Origin: an uncultured Nitrospiraceae bacterium
GTDB taxonomy: Bacteria > Nitrospirota > Nitrospiria > Nitrospirales > Nitrospiraceae
DNA length: 64,000 nucleotides
Reading direction: 5' to 3'
Assembly: GCA_963846575.1 (NCBI GenBank)
Contig: CAWJWJ010000001.1
Coordinates: 960,001-1,024,000 of the forward strand
The position numbers and the translations under genes were made by a program. The notes below the pieces were generated by a model that searched no databases, was not told the DNA's origin, and was given only the letters and a program-made list of their open reading frames with translations. This document shows, piece after piece, positions 1 to 64,000 of the stretch (position 1 is the stretch's first letter; every line of letters begins with the position of its first letter).

Positions 1-144
1 TACGCGCCTATCGCCCGGCGATGCTAATACAGCGTTGCCAGGGGTGTCAAGGAAACGAGGTGGTGAGACAGGCTTTTCCTCAGGGTCAAGGAAGGAAAAG
101 GCCGCCTTGAGCTCACCTTATTTCTTTAGTCGAAAGCCCGGGAG

Positions 145-417
145 CTATTTGACGGCCGCCTTGAGTTCCTTGCCCGCCGAGAATTTCGGAATGCGGGCGG
201 CAGGAATCTTCAAGGCTTCCCCGGTGCGGGGATTGCGCCCCATTCTGGCTTTCCGTTTGGAAATCGTGAATGTGCCAAAATTGACCAATGTCACGCGTTT
301 GCCCTTTTTCAATGACGTGGTGACCGCGCCGGTGAAAGCCTCCAGGGCAACCGTCGCGGCAACCTTGGTGATTCCGGCACTATTTGCCATTTTCGCAATC
401 AATTCTTCCTTGGTCAT
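145..417 (-). CDS. hup: HU family DNA-binding protein
   Basis: 90 aa; MTKEELI...VNFGTF..RKARMGRNPRTGE..IPA...PKFSAGKELK HU signature. Confidence 0.95.
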   Translation of the reverse strand: MTKEELIAKMANSAGITKVAATVALEAFTGAVTTSLKKGKRVTLVNFGTFTISKRKARMGRNPRTGEALKIPAARIPKFSAGKELKAAVK

Positions 418-515
418 TTGTTACCCTCCGTTGGTGGTTGGCGACCTATCGATGTGCGGGGCTTGCTGGCTGTCTGATCCCGGTGAGGTGCTGATGGGGG
501 CCAATTGGACAGGGC

Positions 516-1100
516 CTAGTTGGCCCGCGCTCGTTTGAGCGGAATCCGCAGATCCAAAATCTTTTTCCTGAGCGTGTTCCGATTCAGGCCGAGAAGCTCT
601 GCGGCTTGAATTTGATTTCCCTTGGTCTCCCGCAAGGTCAATAAGATCAAGGGTCGCTCGACTGCGGCGATCAGCATCGGATGAAGGTTTCTTCCTGATC
701 CGTTCCGCATGCCTTTGACGAAATCACCGACCTTATGTTCCAGATAGGATTCCAGACACAACGTCTGCTCCGCTCCGTTGGGCGTCGCCGAGTCAAGTTT
801 GGGCGGCTTGACGCCATGTAGAAGGGAGGCGGCTCGTTTTAGAGCTCCCCGAGACCCTACCAACACGAGGGTCTGGGCAGGATCAATTCCAGCGAACAGT
901 TTTCCAATTTCTGAGGAAGAGTGCCCTTTGGATTCCACAATGATGGCATCGCAACCGCGTTTGGCAAAGTCCTTTGGCAACGACAGTCCATCCTGGCCGA
1001 GCGTGATGGCCTGCTCGCCGAAGAGGCCCTTATAGTGAGCCTGGACCTCGCTGTCCGCGCTAAGCAATAGAATATTAAATGTTGATGAACGAAGCGGCAT
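516..1100 (-). CDS. Fis-type HTH protein with degenerate receiver-like N-terminus
   Basis: C-terminal VERPLI..TL..TKGNQIQAAELLGLNRNTLRKKI is a Fis/HTH_8 motif; no AAA+ domain. Confidence 0.85.
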   Translation of the reverse strand: MPLRSSTFNILLLSADSEVQAHYKGLFGEQAITLGQDGLSLPKDFAKRGCDAIIVESKGHSSSEIGKLFAGIDPAQTLVLVGSRGALKRAASLLHGVKPPKLDSATPNGAEQTLCLESYLEHKVGDFVKGMRNGSGRNLHPMLIAAVERPLILLTLRETKGNQIQAAELLGLNRNTLRKKILDLRIPLKRARAN

Positions 1101-1454
1101 GAAGGCACCGACGAAGAAGAGGGCGGGATTATTGCTCAGGCCCTAGGTGATGTCAATCAGGAAATTCCGCAGCGGGCGCAAAACCGCCTCTGTCGGGCAA
1201 TTCCGTCTCGCCAGGTCTCGGAGCGATATCGACTTCAGAAGTTCACCGGGCTCATCCCATGGCTCGCCTTTCAATAGAGAGTTCTCCCCGTTCTCGTCAT
1301 GAGTCATACAGTCCGGCTGATGCAAGTGCTCTTTTTTGAGGCCTCGACGCGGTGCAGAGGGATCGAAATCATCAAACGCCGGAAGGGCCGTCCTTGACAG
1401 CAACGGCTGGGGCACTGTATACAGTTTCATGAATCCGCATCGGAATACTCATAA

Positions 1455-1904
1455 ATGAAGGTTAGTCTCCGAGCTACTTACGGAATCATTGCTGCGGTTG
1501 ACCTTGCGTTACACCACGAGGAACAACCAGTCTGTGCCAAGTCGATTGCCAAGCGTCAATCAATTCCCTCTCGATTTCTCGAGCAGGTTCTGCACGCTAT
1601 GAAAAAGGCCGGCGTGGTCACGAGCCAGCGGGGAGCCCAGGGTGGATATGTGTTGAGCCGGAAACCCTCGGAGGTGTCCGTCGCGGACATTCTGGATGCT
1701 TTGGAGGGACCACTTTTGATAAACAATGGGGCCGGTTCCGTGAAGTCCGCTTCCCGAGGTGCCAAACAGGAGGCTCTGTTGGCGCATATCTGGGATCGGG
1801 TCAAACGTGCGGAGCTGAGTGTTTTGTCTGAGGTGACTGTTGAAGAACTGGCCAATCGTCAACGCGCACTCGAGGCACAACACACGTTGATGTACCACAT
1901 CTGA
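1455..1904 (+). CDS. Rrf2 family regulator (CymR-like)
   Basis: SIAKRQSIPSRFLEQVL..MKKAGVVTSQRGAQGGYVL Rrf2 motif; no IscR Cys triad; heads the cys cluster. Confidence 0.9.
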   Translation: MKVSLRATYGIIAAVDLALHHEEQPVCAKSIAKRQSIPSRFLEQVLHAMKKAGVVTSQRGAQGGYVLSRKPSEVSVADILDALEGPLLINNGAGSVKSASRGAKQEALLAHIWDRVKRAELSVLSEVTVEELANRQRALEAQHTLMYHI

Positions 1905-1958
1905 TAACCACGATGATCATGTGCAGACAAATTACCCTCAACCGACGAGGTCCTCATC

Positions 1959-4436
1959 ATGAGTCCTAACAGCGTGGCTCTCCGTCCGGCTATCAAGACG
2001 GAGCCCATTCCAGCCCATATCGTTGAGGAAATCGAGACCTTTGAAGCGGAAGCGCAACGTGTCCTCGGCGGTGATCTCTCTAACGATATCTTCAAACCGT
2101 TCCGGTTGCAGTACGGCATTTACGGTCAGCGGCAGTCCGGTGTGCAGATGGTGCGGATTAAGATTCCCTTCGGAGGCTTGACCGGGAATCAGTTGCGCCA
2201 AGTGGCAGAGCTCGCCGACCAATTTGCCACCGGCGTGGGCCATGTCACCACGCGCCAAGATATTCAATTGCACTTTGTCGAACTCAAGCATGTGCCAGAC
2301 ATTATGCGGCTCCTGGCTTCCGTGGGCCTGACTACCCGCGAGGCCTGCGCCAACACGGTGCGGAACGTCACGGCCTGTCATCTTGCCGGAGTCTGCCAGG
2401 GGGAAGTCTTCGATGTGACGCCCTACGCCAAGACCGTGGCTCTGCATCTGTTGCGAAACCCGCTCAACCAGAGCCTTCCACGGAAGTTTAAGATCGCCCT
2501 TTCCGGATGCCGCCAGGATTGCGCCCTTACCCCGATTCACGACATCGGCCTCCTGGCTGCGAAACGTTCGGATGGGACGATCGGGTTTCGAATGGTGGCG
2601 GGCGGCGGACTGGGATCGACCCCGCGTATCGCTCAGGTATTGAGAGAATTCACCCCGATGGAGGAATTGCTGCCCACGATCGAAGCCGTGATCAAAGTCT
2701 TCGATACACTCGGGAACCGCAAGAATCGCAACAAGGCCCGCATGAAGTTCGTCATCGAGAAACTAGGATTCGAGGAATTCAAGCGACGCTGGGAAGCCGC
2801 CTATGCAGCCATGGGATATGCGGTGCCGACGCATGAGCCGATCACGCTGCTGGAATATGCTGATGAGCCGCCGTTGATCATGCCTGTAAAAGCCCCGGTT
2901 CGCGCTGACGGAAACGAGCAAGGCAATGGATCGGCCTCGCTCAACGGGGAGGCGTCGGCTTTTCATGCCTGGAAGCGGACGAATGTGGTGCAGCAACGAC
3001 AGCCGGGTTTCGTGACAGCGGCGATTAAACTCCCCATGGGTGACCTGACCGGAGAGCAGATGTGGGCAATCGCCGATCTTGCCGAACGCTATTCCAACGG
3101 AAACATCCGGACCACGATCAATCAGAACATGGTCATCCGGTGGATCCCTGAAGGACGACTGGAAGCATTCTATGATGAACTGGTCACGCATAGCCTGGGC
3201 GATCCCGGAGCCGAACTCGTGGAGGACATCATCGCCTGCCCTGGCACCGACACCTGCGGGTTGGGAATTACCTCTTCCAAGGGAATGGCGAGGGCATTGG
3301 CGGAAGTTTTTCCAGCCGGCCAGGTGCCGGAGGATCTCAGAGATGTGAGCGTGAAAATCAGTGGTTGCCATAATTCCTGTGCCCAGCATCATATCGCTAC
3401 GATTGGCTTGCACGGGGTGGGCAAGAGGCTGGGGGAGCACACTGCGCCGCATTATGAGTTGCACCTCGGTGGACATGTCGATGGCACGCCCAAAATCGGG
3501 CAGTTAACGGTAAAACTGCCGGCAAAAAATGTTCCGGCCGCCGTGCGTCATTTGGTGGATGTCTATCGCCGCGACCGGAACAACGGCGAGAGCCTCCAAA
3601 ACTTCATCGCCCGGGTCGGCAAGGCGGCCCTGAAAGATGAACTCATTCCCTATACGATCGTGCCGCCCTACGATCAGGACCAGACCTACTATTATGACTG
3701 GGAGGGTGAGGCGGAATTTGTGCTGGAAGATCTGGGGCCCGGCGAATGTGCCGGCGGCGCATTGGAAATGATCGACGATCGCATGTTGGAGGCCGATCAG
3801 GAACTCTACCAGGCGAAACTGCTCGTCGAAAAACATCAATATGCGCTGTCGGTCAATAAATCATATCGTGCCGTCTTGGCTGCGGCCAAGGCCTTGCTGG
3901 TAACCGAGGGCATCGATCCCGCGACGGATGCCGAGACATTTCAGGAGTTCGATCTGCGGCTCGCCACCAAAGGCATCGTGCCTGGGTCATATAAAAATCT
4001 CGGGGCGCAAGTTGGTGATCTTGGGTCCAAGGATGCGACAGCCGCGGCGGCCGCGGAGAAAATGACGTTCGCAAAGCAGTTCCTTGCGGTCTGCCGGGCG
4101 GCCACGGAACAATTGGGCAAGGATCTCAAGCTGGCGCAACCCAAGGAGGAGGCCGTGGCTCCCGCTCCGAAATCGTCTCCGGCCCCTGCCGCCGCAGCTC
4201 AGGCGCCCGTGTACGATCTGCGTGGGGTCGCCTGTCCGATGAACTACGTGAAGACGAAGCTGAAGCTGGAAATGATGGACAATGGTGACCAGCTCGAAGT
4301 GTGGCTGGATGCCGGAGAACCCATTCGGAATGTGCCGATGAGTTTGCGGAACGACGGACACAAGATCCTCAATGAGGGGCCACTGGAGCCTGAAGCCAAA
4401 CACTTTAAGATTCTTGTGGAAAAGGTAGAGGGGTAG
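1959..4436 (+). CDS. Siroheme sulfite/nitrite reductase fused to HEPN-like and TusA domains
   Basis: LPRKFKIALSGC, ACPGTDTCGLG and KISGCHNSCAQH motifs; C-terminal DLRGVACPMNYVKTKL TusA/SirA motif. Confidence 0.9.
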   Translation: MSPNSVALRPAIKTEPIPAHIVEEIETFEAEAQRVLGGDLSNDIFKPFRLQYGIYGQRQSGVQMVRIKIPFGGLTGNQLRQVAELADQFATGVGHVTTRQDIQLHFVELKHVPDIMRLLASVGLTTREACANTVRNVTACHLAGVCQGEVFDVTPYAKTVALHLLRNPLNQSLPRKFKIALSGCRQDCALTPIHDIGLLAAKRSDGTIGFRMVAGGGLGSTPRIAQVLREFTPMEELLPTIEAVIKVFDTLGNRKNRNKARMKFVIEKLGFEEFKRRWEAAYAAMGYAVPTHEPITLLEYADEPPLIMPVKAPVRADGNEQGNGSASLNGEASAFHAWKRTNVVQQRQPGFVTAAIKLPMGDLTGEQMWAIADLAERYSNGNIRTTINQNMVIRWIPEGRLEAFYDELVTHSLGDPGAELVEDIIACPGTDTCGLGITSSKGMARALAEVFPAGQVPEDLRDVSVKISGCHNSCAQHHIATIGLHGVGKRLGEHTAPHYELHLGGHVDGTPKIGQLTVKLPAKNVPAAVRHLVDVYRRDRNNGESLQNFIARVGKAALKDELIPYTIVPPYDQDQTYYYDWEGEAEFVLEDLGPGECAGGALEMIDDRMLEADQELYQAKLLVEKHQYALSVNKSYRAVLAAAKALLVTEGIDPATDAETFQEFDLRLATKGIVPGSYKNLGAQVGDLGSKDATAAAAAEKMTFAKQFLAVCRAATEQLGKDLKLAQPKEEAVAPAPKSSPAPAAAAQAPVYDLRGVACPMNYVKTKLKLEMMDNGDQLEVWLDAGEPIRNVPMSLRNDGHKILNEGPLEPEAKHFKILVEKVEG

Positions 4437-4439
4437 CAA

Positions 4440-5171
4440 TTGGTGGAAGCGACAGGTACGAACCAGTCTCCTGTGCGTCCGAGCGACACCGCGCTCAAGG
4501 CGATCAGCGATTCATTTGAATCGAAGCAGCCATGGGAGGTGCTGGAGTATGCGGTCAAGACCTATCCTCAGCGAATCATTCTAGCCTGCAGTTTTGGGGC
4601 GGAAGATGTGGCGCTGGTGGACATGCTGCATCGCATCGACCCTCACGCGCCGCTCTTTTATTTGGATACCGATTTCCTGTTTCCCGAAACGATCGACGTG
4701 CGCGACCGTATTGTCGCGCGTTACGGGTTGAAGCCGGCGCAGGTGATTCAAATGAAGTCGCTGCTGACACCGGATCAGCAGGCCGTCCAATACGGCGCCT
4801 CGCTGTGGGCGAGCAAGCCTGACCAGTGCTGCGAATTGAGGAAACTCGAGCCGCTCAACCGCATTCTGGCGAACTATTCCGCCTGGATCACCGGGATCAG
4901 GCGAGATCAGGCTCCGACGCGGGCCAATGCAGGTCTCATTGAATGGGATAAGAAATTCAACCTGATCAAAGTCAATCCGCTGGCCCGCTGGACCAGTGAA
5001 GAAGTCTGGATGTATCTCCAGCTTCACGAAGTGCCATATAACGCCTTGCATGACCGCAACTATCCCAGCATCGGCTGTACGCATTGCACAGCGCCCGTCC
5101 TTCCGGGGGACGATCCACGCTCGGGTCGGTGGAAAAACTTCGGCAAGACCGAGTGCGGACTGCACAAATAA
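4440..5171 (+). CDS. cysH: APS/PAPS reductase (4Fe-4S type)
   Basis: SFGAED, LDTDFLFPET, CCELRK, SIGCTHCT, ECGLH. Confidence 0.95.
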   Translation: MVEATGTNQSPVRPSDTALKAISDSFESKQPWEVLEYAVKTYPQRIILACSFGAEDVALVDMLHRIDPHAPLFYLDTDFLFPETIDVRDRIVARYGLKPAQVIQMKSLLTPDQQAVQYGASLWASKPDQCCELRKLEPLNRILANYSAWITGIRRDQAPTRANAGLIEWDKKFNLIKVNPLARWTSEEVWMYLQLHEVPYNALHDRNYPSIGCTHCTAPVLPGDDPRSGRWKNFGKTECGLHK

Positions 5172-5213
5172 CATCATCGTCACCCTGACATCAGACAAGG
5201 TTATTACCGACAC

Positions 5214-6281
5214 ATGCAACATCTGCTCGCCAAAGTCGCCAAGGGTCAGAAAACATCCAAGGACCTCACATGGGAGGAGGCCAAACAGGCCATGCGCCTC
5301 ATGATCGAAGGGACGGCCACACCGGCTCAAGTCGGAGCGTTCCTGATCGCCATGCGCTTCAAATCTGAATCCGTCACGGAACTAGCCGCCTTCACCGCTA
5401 CCGCCCGGCAATACGTGGCTCCGGTACCGGTTCGCGCCGGACTCGGCGTGGTTGATGTTCCGGTCTACGGAGGGAAACGGGAAACGTTTCACGCTATTAT
5501 TCCGGCGGCAATTGTCGCGGCAGCTGCCGGAGCGGTGTTCTTGCTGCACGGGGTAGACGGTCCGGCGGATCGGCGAGGCATTTCGTCGGTGCTGAACCAG
5601 TTAGGGATCCCGGTCGATCTGACTGCCAAGGCAGTCGGGGGTCAGTTGGAGCAGAAAGGGTTCGCGTATTTGGACCTGGCGCTGTACCACCCGCCGGTCA
5701 GCCGCTTTCTGGAAATGCGGCAGGAATTGGGCGTGCGCAATGTGTTTCATCCGGTCGCCAGAATGCTTAATCCAGCGCGGGCGACCTCCCAGGTCATCGG
5801 CCTGTCGCATCCGCCGTACTTTGAAAAGACGATTGAGGCATTGCGTATGTTGAGTTGTCCACGAGCGCTGGTGATCCGTGGTGTCGAAGGCGATCCGGAG
5901 TTGTCGATCGGAAATGTGACGCGGCTCCTGGAGCTCAAGGAGGAACGCATAACTCCCTTTACCTTCCAGCCTAAGGACGCGGCTCTGACGATGGCCACGT
6001 TTCGCGAGATGGCCGGCTTTCCCTTGGAACAACGCGAGCGGGAAGCCGATCTGATCAAGCGCTTACTGTTCAACGAGATTCAGGGAGGGCAGCGGGACTG
6101 GGTGCTGCTGAATGCTGCCATGTTGCTGTATGCGTCCGGCAAGGGCTCCTCAATATCAGGCAACCTGGAATTGGCCCGCCGCGCACTGGAGTCCGGTCAG
6201 GCGAAAGCCAAGCTGGCTGATCTAGTGGCAGTCGCAGGCTCGAATGCGGGGTCCGCTCCAAAGGTCGGCCTCTCCGCGTAA
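5214..6281 (+). CDS. TrpD-like / YbiB family glycosyltransferase-3 fold protein
   Basis: [17 protein letters not shown]-domain; the GTGGD PRPP loop is replaced by PVYGGK. Confidence 0.8.
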
Positions 6282-6297
6282 ACAAAAGAGTGTGAAC

Positions 6298-7096
6298 ATG
6301 AAACATTTGCGCCAACTCGAAGATCAAAGCGTCTACATCCTTCGCGAAGCCTACAAGCATTTCAATCACCTCGCCATGCTCTGGTCGATGGGGAAAGATT
6401 CCACGGTGCTCTTGTGGTTGGCGCGCAAGGCCTTCTTTGGACATGTGCCCTTCCCGTTGCTACATGTGGATACGAGTTACAAAATCCCTGCGATGATTGA
6501 ATATCGCGACCGGATTGCCCGTGAGTGGCGATTGAATCTGGTGGTTGGTCAGAACAAGGAGGCTCTGGCGGCGGGCATGAACCATACCCTGGGTCGGGAT
6601 GTCTGTTGCACGGCCTTGAAAACCACGGCGATGAAGAATCTGGTGGAGGAAAAGGGGTACACCGGCATTATCCTGGGGGTCCGCGCGGATGAGGATAGCA
6701 CCAGGGCCAAGGAGCGATACTTTTCTCCGCGCGATAAACACGGCGATTGGGATTTCCGCGATCAACCGCCCGAGTTGTGGGACCAGTTCAAAACGACGTT
6801 TCCGCCGGGCACGCATATCCGGATTCATCCGCTTCTCGATTGGACCGAGATTAATATCTGGGAGTACATCAAGCACGAAAACATTCCCTTCATGGATCTC
6901 TACCTCGACAGGGGCGACGGCACGCGCTATCGCAGCTTGGGTTGTGCGCCTTGTACCATGCCCATCACAATCAACCGCTAAAACCGTCGATGAGATTATT
7001 GTGGAACTTCGTGGGAGTCACGTGGCCGAGCGCGCAGGCCGGGCGCAGGATGCGGGACGAGGCATGGAGATGTTACGCAAGAAGGGCTACATGTGA
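6298..7096 (+). CDS. cysD: Sulfate adenylyltransferase subunit 2, one apparent +1 frameshift near 6968
   Basis: [31 protein letters not shown]-terminus [29 protein letters not shown] continues in another frame; span 799 nt (3n+1). Confidence 0.9.
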
Positions 7097-7181
7097 GACA
7101 GAACGAATCGGTTTTCACTGGTGTTGAATCTACGAAGGCCGACGTTGGAAAAATCTAGGCTCCATTAAACGAGTGAAGGAT

Positions 7182-9029
7182 ATGTCACAGCACGAACAGA
7201 ACAAGCCGCAAGAGAGTCTGAATATCGTCATCGTAGGCCATGTCGATCACGGGAAGTCCACGCTGGTGGGGCGACTGTATGCCGATACGGGTTCGTTGCC
7301 GGAAGGCAAGTTGGAAAAGGTTCAGGCCATCTGCCGCCAGCAGGGCAAGGAATTCGAGTACGCATTTCTGTTCGACGCCTTTTTGGAAGAGCAGGAGCAG
7401 GGCATTACCATCGACACGGCACGGACCTTTTTCATCTGGAATGGGCGGCAATACATCATCATCGACGCGCCGGGCCATAAGGAATTTTTGAAAAACATGA
7501 TTTCAGGCGCCGCGCGAGCCGAAGCGGCGCTGCTGTTGATCGACGCATTGGAAGGCGTGCGCGAACAGTCGAAAAAGCACGGGTACCTCCTTTCTCTACT
7601 GGGCGTGACCCAGTTCGCGGTGGTCGTCAACAAGATGGATCTGGTTGGATATCGGCAGGATGTGTTTGACGGGATTGAAAAGGAATACCGGGAATTTCTT
7701 GGCCAATTCAGGGCCGTCCCGCAACAAATGATTCCGGTCAGCGCGAAGCAAGGCGACAACATTGCGCTACGTAGCGGCAATATGGGCTGGTACCAAGGGC
7801 CCACGGTGCTGGAGACCCTGGCGCTTTTTAAGAAAGAACAGGTTCGATCGGAGCAGCCACTTCGTTTTCCGTTGCAGGATGTCTATAAGTTCGACGCGCG
7901 CCGCATTTTGACCGGCCGCATCACCGCCGGCCGCTTGAAGGTGGGAGATCAGCTGGTCTTCTCTCCCTCAAATAAGACGGGAGTAGTGCAGTCGATTGAA
8001 GGATTCAATGTCGATCCCCCGCCGAGTGAGGCGCAAGCCGGGCAGTCAGTCGGGATCACGCTGGACGAACAGATTTTCGTGGAACGAGGGGAAATCGCCT
8101 CGCATCGTGAATCCACTCCGCTAGTCTCGACGGCCATTCGAGTGAACCTGTTTTGGATGGGGCGACGGGCGCTTGAAAAAGGCCGGAAATATACTTTGCG
8201 GCTTGCGACGCGAGAAGTGGCCTGTGAGGTGGCCGCCATTCATCGCATCATCGATACCGCCGACTTGGCGCAGCTACAGGAGAGTCAGTCGGTTGCGAGA
8301 AATCAAGTGGCTGAATTGACCCTCCGCGTCAAATCGCCCCTCGCCTTCGATCTGTCGTCCTCGTTCGAATCCACAGGGCGCTTCGTGCTGGTGGATGAAT
8401 ATGACATTGCCGGCGGCGGGATCATTACCGAATTGGTGCACGACGAGCAGGAAGGGCTGCGTGAGGAAGCTCGCCAGCGCGAATATGCCTGGCTTACCGG
8501 GGACGTCCGCGCGGAGGATCGAGCGCAACAGTACGGACACCGGGCTGCCATCGTGTTGTTCACGGGATCGGCCCAGACAGGCAAAACGTTTCTGGCGAGA
8601 CGCGTTGAGGCCCTGCTGGTCGCCGATAGCCGGCATGCCTATTTATTGGAAGGCGAAAACCTCCTGCAGGGATTGGATGCGGATTTATCTGCAGCCGATC
8701 CGTCGTTCGGGGCTGAACGAGTTCGCCGGTATGGAGAGGTTGCCAGACTCTTAATCGATACCGGACTCATTGTCGTGTCGACCAGTAAAACGTTCGGCAT
8801 CAATTACCAGCGGATGGCCGAGATGATTCGGACATTGGTCCAGCCTGCGCCTGTCATCGCCGTGCACATGAGTAGAATCGGTGAAGAGGCACCGCCCAAT
8901 ACGGACCTGCATTTTGCCGGGCCTCAGGATTTCGATGGGGCGGCCCGTCAGATCATCGAGGAGCTCAAGCGGCGGGGGGTGCTCCTGCACACGAGCGGAG
9001 CCAAGTCCACGATTCAGTACTCGATCTAG
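7182..9029 (+). CDS. cysN: Sulfate adenylyltransferase subunit 1 with degenerate APS-kinase domain
   Basis: [25 protein letters not shown] GTPase motifs; C-terminal CysC-like [10 protein letters not shown]. Confidence 0.92.
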
Positions 9030-9105
9030 TCGGCGCGCGAGGCTTGTTTGACTCCACAGAAACCGCTGTGGTAGCGTTCTTCATCAACAATTTCGAGGGT
9101 TTTTC

Positions 9106-10032
9106 ATGACTATGGCTGCCGGCAAGGATCTCAAGTCGATCCTCACGAAACTCCAGTATTCCGACGATGCCAAAGTCGTCCAGCAGATTACTGCACAAAT
9201 GAAGCAGGTGCAGGCCCGCATGGCCGGCGTCAAGCAGAAGCTGGTGGTGATGAGCGGGAAGGGTGGCGTCGGCAAGAGTATGACGACGGTCAATCTGGCC
9301 CTCGCGCTTGCGCGCCAGGGTGCAAAGGTCGGTTTGCTCGATGTCGATCTCAACGGCCCTTGCGTCCCGAGGATGATGGGTCTGCACGGCCAGTCCTTGA
9401 CCATGACTTCCGAAGGCGCGCAGCCCCCTGTCGGCCCGCTCGGCATAAAAGTGGCGTCGATGGATTTTTTCCTCGATGACGCTTCGCCCGTGCGATGGAA
9501 AGGTCCGATGGATTTGAGCCCGGTATGGCTGGGCTTGATGGAAATGAATGTGATTCGGGAATTCTTGGCCGATGTTATCTGGGGTGAGCTGGACTATCTT
9601 CTGGCCGACCTTCCGCCTGGTGCGGCGGCCGATAAACCGCCGGTCATCGCAGGATTTATTCCGGACCTGGCTGGCGCGATCGTCGTCACGACCCCTTCGG
9701 AAGTGGCGTCTGACGTGGTGCAGAAATCGGTGACCTACGCGCGGGATATGGGCATCCGGGTGTTAGGCATCGTTGAAAACATGAGTGAGTATCGTTGCCC
9801 CGCCTGCGGAGCGGAAAATGAGCTGTTTGAAGGAAATACCGAGGCGATGTGCGAGGTGCTGGATTTGCCGCTGCTCGGGCGTATCCCGTTCGACCGGAAG
9901 TTAGCGAAGACGTTCGATAAAGGTCAGCCGCTCCTCGATCCCGACTATCCGACGATCAAAAAATACCAGGAGATCGTCGGGCGGATTCAATCGTTACTGG
10001 ATTACAAAAGAGTCCTGGCGGAGAAGCTGTAA
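9106..10032 (+). CDS. Mrp/NBP35 (ApbC) P-loop ATPase
   Basis: SGKGGVGKS, DVDLNGP, DLPPG, VTTP, GIVENMS..CPAC. Confidence 0.92.
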   Translation: MTMAAGKDLKSILTKLQYSDDAKVVQQITAQMKQVQARMAGVKQKLVVMSGKGGVGKSMTTVNLALALARQGAKVGLLDVDLNGPCVPRMMGLHGQSLTMTSEGAQPPVGPLGIKVASMDFFLDDASPVRWKGPMDLSPVWLGLMEMNVIREFLADVIWGELDYLLADLPPGAAADKPPVIAGFIPDLAGAIVVTTPSEVASDVVQKSVTYARDMGIRVLGIVENMSEYRCPACGAENELFEGNTEAMCEVLDLPLLGRIPFDRKLAKTFDKGQPLLDPDYPTIKKYQEIVGRIQSLLDYKRVLAEKL

Positions 10033-10058
10033 GAGCGCCGACCGGGAAGGGGGATCCT

Positions 10059-10820
10059 ATGAAGTTCGTTTGTTTGAACTGCGAGACCTACATGACGTTT
10101 CAGAAGGTCGAAAAGCCCGGCGAGGGGTCGCTCGGTGTCTTTTTCGGCTGTCCGTCTTGCGATGCCAAGTTCTCAATGGTGACCAATCCAGGCGAGACAC
10201 AAATGGTCGCCTCTCTTGGTGTGAAGCTCGGAGGTCGCACAGAAACGGCTGAACCGTTTGAAATGACTCGCGGGACCCTCAAGGACGAAGCGCAAGCCGG
10301 TGCGGGACAAATGGCGGCCTATCTCAATGAGAAGATTCAAAGTGGAAAGCCTGCCAGCGTTCCGGAGAAACCGAGCGCTCCCGCATCTGCATCCGGTGGG
10401 GAAAAGCCTTCCGGTGGCTGTCCGTTCTCTGCCATGGTGGCCGACATGGGCTTGACGTCCGGCGGCAAGCCGCAAAATGGAAACGGGACGAGCGAATTTA
10501 CCTGGACGGCGGATGCCAAAGAAAAGCTCGAGCGGCTGCCCTCGTTCGTGAAACCGATGGTCCAAAGCAGCGTCGAAGCCTACGCACGCAAGCAGGGGTA
10601 TAAAAGTATCACGCTGCAGGTCATGGACGATTCCAAGAACGATTCGCCCAACGGGATCGCCTGGACCAAAGATGCCGAGCAGCGCATGGACAACATTCCG
10701 GACTTCATTCGCCCGATGGCCCGCCGGGAAATCGAGCGGATTGCGAAGGAACGCGGGCTGACCGAGATCACCGCCCAGGTGATGGATGAAGCCAAAGAGA
10801 AATTCATGAAGTTCATGTAG
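10059..10820 (+). CDS. Zn-ribbon plus two PCP_red-like domains
   Basis: N-terminal CLNC...CPSC, central GCPF, two repeats WT.DA..(L/M)..(L/I)P.F..PM....E..A...G...IT. Confidence 0.8.
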   Translation: MKFVCLNCETYMTFQKVEKPGEGSLGVFFGCPSCDAKFSMVTNPGETQMVASLGVKLGGRTETAEPFEMTRGTLKDEAQAGAGQMAAYLNEKIQSGKPASVPEKPSAPASASGGEKPSGGCPFSAMVADMGLTSGGKPQNGNGTSEFTWTADAKEKLERLPSFVKPMVQSSVEAYARKQGYKSITLQVMDDSKNDSPNGIAWTKDAEQRMDNIPDFIRPMARREIERIAKERGLTEITAQVMDEAKEKFMKFM

Positions 10821-10831
10821 CTGACGAATGC

Positions 10832-11668
10832 ATGCGTGAGATGAGTGCCTGGCCCATCCGGCCGTCCGGGTGGGCCGTTCCATTCCCGCCGATTTTCTTC
10901 TCTCGACGGTTTTTTTGTCTGGGACATGCGGGGCTGCGGCTCCTAGCCATTTTCTGCCTGCTCTCCGTTGTAGGGGATCCTTCCTCCGGCCTGGCACAGC
11001 ATGGGGAGCAGGGCCATGCCCCTGTTGCCGCGGAACATGCGCACCACCAGGGAAGCGGGACAACCACGTCCTGGGAGGGGTCTGTCCAGGGTATCGCCTA
11101 TTCTGAATTCAATCATCACCTGGCCGGAATTTTTCTCCTTCTGATCGGATTGAGCGAAATCCGTCAAGCGCTTGGATGGCCGGCGCTGGTGTGGACCAGG
11201 TTTCTGCTACCCGGCGCCCTGACCGTGGGAGGGATATTCCTCCTTGTTTGGAGTGATCACGATTCCTGGCCGATCGGGTCGCTGACCTTCACGCAAACAT
11301 ACTTCGGGGGCGATGCGGAGATTTTGCAGCACAAGGCCTATGGCATTCTGGCAGTCACGGTAGGGACAGTCGAACTCCTGAGACGGCTTGGCTGGTTTGC
11401 CCATGCAGCTTGGATGGTGCCCCTGCCGCTCTTTGCGATCGTAGGCGGTCTCATGCTGTTCAGCCACTCTCACGGGGATCATCCCGGTGCACACAGGATC
11501 GCATTGCACCATGCCATCATGGGAACCATGGCCATCACTGCGGGGTCTTCAAAATTGGTCTCCGGATGGCGAGGACCACAGCTCATGAGGGAGCGTTCTT
11601 ACTGGGAGCTCCTTTGGGCCAGTCTGGTACTGGTGATCGGACTGCAGTTGCTCATCTATTCCGAGTAA
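10832..11668 (+). CDS. His-rich multi-pass membrane protein
   Basis: Several hydrophobic segments; His clusters HAHHQ, NHH, HSHGDH, LHH; start uncertain. Confidence 0.75.
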   Translation: MREMSAWPIRPSGWAVPFPPIFFSRRFFCLGHAGLRLLAIFCLLSVVGDPSSGLAQHGEQGHAPVAAEHAHHQGSGTTTSWEGSVQGIAYSEFNHHLAGIFLLLIGLSEIRQALGWPALVWTRFLLPGALTVGGIFLLVWSDHDSWPIGSLTFTQTYFGGDAEILQHKAYGILAVTVGTVELLRRLGWFAHAAWMVPLPLFAIVGGLMLFSHSHGDHPGAHRIALHHAIMGTMAITAGSSKLVSGWRGPQLMRERSYWELLWASLVLVIGLQLLIYSE

Positions 11669-11881
11669 ACTTCCTGCCGCGCTTCGGACCTCGCGCTTCG
11701 ACCCGGTGCCACCCCGCTTCGAGCCAGGCTAGTCCGTTATTCGCAGCAGTCGGCGAGGGGTGCCCATGTCCCTGCGTTGACAGCCTCGCCGGGTCTGTGT
11801 TAGCTGTAATTTTTTGAGATGGAAATTCGGTGCGGGCCAGGCCGGCACGAAAGCGTCCCGGTCCTGGAAAGAGGAGTCGCC

Positions 11882-12637
11882 ATGGGTGGCCATAGTCATT
11901 GGGCAACGATCAAGCGCCATAAGTCGGCTGTCGACGCGAAGCGGGGGAAGGTTTTTACCCGCATTATTCGGGAGTTGACGATTGCCGCGCGGTCCGGTGG
12001 TGATCCTGACGGGAACCCGCGGCTGCGATTGGCGATTGCCAAGGCCAAAGAAGCCAACATGCCTGGCGACAACATGAAGAAGGCGATCCAACGCGGGACT
12101 GGCGAACTCCCGGGTGTGACCTATGAAGAGTTTACGCTGGAGGGATACGGTCCAGGCGGCACGGCAGTGTTAATGGAAATTACTTCGGATAACCGCAATC
12201 GCACGGTGGCTGAAATCCGTAATTTGTTGACCAAGAACGGCGGGAACATGGCGGAGGCCGGAGCCGTAGCCTGGCAGTTTCACAAAAAAGGCATGTTGGT
12301 GGTCGAAAAAGGAAAGGTCGAAGAGGACGCACTTCTGACCATTGCGTTGGATGCCGGTGCCGAAGATGTCAAAGTGACCGACAAAGCCTTTGAGGTGCTG
12401 ACCAGCCCGCACGATTTCGAGGCGGTCAAGAAAGCCCTGAGCGACGCAAAAATTGAGTGCGCGCTTGCCGAATTAAATTTCATCCCCCAGAATACGATCG
12501 CGCTGGATGAGCGACCGGCCGAACAGATGTTGAAGCTCATGGAGATTCTCGACGAACATGATGATGTGCAGAAGGTCCACGCGAACTTCGACATTTCTGA
12601 CGAAGTCATGGAAAAGGTTGCTGCAGCCACCGCCTAA
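11882..12637 (+). CDS. yebC: YebC/PmpR family protein
   Basis: MGGHSHWATIKRHK, GDPDGNPRLR, EGYGPGG, DDVQKVHANF; AGGAG RBS. Confidence 0.95.
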   Translation: MGGHSHWATIKRHKSAVDAKRGKVFTRIIRELTIAARSGGDPDGNPRLRLAIAKAKEANMPGDNMKKAIQRGTGELPGVTYEEFTLEGYGPGGTAVLMEITSDNRNRTVAEIRNLLTKNGGNMAEAGAVAWQFHKKGMLVVEKGKVEEDALLTIALDAGAEDVKVTDKAFEVLTSPHDFEAVKKALSDAKIECALAELNFIPQNTIALDERPAEQMLKLMEILDEHDDVQKVHANFDISDEVMEKVAAATA

Positions 12638-12718
12638 TCCGGGAGTCTCGGAACTGAGAATCATACCTCTCCCAGCGCATTCAACCCTCCGAATGTCTCC
12701 TTCCCAACTGCCGGTGTC

Positions 12719-13327
12719 ATGATCGCCTTACTGACAGGCCTTTTGGCCTTCAAGGCGCCTTCGCAAGTCACGCTGGATGTCCATGGCGTCGGCTACGAAG
12801 TGTTGATTCCGCTCAGCACCTATTATTCGCTGCCTAATCCGCACGATCCCGTGACGCTGAACATCCATACCCACGTGCGGGAAGACGCGATCCAGCTCTA
12901 TGGTTTTTTGACCATCCCGGAGAAAGAGGCCTTTCTCCTGTTGACCGGGATTTCCGGAATCGGGCCCAAATTGGGCCTGAGCGTACTTTCGACCCTGTCT
13001 GTTCGTGACCTGTTTGCTGCTATTCAAGCGAGCGATACAGAGAAACTGGGAACGGTTTCCGGTATCGGGAAGAAATCAGCTGCGAGAATCGCCCTGGAAT
13101 TGAAAGACAAGGTGACGCGCCTGCATCGTGCAGGTGACGCGGTCGAATCCGAGAGTGCAGCGGTGAATAATCCTCTTTATGAAGACGCCTTGTCGGCTCT
13201 GGTTAATCTTGGCTATCGACTTCAGGATGTGAAAGACACACTCAAAAGAATCGAGAAGGCGGGGAATGCGTCGCAAGGGTTGAAAGACGTTATTCGTGAG
13301 GCACTCAAAGATCTTGCCAAGGGGTGA
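12719..13327 (+). CDS. ruvA: Holliday junction branch migration protein RuvA
   Basis: GVGYEV, HTHVREDA..LYGF, GIGPK, GIGKKSAARI.LELK, ALVNLGY. Confidence 0.96.
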   Translation: MIALLTGLLAFKAPSQVTLDVHGVGYEVLIPLSTYYSLPNPHDPVTLNIHTHVREDAIQLYGFLTIPEKEAFLLLTGISGIGPKLGLSVLSTLSVRDLFAAIQASDTEKLGTVSGIGKKSAARIALELKDKVTRLHRAGDAVESESAAVNNPLYEDALSALVNLGYRLQDVKDTLKRIEKAGNASQGLKDVIREALKDLAKG

Positions 13328-13330
13328 TGC

Positions 13331-13834
13331 ATGACGACAACATCTCGAGCAGGATGGACCTGTGGCCGATTCATGGGCATGGTGGGACTCTCGCTCTGTG
13401 GACTGGTGATATGGGCCGGTGCAGCCAGCCTGGCTCGCGCGACTGAGGGGGAGGAGCCCAAGTCCATTCGCAAGACCTGCGGAGCTTGTCCGGAAGGGTA
13501 TGCAACGACCGGGGTGACCAGTGCTCCTGAACTTTGCAAGAATGGGGACCCGGTTTTGGTGCAATGCGTGCCGGTCGGTGGCAATATGCTGTCGGTGTGC
13601 GGTCCCTGCCCGGAAGGCTACGGGGAGGTGGGCCATTCCAATGTTCCGTCGCGTTGCGGATCCAAGGATGGGGGGCTGGTGTCGCAGTGCCAGTTATTGC
13701 AGATGGGAGCGAACCTGCCGGATCCCAATCAAGGTGGAGTGAAGTGCCCACCGGATTGCGGAAGCACGGCAGCGGCTGGAGCCGGAGCCGGCCCGCCACC
13801 CCCAAAGTTCAGACCCTCACCCGAACCCAAATGA
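13331..13834 (+). CDS. Exported Cys-rich hypothetical protein
   Basis: Signal-like N-terminus; two CG.CPEGY...G....P..C...D..LV.QC repeats; sits tightly between ruvA and ruvB. Confidence 0.75.
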   Translation: MTTTSRAGWTCGRFMGMVGLSLCGLVIWAGAASLARATEGEEPKSIRKTCGACPEGYATTGVTSAPELCKNGDPVLVQCVPVGGNMLSVCGPCPEGYGEVGHSNVPSRCGSKDGGLVSQCQLLQMGANLPDPNQGGVKCPPDCGSTAAAGAGAGPPPPKFRPSPEPK

Positions 13835-13865
13835 CAGGGAGATGGCGTAGGTCGGGGATGTTCTC

Positions 13866-14903
13866 ATGTCAGATCGCACTGTGACCAACCAGTTGACCGA
13901 CGAGGAGCGTGGCATCGAGGCGGCGCTCCGTCCGCAGAGCCTCCGCGAATATGTCGGGCAGTCGCGTATGAAGGAGGCGTTGGAGATCTGCATCGAGGCC
14001 GCCAAGCGCCGCGGTGAAGCCTTGGATCACGCCATTTTCTACGGTCCGCCAGGGCTTGGCAAGACCACCATTGCCCACATCATCGCACGCGAGATGGGGT
14101 CGGCCATCCGGTCCACCTCAGGCCTGGTCCTGAGTCATGCCGGCGATCTCGCCGCGATCCTGACCAATATGCAAGAACGGGATGTCCTGTTCATTGATGA
14201 AATCCATCGACTGCCAGCTTCAGTCGAGGAAGCGCTCTATCCCGCGATGGAAGATTACCAGCTTGACCTCGTGGTCGGGCAGGGGGCCTCGACCAGGACC
14301 ATCAAGTTGGAATTGCCCCGGTTCACGCTCGTGGGGGCCACGACCAGAGCGGGGGCCTTGACCTCGCCCTTGCGGGATCGGTTCGGGCTTGTTCACAGGC
14401 TGGAGTTCTACTCTGCCCAGGAACTCACGGCCATTGTCACGCGCTCGGCCGGATTGCTCAATATCCCGATCGACGAGGCGGGCGCCGCAGAGATTGCGCG
14501 GCGAGCTCGAGGAACGCCGCGGATCGTGAACCGTTTGATTAAACGAATCAGGGACTATGCCGAAATCAAGGCCGAAGGGCGGATCAATCGACAGGTGGCC
14601 CAGGATGCCTTGGTCTGGCTGGCCGTGGACATCGCCGGGCTGGATGAGATGGACCGGAAGATTCTTCTCACCGTCATCGAGAAGTTTAAGGGCGGTCCGG
14701 TCGGGGTGGACTCCTTGGCTGCAGCCGTGCAGGAGGATAAGGGGACGTTAGAGGATGTGTACGAACCCTATTTGATTCAGGCCGGCTTCCTGGAGCGGAC
14801 TGGCAGAGGGCGTCAGGCGACCAGATTGGCGTTTGAGCATTTCAAAAAACCGAAAGATCTCCTGTCCCTCGCCGATGAGAGCACATCGATCACAACTCCT
14901 TGA
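13866..14903 (+). CDS. ruvB: Holliday junction helicase RuvB
   Basis: [39 protein letters not shown]. Confidence 0.97.
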
Positions 14904-15042
14904 AAGCCAACGCCTATCCTTGCAATGGGCTTGGTGGCTCCTGTAGGATACTCACTTGCCAAAGTTCCCGAAGTGAACCCGGGCTCATTTCACGAACACT
15001 CCTTTCTAGAGGCAGGCTCCGCGAGGAGGACATCCCCCCATC

Positions 15043-16119
15043 ATGTCGGAAGATTTGCGAGAACATCGGCAAGAAATAGACCGGATCGACGACCAGATTT
15101 TGCGCCTCTTAAACGAGCGTTCGAAGTCCGTGATCGAAATCGGCAAACTCAAGAAGTTGAAGGATGCCGAGGCCCCTCTCCACACGCCGGCCCGTGAGGC
15201 GGCGATTTTCGACCGGCTCAGCCAGCAAAACACGGGACCGTTTCCCACCGATGCCATTCGAGCGGTGTATCGGGAAATCATGTCTGCGTCATTATCCTTG
15301 GAGGGACCGCAGAAGGTCGCCTACCTCGGCCCGCGGGCTACATTTACCCACATGGCTTGTATGCAGAAATTCGGGTCCTCTGCGCAATACATGCCCGTGA
15401 ACAGTATCAAAGATGTGTTCAGCGAAGTGGAGCGGGGCCGGGCGCATTTTGGAGTGGTACCGATCGAGAACACCACTGAAGGCGTCGTGAACCACACTCT
15501 CGATATGTTCATCGATTCCAGCCTCTTGATCTACGGGGAGGTCTTGCAGGAGGTGGCCCACCATCTGCTGTCCAAGAACGGGGCGATCGGGGATATCACG
15601 AGAATCTATTCGCATCCCCATGCCATTGCGCAATGCCGGAACTGGCTGGAAACGAATCTGCCGCGCGTGCCGGCATCCGAGGTCGCCAGTACCGCCCGGG
15701 CCGCCGAGTTGTGTGTCGACGATCCGTCGGCTGCCGCCATCGCCTCGGAACTGGCATCGCAGTTATACGGCCTGAAGGTGATCACGGCCCGGATCGAGGA
15801 TAACATCAATAACTTCACGCGCTTTTTAGTGTTGTCGCAGAAGCCGCCGGAGCGAACCGGTCGAGATAAGACCTCGCTGATGTTGTCGATCAAGGACAAG
15901 GTAGGCGCGCTGTATGACCTGTTACGGCCCTTTGCCTCTCACGGTCTCAATATGACCAAGATCGAATCTCGTCCGTCTCGACGGAAGGCCTGGGAATATA
16001 TTTTCTTCGTGGATATTGAAGGCCACATTGACGAGGAACGGGTCAAAAAGGCGGCCGAAGAGGTAAAAAGCCGCTGTTTATTCATGAAAATACTTGGGTC
16101 CTATCCTGCCCACTCGTGA
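15043..16119 (+). CDS. pheA: Chorismate mutase/prephenate dehydratase
   Basis: N-terminal chorismate mutase RQEIDRID; VPIEN, NFTRF, TKIESRPS ACT domain. Confidence 0.96.
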   Translation: MSEDLREHRQEIDRIDDQILRLLNERSKSVIEIGKLKKLKDAEAPLHTPAREAAIFDRLSQQNTGPFPTDAIRAVYREIMSASLSLEGPQKVAYLGPRATFTHMACMQKFGSSAQYMPVNSIKDVFSEVERGRAHFGVVPIENTTEGVVNHTLDMFIDSSLLIYGEVLQEVAHHLLSKNGAIGDITRIYSHPHAIAQCRNWLETNLPRVPASEVASTARAAELCVDDPSAAAIASELASQLYGLKVITARIEDNINNFTRFLVLSQKPPERTGRDKTSLMLSIKDKVGALYDLLRPFASHGLNMTKIESRPSRRKAWEYIFFVDIEGHIDEERVKKAAEEVKSRCLFMKILGSYPAHS

Positions 16120-16134
16120 GGATGACGTAACACC

Positions 16135-17220
16135 ATGGCGTTGAAGGTCCACCCCGATATTGCCTCCCTCGTTCCCTACGTTCCCGGAAAACCCATCGAA
16201 GAACTACAGCGAGAATTGGGATTGCCGCGCGCGATCAAGCTGGCGTCCAATGAAAACCCCATCGGGCCCTCCCCCAAGGCTCTTGCCGTTCTCGCCGAGG
16301 CCGCCCCGACTCTGCACCGGTATCCCGACGGCGGGGCATTCCGTTTGCGGGGAGCGCTGGCCGACCGCTGGAAAGTGACGCCGGATCACGTGATTCTGGG
16401 TAACGGGTCGGATGAATTGATCGGGCTTCTCGCGCGAACCTTCCTGGCCCCGGGTGATGAGGCCGTGATGGCGGAGCATACGTTTGTCATTTATAAGATG
16501 GAAGTGAAGGCCGCTCACGGAGTGGCGGTTGAAGTGCCGCAGAAGAAGTGGCATCACGACCTTTCCGCGATGGCTGACGCGATCACCGGCAAGACTCGCC
16601 TCCTTTTCGTCTGCAATCCGAACAATCCGACCGGCACCATGTCCACGAAAGCCGAGATAGCCGCGCTGATGGCGCGGGTGCCTGAGCATGTCGTGGTGGT
16701 TTTCGACGAAGCCTATTATGAATATGTCCGGCATCCCGAGTTTCCTGACTCCCTCGACTACGTGAGGACCGGGCGCCCTGCCATCGTCCTGCGGACCTTT
16801 TCGAAGATTTACGGATTGGCCGGACTGCGCATCGGGTATGGGATCACGACCCCTGAAATCACCGACTATCTCAACCGAATCCGCCCGCCGTTCAATGCGA
16901 ACAGCATGGCGCAACGGGCTGCCCTTGCGGCCCTGGGCGATGAGGCGCACGTGACTGCGAGTCGAAGTCTCAATCACGCGGAGATGGACAAGGTGCGGAC
17001 GGGTTTGGCGCGTCTCGGGTTCGAGGCCTTGCCGAGTGAGACTAATTTTCTCTATTTCGATGCCGGGAGAGATGGCCGGGAAGTGTTCAACGCCCTGCTG
17101 CGAGAGGGCATCATCGTACGCCATATCGAGGGTCGGATGTTGAGAGTGACCATCGGCCTCCCCCAAGAAAATGAATTATTCCTGAGCGCGCTCGAAAAAG
17201 TAACGCGCGCGGCGCGATAA
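16135..17220 (+). CDS. hisC: Histidinol-phosphate aminotransferase
   Basis: YVPGKP, KLASNENP, NPNNPTG, DEAY, RTFSKIYGLAGLRIGY. Confidence 0.96.
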   Translation: MALKVHPDIASLVPYVPGKPIEELQRELGLPRAIKLASNENPIGPSPKALAVLAEAAPTLHRYPDGGAFRLRGALADRWKVTPDHVILGNGSDELIGLLARTFLAPGDEAVMAEHTFVIYKMEVKAAHGVAVEVPQKKWHHDLSAMADAITGKTRLLFVCNPNNPTGTMSTKAEIAALMARVPEHVVVVFDEAYYEYVRHPEFPDSLDYVRTGRPAIVLRTFSKIYGLAGLRIGYGITTPEITDYLNRIRPPFNANSMAQRAALAALGDEAHVTASRSLNHAEMDKVRTGLARLGFEALPSETNFLYFDAGRDGREVFNALLREGIIVRHIEGRMLRVTIGLPQENELFLSALEKVTRAAR

Positions 17221-17238
17221 GGAAAGCGAGACGAGACC

Positions 17239-18252
17239 ATGATTATCGTTTTGAAACCCGAAGCCTCGGAACGGGAAGTCGATCACATCATTGATCGTCT
17301 TCGCGAACTGGGATTGAAGTCGCATATATCGACCGGTCAGGAGCGGACGATCATCGGGGTCATCGGGGATGATCGGATTCTGCACAACCAGCCGCTGACC
17401 GCCTTGCCCGGGGTCGAGAGTGTGTTGCCGATTCTGGCTCCCTGGAAGTTGGTCAGCAGGGAGTTCAAAAAAGAGAACACCATCATCGATGTCAATGGAG
17501 TCAAAATCGGAGATAAGAAGATTATCATCATGGCGGGTCCTTGCGCGGTCGAGCGATTGGAATTGACCGTGGGAATCGCGCATGAGGTCAAGTCGTCGGG
17601 GGCCACCGTTTTGCGAGGCGGGGCCTACAAGCCGCGGACGTCACCCTATTCGTTTCAGGGGTTAGGGCGAGAAGGATTGGATTATTTGGTCGAGGCGAAG
17701 AAACAGACCGGGCTTCCGGTGGTGAGTGAGATTCTGGATACGCGCGACATCGAACTGTTCCTCGAGAAGGCGGACATCATCCAGATCGGCGCCAGGAACA
17801 TGCAGAACTTTGAGTTATTGAAGGAAGTCGGTGCCTACGATAAACCGGTGCTGCTGAAACGCGGCCTATCGGCTACGATCAAGGAGTTTCTGCTCTCCGC
17901 CGAGTACATCATGTCCCGCGGCAATCGCAATGTGATGTTGTGCGAGCGGGGTATCCGTACGTTTGAAACGCAGTATCGGAACACCCTCGATCTCGCGGCC
18001 ATTCCGACCCTCAAAGATCTCTCGCATCTGCCGGTGATCGTCGATCCCAGCCATGCGACCGGCAAGTGGGATTTGGTGGCACCCATGTCAAAGGCGGCGA
18101 TCGCAGCAGGGGCCGACGGACTTCTGATCGAAGTGCATTCCAATCCCGAGTGCGCCCTCTGCGATGGAGAAGAATCGATACGGCCGTCGAAGTTCAAGGA
18201 ATTGATGGGAAATTTGCGAAGGATTTCCGCGGCGGTTGATCGGACGATTTGA
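17239..18252 (+). CDS. aroF: DAHP synthase (class I-beta)
   Basis: AGPCAVE, GGAYKPRTSPYSFQGLG, QIGARNMQNF, DPSH. Confidence 0.96.
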   Translation: MIIVLKPEASEREVDHIIDRLRELGLKSHISTGQERTIIGVIGDDRILHNQPLTALPGVESVLPILAPWKLVSREFKKENTIIDVNGVKIGDKKIIIMAGPCAVERLELTVGIAHEVKSSGATVLRGGAYKPRTSPYSFQGLGREGLDYLVEAKKQTGLPVVSEILDTRDIELFLEKADIIQIGARNMQNFELLKEVGAYDKPVLLKRGLSATIKEFLLSAEYIMSRGNRNVMLCERGIRTFETQYRNTLDLAAIPTLKDLSHLPVIVDPSHATGKWDLVAPMSKAAIAAGADGLLIEVHSNPECALCDGEESIRPSKFKELMGNLRRISAAVDRTI

Positions 18253-18311
18253 TCGTCGTGGCATGGTTCTGCCCGGACCGTACGGGATGTAGGAAGACCG
18301 GAAGTTATTGA

Positions 18312-19208
18312 ATGATGAGACCACATTTCAAGCAGGTCGCGATTGTCGGGGTCGGTCTGATCGGCGGATCGTTGGGCATGATCATGCGCCGGCAGGGGCT
18401 GGTCGACTCCGTCGTCGGCATCGGGCGGCGCGTGGAAAATCTCAGGACGGCCGTGGAACTAGGCGCCATCGATCGATACGTCTCGGATCCCCGTGAAGGG
18501 GTCGAAGGAGCGGATTTCGTGCTCCTGGCTACTCCGGTGGACACGTATGAGCGACATCTGCAGGAATGGGCGGCCTGCCTCAAACCAGGGACGATTGTCA
18601 CCGACGTCGGGAGCGTGAAGGGCGAGCTGGTCACACGGGCGGAAGCGCTGATGCCTCCCGCGGTGCGGTTTGTGGGTGCGCATCCGATCGCCGGCAAGGA
18701 AAAGACCGGCGTCGCGGCAGGGTCGGAGACGCTTTTTACCGGCGCCCGTTGTATTCTCACGCCGACCTCCAAGACGGACCCCGAGGCGCTGAACCGGGTG
18801 CGTGCGCTCTGGGAGCTCGCCGGCTCGATCGTGCTGGAAATGGATCCCTTTCTGCACGACAAGATTCTCGGAGCCGTCAGCCATCTACCGCATGTAGCGG
18901 CATTTGCCTTAATGACGGCGCTTGCAGATGTGCGTGACCATGGCGTGCCGGAGCTCGATCTGGCCGGTCATTCGGGTGGAGGTTTGCGGGACACGACGCG
19001 CATTGCTGCGAGTTCACCCGAGATGTGGCGGGACATTTTCATCTGGAATCGGGACAACCTCGTCCGCTTGATCGAGACGTATGAGCGCCATCTCGGCGAA
19101 ATGAAGCGGCTGATCGCCTCTGGTGATGCGGCGGGCATCGAGAAACAGCTCGAACAGGCGAAGCACGAGCGGGAGCAACTCACTGCACGGGTGCCGGGGA
19201 AGGTATAG
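18312..19208 (+). CDS. tyrA: Prephenate/arogenate dehydrogenase
   Basis: GVGLIGGS, TDVGSVK, HPIAGKE, SHLPH, DTTRIAASSPEMW. Confidence 0.95.
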   Translation: MMRPHFKQVAIVGVGLIGGSLGMIMRRQGLVDSVVGIGRRVENLRTAVELGAIDRYVSDPREGVEGADFVLLATPVDTYERHLQEWAACLKPGTIVTDVGSVKGELVTRAEALMPPAVRFVGAHPIAGKEKTGVAAGSETLFTGARCILTPTSKTDPEALNRVRALWELAGSIVLEMDPFLHDKILGAVSHLPHVAAFALMTALADVRDHGVPELDLAGHSGGGLRDTTRIAASSPEMWRDIFIWNRDNLVRLIETYERHLGEMKRLIASGDAAGIEKQLEQAKHEREQLTARVPGKV

Positions 19209-19214
19209 GCGAGA

Positions 19215-20543
19215 TTGTCGTCCCTGACCATTACACCGGGCCGTCCGCTGAAGGGCACGATCACCGTGCCGGGCGACAAGTCTGTTACGCATCGGGCCAT
19301 CATCCTCACGGCGCTCGCCGAAGGGGTCAGTGCCGTGACGGATTATTGTCGCGGTGAGGATTGCCTCAATACCATGCGGGCATTTCAATCGCTGGGCGTG
19401 CGAATCGAAGAGACGCCCGAGCGGTTGCTCGTGCATGGGAAGGGCATGTGGGGCCTTACCGAACCGCTCGGCCCGATTGATTGCGGCAATTCCGGCACCG
19501 GCATTCGGCTGATGACAGGACTCTTGGCAGGGCAGGACTTTTTCACGGTGCTCACCGGGGACGAGTCAATCCGACGGCGACCGATGGGTCGCGTCGTAAA
19601 ACCGTTGCGGGGGATGGGCGCGGCGATCGCGGGCCGAAAAGGCGGAGAACTGGCGCCATTGGCGATTTCCGGTACGCGTCTGACCGGCATGGCCTATTCA
19701 TCGCCGGTTGCGAGCGCACAAATCAAATCGTCCCTGCTGTTTGCCGCCCTTTACGCCCACGGTACGACGACTATTTCAGAACCACGGCTTTCACGGGATC
19801 ATACCGAGCGCATGTTTGCCTATTTCGGGATTCCGCTCCAGCGTGAAGGTTGCAGGGTGCAGATCGAGGGTCGTCCTGCAGTGCGATGGAGCGGCCGGAC
19901 TGTGGTGGTGCCGGGGGATCTTTCCGCCGCCGCATTTTTTCTGGTTGGTGCGTTGATCGTGCCTGATTCCGATGTGACACTTCGCGCCGTCGGCATCAAT
20001 CCGACTCGGACCGGCCTCTTAGAGATTCTGCGTCAGATGGGGGCCCGCATCGACGTGCTGAATCCACGGGAGGAGGCTGGTGAACCGGTCGCCGATTTGC
20101 GGGTACGTGCGATGCCTCTACGAGGGGTTACAATCGGTCCGGAGCAGATTCCTCAGACCATCGATGAATTTCCGATTCTCTGCGTGGCTGCGGCCGTGGC
20201 TGAGGGAGACACGATCATCACCGGTGCTGAGGAGTTGAGAGTCAAGGAAAGCGACCGGATTGCAACCATGGCGACCGAACTGCGCGCGATGGGAGCAGGT
20301 ATCGAGGAGCGGCCCGACGGAATGGTGATACGGGGGTTGGGACGCAAAGGAGAGAACGGATCGCTCACCGGTGCGACGTGCAGGAGTCATGGCGACCATC
20401 GTGTGGCCATGTCTGTCGCGATTGGGGCCTTGACTGCTGCCCACCCGACCCTCATTGAGGATACGGGCTGCATCGAGACGTCGTTTCCCAATTTCGATCG
20501 AACGTTAGCAGACCTTGTGGATGACTCTCACGGACGACCATAG
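19215..20543 (+). CDS. aroA: EPSP synthase
   Basis: PGDKSVTHR, DCGNSGT, SAQIKS, RDHTE, ELRVKESDRI, DHRVAM. Confidence 0.97.
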   Translation: MSSLTITPGRPLKGTITVPGDKSVTHRAIILTALAEGVSAVTDYCRGEDCLNTMRAFQSLGVRIEETPERLLVHGKGMWGLTEPLGPIDCGNSGTGIRLMTGLLAGQDFFTVLTGDESIRRRPMGRVVKPLRGMGAAIAGRKGGELAPLAISGTRLTGMAYSSPVASAQIKSSLLFAALYAHGTTTISEPRLSRDHTERMFAYFGIPLQREGCRVQIEGRPAVRWSGRTVVVPGDLSAAAFFLVGALIVPDSDVTLRAVGINPTRTGLLEILRQMGARIDVLNPREEAGEPVADLRVRAMPLRGVTIGPEQIPQTIDEFPILCVAAAVAEGDTIITGAEELRVKESDRIATMATELRAMGAGIEERPDGMVIRGLGRKGENGSLTGATCRSHGDHRVAMSVAIGALTAAHPTLIEDTGCIETSFPNFDRTLADLVDDSHGRP

Positions 20544-20555
20544 AGCGAGGATTAC

Positions 20556-21254
20556 GTGGAAGAGAGGTCAGAGTCGAGGGCGGATAAGGCAGGGCTGATC
20601 ATCGCGATTGATGGTCCTGCCGGTGTCGGCAAGAGCACGGTCGCAAGACTCCTGGCACTTCGGCTGGGTTATTTGTACCTGGACACGGGTGCCTTGTACC
20701 GGGCCGTTGCATGGAAAGTACGCGATGCCGGATTGAGTCCTGATGATCGGGCTGCCATTACCGCGCTGTTGCCGGAGATGACGCTCCGTATGGCATGTGG
20801 CCCGGAGCAAGCCCATGTCATGCTAAATGGGCGGGACATCACCGGCGAACTACGAACGCCGGCGGTCACGGCGCTTGCCTCGATGGTGTCGGCGATCCCA
20901 GCTGTCCGGGAATGGCTGCTGCCGGTGCAACGGAAGATCGGGGCGGAGGGCTGTGTCGTGGCGGAAGGACGGGATGTCGGCACGCGTGTGTTCCCTGAAG
21001 CGGATATCAAGTTTTTCCTCGAGGCCGATCCGGATGTCCGGGCGAGCAGGCGCCATCGTGAGCTTGTGGCGGCCGGCCATTCGGTTCATCTGGATCAGAC
21101 CAAGCGAGAGTTGACCGGGCGGGATGATCGCGATCGCTCCCGCCAGACGGCGCCTTTAGTGCCTGCACCGGATGCCGAGCATCTTGATACTTCGAGTATG
21201 CCTGCGGAGTCTGTCGTCGAGCACATGATGGCTGTGGTTGCGGCGAAATTGTGA
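20556..21254 (+). CDS. cmk: Cytidylate kinase
   Basis: IDGPAGVGKST, DTGALYR, EGRDVGT.VFP. Confidence 0.95.
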   Translation: MEERSESRADKAGLIIAIDGPAGVGKSTVARLLALRLGYLYLDTGALYRAVAWKVRDAGLSPDDRAAITALLPEMTLRMACGPEQAHVMLNGRDITGELRTPAVTALASMVSAIPAVREWLLPVQRKIGAEGCVVAEGRDVGTRVFPEADIKFFLEADPDVRASRRHRELVAAGHSVHLDQTKRELTGRDDRDRSRQTAPLVPAPDAEHLDTSSMPAESVVEHMMAVVAAKL

Positions 21255-21946
21255 TTTCCGCACTGTATGCCTGCTTGTGGGTGATTTCGCGTGTGGTCGG
21301 CTGGGTGTGTTTTCGGTATCGGACGGTGGGTGGGGTTCCGCGGCAGGGCGGGTTTCTGATCGCCTCCAACCATGCCAGCTATTTGGACATTCCGCTGCTT
21401 GGATGCGGGATCACCCGGCGGGTCTGGTACATGGGGCGGCACGACTTATTTCCATCGCCTGTGCTCAATAGTCTTCTGCAGGCGCTTGGATGGATTCCCC
21501 TGCGGGTCGGACGCCTCGATCGTGACGCGTTCAGTAAGGCCGTTTCGCTCATCAAGGAAGGAAAGCCGGTGGCGATCTTTCCTGAGGGAGGGCGGACCAT
21601 GACCGGAGCATTGAAGCCGGGCAAACCCGGCATCGGAGTGATCGTGGCGCAGACCGGTTGTCAGGTAGTGCCGGCTCATATCGACGGAACATTCGATGTA
21701 CTGCCGCCGGGCGCGAGGTGGCCGAGATTCCGTCGAGTGACGGTCGTGTATGGTGAGCCCATCGATTTTTCCCTGGATGCCACTCAGTTGGAAGGTAAGA
21801 CGTTTTATCAACATGTCAGTCGCACGGTGATGGCGAAGATTGCGGAGCTCGGAGACGTTCCGATGCCGGCAGACCGGCCGGCGCATACCGAGCGGGGCCG
21901 CGATCTTGAGTCCACATCAACGGCCAAGTCTTGCAACGCTGAGTAA
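21251..21946 (+). CDS. plsC: 1-acyl-sn-glycerol-3-phosphate acyltransferase
   Basis: NHASYLD and FPEGGR motifs. Confidence 0.9.
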   Translation: MISALYACLWVISRVVGWVCFRYRTVGGVPRQGGFLIASNHASYLDIPLLGCGITRRVWYMGRHDLFPSPVLNSLLQALGWIPLRVGRLDRDAFSKAVSLIKEGKPVAIFPEGGRTMTGALKPGKPGIGVIVAQTGCQVVPAHIDGTFDVLPPGARWPRFRRVTVVYGEPIDFSLDATQLEGKTFYQHVSRTVMAKIAELGDVPMPADRPAHTERGRDLESTSTAKSCNAE

Positions 21947-22003
21947 GATTTGGCTTCTCTCACATTCAGCACCCGGCGCAAGCCGGAGGACGAGGATCTT
22001 TTC

Positions 22004-23719
22004 ATGAGTACTGTCACCCCAGAAAGCGAACCGAAACTCGATCGCGATGCCTTGGCGGCGATGTATGAGGAAACCTTCCGAAATTTTGAGGAAGGCACGA
22101 TTACCGAGGGCATGGTCGTGGCCATCGGTAAGGATAAAGTGGTGGTCGATATCGGGTACAAGTCCGAAGGCATGATTCCGGGCGACCAGTTCTCACATGA
22201 AGAACTGGCGCAATTAAAGGTGGGCGACCGCCTGCAGGTCTACCTCGAGGAATGTGAAGACGCCGACGGCAATCTCGTGCTCTCCAAAGAAAAAGCCGAC
22301 AAGATGAAAATCTGGGAGGAATTGGAGACGCTGCACAAAGAGGAAAAAAGCATTGAGGGTAAGATTGTTTCCCGTATCAAGGGCGGCATGATGGTGGATA
22401 TCGGCGTGAAGGCCTTCCTGCCCGGCTCTCAGATCGATCTGCATCCTGTGCGCGATCTGGATGGACTCGTGGGCAAGACCTTTCCGCTCAAGATCATCAA
22501 GATCAATCACCGACGGGGCAACGTCGTCGTGTCCCGCCGGGTGCTGCTCGAAGAGACCCGCGATCGTCGTCGTCAGACGACATTGGCGACCTTGAAGGAA
22601 GGCCAGTTGATTCAAGGAACCGTCAAAAACATCACAGACTACGGAGCCTTTATTGACCTCGGCGGCATCGATGGACTGTTACATATCACCGATATGTCAT
22701 GGGGCCGCGTGGGACATCCGTCCGAACTGTTCCAGGTCAGCGACAAGGTCGAGGTGACGGTATTGAAATACGACCGTGAGACCGGCCGGATTTCGCTCGG
22801 CCTGAAGCAGAAGTCGGCGGATCCCTGGACCGGCGTCGCAGCGAAGTATCCTGTGGGCACACGCGTGCGGGGACGAGTCGTCAGTCTGACGGACTATGGT
22901 GCCTTCGTTGAGTTGGAGCCTGGCGTGGAAGGGTTGGTCCACGTCTCTGAAATGTCCTGGACACATGAGGTCCGTCATCCCTCACGCGTCGTGTCGGTCG
23001 GCGATCAGGTCGAGGCGGCCGTACTGAACATCGATCCGGGAAGCCGGAAAATCTCCCTGGGGATGAAGCAGACCGCGCCGAACCCTTGGGATATGATCGA
23101 AGCCAAGTATCCAGCCGGAACCCGCATTGAAGGAAAGGTGAAAAGCCTGACTGATTTCGGAGCATTCGTCGGCCTGGAAGAGGGGATCGACGGATTGATC
23201 CATATATCTGACATGTCCTGGACGAAGCACATTAAACATCCGTCCGAGCTGTTCAAGAAGGGTCAGAAGGTCGATGCGGTGGTGATTCGTATCGACAAAG
23301 AAAAGGAACGGCTTTCGTTGGGATACAAGCAATTGTCCCGGGATCCATGGGAAGAGCAGATCCCAAACCGCTATCGGGTGGGAGATAGTATTGCCGGCAA
23401 GGTGAGCAAGATCGCCGATTTCGGGCTCTTCATCGAGTTGGACGGCGACGTGGAAGGCTTGATCCATATCAGCGAAGTCGGACTGGATACGAATGTCCGG
23501 ATGGAAGAGAAGTTCAAGCCGCAGGATGAGGTGACGGCCAAGATCATCAAGGTCGATCGCGAGGAGCGGAAGATTGCGCTCAGCTTGCGCGATCACCAGC
23601 TTGATAGCGACCGGCGGCAGGTGGATGAGTTCCATGCCGCTCAGGGCGGGTTGGATCAGAGCCTGGGACGAGCGGCCAAACAAAGCCGAAAGCGGAATCA
23701 AAACGATTCCGAAGCCTAG
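22004..23719 (+). CDS. rpsA: 30S ribosomal protein S1
   Basis: Six S1 repeats (DIGYKSEG, AFLPGSQID, DYGAFIDLGGIDGLLH...). Confidence 0.97.
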   Translation: MSTVTPESEPKLDRDALAAMYEETFRNFEEGTITEGMVVAIGKDKVVVDIGYKSEGMIPGDQFSHEELAQLKVGDRLQVYLEECEDADGNLVLSKEKADKMKIWEELETLHKEEKSIEGKIVSRIKGGMMVDIGVKAFLPGSQIDLHPVRDLDGLVGKTFPLKIIKINHRRGNVVVSRRVLLEETRDRRRQTTLATLKEGQLIQGTVKNITDYGAFIDLGGIDGLLHITDMSWGRVGHPSELFQVSDKVEVTVLKYDRETGRISLGLKQKSADPWTGVAAKYPVGTRVRGRVVSLTDYGAFVELEPGVEGLVHVSEMSWTHEVRHPSRVVSVGDQVEAAVLNIDPGSRKISLGMKQTAPNPWDMIEAKYPAGTRIEGKVKSLTDFGAFVGLEEGIDGLIHISDMSWTKHIKHPSELFKKGQKVDAVVIRIDKEKERLSLGYKQLSRDPWEEQIPNRYRVGDSIAGKVSKIADFGLFIELDGDVEGLIHISEVGLDTNVRMEEKFKPQDEVTAKIIKVDREERKIALSLRDHQLDSDRRQVDEFHAAQGGLDQSLGRAAKQSRKRNQNDSEA

Positions 23720-23734
23720 GTCACTGGAGATCCA

Positions 23735-24634
23735 ATGGGCCCACAAACGGAGACTGCCGGCAAACCGAAGCGAAGCTTAGTGCGCCGGATCATCTGGGCT
23801 CTCGTGATTGCGGGAGGAGCGGTGTTGTTGTTGAACGCGCTCCTCCCGGATCTCGATCTCTCCGGCCAGGAACGAGTCGCGGTGATTCGTATCGAGGGAG
23901 TGATTCTCGACGCGCAGGCAACGATCGGTGAGTTGCAGCAATACAGCGAAAATCCCCTCGTCAAGGCAATCGTCTTACGCATCGACAGTCCCGGGGGAGG
24001 AGTAGTCCCGTCCCAGGAAATTCATGATGCGGTAAAGCGAGTCAAAAACAAGAGCAACAAAGCGATCATCGCTTCCATGGGGACGGTCGCCGCATCCGGA
24101 GGATACTACATCGCCGCCGCGACGGATCGTATCATCGCCAATCCGGGCACGCTCACCGGGAGCATTGGCGTCATCATGGAAATGGCGAATTTCGAAGGGC
24201 TACTGAAAAAGATCGGGGTCGAAGGGGTGGTGATCAAAAGCGGTCGATTCAAGGACGTGGGCTCGCCGTTGAGAAAAATGAGTGAGGAGGAGCGCAAGCT
24301 GTTGCAGTCCGTCATGGACGATGTGCATCATCAATTCATTCAAGCAGTCGCCGACGGACGGTCGTTGGAACTTACCGACGTCGAACCGCTTGCGGACGGT
24401 CGTATTTTCACCGGGCGTCAGGCCAAGGAGGCTCGACTGGTCGATGAATTGGGCGACCTTGATGATGCCATCCACATCGCGGCTGATATTGCCGGGATGG
24501 AAGGTGAACCGAAGGTGGTGGAGCCACGCAAACGATTCTCCTTTCGGGATATCCTAGAGTCACGTTGGTCGTCGGTTTTTCCGAAGCTGGAGATTGAGAC
24601 GGGCGTCAAACTGAAGTACCTGATGGCGTTCTGA
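23735..24634 (+). CDS. sppA: Signal peptide peptidase SppA (short type)
   Basis: RIDSPGG, AASGGYY, TLTGSIGV, DGRIFTG. Confidence 0.93.
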   Translation: MGPQTETAGKPKRSLVRRIIWALVIAGGAVLLLNALLPDLDLSGQERVAVIRIEGVILDAQATIGELQQYSENPLVKAIVLRIDSPGGGVVPSQEIHDAVKRVKNKSNKAIIASMGTVAASGGYYIAAATDRIIANPGTLTGSIGVIMEMANFEGLLKKIGVEGVVIKSGRFKDVGSPLRKMSEEERKLLQSVMDDVHHQFIQAVADGRSLELTDVEPLADGRIFTGRQAKEARLVDELGDLDDAIHIAADIAGMEGEPKVVEPRKRFSFRDILESRWSSVFPKLEIETGVKLKYLMAF

Positions 24635-24706
24635 GCGGCCAGATGGCCATCGGTTCCCGGGGCAGTTCACAGGCATAGGTAAGCGCCACCCACCAGGAGA
24701 GCGACG

Positions 24707-24985
24707 ATGACAAAAGCGCAAATTATCGAGCGGGTTTCGGAGCAGGTGACGACGCTGACGAAGCGGCAGGCCGAGGTGGTCGTGAATACCATTTTCGACT
24801 GTATCCGCGATTCACTTCGAAGCGGCAACAAGACGGAGATCCGAGGGTTCGGCAGCTTCCGTCTTCGCGCCAGACGGATGAAGGAAGGCCGCAACCCGAA
24901 AACCGGAGCCACCGTCGCAGTACCGGCCAAGCGCGTACCGTTCTTCAAGGCAGGCAAGGAATTAAAGGAATTACTCAATAAGTAA
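24707..24985 (+). CDS. ihfB: Integration host factor beta / HU family
   Basis: EIRGFGSF, GRNPKTG, VPFFKAGKELK; lies after rpsA-sppA. Confidence 0.88.
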   Translation: MTKAQIIERVSEQVTTLTKRQAEVVVNTIFDCIRDSLRSGNKTEIRGFGSFRLRARRMKEGRNPKTGATVAVPAKRVPFFKAGKELKELLNK

Positions 24986-24998
24986 CAGGAGTGATACC

Positions 24999-25994
24999 GT
25001 GGCAGAGTCATCAGACATAACAGCCTCAGAGGTCCGGTGGAGTGATGGCGCGCTCAAACGCATGGAGCGCGCTCCGCTGTTCTTGCGGGGGATGGTCCGT
25101 CGCCTGGCCGAAAAAAAGGCGCGCGAGTTGGGATACGGGGAAATCACCGAAGAAATCCTCGATCAGTTCAAGAGCCAGATGATGGGAACCATGGGCGGCG
25201 AAGGCGGCATGGCGGAAGCAGCCGATCAAATGGCGAAGGGGCAACTGCCTTGGACTGCCGCTGCTAAAGCGCGTCTGGACGCGGTGCCGGAGTTCATGCG
25301 AGGTATGATCAAACAGATTGCCGATGAGATCGCCCGCAAAGGCGGCCATATGGAGGTCAACGTCGACCTGTTCGAAAAAGTCGAAGCGTTAGGCGACATC
25401 CGGGAGCGGGAGTTACCCCCGTTGGAATGGACCGAAGGGGCACTGGCGCTCTTGCAACAAAAAATCAAGGAATCCCCGCCCATCGCGATGGATTTCGTTA
25501 GCGACATGATCCGGCACGATACTGAGGAGTTGGCGAGGGAAAAGGGATTCACCCGGATAGACGAGCAGGCAGCAGTGACATTGTGGGAGTCACCGCAGGA
25601 GCGTGTGACCTGGAGCGACGAGGCCTGGAAGCGCCTCCAAACTTCGCCCGATTTCGTGCGTAGCGGCATTCGCAAAGCGGCTGAGCGAAGGGCCCGCAAA
25701 CTGGGTTTGAAGGAAGTGGATTCTGACCACCTCACCACCTTCCGCAATCAGGCCATGATGAAGGCGGTGAAACGAATTCGTTCGTTCGGATATAACGAAC
25801 TGACGTTTGATGCATTCGACACGGCCCTGCAAAAAACCAAGCGCCTTCAAGGCAATGACCAGGCAGAGAAACGACTTCAGGAAATTCGGTCACACTTCAG
25901 CGATCCGGAGACAAAAAAGCCGGATGGCGGCACGCTCGGGGCCGACCTCATGGGCAGGTTCAGAAGATTTCTCAAGGGCGAAGGATCACTCTAG
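24999..25994 (+). CDS. Protein with four tandem PCP_red-like domains
   Basis: Repeats WSDGALKRMERAPLFLR, WTAAAKARLDAVPEFMR, WTEGALALL, WSDEAWKRLQTSPDFVR. Confidence 0.82.
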   Translation: MAESSDITASEVRWSDGALKRMERAPLFLRGMVRRLAEKKARELGYGEITEEILDQFKSQMMGTMGGEGGMAEAADQMAKGQLPWTAAAKARLDAVPEFMRGMIKQIADEIARKGGHMEVNVDLFEKVEALGDIRERELPPLEWTEGALALLQQKIKESPPIAMDFVSDMIRHDTEELAREKGFTRIDEQAAVTLWESPQERVTWSDEAWKRLQTSPDFVRSGIRKAAERRARKLGLKEVDSDHLTTFRNQAMMKAVKRIRSFGYNELTFDAFDTALQKTKRLQGNDQAEKRLQEIRSHFSDPETKKPDGGTLGADLMGRFRRFLKGEGSL

Positions 25995-26132
25995 GCGATT
26001 GACGGGTGGCTGTTCGCTGGTCGTGCGATTTCTCTGCATCCTGCCCCGTTGAGGCACCGCTATTTCTTAAAGATCTCCTCCGTCAGGCGGAACCATCCAT
26101 TTCCCATCCGGAACGCAAGGCAGGCGTCAGGT

Positions 26133-26152
26133 AGGGCTGCCTTGGCAGCCCT
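26133..26152. terminator. Perfect inverted repeat between convergent genes
   Basis: AGGGCTGCC-TT-GGCAGCCCT; no U-tract. Confidence 0.35.
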
Positions 26153-26236
26153 GTCAGACGTGAAGGCAGCTTCCAGAGTCAGGTCCGTTCGGGGCGCCCG
26201 GGAAGAAAAGTTCAGATAAGCAAATGGCGGCTGCGT

Positions 26237-26557
26237 CTAGTGGGAGGCAACAGCACTGGGCCAGAATTTGTGACGGATCTGGGGCAGCGGCTCATTGTCC
26301 AAATTGGGAATATCGTAGAGGCAGCGGTCGATAATCGAGAGCTCGTCTTCGGTAAGTTCCAACTGGATTTGTTTCTTCCAGAACTGATCCAAGGCTAAAT
26401 AATCGTTGGAGGTGGGCTTCTCGGCCAGCAACGCTTGCATCTTCTTGAAGCCCTCGGTGTCGACCCCGGCCACGCGACCATTGTTGCGATCAATGCACCA
26501 TTTTAGGACTTCGGCGATTCCATACATGGATAAGGGAACATGAACTTTTTTACTCAT
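26237..26557 (-). CDS. Hypothetical protein (106 aa)
   Basis: GAGGAGG RBS before ATG; MSKKVHVPLSMYG... Confidence 0.8.
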   Translation of the reverse strand: MSKKVHVPLSMYGIAEVLKWCIDRNNGRVAGVDTEGFKKMQALLAEKPTSNDYLALDQFWKKQIQLELTEDELSIIDRCLYDIPNLDNEPLPQIRHKFWPSAVASH

Positions 26558-26800
26558 GGGATCCTCCTCATACTTGGCGGCATTGTAGCGTAAGCCCTGG
26601 TAGGTTTTCAAAGGGGCGAAAGGCCTATACAAAGCCGGCACGTTCGGCAAGGGTCTTGGGATGCACCTGACATCTCGTGTTCGGGTATGGCATTCATTGC
26701 GAAGCGAGACAGGCCTCTGTATACTCCGCCGAACGCATCAATCGGGAGCGGCGAAGCATGGACTTGGCCGGAATGTCATGCCTTTTGCGTCGAGATGGAT

Positions 26801-27991
26801 ATGAAAGGCCGGGGCCTGGACTTCAGGGCGCCATTGATCGGTATGGGGTTTGTGACGCTGGCCTTCGGGGTCATACTCTCCGCCTGTTCGAAGTCCGACC
26901 CCTATGTCCCGCCGGACCCGTTTTACTATTTTGCGAGCTATCCGGTCGGTAAGAATCCAACGACTGTCACGACTGCCGACTTCAATCGCGACCAGATCAC
27001 CGACGTCATCACGACAAATATCTCCAGCAACACCATTTCACTCCTGTTTGGGGTGGGCGATGGAACGTTCCATGATCAGGTCCAGTTGCGGGTCTGTCAG
27101 GAGCCGCGTTCCCTCGCGGTGAACGATTTCAATCAAGATGGTCGACTCGATTTGGTCCTGGCCTGCTCCGGCAGCGATCAAGTGTCAATCATGTTCGGTC
27201 GAACCGACGGCAAATTCGAGGAAGGGCCGCAATACCCGGTGCACCGGACGCCGGTTTCTGTGGCCAGTGAAGATGTCAATGGCGACGGTCATCCCGATTT
27301 GGCCGTGGCATTGCGGAACGACAAAATAAAGGTATTCCTTGGAAGCGCCAAGGGAGATTTTCGCCCCGGCGCACAGTATGAATACGGGGATACGCCCACT
27401 TCGGTGGCGCTCAAAGATCTGAATCAAGACGGCAAGCCGGAACTGATCGTGACCAACGGAGGGCCGATGTTGAGTGCGGTGTCCGTCTGGATCGGCAAGG
27501 GCGATGGAACGTTTGGGGAGCCCAAAGACTACAAGACCGGACGGCGGCCACTCGGAGTCAGTTTTGCTGACTTCAACAATGATCGGCTGCTCGATCTCTT
27601 AGTGATCAACGGGGAAGGCGACAGTTTCACCACGTTTTTAGGTAACGGCAACGCGACCTTTCAACCCGGAAAGGATTCCGGCGCCGACGCCAGCCCGAAC
27701 TTCGGGATGGCGCGCGATTTCGACGGGGACCATATCGCCGATGTCGCGATCGTCAACTTACAGTCCACAGACCTGTCGATTCTCTTCGGCCGGGGAGACG
27801 GGACCTTCAATTATCCGCCGCGCAATTACCGAACCAAGTCAGGCCCTTTCGCCGTGGCGAGTTACCGTGTCTCCGCCGACAATGACGAAGAGCCCGGGCT
27901 GGTGACTGCCGACAATGGCGCGGGCAGTGTCTCGGTTTTTTTGCATCGCGGACGGAAGGGCCAGGTTCCAACCACGAGCCCGACGCAATGA
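26801..27991 (+). CDS. FG-GAP/VCBS repeat lipoprotein (beta-propeller)
   Basis: Lipobox LSAC; repeated D(F/V/L)NxDGxxD...GxGDGTF; start approximate. Confidence 0.88.
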   Translation: MKGRGLDFRAPLIGMGFVTLAFGVILSACSKSDPYVPPDPFYYFASYPVGKNPTTVTTADFNRDQITDVITTNISSNTISLLFGVGDGTFHDQVQLRVCQEPRSLAVNDFNQDGRLDLVLACSGSDQVSIMFGRTDGKFEEGPQYPVHRTPVSVASEDVNGDGHPDLAVALRNDKIKVFLGSAKGDFRPGAQYEYGDTPTSVALKDLNQDGKPELIVTNGGPMLSAVSVWIGKGDGTFGEPKDYKTGRRPLGVSFADFNNDRLLDLLVINGEGDSFTTFLGNGNATFQPGKDSGADASPNFGMARDFDGDHIADVAIVNLQSTDLSILFGRGDGTFNYPPRNYRTKSGPFAVASYRVSADNDEEPGLVTADNGAGSVSVFLHRGRKGQVPTTSPTQ

Positions 27992-28044
27992 GAGCTGATT
28001 CATGTTCGAGACGATTCAACCGAAGAGGGGAATGGCCGGTTTGC

Positions 28045-28073
28045 TTGACACCCTGGTAGGGCTCGGCTAGAGT
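28045..28073 (+). promoter_or_regulatory. Putative sigma70 promoter
   Basis: TTGACA-17 nt-TAGAGT upstream of the 28132 ORF. Confidence 0.5.
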
Positions 28074-28131
28074 TCGGAAAGGCTGGCGGACCAGTAGCCG
28101 CGCCATTTCCAGCGATCAGACGTGGGGGTTC

Positions 28132-28332
28132 GTGCGATCGTTTTTGTGGTGGTTTTGCATGGGCTGCCTGACGACTCTGGCAGTCTTGATGGTACAAGGT
28201 GGGGTGCGCGATCTGGTCTCCGGTGCCAATCCGACGGGTAGCACTGGTGCCGTCCTCTCCTTCGGTACCACGATTTTCGGGGGCGGACTCCTGGCCGGTT
28301 GCCTTGCCCTCATCCTCAATCGTCTCCGCTAA
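28132..28332 (+). CDS. Small two-helix membrane protein
   Basis: 66 aa, two hydrophobic segments, preceded by a promoter-like motif. Confidence 0.6.
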   Translation: MRSFLWWFCMGCLTTLAVLMVQGGVRDLVSGANPTGSTGAVLSFGTTIFGGGLLAGCLALILNRLR

Positions 28333-28407
28333 ATTGAGAACCCTGTCGAGCCGGCCTGAATGTGGACCGGGAGACGTGGACCGACTCAAAGGAATGCGAC
28401 CTGCGCG

Positions 28408-28596
28408 ATGCACTGCCTACGATGCAAAGGATTTATGATGGTGGAGCGTCACTATACGCTCATGAATCGTCGGCTGTACGCGCGTTGCTTGAACTGCGGG
28501 TTTTGGATCGACTTGGCGGATTTGCTACGGTTTTTTCATAAAGTCATCGAAAGCAGCTTGCGTGGGGCGAAAGTCAGAGAAACCTACACCCTGTGA
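28408..28596 (+). CDS. Small Zn-ribbon protein
   Basis: MHCLRCKGFM...RCLNCG (CxxC...CxxC). Confidence 0.7.
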   Translation: MHCLRCKGFMMVERHYTLMNRRLYARCLNCGFWIDLADLLRFFHKVIESSLRGAKVRETYTL

Positions 28597-28630
28597 GGAC
28601 CCGGCTCGTGGTCCTCGCGAGAAAGCACAG

Positions 28631-29569
28631 ATGATCCGCATGACACACTTTCGTCGCGTCCTCTCGATCTCACTCAGTGCCATCCTGGTTGTGTGTTCAA
28701 GTCTGTGTAGTAACCAGGCCTGGGCGCTGGACGGTGACGAGGACGACGAAGTCATTACGGTACCGTTTGATCCCAGGCCCGTCCCTTCCGCCAAACAAGC
28801 CCATCACACGCTACGGTGGCGGCATGTTCCGGCCCACAGCATTCTGCTCAAAGACCTAAAAACAGGAACGACCCTCTATCAATTTGAAAGCGAGAAGAAG
28901 CTCTCTCCCGCGAGTTTGACCAAGATCATGTCGGCATTGGTCATTTTGGAGTACGGACATCTTGATGATGAGGTGACGGTCAGCCCCAAAGCCGCCCGTG
29001 CCCATAAAACACACCTGCGGCTACGGACGGGGCAGATTTTTCGCCTGGGAGATTTACTAAAAGCCATGCTGATTGTCTCCGCGAATGACGCCTGCTTGGC
29101 GGCCAGTGAACACGTCGGAGGAGACGAAGCGCGATTTGTCGATCTCATGAATGCTAAAGCCGCGGCGATGGAGCTGCACAATACCCATTTCAGCAACGCG
29201 TGCGGCTTCGATGCTCCCGGGCATTATTCCACGGCGGAAGACCTCGCCAAGCTGAGTGAGATCGCCTTACATCACCCGGTGTTCAAAGAGTTGGTTCGCG
29301 AAGAGAGGGAGATCATCATGCCCATCAACGAGCATCGGGCGTACGTGCTGCGCACGACCAACCGTCTGCTCGGGCGCATTCCCGGTGTGCAGGGTGTGAA
29401 AACCGGCTTTACGTCGAAGGCCGGCCGGTGCCTCATTGCCAAGGTATCGCAGGATGGCAGCGACCTGCTGCTCGTCATTCTCAACTCCAAGCGTCGGTGG
29501 AATACCGCGACCAGCCTCATCAATTACGGACTTCGGCTGAGCTACAGTCGTGCCTCTCTCGCGCAATAG
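28631..29569 (+). CDS. D-alanyl-D-alanine carboxypeptidase (S11)
   Basis: PASLTK (SxxK), SAND (SxN), KTG motifs. Confidence 0.93.
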   Translation: MIRMTHFRRVLSISLSAILVVCSSLCSNQAWALDGDEDDEVITVPFDPRPVPSAKQAHHTLRWRHVPAHSILLKDLKTGTTLYQFESEKKLSPASLTKIMSALVILEYGHLDDEVTVSPKAARAHKTHLRLRTGQIFRLGDLLKAMLIVSANDACLAASEHVGGDEARFVDLMNAKAAAMELHNTHFSNACGFDAPGHYSTAEDLAKLSEIALHHPVFKELVREEREIIMPINEHRAYVLRTTNRLLGRIPGVQGVKTGFTSKAGRCLIAKVSQDGSDLLLVILNSKRRWNTATSLINYGLRLSYSRASLAQ

Positions 29570-29749
29570 ATTGTCGGGGTTTCCGTAAGCGCGTCCGTCC
29601 ACACGTCCATCCAGCCTAGCCTGCTGTCTGTGGCTTTGAGTGGCCCCGGGTATGCGCCGGGTCGAGCTCAATGCTGCGGGATGGGAAAATATAGGGATGA
29701 AGGGAGGGCGTGGAGGAGGGAGTTCCTGCCGCTGACGAGAGGGAACAAA

Positions 29750-30280
29750 TCAGTGGGGCATCGAGAACTCGACGTTGACGTCTTTTCCGAGGTAGTTCAC
29801 CTGGAAGCCCTGTTTGTCGTAGGAAAGCATCGCGCCCATCACGTTTTCGTCGCCGTAATCTTCCTTCCCGAGTAATTTGCGCACATCGTCCGGACTTTCG
29901 CTATTGAGCACATTGCGAAATATTCCCCGTGTTTTGTAGGCAAACCGGTTGTTGATGAATATGAGGTCCACTTTTCCGTCCTGCACACGGACACCGGCCA
30001 TTGGACCGGTCGGTTTACGTTGATCCAGAAGAAAGATAAACGTCGCTTCTTGTTCGGCCTTGATCCCGGGAATCTTCTCATTTACCAACACCTCAAGAGC
30101 CTTGCCTTCGTCATCCCCGAGCTTCACGCCGAATAGGGAGATCTCTGGGCTCTTGATAACTTTGGGGTCGGTCACATCATTTTTACTGAGTTCGTAGGGC
30201 TCGGCGCTCACCATGGCAGCGAGACACAGGGAACCCAGCGTTGCCATGAAGGCTGTGAACGCCCACTTGCGCTGCATCAT
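29750..30280 (-). CDS. Exported hypothetical protein
   Basis: AAGGAGG RBS; signal peptide ending VSA. Confidence 0.8.
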   Translation of the reverse strand: MMQRKWAFTAFMATLGSLCLAAMVSAEPYELSKNDVTDPKVIKSPEISLFGVKLGDDEGKALEVLVNEKIPGIKAEQEATFIFLLDQRKPTGPMAGVRVQDGKVDLIFINNRFAYKTRGIFRNVLNSESPDDVRKLLGKEDYGDENVMGAMLSYDKQGFQVNYLGKDVNVEFSMPH

Positions 30281-30547
30281 GAATGCCTCCTTGAGACGGG
30301 TCTGCACACGTTAGATCGTTCTGAGATGGGTGCCGGAATCGGTGGGATGGCTCAGACGACAGGGCATTTTATCTAAGGGGAAGTCTAACTTTCAAGATAG
30401 TTGCGGCATGCGCGCTCTCAGGCGCATGTTGAGCCGGCCTGGAGCGGGAATCGGGGTTAGAGCTGGCCCGGGGCCTGCCGCGTATTTATACCGCTGACGA
30501 GGGTCCTGCCGCCTATATCCGGTCTTTTCCAGAAGCCAGAGGTCTTG

Positions 30548-30838
30548 TTATGGCCGGTTGGATTCGACGAGAGCTGTGGCCAATTGCCGAAGACGGCGGA
30601 AATATTCCAGACTGTCCTCGGTGAGATCGTCGAGTAACGCATCGAGATCGGCGACGCAGTCTTCCAGGATCGCGACTCGCTGACTGTCCAGTCCCTCCGG
30701 TCCATCGAGATAGAACACCGCACAACCTCCGATGACGGTATCCAACGTCATCAGTTGTCCTTGATTCGGGCTGGAGAACTGGGGCCAGCCGTCACGGCTA
30801 TGAGCATCCCACAGGGATGCAATGGATTGGTGGCTCAT
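30548..30838 (-). CDS. Hypothetical protein (96 aa)
   Basis: Plausible composition; no recognised motif. Confidence 0.65.
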   Translation of the reverse strand: MSHQSIASLWDAHSRDGWPQFSSPNQGQLMTLDTVIGGCAVFYLDGPEGLDSQRVAILEDCVADLDALLDDLTEDSLEYFRRLRQLATALVESNRP

Positions 30839-31280
30839 GCAAATGTCTCGGTCCGCACGGGATTACGACGATACTGCCTCGTCAGCAACCCTACCCCATG
30901 CAGAAGCTGAACGGCAAGCGCAGAGCCCAAGCCCCATGAACCGGTCGTCGACCGCCTCGCGAGTGAAAACCCAGTGTAGCGGGGGTCGTTGCCATACGGT
31001 GCCCCAAACCCGGTGGCGACTTTTGACGTGCAGCGGGAGGTCTGGGAGCCACCACTGGTGGTAGAAAAAAATCAGCCACAGACCCTCAGGACAGACGCCT
31101 GGGATAGGCTAAGCCTTTCTAGGCACGAGGGACGGATGGTGCCGAAGTGAATCTTGGGCCATTCGGGTTGGATCAATGGAAGGCATCGGAGGGCTATGTG
31201 GCGGACTCGCCACTCTCCGACATGTCAGCGGGTCGGGGTTGTGCCGTGCGGGGGGGGGGGCCGTAGACGCAACCCCTGCC

Positions 31281-32538
31281 TCAGGGATAGAGCCCCCGTT
31301 GGAGATGGGCCTGGGCGACCTTGTCGATACCCGACATCAAGGCCGCCATGCGCATCGTCGTCTGTTTCTCGACCGAAAAGTGCAGGGTCCTGTGAAACGC
31401 ATTGGTGATGATATCCTGCAATCGGTCTTGAATATCTTTGGCCTTCCAGAAAAAGCGTTGGACGTCCTGTACCCACTCAAAATACGAGACGATGACGCCA
31501 CCGGAATTGGCCAGAATGTCGGGAATGATGAAGATGCCATTCTCGTTCAGAATCCGATCGGCCTCCAGGGTCGTGGGCCCGTTCGCCCCTTCGGCCAGGA
31601 TCCGGCAGCGCAACTTGGCCGCGTTGGCGGCAGTGATTTGTTCTGAGAGCGCCGCTGGTACCAGCACGGTGCAGTCCAATTGGAGAAGTTCCTCATTGGT
31701 AATGGGCTCGCCCAGGGTTATGTCGGGAAGCGGTTGCGTGTTGCTCCCGGTACCGTCGCAGGAGCTCCGGAATGTCGAGGCCTTTCGAATTGTAGATCCC
31801 TCCGGTTTCGTCGCTGACGGCAATCACCTGCGCCCCGGCCTGCTGCATGATCACGGCCGTGTGGGACCCCACGTTGCCGAATCCCTGAATGGCAACGGTC
31901 GTATCGGAGGGTTTGAGGTTCAGGTGCCGGAGGGCTTCCAGGGTGACATAGACCACGCCACGGCCTGTGGCCTCCTCGCGGCCCAGGCTCCCACCGATCG
32001 ATAGGGGTTTCCCCGTCACCACACCCTGCACGGCGTAACCGACTTGCTGGCTGTAGGTGTCCATGATCCAGGCCATCACCTGTTGATCCGTCCCCACGTC
32101 CGGTGCAGGGACATCCTTATCCGGTCCGATCAACGGGAAAATTTCCGAGGCATAACGTCGGGTCAGGCGCTGTAGTTCACCGCGACTTAATCGCTTGGGG
32201 TCCACTTTCACGCCGCCTTTGGCACCGCCGTAAGGAAGGTCTGCCAGGGCGCATTTCCAGGTCATCCACATGGCGAGGGCTGCCACTTCGCCGAGGTTCA
32301 CATCCGGATGATATCGAATGCCGCCTTTGGATGGACCACGGGCGGAGTCGTGTTGAACTCGATATCCGGTAAATACTTCCACGCGGCCATCGTCCATCTT
32401 GACCGGGACGCTGACGATCAACGACCGCTGCGGCAATTTCAGCCGTTCGCGCAGGTTGGGGTGCAGCTCCATCGTCTCCGCCGCTTCGTTGAATTGGGCC
32501 ACGGCGAGGCGAAAAGTATGGGTATCAAGTTCCGTCAT
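31281..32538 (-). CDS. gdhA: Glu/Leu/Phe/Val dehydrogenase, one apparent +1 frameshift near 31745
   Basis: GPSKGGIRYHP, GGAKGG, PAPDVGT, QGFGNVG in ORF 31693-32538; EGANGPT, PDILANSGGV..SYFEWVQ in ORF 31281-31823; span 1258 nt (3n+1). Confidence 0.9.
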
Positions 32539-32542
32539 TACG

Positions 32543-33370
32543 TCACTCCTCCTGGCTGATTCGTGCGTTGACTGGACTGGTCTCCAGCGGAGGCGCCGGG
32601 GTTCTCAAAAAAGAGTCCAGACTCTCCGGCCCGATGGCATGCGTCCAGCTCAGATCGAATTGTTCGCCAAAGCTGGCGGTGATCCGCTGCTGAACCGCGT
32701 ACATGTCCGGGACGGTTCCTAAGAGAGATTCCATGGAGGTGACCCGGCAGTCGGCAATGCCGCAAGGCACGATATGAGAAAACGGAGTCAGGTCCATGGA
32801 GACATTCAGCGCAAAACCGTGCGTGGTGATCCCTTGAGCAATGCGCACCCCGATAAAGGCGATTTTCGAAGGACGGCTCCCCCCGACCCACACGCCTGGC
32901 AGACGCTCGCGGCGATGGCCGGTAATGCCCCATTCGGCCAGTGTGGCGATGAGCATCTCCTCCAGCCGGTACACATACGCTTTGGGCCCCGCGCAGTAGT
33001 CGGGCAGGCGGAGGATCGGGTAACCCACGGCCTGACCCGGTCCATGATAGGTGATGGACCCGCCCCGTTCTGTTCGAATGATGGGAATGTCGGTGTGTTG
33101 CGCGAGTTCTTCCTCTCCGGGCCAATGGCCGTCCTGCGTCGTACGCCCGAGGGTAAAGACGGCAGGATGTTCCATGAGCAGCAGGAGATCAGGGCGGCGG
33201 TCGGCTGCCCGCTCGGCTCGGAAGGTACGCTGGAGATCCCAGGCGTGGCCGTAGGGCACTTGCCCGCAAAGGACGACGATGCCTCTGTGGGAAGGTTCCA
33301 TGCGTCCCGGCGTGCTCGTCGCCAGGGCGGATGCTGTCGGTTCAGGATGTGCAAGGTTATTGAACGCCAT
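32543..33370 (-). CDS. lipB: Lipoyl(octanoyl) transferase
   Basis: EHPAVFTLGR, RGGSITYHGPGQ, HGFALNV, IVPCGI. Confidence 0.95.
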   Translation of the reverse strand: MAFNNLAHPEPTASALATSTPGRMEPSHRGIVVLCGQVPYGHAWDLQRTFRAERAADRRPDLLLLMEHPAVFTLGRTTQDGHWPGEEELAQHTDIPIIRTERGGSITYHGPGQAVGYPILRLPDYCAGPKAYVYRLEEMLIATLAEWGITGHRRERLPGVWVGGSRPSKIAFIGVRIAQGITTHGFALNVSMDLTPFSHIVPCGIADCRVTSMESLLGTVPDMYAVQQRITASFGEQFDLSWTHAIGPESLDSFLRTPAPPLETSPVNARISQEE

Positions 33371-33372
33371 CG

Positions 33373-34446
33373 TTACGGCTGTGTCGGGCTTGATCGCGAG
33401 ACCGAGATCGTGGTTGTGCCGGTGTTCCCTTGTGCGGTGACCTGAAACACCATCTGGTCGCCCGCGCCCCAGACCGCGTGCCAAAAGTCCCCGATGTTGA
33501 AAATCTGACGGTTGTCGATTGCCGTGACCACGTCCCCGGACTGCAAACCGGCCCGGCCGACCGGTTTCGAGGGGTCTACCTGCAGGGCCAGAATGCCTCG
33601 ATCACTCTCCAGGTCGAAACTCGCGGCGACGCTCGGGGTGACGGTCACGGGAATCAGCCCAAGATCCGGCCGCAGCACCGATCCGCGGACCATCATAGAC
33701 TGAATGTGGGGAATGATGGCCTCCATGGCGATCGCGTAACTGATGGCCTGAGCGGAGGGAGCGATCGCCACGTTGATGCCGATGACCTGGCCGTACCGAT
33801 CTACGAGCGGGCCGCCGCTGTTGCCGGGGTTGATGGCGGCGTCCGTCTGGAGCAAATCGTAGAGTGTCTCTCCTTCCGGAGTGAGGACGGACCGGTCAAG
33901 CGCGCTAATGACACCCACCGTGACCGTCGAACCACCTTTCAGCGCCAGCGGGTTGCCGATGGCAATGACGGTTTCCCCGATTTCGATGGGCGCGCGACGG
34001 TTCATCTCCGCAGCGACCAGGTCCGGCGCCGTAATCCGGACCAACGCCAGGTCGAGAAGAAAATCACGGGCAACCACCCGGCCGGGGGTGAGGCGGCCGG
34101 TTGACAGCCCCACCACCACGCTGGTCACTCCTTGCACCAGATGGTTGTTCGTGAGGATGTCTCCGTTGGAATTCAGGATGACGCCTGAGCCGGAGCCCGG
34201 GGGAGCTCCGTGCTGGGATCCGCCCGAAGGGACGCCGCGTGTGAGGACCGTCACGACCGAAGGACGAACCTTCGCCACCACGGCCGGCACCGACAATTCT
34301 TTTTGCGAGGAGTCTCCAGCCTTGGGCTGGTCCGAACTAAGGGATGGACTGTGAAAGACGGCCAGGAAAAGAGAGATGAGCCCCAGGGCCAGGAACCGCG
34401 TCCGGAAGCGATGGGTAGCAATGTGCCTGGGGGAGCCTGGTACCAT
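33373..34446 (-). CDS. HtrA/DegS-like serine protease with one PDZ
   Basis: GSGVI..LTNNH, DLAL, QTDAAINPGNSGGPL; start approximate. Confidence 0.93.
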   Translation of the reverse strand: MVPGSPRHIATHRFRTRFLALGLISLFLAVFHSPSLSSDQPKAGDSSQKELSVPAVVAKVRPSVVTVLTRGVPSGGSQHGAPPGSGSGVILNSNGDILTNNHLVQGVTSVVVGLSTGRLTPGRVVARDFLLDLALVRITAPDLVAAEMNRRAPIEIGETVIAIGNPLALKGGSTVTVGVISALDRSVLTPEGETLYDLLQTDAAINPGNSGGPLVDRYGQVIGINVAIAPSAQAISYAIAMEAIIPHIQSMMVRGSVLRPDLGLIPVTVTPSVAASFDLESDRGILALQVDPSKPVGRAGLQSGDVVTAIDNRQIFNIGDFWHAVWGAGDQMVFQVTAQGNTGTTTISVSRSSPTQP

Positions 34447-34573
34447 GGGAGAACACGTTCCTCCGTCGACGCATTCTCTCACAATCCTGGCAGGCGCGAA
34501 AGCGCGCCCGACACAAGGCGGGCGAGATTACGATCCCGCCCGCCTTGCAATGCCGGGCCGTTGCATGCCGCTG

Positions 34574-35833
34574 TCACTTGAGGGCAGCAAACATCTCTTT
34601 GACGAACGGCGTCTTGAGCTTCTTGAGGGCTTTGGCTTCAATCTGGCGAATCCGCTCCCGCGTCACCGACAGATGTTGCCCGACCTGTTCGAGCGTACGG
34701 GCCTGATCCTCGCCGATACCAAACCGCAAGCGGATGACCGTTTGTTCTCGAGGCGTCAACGTGCCAAGAATTCGATCCATTTCCCGCGTAAGTTCCGTGC
34801 GATTCACCAGCGCATCCGGCGGAACCGCTTGATGGTCGGGTAACAGTTCACCGAGTTCGGTCCCGCCATCACCGACCCGGTGCTCCAGCGCGACCGGTTC
34901 CTGAAACGCCTGAATGGTTTCATGCAGGCGATCCGGCCGCATGCGCATGGTAAACGCCACTTCTTCCAGCCGGGGCTGGCGCCCCAACTGCTGGACGAGG
35001 CGACGGGACGTTCGCAGGATCCGGTTCGACGCTTCTGTTTGATGCACGGGGATCCGGATCGTTCGCGACTGATCGGCCAGCGACCGGGTAATACCCTGTC
35101 GAATCCACCAGGTGGCGTAGGTGCTGAATTTGAATCCCTTGCGGTGCTGGTACCGCTCGGCCGCCTTCATCAATCCAATGTTGCCTTCCTGCACAAGATC
35201 CAGCAGCGTGAGCCCGCGTCCGGTGTAATGTTTCGCGACGTTGACGACTAACCGAAGGTTGCAACGCACCAACTCGTCCTTGGCGGTTTCCAGGGTGATC
35301 CGGGAACTGTGCAATTGGGCCAGGGAAGCGCTCAGGTCCTTGTGCACGGACGCGCCGGATTTCCCACTGGCGGCGGCCTCCTGTCGCAGGTTCGTCAACG
35401 CAATATCCGCCTGGTTGAGCACGGTTGCTGAGAATCCGCTCAGGCGGCGCACGGTCTGCAATGTTTGCACATGTTCCGTGGTGGCGGGCGTCCGTTTCAG
35501 GCGGCCGGCGGTTTTAGCCGCCTGCTGCAGCGTCTGGCGAATTTGTCTGGTGCCGAGGTCGAGCTGCTTGGCCAAGGCGATTTCCTCGTCACGTTCGAGG
35601 AGTCCGCGTTCACCGAACGAACGAAAATATAAGGACTCTAAAAGAAACGGCGAGGAGGCCGACCGCGTAATCTTCGCAGGCACCTCTGCCTCAGGTTCTG
35701 TTTCCGGCTGATCGTCCGCCTCTTGAGCGATGCTATCCAGCAACCCGCTGGCTTCAGAATCGTCAGCATCGGGGTCAACCTGGGAGATCACCGTGGTTTC
35801 TGTATCGTCTTGAATCGCGAGAGCCTGTTTCAT
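34574..35833 (-). CDS. RpoD/SigA-family sigma factor (no evident region 1.1)
   Basis: [44 protein letters not shown]. Confidence 0.93.
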
Positions 35834-36157
35834 CGTCGTCACCCCTCTTCCCCATCTCGGGGAGGTTGGCTGTCTGGCGTTCGGAAGAGGCTTATCTGTA
35901 CACACTACGTTGGAGACACGGAGCAGCAAAAAGGATTCACTCGATCACGGGCTTGCCTTGTGGCGTTATGAATACTACGGGTCTGACGGGGTTCTGGATT
36001 TTCACTCTTTCGAGATAAGGACGCGCGTCGAACTGTCAAGGCGCCGGACGTGGTCTTGGTGCGGTGGTGTGGTTGGACTCGTTCGCAGGAAGGCCTCGCG
36101 CGGCGTACGGGCCGTTCGGTTGAAAAAGCCGTCGGCAGTCTCCTAGAATGCCGAACT

Positions 36158-37036
36158 ATGTCACAACTGAAAAACGGCGAGCGTGTACATCTGGTGGACA
36201 AGAAGGGCCGGCACTATGCCCTGACCTTAAAAGCCGGGGATATCTATCACTTCAGCGGCGAAACCATTCCGCACGATGAACTCATCGATAAGCCGGACGG
36301 CTCGATCGTGACGCTGTCAAAGGGGAAACGATTCCTGGCGTTGCGTCCGACCTTCGGGGAGTACGTGCTGAAAATGCCCCGCGGCGCGCAGGTGTTGTAC
36401 CCGAAAGACCTGTCGTTGATTCCCATGTGGGCGGATGTCTATCCCGGAGCGAGGGTATTCGAGGCGGGTACCGGGTCCGGGGCGCTCACGATGGCCCTGC
36501 TGCGAGCGGTAGGGCCGACCGGGCTGGTGGTGACCTACGAAGCCCGCGACGATTTCGCACGAACGGCCCTGACCAACATCGAGCGATACATGGGGCCGGT
36601 TTCCACCCTGATGCCCTGTCGAAAGAACGCTTACGAGGGGATCGACGTGCTCGAAGACGGGCGTCTTTTTGACCGTCTGGTGCTGGACTTGCCGGAACCG
36701 TGGCAGGTCGTCCCGCATGCGGCATCGGTCTTACGCTCGGGAGGCATCTATTTGAGCTTCGTCCCGACGGTGCCGCAGGTCATGCAAACGGTCGAGGCGC
36801 TCGAACGGACCGCGGTCTTCGGCATGATCGAGACCTTTGAAACGCTGCTCAGAACCTGGTCGATCCAGGGACGCAGTGTTCGCCCGGACCATCGCATGGT
36901 GGCGCATTCCGGTTTTCTGACCGTGGCCAGAAAGGTGGAAGCCGGCTGGTGGTCGAACAGCACCAAGACGGCGGTGCCCGAGTCGGCAGTCGAGACGGAC
37001 CACGAAGAGGGCGAAGGGGAGGAGCCGGGAACATGA
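36158..37036 (+). CDS. trmI: tRNA (adenine58-N1)-methyltransferase
   Basis: MPRGAQVLYPKD, EAGTGSGAL, LDLPEPW, RPDHRMVAHSGFL. Confidence 0.93.
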   Translation: MSQLKNGERVHLVDKKGRHYALTLKAGDIYHFSGETIPHDELIDKPDGSIVTLSKGKRFLALRPTFGEYVLKMPRGAQVLYPKDLSLIPMWADVYPGARVFEAGTGSGALTMALLRAVGPTGLVVTYEARDDFARTALTNIERYMGPVSTLMPCRKNAYEGIDVLEDGRLFDRLVLDLPEPWQVVPHAASVLRSGGIYLSFVPTVPQVMQTVEALERTAVFGMIETFETLLRTWSIQGRSVRPDHRMVAHSGFLTVARKVEAGWWSNSTKTAVPESAVETDHEEGEGEEPGT

Positions 37037-37794
37037 ATCGCTTACAGGGAAAGGTGGCCATTATTACCGGTGGCAACGCTGGAATCGGGGAAGCGATTGC
37101 GAAGCTCTTCGCGGATGAGGGCGCGTCGGTCGTCGTGACGGGCCGCCGCAAGGACGAACTCGATCGAGTGGTGAAGGGCATCGGGGTCAACGGCGGAAGG
37201 GCTCTGGCGGTCGCCGGCTCAGTCACGGATGAGGCCCACGTCAAAGAGGTGGTGGCGCAGACGACGCGCACCTTCGGAAAGCTGCACATTCTGGTGAACA
37301 ATGCCGGAATAGGTGATTTTGGAAAGCGTCTGCATGAGACCGACGATGCCACCTGGCTGAACATGTTAGACATCAACCTGACGGGAGTCTTCAGGATCAC
37401 TCGCGCGGCGGTGCCGGAAATCATCAAAAGTGGAGGCGGGGCGATCATCAATATCTCCTCGGTTGCCAGTTTAATCGGAATTCGCGGCCTGCCGAGTTAT
37501 GCCGCGTCCAAAGGCGGGCTGGATTCTCTGACCAGAGCCATGGCAGTGGATTACGCGCAGGACAATATTCGCTGCAATGTGGTGAATCCCGGCTTGATCG
37601 ATACTCCCATGGCGGCTCCGCTGATGGCGAATCCCGCTGCCCTCCAGCCGATCATGGCGCAGTACGCCATCCAACGACCTGGAAAGCCGGAGGAAGTGGC
37701 CAAGATGGTCCTGTACCTGGCCTCCGATGATGCGACCTGGGTAACCGGCGGGACGTTCCCTATCGACGGGGGCATGACGATCAGCAAGGGGTAG
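37033..37794 (+). CDS. SDR family oxidoreductase
   Basis: TGGNAGIG, NNAG, YAASK. Confidence 0.93.
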   Translation: MNRLQGKVAIITGGNAGIGEAIAKLFADEGASVVVTGRRKDELDRVVKGIGVNGGRALAVAGSVTDEAHVKEVVAQTTRTFGKLHILVNNAGIGDFGKRLHETDDATWLNMLDINLTGVFRITRAAVPEIIKSGGGAIINISSVASLIGIRGLPSYAASKGGLDSLTRAMAVDYAQDNIRCNVVNPGLIDTPMAAPLMANPAALQPIMAQYAIQRPGKPEEVAKMVLYLASDDATWVTGGTFPIDGGMTISKG

Positions 37795-37848
37795 CCGGGC
37801 ACGATCCGGATACAGGCAACGTTGCGCAGGACGTAAAAGGCATTGGCC

Positions 37849-38706
37849 ATGGACATCACCGTTCAGACTCAGTGGTGCGGCATCATCGGCAATCCGGTGG
37901 AGCATTCGCTCTCGCCCGCCATTCATAATGCGGCCTTTAAGGAACTGGGCCTGGATCTCGTCTACCTGGCTCTTCGCGTGGAAAAGATCGGCGACGCGTT
38001 GAACGGGGTGCGGGCGCTGGGTAACGCGCGAGGGTTCAGCGTGACCATCCCGCATAAGGTCGCCGCGATTCCGTTTCTGGATGAAGTTGAACCCACCGCC
38101 AGGCACATCGGCGCCATCAACACCATCGTCGTCGAGGACGGCAAGTTAAAAGGGTACAACACGGATGCGTCCGGGGCGTTGCGCGCGCTGAAAGAGGGAG
38201 GGGCCTTGCTGGAAGGTCACCGCGTCCTGGTGCTGGGTTCAGGCGGAGCGGCGAGGGCGATTGCCTTCGCATTGGCCTCGGGGACCGGCATCGCGGGCCT
38301 GACAATTTTAGGCATCGAAGAGGCCGAGCGGCAGAAACTCGTGAAGGACCTGCGAGGGAAGACGGGGATTCCCATCGAGGAGGGACCGCTGTCGTTGGAT
38401 ATGCTGCGCAACTGGGTGCCGCACGTCCGCACCTTAGTCCACTGCACGCCGGTCGGCATGCATCCTCGCGTGGACGAGTCCTGTGTGCCGACGAACCTGT
38501 TCCGGCCGGAGTTGACGGTGATGGACATCGTCTATAATCCCCGCGAAACGAAATTGCTGCAGGAAGCCAAGGCCGCGGGATGCCGGACCATTTCGGGACT
38601 GGAGATGTTCCTGAATCAAGCGGTCCAGCAGTTTGAGCTCTGGACCAAACAGCCGGCTCCGGCCGATGTGATGCGCCAGGTACTGGAGTCGCGCTTTGGA
38701 GCCTGA
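37849..38706 (+). CDS. aroE: Shikimate dehydrogenase
   Basis: HSLSPAIHN, VTIPHK, GAINT, YNTD, GSGGAARA, DIVYNP. Confidence 0.95.
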   Translation: MDITVQTQWCGIIGNPVEHSLSPAIHNAAFKELGLDLVYLALRVEKIGDALNGVRALGNARGFSVTIPHKVAAIPFLDEVEPTARHIGAINTIVVEDGKLKGYNTDASGALRALKEGGALLEGHRVLVLGSGGAARAIAFALASGTGIAGLTILGIEEAERQKLVKDLRGKTGIPIEEGPLSLDMLRNWVPHVRTLVHCTPVGMHPRVDESCVPTNLFRPELTVMDIVYNPRETKLLQEAKAAGCRTISGLEMFLNQAVQQFELWTKQPAPADVMRQVLESRFGA

Positions 38707-39289
38707 AGCCCCGGCCCCTGCGAAGCCACCCTCGCAAACAGCCTCTCCTGCTGCGTTCCTGGATTCCCGTCAGAATCTTGTCTTGATCGGCTATCGCGGC
38801 ACCGGAAAGAGCGCGGCGGGAAAGTTTCTGGCCCGCGAGCTGCGCCGGCACCTCGTGTCGACGGATGCGGAGGTGGTCCGGCGGGCGAAGCTCTCCATCC
38901 CCGAGATTGTGGAGACATTCGGGTGGGACCACTTTCGGGATTTGGAATCGGCAGTCTGCCGGGATTTTGCGGGGCGGGACCAGCTCATCATCGACACCGG
39001 GGGCGGCGCCATCCTGCGGCCTGAGAATGTGGAGGCCCTGCGACGCACCGGGACGCTCGTCTGGTTGACCGCGTCGGTCGAGACCATCGCGCGCCGCATC
39101 GGCGGCGATACGCAGCGTCCCTCATTGACCGGCACGAAGTCGTTTACGGAAGAAATTCGCGAGGTCCTGGCGGAACGGATGCCAAAATACCGGGCGGCGG
39201 CCCACCATATGGTGCCGACCGATGGCGTTTCCACGGCGCAGGTCGCCGCGCGCATCATGCAGCAGCTCTCGCACAAGCCGGCCGGATAA
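38696..39289 (+). CDS. aroK: Shikimate kinase
   Basis: IGYRGTGKS, FRDLE, TGGG, RPSL. Confidence 0.93.
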   Translation: MEPEAPAPAKPPSQTASPAAFLDSRQNLVLIGYRGTGKSAAGKFLARELRRHLVSTDAEVVRRAKLSIPEIVETFGWDHFRDLESAVCRDFAGRDQLIIDTGGGAILRPENVEALRRTGTLVWLTASVETIARRIGGDTQRPSLTGTKSFTEEIREVLAERMPKYRAAAHHMVPTDGVSTAQVAARIMQQLSHKPAG

Positions 39290-39373
39290 CACCCCGGACA
39301 GGCGGCCGGCTCACGAGCGGGACGCCTGGCATTCTTGACAACGCCTGCGGAACAATGGTTCTTATACCGGCGC

Positions 39374-39450
39374 GCGCCCGTAGCTCAATTGGATAGAGCA
39401 TCGGACTTCGGATCCGAGGGTTGGGGGTTCAAGTCCCTCCGGGCGCACCA
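39374..39450 (+). tRNA. tRNA-Arg (anticodon TCG)
   Basis: Acceptor GCGCCCG/CGGGCGC-A-CCA; anticodon stem TCGGA/TCCGA with loop CT-TCG-GA; T-loop GTTCAAGT; 77 nt. Confidence 0.95.
39406..39450 (+). repeat. attL core (tRNA 3' half)
   Basis: CTTCGGATCCGAGGGTTGGGGGTTCAAGTCCCTCCGGGCGCACCA, identical to 48067-48111. Confidence 0.95.
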
Positions 39451-39496
39451 GATAATCAATAGGTTGCATCTTTTCTTCCGTTTTCTCCTCTTGGCT

Positions 39497-39519
39497 GGTC
39501 ACGGTTTTGGTCACGGTTC
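39497..39519 (+). repeat. Putative integrase arm-type sites (left)
   Basis: GGTCACGGTTTTGGTCACGGTTC, identical at 47902-47924. Confidence 0.7.
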
Positions 39520-40552
39520 CAGCCAGACTTCCTCGATTCACGGCGTCCCGAAGATGTCCTGGGGCGAGGTGGGCATATCGGAGCGTCGTCTCAATATCGC
39601 GGTGCCCGAGGATCTCCTTCACCGACACGAGATCGACCCCTGCCATGACACGGCGACTAGCTGCGGTATGTCGGAGTGAGTGCCAGCACGCCCCGGTAAT
39701 CCCCGCTCGACGCAGGCCAGGCTCAAACGCGCGCCGGAGGAAGGCCCGGCTGTCCATCGGGTGAGTCACGTCCTTTAATCCTGGAAAGACCCACGCCGAT
39801 CGAAGGAACGAGTCAAATGACCTCAGAATCGGTCTTGGCTCCTTCGCTCAAGGGCACATGCCGGGTTTTTCCTCCCTTCGGCATGGGGAGGGTCAGGACC
39901 TCGTTCTCCAAATCGACCTGGTTCCACCTGAGCGAAAACTGTTCTCCTCGTCTCAGACCCCGTCTCGACGGCGAAGGCCACCAATTTCCACTCCTCCGGG
40001 GTCATCACGCCCCTCAATCGGTCAAGTTCCTCACTGGTCAGGAATCGCGTCCGGTTCGCTTCAGGGAAGAACTTGAGGCTGGAGACTGGGTTCTTGGTGA
40101 GCTTGTCGTCTTTGACGGCTAACATCAGCACATGACGAAGGAAGGCAAAATGCCGGTTGATCGTGGCATCCGCCCACAGTCGTTGCGGTTCCTTCTTGCT
40201 CACCTTCATTTTGGCTCGCATTCTGGCCTGAATGCGCCGGAGATCGTCTACTGAAATCTGGGTGAGCACGCGATTCCCGATGAGCAGCGACCAGCGTCGC
40301 CCATAGAGCACTTCACCTGGCTTGTTGCGGTTGACAGATCCTTCGAGATAGCGATTGATCCACGCCCGAAGCGTAATGTCCTTTCGAGGGGCGAATTTCT
40401 CCGGGAAAAATGTCCCTTCCCGAATGTCGGCCTTCAATCGGCCATACAGGGCCTTGGCCTGTGATTTCGTATCACACCGAAACCAGCGCTCCCGACCGTG
40501 GACGTAGAGGCGCACCCACCAGCCTTCACGGCCTTTCCGCTGCGTGATGCCT

Positions 40553-41219
40553 CTATCCTTTCCCGCTTTTCTTGCCACGATGGCTCTCCTTTCGCTCCCC
40601 GGTCTTCTGGGCCTCGCGCCACTTTCTCGCCGCGACTCGGTTCTGGCAGCGCGGCTGGCAGTATACCTGGTCGCGCCGGATGGCTAAATAGATCGTCCGC
40701 ACTCGGGGCAGCGACGAATGTAGTCCCCGGACTGGACCAAGAGGTGCACAAAGCGGTACTCAAACTCCTTCGCCTTGCGCTTCGCGCTCACGAAGATTGT
40801 TCCGGTCTCGTCGGAGAAGCTGCCCGGCGATACTCACGACCAGGGTGAACTGCGGAAAGGTGAAGGCGGTGTATCGCTTCATGCCAATAGAGTTCCAACT
40901 GCTCCAGGACGGCGGCCTGAATCTCCTGGGCTTCTTTGCGACTGGGAATCGTCTGATAGTTCTTCGCGTTGGGCACCGCTTCCACGCTCCAGCCACTTTC
41001 GGGGGCCACCATCCCACCGTATCGGTCTCCCGTCTCGTCGACAAAGGCCGCGACCTCAAACGCTACCAGCGTCCATTCCGTGGGCGTCAGAGTTTCTAGA
41101 TCGACCTGTAAAAAGCGGAGCACCCACCCGACGGCGCCATCCGGCATCGTGCGGATGCGCTCGATGGCTTTCTGATACTCCTGTTGGAATTCCTGCTCGG
41201 CCTTCCCCTGTGCGCTCAT
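40553..41219 (-). pseudogene. CGNR zinc-finger protein, about 3 apparent frameshifts
   Basis: Stitched frames: MSAQGKAEQEF...LELYWHE / YTAFTFPQFTLVV / SPGSF...YIRRCPECG / IYLAIRRDQVYCQPRCQNRVAARKWR. Confidence 0.75.
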
Positions 41220-41424
41220 GCCTTCGGCTCCTTTCTCATGCCGAACCCTCCCCGTATTCCTGATCCCAACACCACCGAAAAAAGTGTCGTGCGGAAGGGC
41301 CGTCTCCACCTGAATTTGTTTGGCAAGTGTACCTCCGCACTTGATAATGGCTGTCAAGAGTCATCACGCCTAAAAAATAAGACGCGTGATCATTTTCCAA
41401 ACCATTCTTCCAAGGAGGTGCCCG

Positions 41425-41634
41425 ATGGTCCCAGTACAAAATTGATCACCATTCGAGAAGCGGCCGAACCGGTTAGGTCTGAAGGAAAGCACGATCAGGA
41501 AATACATCCTGAAACGGCAGATCGCCTATGTGAAGCCGTCGGTGCGAGCGGTGCGGATTCCCATCGAGGAATTGGAACGGATTCTCTCTGCCGGTCTGAG
41601 GCCGGCGATCCCTCAGGGGGAGGGTGCCCGATGA
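41425..41634 (+). pseudogene. Excisionase-like HTH protein, frameshifted
   Basis: AAGGAGGTG RBS; stitched KLITIREAAE-RLGLKESTIRKYILKRQIAYVKPSVRAVRIPIEELERIL; stop overlaps the next ATG (ATGA). Confidence 0.8.
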
Positions 41635-42346
41635 GCCGCTGGAAGGAGTTTCGGCGCGAACCAGTCGCCGGCGAATGGAGCAGGAAGCAGAAGCGGGGCT
41701 ATCACCGCGTCCGGTCGCTCCTGTGGTTCTGGGAGTCCCATCAGTTCCAGGTGCTCTGGGTCACGCTGTCTACGGCAGAAGGCGGGGATGCGGAGAAGCT
41801 CACCTATCACCACAAGCAACTGCGCCAACGGATCGAACGCCAGCTCGGCTTTGCAGGGTTGGAGTATTACCAGGTGCGGACAGATGAAGGGCATGGCGTG
41901 CTCCATATCTTCTGGGCCTGGCGGGTGCCGGATGGGGAACGCGCTCGCCGGTTCTGGATCTCGCAGGAATGGCTCTCGTCACAATGGGAAGCCCTCCACG
42001 GGGCTCCGGTGGTCTGGATCAAGGCCTACCAGCCCAGCCATCGCTCAAGGAACCGGTTGAGTCGCTACGTCATCAGCCAGTACGTCCAGGATCAATGCTG
42101 GCTACGTGAATATGTGTTGGTCGTGGAAACGGTCGCTTGGGGTTCCCCATCGGGAAGATGTGGGAAGAGATGCGGAACCAATGGCAGACCCAGAATGTCT
42201 ACCGACGCATACGGAAACAGATCGAAGTTCCTCGCATCGTCTTTCTCAAGACCTGGGAGGATCTGCTGTCTGGGCACCCCATCTGGTTCAGTAACACCAT
42301 TCTCCAACTCGTCCTGGGCAAAGGCCTCGTCTGGAGTCCGCTATGA
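41631..42346 (+). pseudogene. Rolling-circle Rep-like (HUH-superfamily) protein, two apparent +1 frameshifts
   Basis: Ordered motifs WVTLST (I), EGHGVLHIFW (II-like), W....G, LSRYVISQYV (III-like); continues GYVNMCWSWKRSLG / FPIGKMWEE...WSPL. Confidence 0.65.
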
Positions 42347-42598
42347 AGAGCCCCCCATACCTGTGTCATCCAAATTAACAGTCTGTTGGGCCTCACGTGT
42401 TGCGGCAAGCCTGCCACGCTCTATGACCGGGCCAGAAAGGACTGGATTTGCACGGAACATCATCGGGAGCGTCTGTGCGAGTTCTGTCAGTGTGAGCGGG
42501 CCTGGGGGCGCGTACAGATGCGCTCTCATCTCTATGCCGCGCCCTGTGAGGTGTGGCTCTGTGCGTCATGTGCGGGAATACGGGACGGTAGGACCTGA
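42343..42598 (+). pseudogene. Small Cys-rich protein, +1 frameshift in a C6 run
   Basis: ATGA overlap with the Rep stop; removing one C gives MKSPHTCVIQINSLLGLTCCGKP...CEFCQC...CASC. Confidence 0.65.
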
Positions 42599-42623
42599 GA
42601 TCACGGCGGCCTGCTCTCATCAA

Positions 42624-42870
42624 TCTCACCCTGTCACCCGTCCATTATCCTAACGGGTGAGAGGGGAATAGGGTGACCTCATCCTACCAGATGGCGGCGA
42701 TGCGTCAGCTTGGCCGTCCATCTGCTCTGTCGATACCTCGTTGCGTGAAGGAAAAGAATGAATGCAGACTAGGAGGAAAGAAGTCACGCAGGAAGCTTAC
42801 CCCAAGGACCCGCCGGCCGCTCCGGACCAATCGGACCGGACGGCCGGGGGGTTCGGGGGCAGAGCCCCCG
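42624..42870. other. Hairpin-rich non-coding region (candidate replication origin)
   Basis: TCACCCGT-11nt-ACGGGTGA (42634-42660) and CGGGGGC-AGA-GCCCCCG (42854-42870). Confidence 0.4.
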
Positions 42871-43563
42871 CTTCACTTGATTCATATGGTCAAAGTAGGA
42901 AACTTGGCTACGGTGTTTAGCGGGACCACTTCACTCTGATCCAACTCGCTGCTGACAAGCCCGATGCCGACGGCTTCTCTCGAAGCACGATCGAGCTTCT
43001 AAAGCCTGTCTATAATGGCGCGAGTTTAGTGAGAATAAGGGTTAAGGGACAACCAGTACGCTTGACGGGATTCTCCCTTGAACAGATGTGGATCGAAATG
43101 CCGCTAGAAAACTGTAGAGAACTGGTGTTTAAAACATCCCCACCCCCAGAAACTAAGGACCGTGATCGAGGACCGAAAGCTAATTAAACCGCCGTCCCCG
43201 CCAAGCGGATTGCCGTAGAAATTGGTTTGAATGTCACAATCTTCCTGGAGAGGATGGAGAGGTCAATACACCGGCCGCTCAGGTCCACCATCACTATCTA
43301 TACTCTCCTCTGCGTGCCATCAATAAAGCAGCGGAAGAAACCTATTAGTACTGTCCTGATCTCTGACTCCTCCGTATTCCCAAATCACCGCTAACATTCG
43401 TACCTCATACCTGAGACCTTTGTTGATCCTTGCCTGGTGATCAACTCGTGCCTGACTCTGAAACTGGCGTACGACTTGTAGCCGTGGTTCAGCGAACAAG
43501 ATGCGCAACATCTAAATAACGCTCAAGGTCCATCGGTTCCATCCTCTAGACGCACTCTGTTCG

Positions 43564-43600
43564 GTATCTCTTTAGATACGACTAGTATCTCTTTAGATAT
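43564..43600. promoter_or_regulatory. Tandem palindromic operator / upstream activator sites
   Basis: GTATCT-CTTT-AGATAC at 43564-43579 and GTATCT-CTTT-AGATAT at 43585-43600; 21-bp period. Confidence 0.6.
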
Positions 43601-43660
43601 ACTCTGAAATTTTTCGCATTCATGACTATTCGCTTTTTTAAACTGGCACGCAGAAACACG

Positions 43661-43676
43661 TGGCATGTGGTTTGCT
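43661..43676 (+). promoter_or_regulatory. Sigma54 (-24/-12) promoter
   Basis: TGGCAT-GTGGT-TTGCT with GG-N10-GC spacing, 50 bp before the 43726 ATG. Confidence 0.65.
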
Positions 43677-43725
43677 CGTACTAGTATAGTAGCCGCAAGT
43701 TACGCACATTCAGCAGTCACCTGCA

Positions 43726-45336
43726 ATGGAGGTAACAGTGAAAGCCATCTATAACAAGAGATCTTATGTATCGGCAGTAGGGCTAACGTTGGGATGGCCA
43801 TTCCTTTTGGCCTCAACAGCCGTGGCGAGCGGGTATGAAGAATGTAACCAAATACTCACCCAGGACATCTTTAACAAGGTTCTAAAAAGTGATGTAAGCA
43901 CCGCGTCAGCGTCGGAGGCATACCAGTCGGCATATTTCAAGTCGAACGCCACAGCGGCATACAATGAATATAAGACGGCACATAAAGAAGCGCAGAAAAA
44001 AGGGACAAAGCTTGAGGTTGGAGGTAACTACGGTCCGATTGGTGCGAAGATGGGCCTAGAGTTGACCTCCGAGAAACTCGTTGAAAAAGAAGAGTTCGAG
44101 AAGGCATTTAACAGTGTGCAAAGTCAGGAGTCGGGATCGCAATCCTCTAGTTCCTCCTCAGCTCAATCCCTTGTAAATACATATGCTACATATGTCCGAG
44201 ACCCTGTAACCGTGTCTGCATGGAAAGATTGCGTCTCTCGGACGAAGGACACTAACCTCTACGCGTATGCAAGCCGTGATGGGAAGCGTACATATGTAAA
44301 CGTTATGTGGGTTCCGGGCGCCTTGGCTGGCATGCTACCTTCCATTCCAATAAGCTTCGTAACGCACGACTCGGACATTGTAATTGAAGCGAAATCAGTA
44401 GAACAAATCGCAATAGGGAGCGGTCGGAATTTTGTGGTGACTTGTAGCAAATCTTGCGACAAGGGCTTTCTGGTTACTGTCAACGGGAGCCTGAAAAATT
44501 CCACCGGCGCTCTCGGAGGCTCTTTCACTGCCACTGTGCAGGTACCTCCTAAGCGGTTACCTGTTCCGAAGGCTCCGGGAGTAGTAGCGTCCGTAGATCA
44601 CACATACATTTATGGGATCAATAACAACGGTGAAATGTTCTGGTATGAAAACGATCGACAGACTGATGATAGCCTTGAATGGGCCAGCGATGAGGGAAAG
44701 CTGGTCGGAACAGGGTGGAACTTTGATCAGGTCTTTTCCGGCGGCAATGCGGTTATTTATGGGGTCAAGGATAACGGCGATTTGCTGTGGTATCGCCATG
44801 ACGGGCGAAACGACGGAACGATGAAATGGTCTCCCCAATCTCGATCGAAGGTAGGCGATGGATGGCATTTCAAGCAAATATTTTCGATCGGCAATGGTGT
44901 CATCTACGCTATTAAGGAAAATGGCGACGTGTACTGGTATCGCCATGAAGGGCGAAATGACGGGAGTCTAAGATGGGCCAAAAATTCTGGGCAGCGAGTG
45001 GCCAGTGGGTGGGATTTTAAGCAAATTATTGCTGGCGACAACGGTGTGATCTATGGCGTCACTGACAACGGCGACGTACTTTGGTATCGCCACGAAGGAT
45101 GGAATGATGGTGGCTCGAGTTGGGCAAAAAAGTCCGGAACCAAGGTAAATTCTGGATGGAACTTCGAGAAAGTCTTTTCAATCGGCGGCGGTGTCATCTA
45201 TGGCGTCAAAGATAACGGCGACTTATTTTCATATCAGCATGAAGGACGGAATGATGGTAGCCCGAAATGGGCACCCAGCGATGGACAAAAAATGGGTGAC
45301 CGCTGGAACTTTAGGCAAGTCTTTGCGGGAAAATAG
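43726..45336 (+). CDS. Secreted protein: unknown N-terminal domain plus five tachylectin-2-like repeats
   Basis: Signal peptide ending AVA; five ~49-aa repeats IY(G/A)...NGD..WY.H.G..DG...W.....V..GW.F..(V/I)F. Confidence 0.88.
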   Translation: MEVTVKAIYNKRSYVSAVGLTLGWPFLLASTAVASGYEECNQILTQDIFNKVLKSDVSTASASEAYQSAYFKSNATAAYNEYKTAHKEAQKKGTKLEVGGNYGPIGAKMGLELTSEKLVEKEEFEKAFNSVQSQESGSQSSSSSSAQSLVNTYATYVRDPVTVSAWKDCVSRTKDTNLYAYASRDGKRTYVNVMWVPGALAGMLPSIPISFVTHDSDIVIEAKSVEQIAIGSGRNFVVTCSKSCDKGFLVTVNGSLKNSTGALGGSFTATVQVPPKRLPVPKAPGVVASVDHTYIYGINNNGEMFWYENDRQTDDSLEWASDEGKLVGTGWNFDQVFSGGNAVIYGVKDNGDLLWYRHDGRNDGTMKWSPQSRSKVGDGWHFKQIFSIGNGVIYAIKENGDVYWYRHEGRNDGSLRWAKNSGQRVASGWDFKQIIAGDNGVIYGVTDNGDVLWYRHEGWNDGGSSWAKKSGTKVNSGWNFEKVFSIGGGVIYGVKDNGDLFSYQHEGRNDGSPKWAPSDGQKMGDRWNFRQVFAGK

Positions 45337-45590
45337 GACCTGATTCAGGCACATCCACAGAGTCCAGTGATGGTCTTTGAGAGGATTATGTGACGCTAAC
45401 CATGAAACTTCACTGAATTGGACACGACCACCTCGGGAATTGATGACTGGGACGCCATCCAAAATCACAGGGTATCTCAGAGTTCAGACGATCACGACCA
45501 CAGACATGACAAAGTAAACTCACCGCTGGACTCAGATCGAGTCCGTCCGATCTTGTTTACCTTTCACAAGCCGAGTTGCAGGAGATACCA

Positions 45591-46433
45591 ATGTTTGTAC
45601 GATTCTATTTGATGATGGGAATCTCTTTGGTGTTTTTCTGTCAGGCGACTCCGTTACTTGCTGAAAATGTCCTCGAGTGGAAGGGTTTTAAAGGGGACAA
45701 TAAGCTAAAAGATGCAGCCAACCTCGATTCCGCTCACATAAAGCAGGGAGATCGGGGACCGCATGTCAGCAAGATACAACACTCTATAAAATTCCTGGAC
45801 TCCGCTTTCATCAGCCAAGAAGAAATGGACACACAAACATATGGTCCATCAACGGCTAAAGCTGTGCTGGGCTACAAAACTTCCCGAAAGATTATTAACC
45901 AGAAATACCAGTCAAAACCTGACAGCATTGTAGGGAAAATGACTATGGTGGCCTTAGATCGCGAGATGAGCCAAAGAGCCATGGAACGCTTTGAAGATCT
46001 CAAATTCCCTGCAGCAATGGAACCTTTCCCAAGTAACGAGGCGAAAGCTCCAGACGGCTTTTCTATCCCAATTCCCAAAACCATTACACGTTCTGGCAAT
46101 ATTATCTCTCTCCGGGGAGCAAGAGTAACAGTGACAATGGGGCCAGAACGCGCCAGTTCATGTAAATATCGCATGGTGATTGATAATGTTCCTCCGGAGA
46201 CTCACAACGACGCGCAACTAGCAAGTGAAGCAGCAGACCATCTGGTTGAAGAAGCCGCGTGGGCGGTAATACTTGATAAAGCAGCAGCCGCTATCACGTT
46301 TGGTTCCACAAAAGTAGGCATCGGTGTATCAGCAGCAGCAGCTTTAATTGTACCATCTCCAATTCTCCGAGAAATTGTGTGGCATGCTGATGTCGATGGG
46401 AGGAAGGTTTGCTACCTATTGGTAACCCAGTAA
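45591..46433 (+). CDS. Exported protein with PG-binding-like domain and unknown C-terminal domain
   Basis: AGGAG RBS; signal peptide; IKQGDRGPHVSKIQ..YGPSTAKAV..YK...DSIVGKMTMVALD. Confidence 0.8.
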   Translation: MFVRFYLMMGISLVFFCQATPLLAENVLEWKGFKGDNKLKDAANLDSAHIKQGDRGPHVSKIQHSIKFLDSAFISQEEMDTQTYGPSTAKAVLGYKTSRKIINQKYQSKPDSIVGKMTMVALDREMSQRAMERFEDLKFPAAMEPFPSNEAKAPDGFSIPIPKTITRSGNIISLRGARVTVTMGPERASSCKYRMVIDNVPPETHNDAQLASEAADHLVEEAAWAVILDKAAAAITFGSTKVGIGVSAAAALIVPSPILREIVWHADVDGRKVCYLLVTQ

Positions 46434-46760
46434 TCTTACCTCACCGTAGTTTTCAGTTGAAGCCCGCGATCAGCCTGATAGCTACAGATGACACTAGCTT
46501 GAGAAGCCGTTTTAAGGCGAGGGTAAGAGGTTCAATAACTTCGGGCCTATCGAACAGCTCTAAAGGCGTTGATAGGAAAACTGTAATGTTCGACATGAGA
46601 ACAGCTCGGGGAGCCATTGCTTTCATCGAACCATTTGAGGCGGAGTCATTTCAAATCAAGCGTTGCTATTTCTGCTCGCGATGACGCTTAAGGCTTAGGT
46701 TGAACAAGAGGCCGGCCTGTAGGTATCAGCGACTAGCAGCATTTGCGCCATCAAGCTATA

Positions 46761-47495
46761 CTATTGGATAAATGGGGTCGAACCCGATTCGTGGAATTGC
46801 TCTATCAATTGCCCTGCGCACTTGTTCCCAGCAATCGCGAGTTGCTGCACCATAAATATCATGCCCCATTCGGCTTGTTCTCGCCATTCGGACCGTACGT
46901 CCAGTGAACCAACAGAGCATTGACCCTGCCAAACCACCGTGGAGTCCTTGAGTCGAATGAGACGGGCACGTGCCTGATAGTAGAGGTTGAACTTCTTGCC
47001 CAAGACGTTAAACATGCCAGCGTCGGATATCCACAAGCTTGACACCTCAATGTTGAAGGGGTCGCGCTCGTGTAAAAATGCTTTACGTGATGTAAAGTCC
47101 AACACATAGCCATCACCGAAGGTTTCCCCTAACTCTGTTATTCCCTCTCGAATGCAACAAGATCGCGTTAATGACCACCGGTGTCGCCACACCACAGGTA
47201 TGGGCACGGATCGTATATTGGTAAGACCGGCTTGAGCCATCAATTGGGAAGACACCTGCTCTTTTATGATGTCGATAGGGTCTGATAAAAGCAGTCCGTG
47301 CGTGGAAGCTAGACCTGGTGCATAGGACACAAAAATACCGTCGCCCTGGCGCCAATGGACTGCTTGAATCAGTGGGATGTGCTGGAGCTCAGCCCTCTGC
47401 TGGTCCGATAGATTAAGCCGCCCAGTTCCCCCTATACATCCAAGCGTGCTCACTATGAAAAGGACGACAATCAGTCGCAATGCGATTCTAAACAT
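46761..47495 (-). CDS. Hypothetical lipoprotein
   Basis: MFRIALRLIVVLFIVSTLGC lipobox. Confidence 0.72.
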   Translation of the reverse strand: MFRIALRLIVVLFIVSTLGCIGGTGRLNLSDQQRAELQHIPLIQAVHWRQGDGIFVSYAPGLASTHGLLLSDPIDIIKEQVSSQLMAQAGLTNIRSVPIPVVWRHRWSLTRSCCIREGITELGETFGDGYVLDFTSRKAFLHERDPFNIEVSSLWISDAGMFNVLGKKFNLYYQARARLIRLKDSTVVWQGQCSVGSLDVRSEWREQAEWGMIFMVQQLAIAGNKCAGQLIEQFHESGSTPFIQ

Positions 47496-47901
47496 CAGAT
47501 TTCCATGTACGAGGGTGTGAAGCATCTGGTGGAGATCGGAAAACGGGGCAGTCTTGAGCTCGAGTCACAGTTGTGGAACGGCCCGCTAGCAGATGTTTCA
47601 CAGCTCGGGTAGTCGCACGCTATCCCTCAACATCCTAGTTAAATGGATGAATAATGCTAGGGAAAGTTGTAAATGGTCGTGCGGCGCCATCTGGGAGATT
47701 TTCCCGAGCACGATCGGCGCGTCCGGTTTAGTCTAGGGATTGAGCCGTTTCGATGATCAGGTAATTCTTTCGGGAGGAGGTCGCTCTATCGCTAACAGCA
47801 TAGAAGATGGCCGTCGCGATTGGGTCGAAAGCCGGAAAGCTCTTGATCCGCTCTATGGGCAATCCGGTTCACACGGAAGGAGCATATTGGACGGCATTCT
47901 C

Positions 47902-47940
47902 GGTCACGGTTTTGGTCACGGTTCGGTCCCGGTTTTGGCC
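47902..47940 (+). repeat. Putative integrase arm-type sites (right)
   Basis: GGTCACGGTTTT GGTCACGGTTC GGTCCCGGTTTT GGCC. Confidence 0.7.
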
Positions 47941-48066
47941 CCGATTGCTAATCTACCCTCATCGTCACTGGTCGCACCGTTGAATGCTCTAATCGATTGA
48001 TTTGCAAAACTAAAATCACGTTCTGTCACCACCAATCGCTGTCAGTCTCTATGTCACTTTGTGAGC

Positions 48067-48111
48067 CTTCGGATCCGAGGGTTGGGGGTTCAAGTCCCTC
48101 CGGGCGCACCA
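48067..48111 (+). repeat. attR core (copy of tRNA-Arg 3' half)
   Basis: 45/45 identical to 39406-39450. Confidence 0.95.
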
Positions 48112-48231
48112 TATAATCAATCGGTTGCATCTCCCCATCTCGTTTTCCCTCTTCACCGGTCACGGTTTCAGCGGGACTGCTTCGACTCACTTCGTCCCGA
48201 AACTGCCTCGTGGAAGGCGGGCGTATCGAGC
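48112..48231 (-). pseudogene. Relic 3' end of a second, homologous integrase
   Basis: Aligns by eye with 39451-39585; encodes RYARL../RQFRDEVSRSSPAETVT...MQPIDYMVRPEG versus RYAHLAPGHLRDAVNRGSLAGTVT...MQPIDYLVRPEG. Confidence 0.75.
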
Positions 48232-48516
48232 GGAATCGGGCGTCCTGCTGCGGGTGGGCCTGGTGACGGTGGCTGAACGATTGACCGGCCTGGCCGATCA
48301 ACTTGCGCTCTCAAATTCAAGACGCCAGCCGGAATGGGGAGGATCGGAAGGGTGCAGCTTGTGCAGCCGATCCTGCCTCTTTTGTGCTCTGCCGGACCGC
48401 GTCAGGATCGACGCAACACACCTTCCAATCTGTAGCATCCGTGAGCAGGCGTCGGTAGACAACGCTCCGCGTGGTTACGTAGAGTCGCCCGGATTCATTT
48501 TTCTCAGGGTTGACTC

Positions 48517-48915
48517 GTGCATCTCTCACATCGCTCCCTCCATGTGCTTCGTCGATCGAGCCGGGCTTCCAGCCTGCTGGTCCTGATCGCCTGCCTGCTC
48601 ATCGGCATCCGGTCCGTGGCGGGATTCGTCTGCTACACCTGTTTCACGGATCTCGAGCGCCCCCTGTCGAGGAGTTTCCACCTCCATGCCGGGGGAGACG
48701 CGAACCCGTGCCACCACGGCAGGGTCGACGCCAGTCCGCTGAAGCAGTGGGCCTGCACCGTCACGCAGGACGATCCGGGCTATGTCCTGCCCGAGATTCC
48801 CCGGCTGCCGGTCGTCGGGTCGCTCTCCCTGCCGCTGATCCTGCTGCTGGTCTACTATCGAAGGCGCTTTCCGATCCCCGCCATCGGGCGGGGCCCTCCC
48901 GTCCTCGCCTCCTGA
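48517..48915 (+). CDS. DUF2946/CruR/CutF-like leader protein (CxxC, His cluster, C-terminal RGPP)
   Basis: Hydrophobic N-terminal segment, CYTC, HLH...CHH, C-terminal IGRGPPVLAS; directly upstream of a TonB-dependent receptor. Confidence 0.75.
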   Translation: MHLSHRSLHVLRRSSRASSLLVLIACLLIGIRSVAGFVCYTCFTDLERPLSRSFHLHAGGDANPCHHGRVDASPLKQWACTVTQDDPGYVLPEIPRLPVVGSLSLPLILLLVYYRRRFPIPAIGRGPPVLAS

Positions 48916-49123
48916 TCTCAACACACCACCATTTTGAACCATTACGAGCCGGACACCCGCTGCGTCCGATGGGGTCTGTGTGATGCCGCCGGTCCTGCCT
49001 GGGGCTTCGAGGCGATGCCTTGGCCCAGGCCCGGTCCACGCGGAGCCTCGGGCCCGGCTGCAATGAGCCCGGCTTTCGCGACGTCTGCGCGCCATGCGGC
49101 CGTTGTCCGCAGGAGAGGAATTC

Positions 49124-51487
49124 ATGTCGATGTCATCCGTCCGTCTGTCCCGGTCCCTCCGCCACAGCGATCACCCGCGCTCAGGTCCCGGGCATTCATG
49201 GGCCACGCCGATAGCGGGCGCCGGAAGAATGCTGGCCGCGCTGCTCTGCCTCGCGACCTTCACCGCCTGCATCGGGCCGCAGAAGCCGCCGCTCGCGCCG
49301 GAAACGCAGGAAGCTCCGCCTCCGGATGCGGAAGCTGCCAGCCCCTCACCGCCAGCCGGGCCGGTCGAACCCGACGCGCCGGTGGGACTTCCCCTGCCGC
49401 TTCCCCCCGCGCCCGACCGTGAGCGGCCAGCCGGGCCTCCTTCGCCGACGGCATCGGACGTGCCGGTCGTGGATGTCGAGCCGGTGCATGTGACGGCGCA
49501 GGCCGAGACCTATCAGGTCACCCATGCCACCACGGCGACCAAGACCGATACGGCCATCATGGACACGCCGATGTCGGTCAAGGTCGTGCCTCAGCAGGTC
49601 ATGCTCGATCAGCAGGTCGTCCGGGTCGATCAGGCGCTCAAGAACGTCAGCAGCGTCATCAGCGGGGCGGAAGGCGATATGCAGTTTAATGTACGCGGGT
49701 TCGACCAGTTCAATTTCTACCGCGACGGCTACCCGTTCCAGAGCCAGTGGTTTCACGCGGAGGACCTCACCAACATCGAGCAGGTGGAGGTCCTGAAAGG
49801 GCCGGGCTCCATCCTTTATGGACGGACCGAACCGGGCGGCGTCATCAATTTCGTCACCAAGCAGCCGCTGGACCAGCCCTCCTACAGCCTGCGCCAGCAG
49901 GTCGGATCCTATGGATGGTATCGCACCAACGCCGACCTCACCGGCCCTCTCACGGAGGATCGCCGTGTGTCCTACCGGCTGAACATCGGCTATCAAACGA
50001 ACCACACGTTCCAGGAATTCGGCAGCCAGGAGCGGCTGATCGTCTCGCCGCAGGTGCGATGGAGAATCACGGACCGGACCACCTCCACGGTCAAATACGA
50101 GTACAGCGATATCTCGCTCAACGGACGCGGCAACGTTCCCCTGTTGGGCAATCGCCCCGCGCCCATTTCACGGGAGCTCAACCTGGGTGAACGATGGAAC
50201 CTGCAAAACGACCGGTATCACCTGGTCTCGGTGTTGACGGACCATGCCTTCAACAAGGCCTGGACGCTCCGCCATCGCTTCAATTTCAGTCATCATCAGT
50301 TGACGATGACGGGTCAAAACGTCACGACGGCGGCGGCCAACGGAGACGTGAGCCGGTTCTTCTTCGCGCAGAATACGGACGGGAAAGACTATACGCGCAA
50401 TTTCTTTAATGCCCTCGAACTGACGGGCCGCCTGTCGACAGGGCCGGTCAAGCACACCCTCCTGTTCGGGGGAGATTACTTCCAGAGCGACATCCGGGCG
50501 ACGATGGCCTTCTCGCCGGCATTGGATGCCGGGATCAACCTGTTCAACCCCATCCATTCGGCGGGGCCGCCGGTGATCCAACCGGGAGACGTGACGACCT
50601 TCAATTGGTCGCTGCCCTGGTTCGGCCTCTACGCGCAGGATCAGATCGAGTTGCCCTACCATATCCATCTCCTGGCCGGACTCCGGTACGACAACGCGAA
50701 GACCTCGACCGCGAATGAGAACCTCGGCGTTCGAACGGACCGGATCAAGGATACCAACGACCGGATCTCACCGCGTGCCGCCTTGTTGTGGCGGCCCATT
50801 TCGGAGTTGTCGCTCTACGGCAGTTACACGGAGAACTTCGGCGCGTCGAACACCTTCACGGCCGCGAGTCTCACACCGCTTCCGCCGCAGACGGCCCAGC
50901 AGTGGGAGCTGGGGGCGAAGACGGAACTCTTCGGCGGGCGGTTTACCGGCACCCTCGCCTATTTCAACCTGACCAAGCAGAACCTGCCGGTGTTTTTCCC
51001 GACTGAAACCAGGGCGGTCGGTGAGGGGGAAAGCCGGGGACTGGAACTGGATGTCAGCGGAGAGATCCTGCCCGGCTGGAGCGTCATCGGCGCCTATTCG
51101 TACATACCCTTCGCCAAGACGACCAAGGACGATCCCGGCCTCGGGACGATGGGAAAGCGCTTGAACAACGCCCCGGTCAACAGCGGCAGCCTCTGGACGG
51201 TCTATCAATTTCAGCAGGAGGACCTGCGAGGACTCAGGGTGGGAGCCGGGGTACAGGGGGTCGGCGAACGGCAGATCGGCTTCGGCGAAACGGCCCAGGC
51301 CCCCGGGTACGTGATCGCCAACGCGATGGCGAGTTATCAGTGGCGGGTTGGAAGGGTCAAGTACATTGCCCAGCTGAACGTGGATAATCTGTTTGATAAG
51401 ACCTACATCGGGCACATCTTCTTCTATGGGCCCACGTATTACGGCATGCCCCGGTTTTATACGGGCTCGATCCGCGTGGAGTTCTAA
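49124..51487 (+). CDS. TonB-dependent receptor (siderophore-receptor-like)
   Basis: TATKTDT...DTP.SV.VV, VEVLKGPGSILYG..EPGGVIN plug; NVDNLFDK; terminal VEF; AGGAGAGG RBS. Confidence 0.95.
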   Translation: MSMSSVRLSRSLRHSDHPRSGPGHSWATPIAGAGRMLAALLCLATFTACIGPQKPPLAPETQEAPPPDAEAASPSPPAGPVEPDAPVGLPLPLPPAPDRERPAGPPSPTASDVPVVDVEPVHVTAQAETYQVTHATTATKTDTAIMDTPMSVKVVPQQVMLDQQVVRVDQALKNVSSVISGAEGDMQFNVRGFDQFNFYRDGYPFQSQWFHAEDLTNIEQVEVLKGPGSILYGRTEPGGVINFVTKQPLDQPSYSLRQQVGSYGWYRTNADLTGPLTEDRRVSYRLNIGYQTNHTFQEFGSQERLIVSPQVRWRITDRTTSTVKYEYSDISLNGRGNVPLLGNRPAPISRELNLGERWNLQNDRYHLVSVLTDHAFNKAWTLRHRFNFSHHQLTMTGQNVTTAAANGDVSRFFFAQNTDGKDYTRNFFNALELTGRLSTGPVKHTLLFGGDYFQSDIRATMAFSPALDAGINLFNPIHSAGPPVIQPGDVTTFNWSLPWFGLYAQDQIELPYHIHLLAGLRYDNAKTSTANENLGVRTDRIKDTNDRISPRAALLWRPISELSLYGSYTENFGASNTFTAASLTPLPPQTAQQWELGAKTELFGGRFTGTLAYFNLTKQNLPVFFPTETRAVGEGESRGLELDVSGEILPGWSVIGAYSYIPFAKTTKDDPGLGTMGKRLNNAPVNSGSLWTVYQFQQEDLRGLRVGAGVQGVGERQIGFGETAQAPGYVIANAMASYQWRVGRVKYIAQLNVDNLFDKTYIGHIFFYGPTYYGMPRFYTGSIRVEF

Positions 51488-51756
51488 CCGGGCCATGCTT
51501 GAAGACGCTTCCATCGCCACCGGGTCGCATCGCTTAGGAGGTACGTCCTGAATCTATACGGGTAGAGCCGTATCTATCATCGCTGTTCGCTGTCGGTCTC
51601 CAGGGCACCCGGTAGGCCTTCGAACCTGGGAGCGGGCGTCAAAGTTTCTCCGGTCGGACCACGGCTCTTGCCGGCCAACCGGGCAGCCGTCCCCGGTCGA
51701 ATGGTTCGCCGGGCGAGTAGCCACCCCGTTTCCAAAGGCCGTCCGATTTGGTATGC

Positions 51757-53178
51757 ATGGAGATGCTCTCAAGAGGATCCCCTGCGGCTGCACTGTGCCT
51801 GCTCGTCGGGTCGTTGTTTGCCCTCGTCGTTGGGTTCTACCGGCTGCAAGGTAACGGGGCGACATTTTTTTCGACGGGTTGGACATGGGTGATTCTAATC
51901 ATCCTTGTCAGCCTCCAGGTCTTCGCTGGCTACTCCCTCGTCTGCCACTCCCGGCATGCAAGACGAACCGGCTCGAAAGAATGTCGATTCGTCCTTTGGA
52001 CAGCGGCCGTTGCCCTTGTCTTGTTCTTCCTGATTGGAGAGGTGCTGCTACGAGTCGTTGCGGAGGAGACTCCGGAGGGACCTCTCCTGGGAAATGTCAC
52101 CTTGTTGCCGAGAGACTGGACAAGCGTAGTCAGCTATCGCCGGTCCCTTTGGGAGAGGACCTCGCGGGAATATGGCGTCTTTGTCCCGGATGAGGCGCTT
52201 GGGTGGACGGTCGGTCGCAATCGACAGGGCGTCGGGCCGTACGGCGAAACGTACCTGAGCAACGAAGACGGGCTGCGCACCGGGCAGAACGGGCCCACCA
52301 TAAAGAATGATCCTGCCGGCCTTCGGATCGCCATTCTGGGAGATTCCTATACGTTTGGCGAAGACGTCAGCTACGGAGACACGTGGGGACATCAGCTGGA
52401 AATGCTGATGGGGCCTGGAACTCAGGTGCTCAATTTCGGAGTGCCTGGCTATGGCATTGATCAGGCCTACCTGCGGTATCTTCGCGACGTGCGGGACTGG
52501 CATCCCCATGTCGTCATCCTGAGTTTTATAAGCCACGACTTGGTGAGAAGCGGGATGACCTATTATTGGATCGGTTTTCCGGGAGCCGCGGTTCCGGGAG
52601 CCAAACCCCGATTTTCCTACGTAGACAACCAACTCACCGTGCTCAACTACCCGCTGCCTGCTCCGGAGCGGATTTATTCCACCCCGGCCATCGAGGACCT
52701 GCCCTTTGTCCGGTCTGACAGCGCGTATCGTCCAACCGACTGGGATCGGCACCTCTATCAGTATTCGTATCTCTTGAGATTCGCGATTTCCTGGAATCCT
52801 CCGCAGCTGTCGTCGAGCTACGAACTCGACCAAGACGTTCAGCGGATTGACGAACGGATCCTTCAGGCGTTTGTCCGCGATGCAGCGGCGGCGAAGTCTC
52901 GTCCTCTGGTCGTGTTTCTCCCCGAGTACCGGGAGTTTCGAAACGCATCCGGACCGCTTTCAAAACGTGATCGTCTTGGAACGCGCGTGGCTCAAGCAGC
53001 CGGCGTAGAATTTCTTGATCTGACAGCCTGTTTGGAGACCGTCGACAACCACGATCGTTTTACGTCCGGATGGCACTACACGCGGGCGGCCAATGCGGCT
53101 GTGGCGCACTGTCTCCACAGAGGTTTGACGCGAAGCAATGCTGTGATGAGGCAGCAGGAGCCGCGTGCCTCTCGTTAG
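51757..53178 (+). CDS. Membrane-anchored SGNH/GDSL hydrolase-family protein
   Basis: Three N-terminal TM segments; LGDSYTFG, NFGVPGYGIDQ, HD, WHYT. Confidence 0.85.
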   Translation: MEMLSRGSPAAALCLLVGSLFALVVGFYRLQGNGATFFSTGWTWVILIILVSLQVFAGYSLVCHSRHARRTGSKECRFVLWTAAVALVLFFLIGEVLLRVVAEETPEGPLLGNVTLLPRDWTSVVSYRRSLWERTSREYGVFVPDEALGWTVGRNRQGVGPYGETYLSNEDGLRTGQNGPTIKNDPAGLRIAILGDSYTFGEDVSYGDTWGHQLEMLMGPGTQVLNFGVPGYGIDQAYLRYLRDVRDWHPHVVILSFISHDLVRSGMTYYWIGFPGAAVPGAKPRFSYVDNQLTVLNYPLPAPERIYSTPAIEDLPFVRSDSAYRPTDWDRHLYQYSYLLRFAISWNPPQLSSSYELDQDVQRIDERILQAFVRDAAAAKSRPLVVFLPEYREFRNASGPLSKRDRLGTRVAQAAGVEFLDLTACLETVDNHDRFTSGWHYTRAANAAVAHCLHRGLTRSNAVMRQQEPRASR

Positions 53179-53387
53179 CCGAATATTTCCCGCCACCTGG
53201 ATGATAGTTGCCTCCTATAAAAGATCTGTTCCATCGGATATTGCACCACCTGCCGGAGGCCTGGTTCATAAGCCATTGAATTGATTGGTCGAGGCCGCCG
53301 TCGTGGCGTCGGGCAGGGCTGCGCGTGCCGAATGCTATAGTTGTAATGTCAACACAGGTCACACCCCAGCACGAAGGAGCATGGTTC

Positions 53388-54176
53388 ATGAGGTATTCTG
53401 GCGCATCGCAATTGATCGTGGGCGGCATGGCAGTCGTCCTTTTAACGGCAGCCGGATGCAGCAGCATGAAGTGGTTTCAGTCGGGGTCGGATGAGGGGGC
53501 TGTCGCAGGGGCCGGGCAGCCGGGGTCCGAGGGCAGGTCTGCGATGAAGGGTGGCCAGGCAGGATCGGGTGACCTGTCCGAAGGAGCCACTCGCGGCTCA
53601 AATGGCGGTCTCGCAGGGGAAGAACAGATGCACGGCGGGACCTATCCTTCCCTCGGGCGGCAAGATGGCGCCGGTGAAGCCGAGGGCGGTCGATTGCGAG
53701 GCATTTCCCCTCTGGTGAACGGTCAGATTTCCGGCGAGGAACGACTCAGTCGGAGCGGCATGGGCGGCATGTCATTGTCAGGTGACCGGGACGAGCAGTG
53801 GCGCGCCCAGGTACGCCAGGAAGAAGCTGCGGCGATGGAAGCGGGCCTCAAGGATGTGTTCTACGGGTATAACCAATATAGTGTCTCAGAAAATGACGGC
53901 ATCGCGTCGCTGACGACCAATGCCGGCTGGCTGAAAGAGAATCCCACGTCACTCCTCAAGATTTCCGGACATTGCGATGAGCGTGGCAGCCATGACTACA
54001 ACCTCGTGCTCGGAGAAAAACGAGCGAAGGCCGCCAAGAGTTTTCTTGTCGATCTGGGTGTGAGCCCGAAGCAGGTGGCAATCATCTCCTATGGCAAGGA
54101 TCGCCCGTTCTGTGCCGACCATGACGAAGTCTGCTATCAGCAGAATCGGCGGGGTCATATGATGTTGCGCAAATAG
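53388..54176 (+). CDS. Pal/OmpA-family peptidoglycan-associated lipoprotein
   Basis: Lipobox AAGC; ISGHCDERGS..YNL.LGEKRA, SYGKDRP, QNRR. Confidence 0.92.
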   Translation: MRYSGASQLIVGGMAVVLLTAAGCSSMKWFQSGSDEGAVAGAGQPGSEGRSAMKGGQAGSGDLSEGATRGSNGGLAGEEQMHGGTYPSLGRQDGAGEAEGGRLRGISPLVNGQISGEERLSRSGMGGMSLSGDRDEQWRAQVRQEEAAAMEAGLKDVFYGYNQYSVSENDGIASLTTNAGWLKENPTSLLKISGHCDERGSHDYNLVLGEKRAKAAKSFLVDLGVSPKQVAIISYGKDRPFCADHDEVCYQQNRRGHMMLRK

Positions 54177-54485
54177 GCGAGAGGTCCCGGCGCCTTCCCG
54201 TGAGTGGGCGCCGGGGCAAAGTTAGCGCGCTGGTGGCTAATTCGGACCATCCGGCCTTCTCCCAATCCCGTCCTCCCCGATGACTTGCATCCGTCAGACA
54301 CTCCTCGCTATGAGTTGAGGATGCCCCCATGCCGGGAGGCCCGATAGGCCTCGTGACCCTGCCTTGATCGCTACCGCCGATCCCTTCCCAGTATCCTAGG
54401 GTGACAATGCTCGCGAGCTTGTGGTATCTGAGCCACAGCAGGTGACAGCCTTTTCGACGCCCATCTCGTACGAAGGAGTGTAATT

Positions 54486-54650
54486 GTGAACCAGCGCTTT
54501 GGGATTACCGTGAAGTTTCTCATTTCCGCCGACTCCCCAGAGGAGGCCGAAGAGATCATTGAGTCGGCTTGTGAGAAGATGGCCGCCTCGATCCATGAAG
54601 GCGACGTCAGTTACGAAGGCATCGAGGACATAGAAGAGGAAGATGAGTAA
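54486..54650 (+). CDS. Small acidic protein (54 aa), not in ORF track
   Basis: GAAGGAG RBS then GTG; MNQRFGITVKFLISADSPEEAEEIIESACEKMAASIHEGDVSYEGIEDIEEEDE. Confidence 0.7.
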   Translation: MNQRFGITVKFLISADSPEEAEEIIESACEKMAASIHEGDVSYEGIEDIEEEDE

Positions 54651-54774
54651 TGAAGCCCCTGGTCCTTTCCGCGTCGGGTACGCCCGGCATCCGGACTCGC
54701 CTGTGGCGTGGAGAGGATAGGGTGAGGGTTGCATACGCGGTCAGGCCCCGCCGGACAAACAGTGGAAGGCCATA

Positions 54775-56163
54775 ATGGATCCCGTCAGCTCCACCGAAAC
54801 CGATATTCGCCCGCCGGGTTTTCTGAACCGGATCCATCAGTCCAACAAGCAATATCTTCCGCAGTGGCTCGGGGTTCCGGCGCACATTCACCACCTCGCC
54901 TACCGGATGGCCAATCCGCCGGTGGAGCGGCCCAATAGCCGTCGCGAGTTTCAACACCTGCTTCAGGCTCTCGAGATTTCCGAGGGCGCCGTCGAGGAGC
55001 GATTCGGCTACGGATTCAAAGTGGCGTCGAATGGAGACCGGCTGGTCGTGGTCTGGGAAGCCCACACGGAATATTACAGCTACCAGGTGTGGCATGTGGG
55101 CAGCGAGGCGACGAGGGAGCTGGATTTCGGCCCGATTACGTTTCCCGGGTATATGATGCCGCTCTGCCCGCTCGGTCTGCGCGTGAATGCCCTCGACCTG
55201 TTGTGTCTGCCTCAGGAGTTGCCGCTTGAGCAGGAGCTTCCCGCTCGACTGCCCGGTGCCACGGTTTATGGCAGCCGTATCCTGAGCGACGACATCGTGG
55301 CTGTGACCAGCTTCACGCCGGATGAGCATGACCGGGAACGGTATCTGATCTGTTCGACATCGGAGCAGTCGCTCAGGCAGCAGGTCGCGAAAATTGTCGA
55401 CACGATCGTCGCCATCGAAAATTATTACCATCTGGTCATGTTGCCGATGAAGGCGTTTTCACGCGCCGTCGACCAGATTCACGATTACGAGCAGCGACAT
55501 CTCTACCAGAGGGCCGTCTTGATTGAACAGCTTGGCGAGACCCCGCCCCAAACCATGCAGAAATGGTTGACGGTGTTGACTCAAGATCTGCTGCAAGTCA
55601 GCCGGTTGGCCGAGTCGATGCGGTATCGGCTGTCCGCGTCGGTGCCCTACGACCGGATCGTTCAGAGTAATCTGGCTGCGTTACAGGAACGACCCTATGC
55701 GCCGCTCCGTCAACTCTCGGAATATGTGAGTTGGAAAATTACCGGGGTCACGGACGGCTATCAGCAGTTGCTCCGGCGAATCGATGCCATGGAAAAGGAC
55801 TTTGAGGCCACGGTGGCGGTGCTCCGCACGCATATCGAGTTGCGGCTGCAGGAGCAAAACATCGGACTGCAGGATCAGAATATGAAACTGCTGATCAGCG
55901 TGGATTCCACGACGCGGGCCCAGGCAATCCTGCAGCGCACGGTCGAGAGCCTGTCGGTAATCGTGATCACCTACTACCTGACCGGCTTGGGAAGCTATGT
56001 GATCAAGGCCTGTTATGAGATGGGGTGGCTGAAGAACGCCAATGTGGCGACGGCGATTTTCGTCCCGATCGCGTTCGGCATTTCCTTTGCCTTGATGACC
56101 GTCGGCAGGAAAATTATTGTGAAGCGTATGGCGAACCCGCCGAAGGATGAGGCGGGTCACTGA
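54775..56163 (+). CDS. DUF3422-like membrane-anchored protein
   Basis: WEAHTEYYSY, IENYY, LQRTVESLSVIVITYY plus two C-terminal TM helices. Confidence 0.8.
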   Translation: MDPVSSTETDIRPPGFLNRIHQSNKQYLPQWLGVPAHIHHLAYRMANPPVERPNSRREFQHLLQALEISEGAVEERFGYGFKVASNGDRLVVVWEAHTEYYSYQVWHVGSEATRELDFGPITFPGYMMPLCPLGLRVNALDLLCLPQELPLEQELPARLPGATVYGSRILSDDIVAVTSFTPDEHDRERYLICSTSEQSLRQQVAKIVDTIVAIENYYHLVMLPMKAFSRAVDQIHDYEQRHLYQRAVLIEQLGETPPQTMQKWLTVLTQDLLQVSRLAESMRYRLSASVPYDRIVQSNLAALQERPYAPLRQLSEYVSWKITGVTDGYQQLLRRIDAMEKDFEATVAVLRTHIELRLQEQNIGLQDQNMKLLISVDSTTRAQAILQRTVESLSVIVITYYLTGLGSYVIKACYEMGWLKNANVATAIFVPIAFGISFALMTVGRKIIVKRMANPPKDEAGH

Positions 56164-56260
56164 CTTTCTCTTCCCCGGCCTCCCGACTTGTCACCGGCCG
56201 TCCCCCTCATCCAGGAAGGTCAGCATGGGCCGGACGGGGCGGCAGTTTCAGTGATCCCTG

Positions 56261-56623
56261 TTATGCGGCGGCGAGTTCCCGCCGGTCGGTGCCAGCCTCG
56301 ACGACCGGGTCAGCAAGCAACGGACGAATCAGCTGCTGAATGCGGCGTTGTTCATCTCGCCGCACCCGGATAAATTCAATACCGACCTTCTGCCGCGTGG
56401 CCCATCGTACCTTCGCGAGCTCCACCGCGAGCGGCCGGGCCTGATCCGGCGCCATGACCTGCAATTCGAGATACTCACCGGGCTGAATGGGAAGGTCGGT
56501 CTCTATTGCGCAACCGGGTATGGAGAGGTTGACGACCATCCCCTCGCCCCTGATCGAATCACTGGAAAGCCGGACAGGGTAGGTGACCGCGGCGCGTGTC
56601 GATGAACGAAGATCCGTGTCCAT
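56261..56623 (-). CDS. Stand-alone PilZ domain protein
   Basis: RSSTR and NLSIPGC motifs; KVRW....GIEF. Confidence 0.88.
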   Translation of the reverse strand: MDTDLRSSTRAAVTYPVRLSSDSIRGEGMVVNLSIPGCAIETDLPIQPGEYLELQVMAPDQARPLAVELAKVRWATRQKVGIEFIRVRRDEQRRIQQLIRPLLADPVVEAGTDRRELAAA

Positions 56624-56666
56624 AAGGGCCTCCTTGCCTTACCCTGATTCCCGGGGCGTATAGGTG

Positions 56667-56695
56667 TTTTCGGTAGGGTTTCTCCTGAACTTTAG
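56667..56695 (-). promoter_or_regulatory. Possible sigma28-type promoter
   Basis: Minus strand CTAAAG-15 nt-ACCGAAAA upstream of the PilZ gene; spacing 1 nt longer than canonical. Confidence 0.4.
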
Positions 56696-57010
56696 GGGGG
56701 GATGAGGAAAAACCACGATCAATATCGCATAGGCGCAGGTGGTGGGCAGAACCCGATGGTCACCATCATGGGCTCTCCGGTCGGTCGTTCGAGGCTCCGG
56801 TCAGGAGCGGGCCGGGTTGCCGGGGCGACAGATGCCAGTGTGGCGGCGTCTCCCTACCGACAGCGCTGCGGAAGCGTTGCGGATCGGTGAACACAAGCCC
56901 ATCCGTGAAATGGGTGACCGCGGAGAGTGACCGGTTGATTTCGGCTGCGGAACAGCGTATCCCTTTTTGAAAGCGGGTGGTTCCGAACGCATTGATGGAT
57001 TCAGAAGAAG

Positions 57011-57337
57011 GTGGCCGTGGAGCGTCGCGACAGTCCCCGGTATGAAATCGAGGTGCCTCTGACCTTTTCCGGCGGTGATATTGCCGGGAGTGGTTTGATC
57101 ACGAGTCTCTCCCATGAAGGCTGTCACGTCGTGAGCGAGGAATCCTTGCCTGCCCGCGCCTGCCTGTCCCTCCATGTGGAATTTCCTGCTCCCTATGAGC
57201 CGCTCACCGTCGAAGTCGCAGAGGTCCGTTGGACGAATGCCGTGGGCTTCGGCCTTGTCTTTGTGCATGTGCACGCCGAAGAGACCGCGCGGCTGCAACG
57301 ATTTATCGATTGGCTGAAACGGACACACAACAATTAG
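57011..57337 (+). CDS. Stand-alone PilZ domain protein
   Basis: ERRDSPR and SLSHEGC motifs; EVRW....GLVF. Confidence 0.88.
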   Translation: MAVERRDSPRYEIEVPLTFSGGDIAGSGLITSLSHEGCHVVSEESLPARACLSLHVEFPAPYEPLTVEVAEVRWTNAVGFGLVFVHVHAEETARLQRFIDWLKRTHNN

Positions 57338-57377
57338 CCTGCGGGATTTCCGAGGCGAGCGAGGTCTCAATCGAGGC

Positions 57378-58310
57378 TTACTGCGCGGGAGTGGGGACGT
57401 CTACATGGACCGCGATGTGCGCGTCCCGGGTGCCGGCCGGGAACCGGGGAAACGGATGGGCATTGATGACGGCCAATAGGGCAGCCTGATCCAATTCGGT
57501 ATCTCCGGAGCTGCGTTCCACTTCCACCAGCTGGGCTTCGCCGTTGGAATAGAGGCGAAAACCGATACCCGGAACTCGTTGGATGCCCCGGTGCCGATAG
57601 GGCGCCGCCTCCTCCTGCATTCGCCGATGAATGAGCCGCTGCAGCATTTTCCAGTACCCCTTCTCCCGCGACAACCTGCCCTCCCCCGGGAGTTCTTCTT
57701 CCTCCACACGGTCCTCCAGCGCCGGAACGGACGCTGCGTCTGCTGTGTGTGAGGAGCGGTCGGGCATGTAATTTGAGAGGTCGGTGATGGTGGTCCGATG
57801 GTCCGCATATCCGGGAGTGGCGATGGTGAACACGACGGTGCGCTGCGCGAGTGGCTCCACGTGCGGCCCGCGCCGGCGGGCGATTTGAATCTGAATGGGT
57901 GTGGCCTTGGGGGGAGTCCCGATGGTCGTCGACAGCCGACCGAGGTCCACGGTGGCAGAATAGCGGTGCCGAACGGGATCCAGGTCCATCGGGATGGTCT
58001 GAGACGCAAAAGCCGGACTTTCGAGCATGACAAGGAATGGTTCGCTATGACGAGACGGTGATTCAGGGATATGGACGGAGACGGTGAGTCCTCGATTCAC
58101 GGGCAACGACCCGAACAGGCTATCGGCGGGCAACTCGATCAGCACATCCTGTGGCAGAAGCGAGGGCGGAGTACCGTCGGCCCACGTCGCGGTTCCGAAG
58201 CAGGCGGCGGTCAGCAAGAGGGCCGGAAACATTTTGCGCCGTGTCTGCTTGGGAACGACTCGTCCAGGCAACAGTGAAGGCGAGGGAGATCGAAAGGATG
58301 AGAACATCAT
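57378..58310 (-). CDS. Exported protein with C-terminal TonB_C-like domain
   Basis: VERSSGDTELDQAALLAVINAHPFPRFP. Confidence 0.75.
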   Translation of the reverse strand: MMFSSFRSPSPSLLPGRVVPKQTRRKMFPALLLTAACFGTATWADGTPPSLLPQDVLIELPADSLFGSLPVNRGLTVSVHIPESPSRHSEPFLVMLESPAFASQTIPMDLDPVRHRYSATVDLGRLSTTIGTPPKATPIQIQIARRRGPHVEPLAQRTVVFTIATPGYADHRTTITDLSNYMPDRSSHTADAASVPALEDRVEEEELPGEGRLSREKGYWKMLQRLIHRRMQEEAAPYRHRGIQRVPGIGFRLYSNGEAQLVEVERSSGDTELDQAALLAVINAHPFPRFPAGTRDAHIAVHVDVPTPAQ

Positions 58311-58475
58311 CTGGGCGAATTTCCAACTGGGTTGCCGGCTGATGATTCATCATCAGTACCACGGGCACGGCAGATCGCCTATTCAAATGGACAATCCAGC
58401 GCAGTCGAGCGCGGAGGTTGCGATGCAAGGAAGGGATCAGGCAGGATGGCCCATGCTCATTAAAAGGTGCGGGAT

Positions 58476-60008
58476 ATGACGACGGAAAATCTCATGTCAG
58501 ATCTGGCCCAGTTGCGAACGCCGTGCGTGATGGTCATTTTCGGCATTGATGGCGATCTCGCAAAGCGAAAACTGTTCCCGGCTCTGTACAACCTCATGGC
58601 AGGCCGGTTTCTTCCCGAGCGATTTTCAATCGTGGGTTTGGATCGGGCGGAAAAAACTACGGCGGAGTTTCGGGAGAAACTGGACCTGGGCATCGGAGAG
58701 TATCTTCCGGACGACGCGGACCGGACGGTGTGGCAGGCGCTGTCGGAGCGGGTGCATTATCTGGCGGGAAACTTCCAGGACGGTCTCACCTATCGGCGGT
58801 TGAATGATCTGCTTCAACAGGTTGATGCGGAGGCCTGTACGGGCGGCAATTACATCTTTTATTTGGCGACGATCCCCGGGTTATTCGGTCAAATCGTGAC
58901 GCACTTGGGAGAGTACGGACTCACGGCTGAACGCAACGGCACCTGGCGCCGTGTCGTCATCGAAAAACCGTTCGGGCATGATTTGGAATCGGCGCGGACC
59001 CTCAACCACGAACTGCAGCGTGTGTTGCAGGAGCGTCAGATCTACAGAATCGATCACTATCTGGGCAAAGAAACGGTTCAGAATATTCTGGTGTTCCGGT
59101 TTGCCAATGGCATTTTCGAACCGGTCTGGAATCGGCAGTATATCGACCACGTCCAGATTACGGTGGCCGAGAGTTTGGGGGTGGAACATCGGGGCCGCTA
59201 CTATGAAGAGGCCGGGGCCTTGCGGGACATGGTGCCGAATCACCTCTTGCAACTGCTGTGTTTTCTGGCGATGGAGCCGCCCAATTCATTTGCCGCTGAT
59301 GCCGTGCGGGATGAGAAAGCGAAGGTGCTGCGGGGAGTGGTGCCGTTCAGTTCGCTGGATGTCCTGCGGTTCGTCGTGTTTGGTCAATACGGTGCGGGTA
59401 CCGTCTCGGAAAAACCGGTGATCGGGTACAGGGAGGAGCCGCACGTACATCCCACCTCCATGACCGAGACATTTGTGGGGATGAAACTCTTCATTGACAA
59501 CTGGCGTTGGGCCGGAGTTCCCTTCTACCTGCGGACCGGGAAGCGCATGGCGCGGCGGTTGACCGAAATCGTCGTGCAGTTCAAGCGGGCCCCGTTCATG
59601 TTGTTTCGAAAAACGGATGTCGATCGATTGGTCCCGAACGTGCTCGTCATCCGCATTCAACCGGATGAAGGGATTTCCCTGCGTTTTGATGCCAAAGTAC
59701 CGGGGCCGACGGTCCGGATCGGGACGGTCGACATGGATTTTCAATATGCCGACTATTTCGGCAATGCGCCAAATACGGGCTATGAGACATTGCTGCATGA
59801 TGCGATGGCGGGAGATGCCACGCTCTTTCAACGGTCGGATAACATCGAATTGGGTTGGTCGGTCGTGCAAATGATTCTGGACGTCTGGAAATCCCTCCCC
59901 GGGCCCGCGGTTTTTCCGAATTACCAGAGCGGAAGCTGGGGACCGGCGGAGTCGGAGGCCCTCTTGCGGCGCGAGGGCCGCGAGTGGTGGAACGGAGGCC
60001 GGCCGTAG
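58476..60008 (+). CDS. zwf: Glucose-6-phosphate dehydrogenase
   Basis: [44 protein letters not shown]. Confidence 0.97.
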
Positions 60009-60122
60009 CGACAGCCGAAGCAAACAGGCTCGTAGCCGCGGTGGTGAGACAAGAGGATTCAACCAAACCAGGCCGGTGAGGCATCTTCTCACGGGATGGT
60101 TCAGCGTGAGACGAGGTGAGTA

Positions 60123-60668
60123 ATGGCGCAGGCAAGGACAGAGATCGCGACCCTGGGAGGCGGATGTTTTTGGTGTCTCGAAGCCGTGTATGACCAGGTC
60201 AAAGGGGTCCAGTCGGTCGAGTCCGGATACATCGGAGGGCAGGTGCCGGCGCCCACCTACGAACAGGTGTGCGGCGGTCGGACCGGACATGCCGAGGCGG
60301 TGCGGATCGCGTTTGATCCTCAGGTGATCAGCTACCGCGACCTGCTGGATATCTTTTTCGTCATCCATGATCCCACGACGCTCAATCGACAGGGCAATGA
60401 CTCCGGAACACAGTATCGATCCGCGATTTTTTATCACAGTCCTGAACAGCAGCGGATGGCCGACGAGGTAATTGCCTCACTCACCCAAGAAGGCGTCTAT
60501 CCGAATCCCATTGTCACCGAGGTGGTGTCCGCGCCCGAGTGGTTCGAGGCCGAGTCCTACCACCAGGAATATTTCGCCCGCAATCCGTCCCAGGGCTACT
60601 GCACCTATGTTGTGGGACCCAAGGTGGCGAAGTTTCGGCAGCACTTTGCCACGCTCCTGAAGGCGTAG
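60123..60668 (+). CDS. msrA: Peptide methionine sulfoxide reductase
   Basis: GGGCFWC, TGHAE, HDPTTLNRQGND.GTQYRS, AESYHQEY. Confidence 0.97.
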   Translation: MAQARTEIATLGGGCFWCLEAVYDQVKGVQSVESGYIGGQVPAPTYEQVCGGRTGHAEAVRIAFDPQVISYRDLLDIFFVIHDPTTLNRQGNDSGTQYRSAIFYHSPEQQRMADEVIASLTQEGVYPNPIVTEVVSAPEWFEAESYHQEYFARNPSQGYCTYVVGPKVAKFRQHFATLLKA

Positions 60669-60692
60669 TGCCCGAACGATTGACATGATTTC

Positions 60693-61127
60693 CTAAGAAG
60701 GTTTGAAGAGTCGGCGCAGGTTGTCGGTCAGGTCGTGAAGTAGGTTCGGTTGCTGGTTAATGTGGTGGCGCTTGACGAGAAGTTCAGCTTGCGGAGGGCA
60801 GAACGGCCACTCGACAGTGCTCTTACCCTGCATTTGAGCGATGATGTCGTCGTTCGGTCCTTCTGGCGGGGAGTGGGTGACGATCAGGGGGTCCTTCGGA
60901 TCGAGCACACAGGTAGACTCATATCCGATTTCCCGGTATCGATCAGGTTGAAAAAGCAGCACCTTGTGGGAACCATTGGAGAACACCGTATCGCCTTCGC
61001 GAATGGGTCCATCCGGTGCGATTGAAAAAAGCACCATGGGGGTCAGCAGAATCACGGCGGCCGCCAGGGCAATTGACCATAAGGGAGGTTCCGCGTCGCG
61101 TCGCTGGATCTGGTTGGGTCTGCTCAT
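60693..61127 (-). CDS. Hypothetical membrane-anchored protein
   Basis: AAGGGAG RBS; one TM segment. Confidence 0.7.
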   Translation of the reverse strand: MSRPNQIQRRDAEPPLWSIALAAAVILLTPMVLFSIAPDGPIREGDTVFSNGSHKVLLFQPDRYREIGYESTCVLDPKDPLIVTHSPPEGPNDDIIAQMQGKSTVEWPFCPPQAELLVKRHHINQQPNLLHDLTDNLRRLFKPS

Positions 61128-61241
61128 GTTACCGGGCGGCTCCCTTCCAACCGAAGGACTTGCGTCCGCATACAAAGTTCTTCACACTTACGGCCATCTC
61201 GCATCCTGGTAACGGTCTCCTCTAGAGACGGAGAAAGGTTT

Positions 61242-61400
61242 GTGGCGACAGTCGCGATGGTCTATTGCCCCATGTGCTCCGGTAGTGCCAAACGGGTGAG
61301 CCGCCATGGCTGGCGAGATTTCCTCATGCAAGTCATCGGGTTTTATCCCTTTCGCTGTACGATCTGCCTCTATCGCTTCCGTCTCAGGCGTCGAACGTAA
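61242..61400 (+). CDS. Small Zn-ribbon protein (52 aa), not in ORF track
   Basis: GGAGAAAGG RBS; MATVAMVYCPMCSGSAKRVSRHGWRDFLMQVIGFYPFRCTICLYRFRLRRRT. Confidence 0.7.
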   Translation: MATVAMVYCPMCSGSAKRVSRHGWRDFLMQVIGFYPFRCTICLYRFRLRRRT

Positions 61401-61783
61401 CGAAGATCGCTCACGTGTCCGGGTGCCCGCGAAGTAGACACGCCCGACTCTCGCATCTCACAAGCTAGATCCATAATCTGGACGCAGAGGCCCGTCATCC
61501 GTCTCCACGGACTTGCAACGTCCCGGGAGGTTTTCGTAGCATACACCATCCTGAAACTGGGCCGGGGCCAGTCTATCGCCGAGCAGGTGGGTTCCCGTCA
61601 TGTCTTTTTGTGGTAAGTGTTCCGGATATACGAAGCGGTCTCGTCGCCAAGGACTCCTCGATTTTCTCTTCTTTCTCGTCGGCTACTATCCCTATCGTTG
61701 TGTGCGGTGCGGTCGGCGGACCCATCTTCGCCAACGCGTCTGACCAACGTGGCTCCCTCTCCTCCGCTTTCTTCCGAATAGCC

Positions 61784-62659
61784 TTACAGCAGATCGTCTT
61801 CTGAATCCGGCAGGCCGGGCTCTTCGGTGATGGCGTCGCTTCGGAGGGCCGAGAAGTCGAACAGCCGGCGATCAAGGAGCAGGGGCGGGGCTACATTGGA
61901 AAGGGCCGCGAACATACTGTCATTGGAGCCAGGAAATCGCTCGTTCCACTCGTGCAGCAACGTCTTTACCTGTTTCCGTTTCAAATCTTCCTGAGAGCCG
62001 CATAGGTCACAGGGGATGATCGGGAATTCGAGCAAGGCCGCATATCGCGCTAAGTCCGCTTCCTTGACATAGGCCAACGGCCGGATCACGAGATGACGAC
62101 CGCTTTTGGAACGCAGCTTCGGCGGCATGGCTTTCAGCTTGCCGGTAAAAAACATGTTGAGCAGGAGTGTTTCGAGAATGTCATCACGATGATGGCCCAG
62201 GGCGATCTTGGTCGCCCCCAGTTCCGTGGCGAGTCGATAGAGATGGCCTCGCCGAAGACGAGAGCAGAGTGAGCAGGTGGTCTGGCCTTCCGGAATCAAA
62301 CGTTTCACGATCGAGTAGGTATCGCGGGTCTCGATGTGGAATGGCACGCCGCGGCGGGTGAGATAGTCCGGCAGGACATGGGCGGGAAAGCCCGGTTGTT
62401 TTTGATCCAGGTTGACGGCGATGAGGTCGAAATGAATCGGTGCACGGCTGCGCAACGACAGGAGAATTTCCAGGAGACCGTAACTGTCCTTTCCCCCTGA
62501 AAGACACACCATCACCTTGTCGCCCGCTTCAATCATGCGGTAATCGGCGATGGCTTGTCCGACGAGACGACACAGTTTGGTTTCAAGCTTCTCTCTCTCT
62601 TCGGTGGGGGAGAGCGGCTGAACCAGGCCGGGAGAAAGTGGCGCGGGGGTATTGGACAT
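61784..62659 (-). CDS. ttcA: tRNA 2-thiocytidine(32) synthetase
   Basis: [30 protein letters not shown]. Confidence 0.96.
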
Positions 62660-62887
62660 GCGGCATTGTATCCGAAGCAGGGGAGCGAATGGCACCCCTC
62701 ACGTACGTCCTCGTGGACGGGATCGACGCGAGATATGGCGCGGTGGGTTACGGGTTTCCGAAACTGACTGTGCTGCCTGCTCATGAGTCCCGGCCGGCGG
62801 GGCAGGACGTTCGGCAGGATTTTTAAGCCATGGTATAGTTAATTAGAGGCAAAATGGCGTCGGACCCGGCTTTTTGGTCGTCCAGCG

Positions 62888-63949
62888 ATGGGGCATACAC
62901 AAATACAGAGGCGGGGGAAGGCGTGCAGGCCCGAGGCGACAGCAGTCTGGGCGGACTGGACTGATGAGCAACTGCTGGACCTGCGCATGTGCGACCTGCA
63001 TGTCGACCTGGTGGGCAGCTTCTATGAGGAGCCGATTGTCCAGCTTCAGCGCGAATTGGCCGCGCGTGGACTTGTGTTCAAGCCCCATGTCTGGATCTCG
63101 GATGAATGGTTCACCCCGGATGGTGTACCCGGCATCGCCGTACCCTTCTACCTCGCGCATCCGCGGTTGGCGAAGTTGGAAGCCATGCAAATGTTGGAAG
63201 TCGAGGGAGGCACCCCTGACTGGTGCATGCGGATCCTGCGGCACGAGGCCGGTCACGCCATTGAGAACGCGTATTTGCTGCGCCGTCTCCGCCGCCGGCA
63301 GAAATTATTCGGCCGATCGTCGCAGCCGTATCCCACGTTCTACACTCCGCGTCCCTATAGCCGGAGTTTCGTGCGCCACTTGGATGTCTGGTATGCCCAA
63401 AGCCATCCGGACGAGGATTTCGCGGAGACCTTTGCCGTGTGGCTCGATCCGCAGTCACTGTGGAGGGAGCGCTACCGCGGCTGGCCGGTGATGAAAAAGC
63501 TGGAGTTCATGGAGCGGCTGATGGGTGAACTGGCCGGGGCCAGCCCGATTGTGACAGGGCGGCGGCAGTTGGATCCGCTCCGTCGCATTTACAAGACCCT
63601 TCGAGATCATTATGACGAGAAGCGAACACACTATGGGATTGGCGGCATACCCTCCTACGACAAGGATTTGAAGAAGGTGTTCTCCGACGCGCCGGCCTAC
63701 GTGAAAAATCAAACCGCCGCGTTGTTTCTCCATCGGACGAGGAAAGAGATTCGCCGACGGGTGGCCGAATGGACAGGGGAATATCAATACACCATCAATC
63801 AAGTGTTGGACGGCATGATTGAACGGTGTCAGGCGATGAATCTGCATCTGACCACGCAAAAAGAGCAGGCCAAGTTGGATTTTGCGATTCTGCTGACAGT
63901 ACAGACCATGAACCATCTTCACAGCGGCCGACATAAGGTGGCGTTATGA
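62888..63949 (+). CDS. Putative zinc-binding metallopeptidase
   Basis: HEAGH (HExxH) and YAQSHPDEDFAETFAVWL. Confidence 0.88.
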   Translation: MGHTQIQRRGKACRPEATAVWADWTDEQLLDLRMCDLHVDLVGSFYEEPIVQLQRELAARGLVFKPHVWISDEWFTPDGVPGIAVPFYLAHPRLAKLEAMQMLEVEGGTPDWCMRILRHEAGHAIENAYLLRRLRRRQKLFGRSSQPYPTFYTPRPYSRSFVRHLDVWYAQSHPDEDFAETFAVWLDPQSLWRERYRGWPVMKKLEFMERLMGELAGASPIVTGRRQLDPLRRIYKTLRDHYDEKRTHYGIGGIPSYDKDLKKVFSDAPAYVKNQTAALFLHRTRKEIRRRVAEWTGEYQYTINQVLDGMIERCQAMNLHLTTQKEQAKLDFAILLTVQTMNHLHSGRHKVAL

Positions 63950-64000
63950 GGCGATTGCGCATACTCGTGTTGATGCATAAAGACCTTGTCCCTCCCGAGC
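63946..64000 (+). CDS. Start of a coupled gene, possibly an ATP-grasp/D-Ala-D-Ala ligase-like protein (truncated by window edge)
   Basis: ATGA overlap; only 18 codons visible: MRRLRILVLMHKDLVPPE. Confidence 0.45.
   Translation, partial: MRRLRILVLMHKDLVPPE

Follow-up and report, generated by a model that had tools for sequence, protein, structure and literature searches.

An integrase frame that runs through its tRNA attachment site in a family of Nitrospira islands, and a possible clamp motif encoded on excision

The island and its attachment sites

The window, a 64-kb stretch (64,000 nucleotides) of DNA from an uncultured Nitrospiraceae bacterium, carries an 8661-bp (8.66-kb) element with low-GC cargo, inserted in tRNA-Arg(TCG) and bounded by 45-bp repeats. 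The tRNA gene at 39374-39450 is the sole Arg(TCG) gene in the genome listing, and the close homologues are labelled Nitrospira. The features of the element are as follows.

39362-40578, minus: tyrosine integrase gene (int), 404 aa in intact relatives; catalytic Tyr codon 39577-39575; two single-base insertions near 39956 and 39830
39374-39450, plus: host tRNA-Arg(TCG), restored at attL (ARAGORN); the 5' part is host DNA, the loop and 3' half lie inside the att repeat
39406-39450, plus: attL identity block, 45 bp, exact repeat of 48067-48111
39454-39466, plus: IHF-consensus site within the int coding sequence (read as QPIDY), exact consensus match
39497-39519, plus: putative arm-type direct repeats, P' side, within the int coding sequence (read as TVTKTVT), identical to 47902-47924
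40553-41309, minus: conserved gene of ~251 aa upstream of and overlapping int, frameshifted here; zinc-finger matches weak, below cut-off; intact copy in the relative L103, from which the window end is taken
41425-41634, plus: excisionase-like HTH gene; compensating one-base indels break the window copy
41631-42346, plus: Rep-like gene, likely of rolling-circle type, with two one-base insertions here; no Pfam match; look-alike cluster REP_ORF2-G2P (score 0.97), a lead
43726-47525, no strand: low-GC cargo region with three ORFs
43726-45336, plus: tachylectin-domain cargo protein, by domain match
45576-46433, plus: cargo ORF, no Pfam match
46761-47525, minus: cargo ORF, no Pfam match
47902-47947, plus: arm-type direct repeats, P side, by repeat comparison
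47990-48002, minus: IHF-consensus site, P arm, exact consensus match
48067-48111, plus: attR identity block, displaced tRNA 3' half, exact repeat
48112-48232, minus: scar of an older same-family element (int 3' end, IHF site 48115, one arm repeat 48158), 71% to the int 3' end

The att repeat begins at base 1 of the anticodon loop and takes in the last 45 bases of the tRNA. Its left edge is identical in related elements, and the crossover can be placed within the 7-base anticodon loop, 39406-39412. With an intact tRNA, a displaced 3' fragment starting from the anticodon loop and an integrase inside, the element is an anticodon-centred tRNA island. It resembles the lambda-type islands of that Islander class in having a full tRNA at one end and a 3' fragment at the other, an anticodon-loop crossover, arm and IHF-like sites, and a separate Xis.

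Parts of the attachment arms lie within the integrase gene. One copy of a 23-bp arm-type repeat is found inside int (39497-39519) and another on the far arm (47902-47924). Scored against what we take to be the IHF consensus, the 64-kb window holds three exact matches (39454, 47990 and 48115), all adjoining att. Because arm repeats and IHF matches occupy that coding DNA, the peptides TVTKTVT and QPIDY are, as read from the sequence, translated DNA sites. Synonymous change in the DNA encoding them is zero.

The DNA beyond attR, which the earlier note described as a relic integrase keeping the same open frame into att, proved to be a scar, about 120 bp long, in which no catalytic Tyr lies in frame. 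Such a scar occurs in one of the 51 Arg loci with attR, namely the window; the genome yielded no third copy of att that could belong to the older element. No virion family was found among the five core genes scanned, and the best 15 of 1666 matches listed include neither a phage record above 60% identity nor a Myxococcus phage. A scan for promoters and terminators gave matches at chance level. A sigma-70-like site (41320-41348, plus, 10/12) lies ahead of the xis-rep genes, such sites being at chance level in the region. The tachylectin cargo protein holds four 147-bp repeats (44712-45273).

The integrase itself is recognised by PF00589 above cut-off, both in the window's C-terminal piece and in the intact L103, and its residues R209, K234, H299, R302, H325 and Y334 are invariant in 53 homologues. 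As assembled, its catalytic part is severed from its N-terminal part by the frameshifts at ~39956 and ~39830, both insertions relative to all five relatives compared. The neighbouring core genes show about seven further one-base indels against the same five relatives. Host genes are split in 0 of 122 cases in one set and 2 of 25 in another; one of these two, near 31737, has a one-base insertion against four relatives, the same type of defect as in the element. The two int insertions are probably assembly errors, although they may reflect real recent damage. Long decay was considered and is unlikely: private changes in the window int amount to seven synonymous and three conservative ones with no nonsense, and int is intact over 333 codons in 27 of 27 clade members.

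An integrase frame open across the anticodon loop

On the minus strand, the frame of the catalytic Tyr stays open across the att core and the whole tRNA antisense to a TAA at 39364-39362, confirming the earlier note. In the computed circle the same frame ends at a TGA, 48028-48026, and both tail sequences that the note had given match the computed ends. Three features describe the two states and what lies beyond.

39362-39406, minus: integrated-state tail, 14 aa, antisense of the host tRNA 5' half plus leader
48026-48066, minus: excised-state tail, 13 aa, acidic, with its stop in the computed circle
48002-48025, minus: decayed remnant (QNVILVLQ, behind the stop) of a clamp-like motif that relatives translate, by comparison with them

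The proposed swap of the C-terminal tail holds in the computed circle, with one correction to its extent. The tRNA 3' half is translated in both states, and only the residues after the loop, 14 integrated versus 13 excised, depend on the state. The crossover lies 57 codons beyond the catalytic Tyr, with all catalytic residues upstream of it.

Integrase genes that cross their attachment site have precedents, of which the closest, that of Myxococcus phage Mx8, was missing from the earlier account, as were the two int frameshifts and the clamp-like motif of close relatives. The available text on Islander describes the Mx8 and SSV integrases as extending across attP (PMC4383910). In Mx8, according to passages of a review, int acquires a new 3' end on integration, and the enzyme remains active with altered specificity (PMC6070905). 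Mx8, and likewise Mx9, can be likened to the Nitrospira elements by geometry, as far as those passages go: a bacterial int gene crosses attP, with the crossover downstream of the catalytic residues. The Nitrospira swap differs in being small (13-21 aa excised versus 1-62 aa integrated), in belonging to a non-phage island of 5-16 kb that has Xis-like and Rep-like genes, and in the clamp-like motif that one clade has on its excised tail. In the 'suicidal' archaeal tyrosine integrases of SSV type, as portrayed in part of PMC7253208, att lies within int and is translated with it, the targets are tRNAs, and integration splits the gene into inactive halves. The translated att and the tRNA target are shared with these enzymes; the Nitrospira integrase, unlike them, keeps all catalytic residues on one side and is not split in the suicidal manner.

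Read-through was followed across 200 loci drawn from three sources, genomes, metagenomes and viral contigs. The catalytic-site pattern allowed 158 of them to be scored; most of the 42 in which it was unmatched are integrases of around 40% identity. When distinct loci whose gene is followed by a tRNA are counted, 95 of 97 Arg loci, 9 of 9 Cys loci and 2 of 18 Gln loci have the integrase frame open across the loop; these counts overstate independence since the loci are related. The conserved lack of a stop before att for which an alignment of homologues had been suggested is thus found at the Arg and Cys loci. By anticodon, the open Arg loci number 40/40 for TCG (the window included), 22/23 for ACG, 32/33 for TCT and 1/1 for CCG. 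The other two frames are open in 0 of 97 Arg loci, a weak control in that arm repeats and tRNA carry stops in both. The open Arg loci have 12 different spacings from Tyr to tRNA and one frame throughout, the two closed loci being off by one base. The spacings of the Gln loci, in contrast, spread over all three frames. In 57 distinct linkers no stop was observed, versus 7.9-10.9 expected. Because 95 of 97 are open in the integrase frame and none in the others, and because linker stops are absent where about 8-11 would be expected, read-through is, on these comparisons, a family trait under selection, beyond chance.

This trait is not general among integrases. None of five distant integrases is open across the loop, and the distant representatives stop at a median of 39.5 residues after Tyr (102 scored of 150); in this respect the family departs from the lambda-type islands, most distant homologues stopping earlier. 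The host genome holds four further tRNA-linked integrases (L002-L005, G000:C2) of ~30% identity, and the two of these that were scored, L003 and L004, stop 39 codons after Tyr, just short of the tRNA. In a midpoint-rooted tree of 136 integrases, from which the frameshifted window copy was left out, the Gln group is nested among open clades, which suggests that the Gln-targeting group lost read-through.

A simpler reading is that the arm, IHF and Xis sites fix spacing and sequence, and that the tails are an incidental and functionless by-product of this DNA architecture. The translated sites TVTKTVT and QPIDY, free of synonymous change, fit such a constraint, as do those spacing changes that are losses of 12-bp repeats and therefore in frame by construction, and the short tails appear close to neutral. 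Other spacing changes, however, are insertions of 3-90 bases. A constraint on DNA leaves the stop-free, variable linker unexplained, and it does not account for members whose arm repeats fall in a different reading frame and which are nonetheless back in the common frame by the tRNA. The by-product reading also meets a synonymous bias in the motif described below and the decay of that motif in Gln arms, and we regard it as quite improbable.

Two groups of loci continue past the loop in ways of their own. In the tRNA-Cys members (L155-L168) the loop is crossed in a different frame relative to the tRNA, and they would gain mostly acidic tails of 21-24 aa. In L095, L096 and L115 the integrase frame continues beyond the loop into DNA that is not tRNA and is similar in all three, where the end of a different type of element seems to have been inserted in tandem.

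Tails of the excised and integrated states

Circles were computed for the 73 rows with both ends. They yield 53 distinct excised tails of 9-24 aa with a mean net charge of -3, 50 of the 53 being negative; the same P-arm DNA in other frames is not acidic. The integrated tails range from 1 to 62 aa, with charges of 0 to +5 and a length set by the host DNA. They are unconserved and end mostly in G, V, H or P, and 17 of 53 are just one residue long. The earlier note had contrasted an acidic excised tail with a basic or hydrophobic integrated one: the first holds family-wide, while the second fails as a tag, varying as it does from member to member. No conserved ssrA-like tag or -AA-type end was found in either state among the computed tails. 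Because the integrated tail runs from 1 to 62 aa and is so often a single residue, the change of state seems to consist in losing the excised tail on integration rather than gaining a tag. Outside the window's clade the excised tails are under little sequence constraint (pN/pS 0.65-0.83).

One contig, L061, is in attP form, with int, core, acidic tail and a P arm whose private repeat variant is shared with its own P' arm. Two proteins, P0196 and P0225, end in acidic tails of excised type, which may come from tandem junctions. Among the proteins retrieved there is no record of a full int joined to the motif tail, and the core-plus-tail pattern had 0 matches in viral contigs. Contigs of sequencing runs, in which the best run contained 0.13 of the sequence words and relatives rather than this strain were represented, showed no attL-to-attR joint, a result that says little because contigs break at the 45-bp repeat.

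The charge difference between the states invites a reading in terms of protein stability. Acidic C-termini can stabilise proteins, and the acidic excised tail could shield the integrase from C-terminal proteases, the mostly non-polar integrated end speeding its decay and so limiting excision, with the clamp-like motif secondary. This degron switch, which comes near to the idea in the earlier note, would account for the open frame in clades without the motif. A precedent exists in mycobacteriophage repressors of BPs type, where, in the available text of PMC3694055, recombination at attP removes a C-terminal degradation tag. The likeness, within that text, is that recombination at attP swaps a C-terminal signal of a protein; the difference is that there the protein is a repressor and the signal a degradation tag, whereas here it is an integrase and the best-supported signal is the clamp-like motif. 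The integrated tails, of 1 to 62 aa, have no tag in common, in the motif clade the last residues after excision are a non-polar FSL, and the Gln-targeting members manage without a swap, all of which leave a degron switch doubtful.

The tail might instead control directionality directly, as is reported of Mx8, by altering site preference or contacts with Xis, IHF or other subunits, with neither clamp nor protease involved. In the passages of the review cited above, the Mx8 swap changed both specificity and efficiency (PMC6070905), and an acidic tail could plausibly act on DNA binding. The element has a separate excisionase-like gene, however, and the swapped part lies ~57 residues past the catalytic Tyr, behind a variable linker, which makes direct control unlikely. 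The four readings, including clamp docking, can overlap, and the degron and directionality readings must cover the motif-less clades and the window copy as well.

A clamp-like motif and a possible state switch

The nearest integrases to that of the window form a 26-row Arg-TCG clade (SH-aLRT 100), L095 and L006 being the closest. The excised tail of this clade is 21 aa long and ends in Q[MLI]D[MLI]FSL followed by the stop. With P-arms located through an anchor outside the motif, motif and stop are intact in 14 of 16 Arg-core P-arms versus 0 of 6 homologous Gln-core P-arms, which carry stops and have lost the terminator. The two exceptions among the 16 are the window and L007, in which a stop falls 8 codons earlier and the DNA behind it has decayed. 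By this comparison the earlier stop has deprived the lineage of the window and L007 of the motif, leaving the acidic tail only.

The Gln-TTG P-arm consensus matches that of the Arg-TCG clade at 59 of 66 bases, although the motif DNA is never translated there. The motif has a pN/pS of 0.07 in 13 motif-bearing arms, which were picked by motif, and of 0.23 with the two exceptions added; the Gln arms give 0.67, and the DNA behind the stop gives about 1. Its conservation is of coding type and confined to arms in which it is translated. A less clean control is offered by the core-less, presumably untranslated P-arm copies in cargo, of which 6 out of 10 retain the motif, as a by-product of DNA constraint would allow; their pN/pS of 0.52, versus 0.60 behind the motif, marks no constraint specific to it. 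The motif adjoins an IHF-type site. It is limited to one clade. A pattern for its DNA matched 15 of the 38 genomes in the genus and 1 of the other 332 genomes in the family.

Arms of this type also occur in unexpected places. Six loci (L009, L010, L018, L029, L103 and L105) have a second, core-less P arm, tail motif included, ~827 bp inside attR in the cargo; the copy in L103 lies just upstream of a relB-yafQ toxin-antitoxin pair. These copies are probably an old secondary-site junction captured as cargo. In seven others (L089, L091, L121, L123, L124, L126 and L128) the Gln-TTG P arms resemble those of the Arg-TCG clade. Because the consensus arms agree so closely while the integrases are not sisters, P-arm exchange between elements is suggested.

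The excised tail carries, near its C-terminus, a pentapeptide like the beta-clamp consensus Q-L-x-L-F; this holds for the 14 intact Arg-core P-arms, not for the window copy. In the available portions of PMC4549789 and PMC3971601, the consensus is often C-terminal, and stronger C-terminal QLxLF motifs give higher transposition. The transposition proteins of IS1634, IS66 and Tn7 (TnsE), among others described there, share the short C-terminal Q-L-x-L-F-like motif. Theirs is constitutive, in contrast to that of the Nitrospira integrase, which would gain the motif by excision only. The word integrase is absent from the main texts of both papers. A literature search, resting on listings and on the papers cited here, found neither a clamp motif on any integrase nor an account of this element family; a bioinformatic report of integrase tails read from tRNA antisense may have been missed.

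In the host the strict pattern Q[LMI][SD][LMI]F within the last 12 residues occurs in 1 of 3264 ORFs, a uracil-DNA glycosylase; two further matches of the pattern at any position are in unrelated proteins. The glycosylase (L275, G000:C2:766787-767466) ends in QMDLFGS, likely itself a beta-clamp motif. A predicted complex of a relative's DnaN with the tail scored 0.52 versus 0.01 for the best control, with a partner pLDDT of at least 41 and contact agreement of at least 47%, and with no interface given. Of the solved pairs, 116 of 157 attain the mark applied to such scores, as do 2 of 215 mismatched pairs; at or below 0.60 it is attained by only 18 solved pairs along with both mismatches. The predicted fold lends a little support to clamp binding, and its score may reflect likeness to solved clamp-peptide complexes.

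These observations lead to a model in which the free circle would make an integrase with a short acidic tail, ending in the predicted clamp motif in most of the window's clade. This form would dock on host DnaN and be drawn to replicating DNA, be it the chromosome as its fork passes tRNA-Arg or the circle during its own replication, where docking would favour integration. Integration would swap the motif tail for residues read off the host tRNA; the integrated enzyme would then be without its tether, so that recombination itself would act as the state switch. That the excised-form tail in most of the clade is a clamp-docking signal switched by recombination has, in our judgement, an even chance of being right. 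The fuller claim falls a shade short of even: that the integrase carries a beta-clamp motif only when encoded by the excised circle, that integration is thereby directed to replicating DNA, and that the tether is removed when the element inserts. The model takes its start from the geometry, a frame that stays open family-wide, the computed tails of both states and the coding-type conservation of the motif; docking on DnaN and the draw to replicating DNA are what we infer. The tail swap alone is Mx8-like and known, and the excision-gated clamp motif is the new part. If true, this would be the first clamp-binding tyrosine integrase known to us, and a protein-interaction motif gated by recombination.

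An integrase gene that crosses attP is commonly regarded as a rare oddity. In these elements such genes form a whole family under selection and come with a natural control, the early-stopping Gln members with their decaying tail DNA. Database integrase entries are mostly of the integrated form, so clones made from genomes test the enzyme without the tail that the circle encodes. If the clamp motif works, it would tie site-specific integration to replication and provide these islands with a directionality device that needs no extra gene.

Follow-up and report, generated by a model that had tools for sequence, protein, structure and literature searches.

A family of small elements in Nitrospira, integrated at tRNA genes and encoding a predicted rolling-circle Rep of the pRQ7 type

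What is the 8.7-kb stretch at a tRNA-Arg gene in the window (the whole 64,000 nucleotides of DNA analysed here), and how would it move? We find that it belongs to a family of small mobile elements that sit at tRNA genes (Table 1). We estimate a probability of about three in four that the element excises, replicates as a rolling circle through a Rep of the pRQ7 family and moves without transfer genes of its own.

Table 1. Coordinates of the element's features and its right-hand edge in the window
Feature	Position	Strand	Evidence or remark
Tyrosine integrase, broken by insertions near 39830 and 39956	39362..40578	-	profile matches; relatives
tRNA-Arg(TCG), restored at attL	39374..39450	+	ARAGORN; Rfam
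attL core, 45 bp	39406..39450	+	identical to 48067-48111
Left arm-type repeats, 2 x GGTCACGGTT, inside int 3' end	39497..39518	+	repeat analysis
DUF1470/CGNR zinc-finger protein; indels near 40697, 40834, 40876	40553..41219	-	
Palindrome ATCACG..CGTGAT between divergent genes	41363..41390	.	comparison of 34 loci
Excisionase-like HTH_17 protein, insertion near 41465	41425..41634	+	relatives' profile match
HUH rolling-circle Rep, pRQ7 / ORF2-G2P type (predicted); insertions near 42099 and 42137	41631..42346	+	
Cys-rich small protein, about 80 aa; one frameshift near 5' end	42343..42598	+	
Hairpins 1 and 2, conserved non-coding	42629..42717	+	folding; covariation
Hairpins 3 and 4, with the invariant GCTTCACTTGAT	42810..42900	+	relatives' conservation
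Cargo 1: unknown N-terminal domain and tachylectin repeats	43738..45336	+	PF14517; repeat analysis
Cargo 2: without significant family	45591..46433	+	family scan
15-bp match to tRNA-Lys-type att core	46510..46524	+	18/19, E 0.35: weak
Cargo 3: LGC lipobox	46761..47495	-	sequence inspection
Right arm-type repeats, 3 copies	47902..47934	+	repeat analysis
attR core, 45 bp	48067..48111	+	identical to 39406-39450
Outside element: relic left end of older related element	48112..48232	+	int stub, one arm repeat

A preliminary description of this locus had reported a 45-bp att direct repeat at the tRNA-Arg gene. Both copies are indeed identical and are the only two occurrences in the whole 4.2-Mb genome; the tRNA is the sole match of the Rfam scan. 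The left arm-type repeats probably serve as Int arm-binding sites. Their spacing is kept in relatives while the repeat sequence varies with the integrase type. The relic end behind attR, from an older related element, matches at 78 % over 181 nt. Capsid, Zot, conjugation and primase families, described earlier as absent, were found in none of the 13 element ORFs scanned.

The C-terminal piece of the integrase matches PF00589 (E=2e-11), and intact relatives (404 aa) match phrog_1 at 5e-65, in line with the tyrosine integrase first proposed. The neighbouring gene had been called a CGNR zinc-finger gene. Its zf-CGNR matches fall under the Pfam cut-off (E=0.0016 in this copy, 0.021 in an intact relative), but the top structural match of the modelled protein (about 221 aa in intact relatives) is the DUF1470/CGNR protein 3H0N (Z 5.5, rmsd 5.3, 131 aligned), and the call stands. 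This protein is likely a repressor, with the palindrome between the divergent genes as its putative, likely operator. A second form of the palindrome, TATGC..GCATA, is present in all 13 of the 34 loci that carry a second CGNR type, and operator type tracks CGNR type in 34/34 loci regardless of integrase type. Linkage alone could explain this match because the operator and the CGNR gene are adjacent. The promoter scan gave 1 site compared to 0.6 expected. The divergent, translationally coupled Xis-Rep-Cys operon is borne out by two ATGA overlaps, at 41631-41634 (xis/rep) and 42343-42346 (rep/Cys). Xis of an intact relative matches HTH_17 (E=1e-8), and the Cys-rich protein is conserved yet found no family match in our searches.

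All five core genes are broken in this copy and intact in relatives. The breaks amount to about nine single-base indels (two in int, three in the CGNR gene, one in xis, two in rep and one in the Cys gene). We think that mis-assembly is the probable cause rather than an inactive element: the breaks are all single-base, insertions for the most part, and neither stop codons nor large deletions are present, the cargo ORFs and att sites are unbroken, and one multi-copy inovirus and the adjacent purA are similarly broken, indicating poor polishing of shared sequence. The less probable explanation, a true pseudogenised relic, would account for the density of about nine indels in 3.2 kb compared to 3 breaks across about 68 other genes. 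Decayed relatives are known (L191, L192, L199), and the rep of this copy is the most divergent among the tyrosine-integrase copies (84-86 % DNA identity).

The proposal of rolling-circle replication had been made to depend on HUH-fold similarity of the Rep (237 aa in intact relatives), and such similarity was found. The AlphaFold model (pLDDT 83.7) has SIRV1 ORF119 as its top fold match (Z 10.8, rmsd 3.5, 112 aligned), followed by parvovirus NS1 (Z 7.7) and AAV5 Rep (Z 7.1), and its structural matches in BFVD are microvirus initiators. His92, Tyr146 and E86 are invariant in 92 distant Rep members and Y151 is present in at least 90 % of them; the two tyrosines are five apart, and the HUH motif's canonical first His varies (H/N). 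A profile comparison of the Nitrospira Rep with the pRQ7 Rep gives a probability of 99.6 %, and tblastn identifies the pRQ7 and pRKU1 Rep (E 6e-6) as the sole two matches among 72,556 plasmids. The Rep is placed with the PF23343 cluster at 0.97 (atlas); the PF23343 profile itself matches just 2 of 21 Rep members (E=0.049). Taken together, the predicted structure and the sequence comparisons argue that the Rep adopts an HUH fold and is a homologue of the one encoded by the Thermotoga plasmid pRQ7, for which rolling-circle replication has been reported (PMC3398313). The Rep family comprises 849 clusters at 50 % identity. PDB sequence searches with the Rep profiles gave no significant match, a PHROGs search returned nothing for Rep, CGNR or the Cys protein, and among viral sequences the Rep was found in just 1 contig and in no phage record.

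The hairpins noticed earlier lie in a region, 42590-42910, that folds at z=-5.6. Hairpins 1-2 show compensatory change in 4 of 21 pairs and are a candidate single-strand origin or packaging signal. Homology to relatives ends at about 42900, at the cassette of hairpins 3 and 4, which is the predicted double-strand origin. Here the invariant CACTTGAT lies within GCTTCACTTGAT at 42874-42881 and is likely the Rep nick site, because the hairpin cassette travels with the Rep family across phyla and is present in pRQ7. In 4 of 12 distant loci a hairpin and ACTTGATA precede rep by 53-209 nt, and pRQ7 carries TTCACTTGATA. At pC194-type origins, nicking is reported at CTTGATA (PMC10378824). The origin motif is present in 32/39 genus genomes, with 0 matches in the reversed control and none in viral contigs. 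A second CACTTGAT at 41338 occurs in 1 of 34 loci and was dismissed as origin.

To what extent is this arrangement a family? Of the 36 further genomes examined in the genus, 25 have Rep matches, at 1-6 per genome, and the Rep is present in 14/19 genomes in the genus compared to 1/65 in the largest sister genus. The synteny of Int, CGNR, Xis and Rep elsewhere, raised by the preliminary description as a point to settle, extends with the Cys gene to 32 of 40 loci (33 for CGNR-Xis-Rep-Cys); six loci have a serine recombinase module swapped in and one has another layout. Its expectation of the same core with variable cargo at tRNAs agrees with these 25 genomes: one core occupies seven target sites, with swapped integrases. 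The 30 delimited elements span 4.9-10.7 kb (median 8.7 kb), and the core proteins keep 96 % identity with saturating silent change. Two elements of different species (L025 and L033) are 99.99 % identical over 8,706 bp with flanks at 93.7 %, and two others, again of different species (L038 and L040), are 100 % identical over 8,708 bp with flanks at 93.5 %. The elements have thus spread recently between Nitrospira species. Gene-less derivatives at Arg-TCG (L190, L195, L196) and Cys (L203) retain att, arms and cassette.

The exchangeable cargo, 1-7 kb, is bounded by the origin cassette on one side and the right arm on the other. Secreted lectin cargo, as first described, holds for this copy, where the tachylectin repeats of cargo 1 match PF14517 (E=7e-36) with a repeat unit of 147 nt, but it is particular to this copy and not a family trait. 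The cargo of relatives is almost entirely different and probably often anti-phage: a match to a defence profile is found for 15 of 59 cargo proteins, and the repertoire includes defence systems, FBPase and a two-component system with a chlorite-dismutase-family gene. Export of all three cargo products agrees with three N-terminal hydrophobic segments and the LGC lipobox; cargo 1 and cargo 2 are likely secreted proteins and cargo 3 likely a lipoprotein.

The HUH Rep and the syntenic core support an integrative element with a rolling-circle Rep, and we infer excision and replication themselves. In the cycle that we propose, the CGNR protein would bind the palindrome and keep xis-rep-Cys off; upon derepression, Xis and Int would excise a circle. 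Rep would then nick within CACTTGAT, and the displaced strand would pass the cargo, attP and core to terminate in the hairpin cassette, which may prime the second strand or act as a packaging signal. Int would put the circle back into the chromosome, and derivatives without Int, Xis and Rep of their own would be mobilised in trans. An arm-to-arm pattern for the attP junction found none in 109 loci, metagenome contigs and viral contigs; this pattern recovered 20 of 25 simulated junctions, with 5 further elements unsimulated and type A outside its coverage. The Rep-bearing contigs examined have no terminal repeats, and no 48111-to-39406 joint is present among the matches listed in contigs of 4 of 22 sequencing runs. 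No run contains more than 0.13 of the sequence words, and no RNA run is among those listed. The failure to see attP is compatible with assemblies seldom keeping rare junctions. Two loci (L055 and L066) were considered as circles; both ends lie inside the att core, which fits a graph break equally, and they were left uncounted.

How would the circle reach another cell? Of the routes considered, hitchhiking on co-resident filamentous phages is the likeliest: the circle's single-stranded form might be extruded in inovirus particles, a step that we infer weakly and put somewhat short of an even chance. Zot is found in 21/39 genus genomes and this genome has four inoviruses, its Zot matches being located outside the element. 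VirB4 is found in 4/39 and a coupling protein in 9/39, neither of them in this genome; the coupling-protein counts leave out TcpA-type proteins, and PF10412 matches short of full length were dropped as P-loop noise. Element and inovirus copy numbers correlate (Spearman 0.46, n=39; 0.52, n=16). By presence or absence the link gives 18/32 vs 3/7 (p=0.68), and further helper tests give 16/26 vs 3/11 (p=0.08) and 10/15 vs 0/5 (p=0.03), kin not being independent. Inoviruses co-occur weakly more with the elements than conjugation genes do. G001, a complete genome, carries three elements but lacks Zot. Comparisons of element and inovirus DNA by blastn, nhmmer and covariance model in 8 of 20 inovirus loci yielded nothing significant, the covariance-model matches on an inovirus hairpin reaching just E 0.08-0.6, and the Rep of the resident inoviruses is a different one, without a tblastn match. 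Rolling-circle plasmids are reported to act as inovirus satellites (pDolos preprint). We advance only tentatively the idea of widespread, self-integrating inovirus satellites with a swappable integrase, CGNR switch, origin/packaging cassette and gene-less passengers, moving defence and metabolic cargo between nitrifiers in filamentous particles, with related Int-plus-Rep elements in Verrucomicrobiota, Pseudomonadota and Bathyarchaeia.

That the locus is a defective or cryptic inovirus prophage and not an element type in its own right is very improbable and largely refuted. The Xis-Rep-Cys-rich order mirrors the resident inoviruses, the Rep is near the ORF2/G2P family and two outlying members have an inovirus-like xis-int layout; however, Zot, coat and other virion genes are found in 0/40 loci, and 96 % protein identity with saturating silent change is not decay. 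An integrative rolling-circle plasmid that relies on no helper dedicated to it is possible but doubtful: it would move by natural transformation, generalized transduction or vesicles, and replication would only raise copy number and reintegration. This genome has ComEC, but ComEC is matched in 10/14 control genomes and is no sign of competence. The element has no sequence in common with inoviruses, and such a plasmid would need none; pRQ7, pMC24 and pRKU1 are nearly identical across Thermotoga species while typed non-mobilizable. Retention of the four-hairpin cassette in gene-less derivatives suggests, against this reading, more than a nick site.

Alternatively the element may be an IME in which Rep is a non-canonical relaxase, the cassette is oriT and conjugative elements supply the channel. 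We regard this as unlikely. Streptococcal elements with Int, Xis and a rolling-circle-type relaxase and no coupling protein are reported (35/118; PMC5704250), coupling proteins are found in the 9 genomes mentioned and the gene-less derivatives look like oriT-only elements. However, the element itself has no coupling protein and such relaxases are described as tied to TcpA-type helpers (PMC5704250). Coupling proteins are also commoner in the sister genus (29/65), where the Rep is nearly absent, and within the genus they show no co-occurrence with the elements (3/15 vs 2/5, p=0.56). As in an IME, the element has its own integrase and att sites, and mating-pore genes are absent.

The preliminary description did not recognise a described family. 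This architecture was not found in the literature searched, but IMEs and satellites that likewise combine integrase, excisionase, rolling-circle Rep and cargo and lack transfer genes have been described: it is a new family of a known kind. Streptococcal IMEs (MobT, PF01719, PHA00330, PF02407) are reported to share integration at tRNA or gene 3' ends, a rolling-circle-type initiator, no mating pore, variable cargo and module swaps including serine recombinases (PMC5704250). The Nitrospira element differs by its pRQ7 / ORF2-G2P Rep, CGNR regulator, lack of TcpA and phylum. The Thermotoga miniplasmids pRQ7, pRKU1 and pMC24 share the homologous Rep and the CACTTGATA motif but are free, 846-bp, one-gene plasmids without integrase, regulator or cargo. 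TLC-phi and RS1 (Vibrio cholerae) and pDolos (Shewanella) are likewise described as small, driven by HUH/Rep rolling circle, without virion genes and in inovirus-carrying hosts. TLC-phi integrates at dif via host XerCD and pDolos is described as non-integrating, whereas the Nitrospira element carries an integrase of its own and exchangeable cargo. Actinomycete integrative elements of the pSAM2 type, likewise located at tRNA genes, encode Int and Xis alongside a replication initiator. They transfer conjugatively by their own FtsK-like Tra. The Nitrospira element has no such Tra, and no such conserved gene was found in the 40 loci. I55-family defence islands share a tyrosine integrase, tRNA-type target, excision regulator, defence-rich cargo and no transfer genes (PMC12595487). 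These phage-moved islands are larger or primase-based, whereas the Nitrospira element has an HUH Rep and a defined origin cassette. Phage-moved defence islands with an integrase also include PICMI and tycheposons.

Nitrospira is a key nitrifier for which few mobile elements have been described. The family is present in the majority of the genomes sampled from one group of nitrite-oxidising Nitrospira and is likely a main route of accessory-gene flow there, because it is widespread in the genus, turns over its cargo fast and has moved recently between species. An unannotated Rep family, known from the smallest natural plasmid, gains a role, the CGNR/DUF1470 protein with its candidate operator gains a first testable function, and the minimal Int-att and Rep-origin parts are vector candidates. 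Should inoviruses prove to package the element, inovirus satellites would come to include elements that encode an integrase themselves. Within the cargo of this copy, positions 46610-47936 match an environmental contig at about 98 %, the cargo upstream being different there, and the short tRNA-Lys-type att match may be the scar of an earlier cargo join.

The preliminary description reported a 45-bp att repeat, an integrase, a CGNR gene, an excisionase-Rep-Cys-rich operon with two ATGA overlaps, hairpins and three exported cargo genes including a lectin, and all of these are present in the element. The repeat is exact and occurs in only two copies in the whole 4.2-Mb genome, the overlaps joining the excisionase-like, Rep-like and Cys-rich genes lie at 41631 and 42343, and the hairpin region folds with a z of -5.6. 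The absence of transfer genes is borne out, with none found in the element. Tachylectin repeats are present in the first cargo ORF (E=7e-36); the N-termini of all three ORFs are hydrophobic and the third has a lipobox (both judged by eye), and the GC content is 49% for the cargo ORFs compared to 58% for the core.

Coordinates of the element's features and of the inoviruses in the source genome (contigs C1 and C2)
Feature	Position	Strand	Remark
tRNA-Arg(TCG)	39374-39450		carries attL core as last 45 bases (39406-39450)
attR core, 45 bp	48067-48111		exact copy of last 45 bases of tRNA-Arg(TCG)
Tyrosine integrase gene and CGNR-type gene	between att cores	minus	
Excisionase-like, Rep-like and Cys-rich genes	between att cores	plus	
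Four inoviruses	C2:2083000-2095000, C2:1341000-1352500, C2:432000-446000, C1:1-9000		

Ten-base repeats are found 91-103 nt inside attL and 186-209 nt ahead of the attR end. Their spacing is equal in relatives and their sequence switches with integrase type, as expected of integrase arm sites, which is how we read them. A relic left end follows attR (78% over 181 nt). Behind attR, at 48112-48232 and likewise in four other loci (L016, L020, L043, L048), integrase stubs with arm repeats are what remains of elements that once occupied these sites.

The Rep-like gene had been proposed to act by rolling circle, with HUH similarity as the test. Its structure model (pLDDT 83.7) compared to 48,161 chains matches SIRV1 ORF119 (Z 10.8), parvovirus NS1, AAV5 Rep and Helitron, and compared to viral models matches microvirus initiators, in agreement with that proposal. 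In the atlas Rep neighbours the PF23343 cluster (0.97), and a Pfam search gives PF23343 at E=0.049 only. The family comprises 849 clusters at 50% identity with invariant T84, E86, G87, G89, H92, W119 and Y146. A search of 72,556 plasmids gives matches solely to pRKU1 and pRQ7, two Thermotoga plasmids of 846 bp whose Rep is a homologue (probability 99.6%), and there is no match among 50,697 phage records. The available text of PMC3398313 reports that pRQ7 replicates by rolling circle.

Homology to all relatives stops at about 42900, past four hairpins and an invariant GCTTCACTTGAT, a cassette that we predict to be the origin. Compensatory changes back 4 of 21 and 7 of 32 predicted hairpin pairs, and the origin motif is present in 32 of the 39 genus genomes with none in the reversed control. 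Four of 12 distant loci (another family of the order, Verrucomicrobiota, Pseudomonadota and Bathyarchaeia) show a hairpin with ACTTGATA upstream of rep at a distance of 53-209 nt, and pRQ7 carries TTCACTTGATA. The pC194-type origins have the nick site CTTGATA and a single-strand origin upstream (PMC10378824, available text). Given that the cassette hairpins are directly upstream of the motif in this element, they would be displaced last during rolling-circle replication from the motif. The origin motif is shared by distant Rep relatives (26-43%), namely L107 (Pseudomonadota), L099 and L103 (Bathyarchaeia), L097 and L106. In L107, cargo and Rep accompany an integrase at tRNA-Arg, and there are SSB-like and AlpA-like ORFs, judged by eye and without Pfam match.

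Looking for the same core with variable cargo at tRNAs, as suggested earlier, we found CGNR-Xis-Rep-Cys in 33 of 40 fetched loci (32 with Int) and cargo almost never common to two elements. At six loci, all tRNA-Asn, a serine recombinase and a metalloprotease/HTH pair replace Int and CGNR, and one locus has a different layout. The tRNA-Asn loci (L017, L022, L031, L036, L045, L052) have the same Rep, Cys gene and origin; their recombinase is large and the pair ImmA/ImmR-like. Target sites are tRNA-Arg(TCG), Arg(TCT), Cys, Gln, Lys, Asn and the 3' end of a small gene, the last being a conserved 64-67 aa protein-coding gene used by one integrase type (L015, L027, L044, L047, L050). Elements with both ends known measure 4.9-10.7 kb (n=30). 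Rep is matched in 25 of 36 other genus genomes, at most six per genome and mostly at 93-97%, and named records with a match are Nitrospira. In an order-wide search it is found in 14/19 genus genomes versus 1/65 in the largest sister genus.

The rep DNA identity is about 89% for copies sharing a genome, a site or neither, versus 66-89% for a flanking gene: judged by identity, the family's modules recombine freely. For two element pairs, each spanning species-level genomes, identity across the 8.7 kb is 99.99% and 100%, compared to 93.7% and 93.5% for their flanks, showing recent transfer between such genomes.

A Pfam scan covered 71 non-redundant cargo proteins of at least 130 aa, and 59 of these were submitted to PADLOC (most of the 12 omitted have evident other functions). 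At 1e-10, 15 of the 59 match, including Upx, type IIG restriction, SIR2, PifA and several PDC candidates; the window's three cargo proteins are unmatched. Relatives of the lectin N-terminal domain (43738-44600) number 26, of which some carry a fused ricin-B or crystallin domain, and the C-terminal binding domains of this family are exchangeable. A response regulator, histidine kinase and chlorite-dismutase-family protein recur between the Cys gene and origin (L014, L018, L021, L025, L033, L038, L040, L031, L052). Elements with att, arms and cassette and no intact Int, Xis or Rep occur at Arg-TCG and Cys. The gene-less L190, L195 and L196 at tRNA-Arg(TCG) retain sequence from a pair of small toxin-antitoxin-like genes that by eye resembles DinJ/YafQ; the pair is present in autonomous L020, L024 and L051 too.

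The CGNR gene takes the place of the ImmR-like pair of the tRNA-Asn elements, and the sole match of its model above Z 5 is the DUF1470 protein 3H0N, with a middling score. The palindrome found at 41363-41390 takes one of two forms, the first in 21 loci and the second in 13, agreeing with the two CGNR types in 34/34 loci regardless of integrase type. The simplest reading is a putative repressor-operator pair, with linkage as a caveat.

Compared to six same-site relatives, the window's core has single-base indels near 39830, 39956, 40697, 40834, 40876, 41465, 42099 and 42137, plus one further in the Cys gene. No stop codons or deletions accompany the core indels, the cargo is intact, and several of the indel bases are absent from environmental contigs. 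Outside the element about 68 genes show 3 breaks, one of them in purA adjoining a fragmented inovirus. Poor polishing of sequence common to other copies probably explains the core breaks. Frameshifts in the source genome at C1:6659-7977 and C1:991284-992538, in purA (beside the inovirus) and one other gene, are possibly assembly errors.

How the element transfers was addressed across genomes. VirB4 is found in 4/39 and coupling proteins in 9/39 genus genomes, neither being found in the source genome, and Rep is rare in the sister genus despite its coupling proteins (29/65; Zot 8/65), making conjugation unlikely. Zot inoviruses are present in 21/39 genus genomes including four in the source genome, and pDolos, a rolling-circle plasmid without phage-like genes, is packageable by an inovirus (preprint, available text). 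We tentatively favor transfer by inovirus packaging, with a probability of about 0.4. Within the genus, the element-Zot association gives p=0.68, 0.08 and 0.03 by sample and copy numbers correlate at 0.46-0.52, kin being non-independent in both. Zot is missing from the complete genome G001, in which three elements are present. No significant common sequence was found between elements and inoviruses, a covariance model placing its best matches on the inovirus hairpin in 5/8 loci (E 0.08-0.6). The reading of the elements as a class of inovirus satellites is possible, though less likely than not. Unspecific routes, for which ComEC is present in the source genome, are a somewhat less probable explanation than packaging. 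No circle junction was found in the assembled sequence searched, assemblies often missing such junctions.

According to the available texts, the element works like those streptococcal IMEs (integrative mobilizable elements) that combine an initiator of rolling-circle type with the lack of a coupling protein (PMC5704250), like TLC-phi (PMC6744903) and like pDolos; its membership in the IMEs or the TLC-phi/pDolos class depends on the transfer step. An inovirus prophage was rejected as an identity for it. The literature searched, which covered few subscription papers and included PMC11389934, PMC7072734, PMC12595487 and PMC2926602, gives no description of the family, and within that scope the earlier view that it is not a described family stands. 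This analysis contributes a link to pRQ7, a predicted origin, a putative operator, the set of target sites and a possible tie to inoviruses.

The inovirus family itself (loci L220-L239; 33/251 genomes of the order) has Zot, Xis, a different-type Rep, coat and a RadC-like gene, with a conserved hairpin block ahead of the integrase. Its integrases are swapped, and its insertion sites are tRNA-Phe, Arg, Ala, Lys, Ser and Gly. At L221 (genome G018) and L231 (genome G020) an inovirus and an element lie on opposite sides of one tRNA-Arg(TCT).
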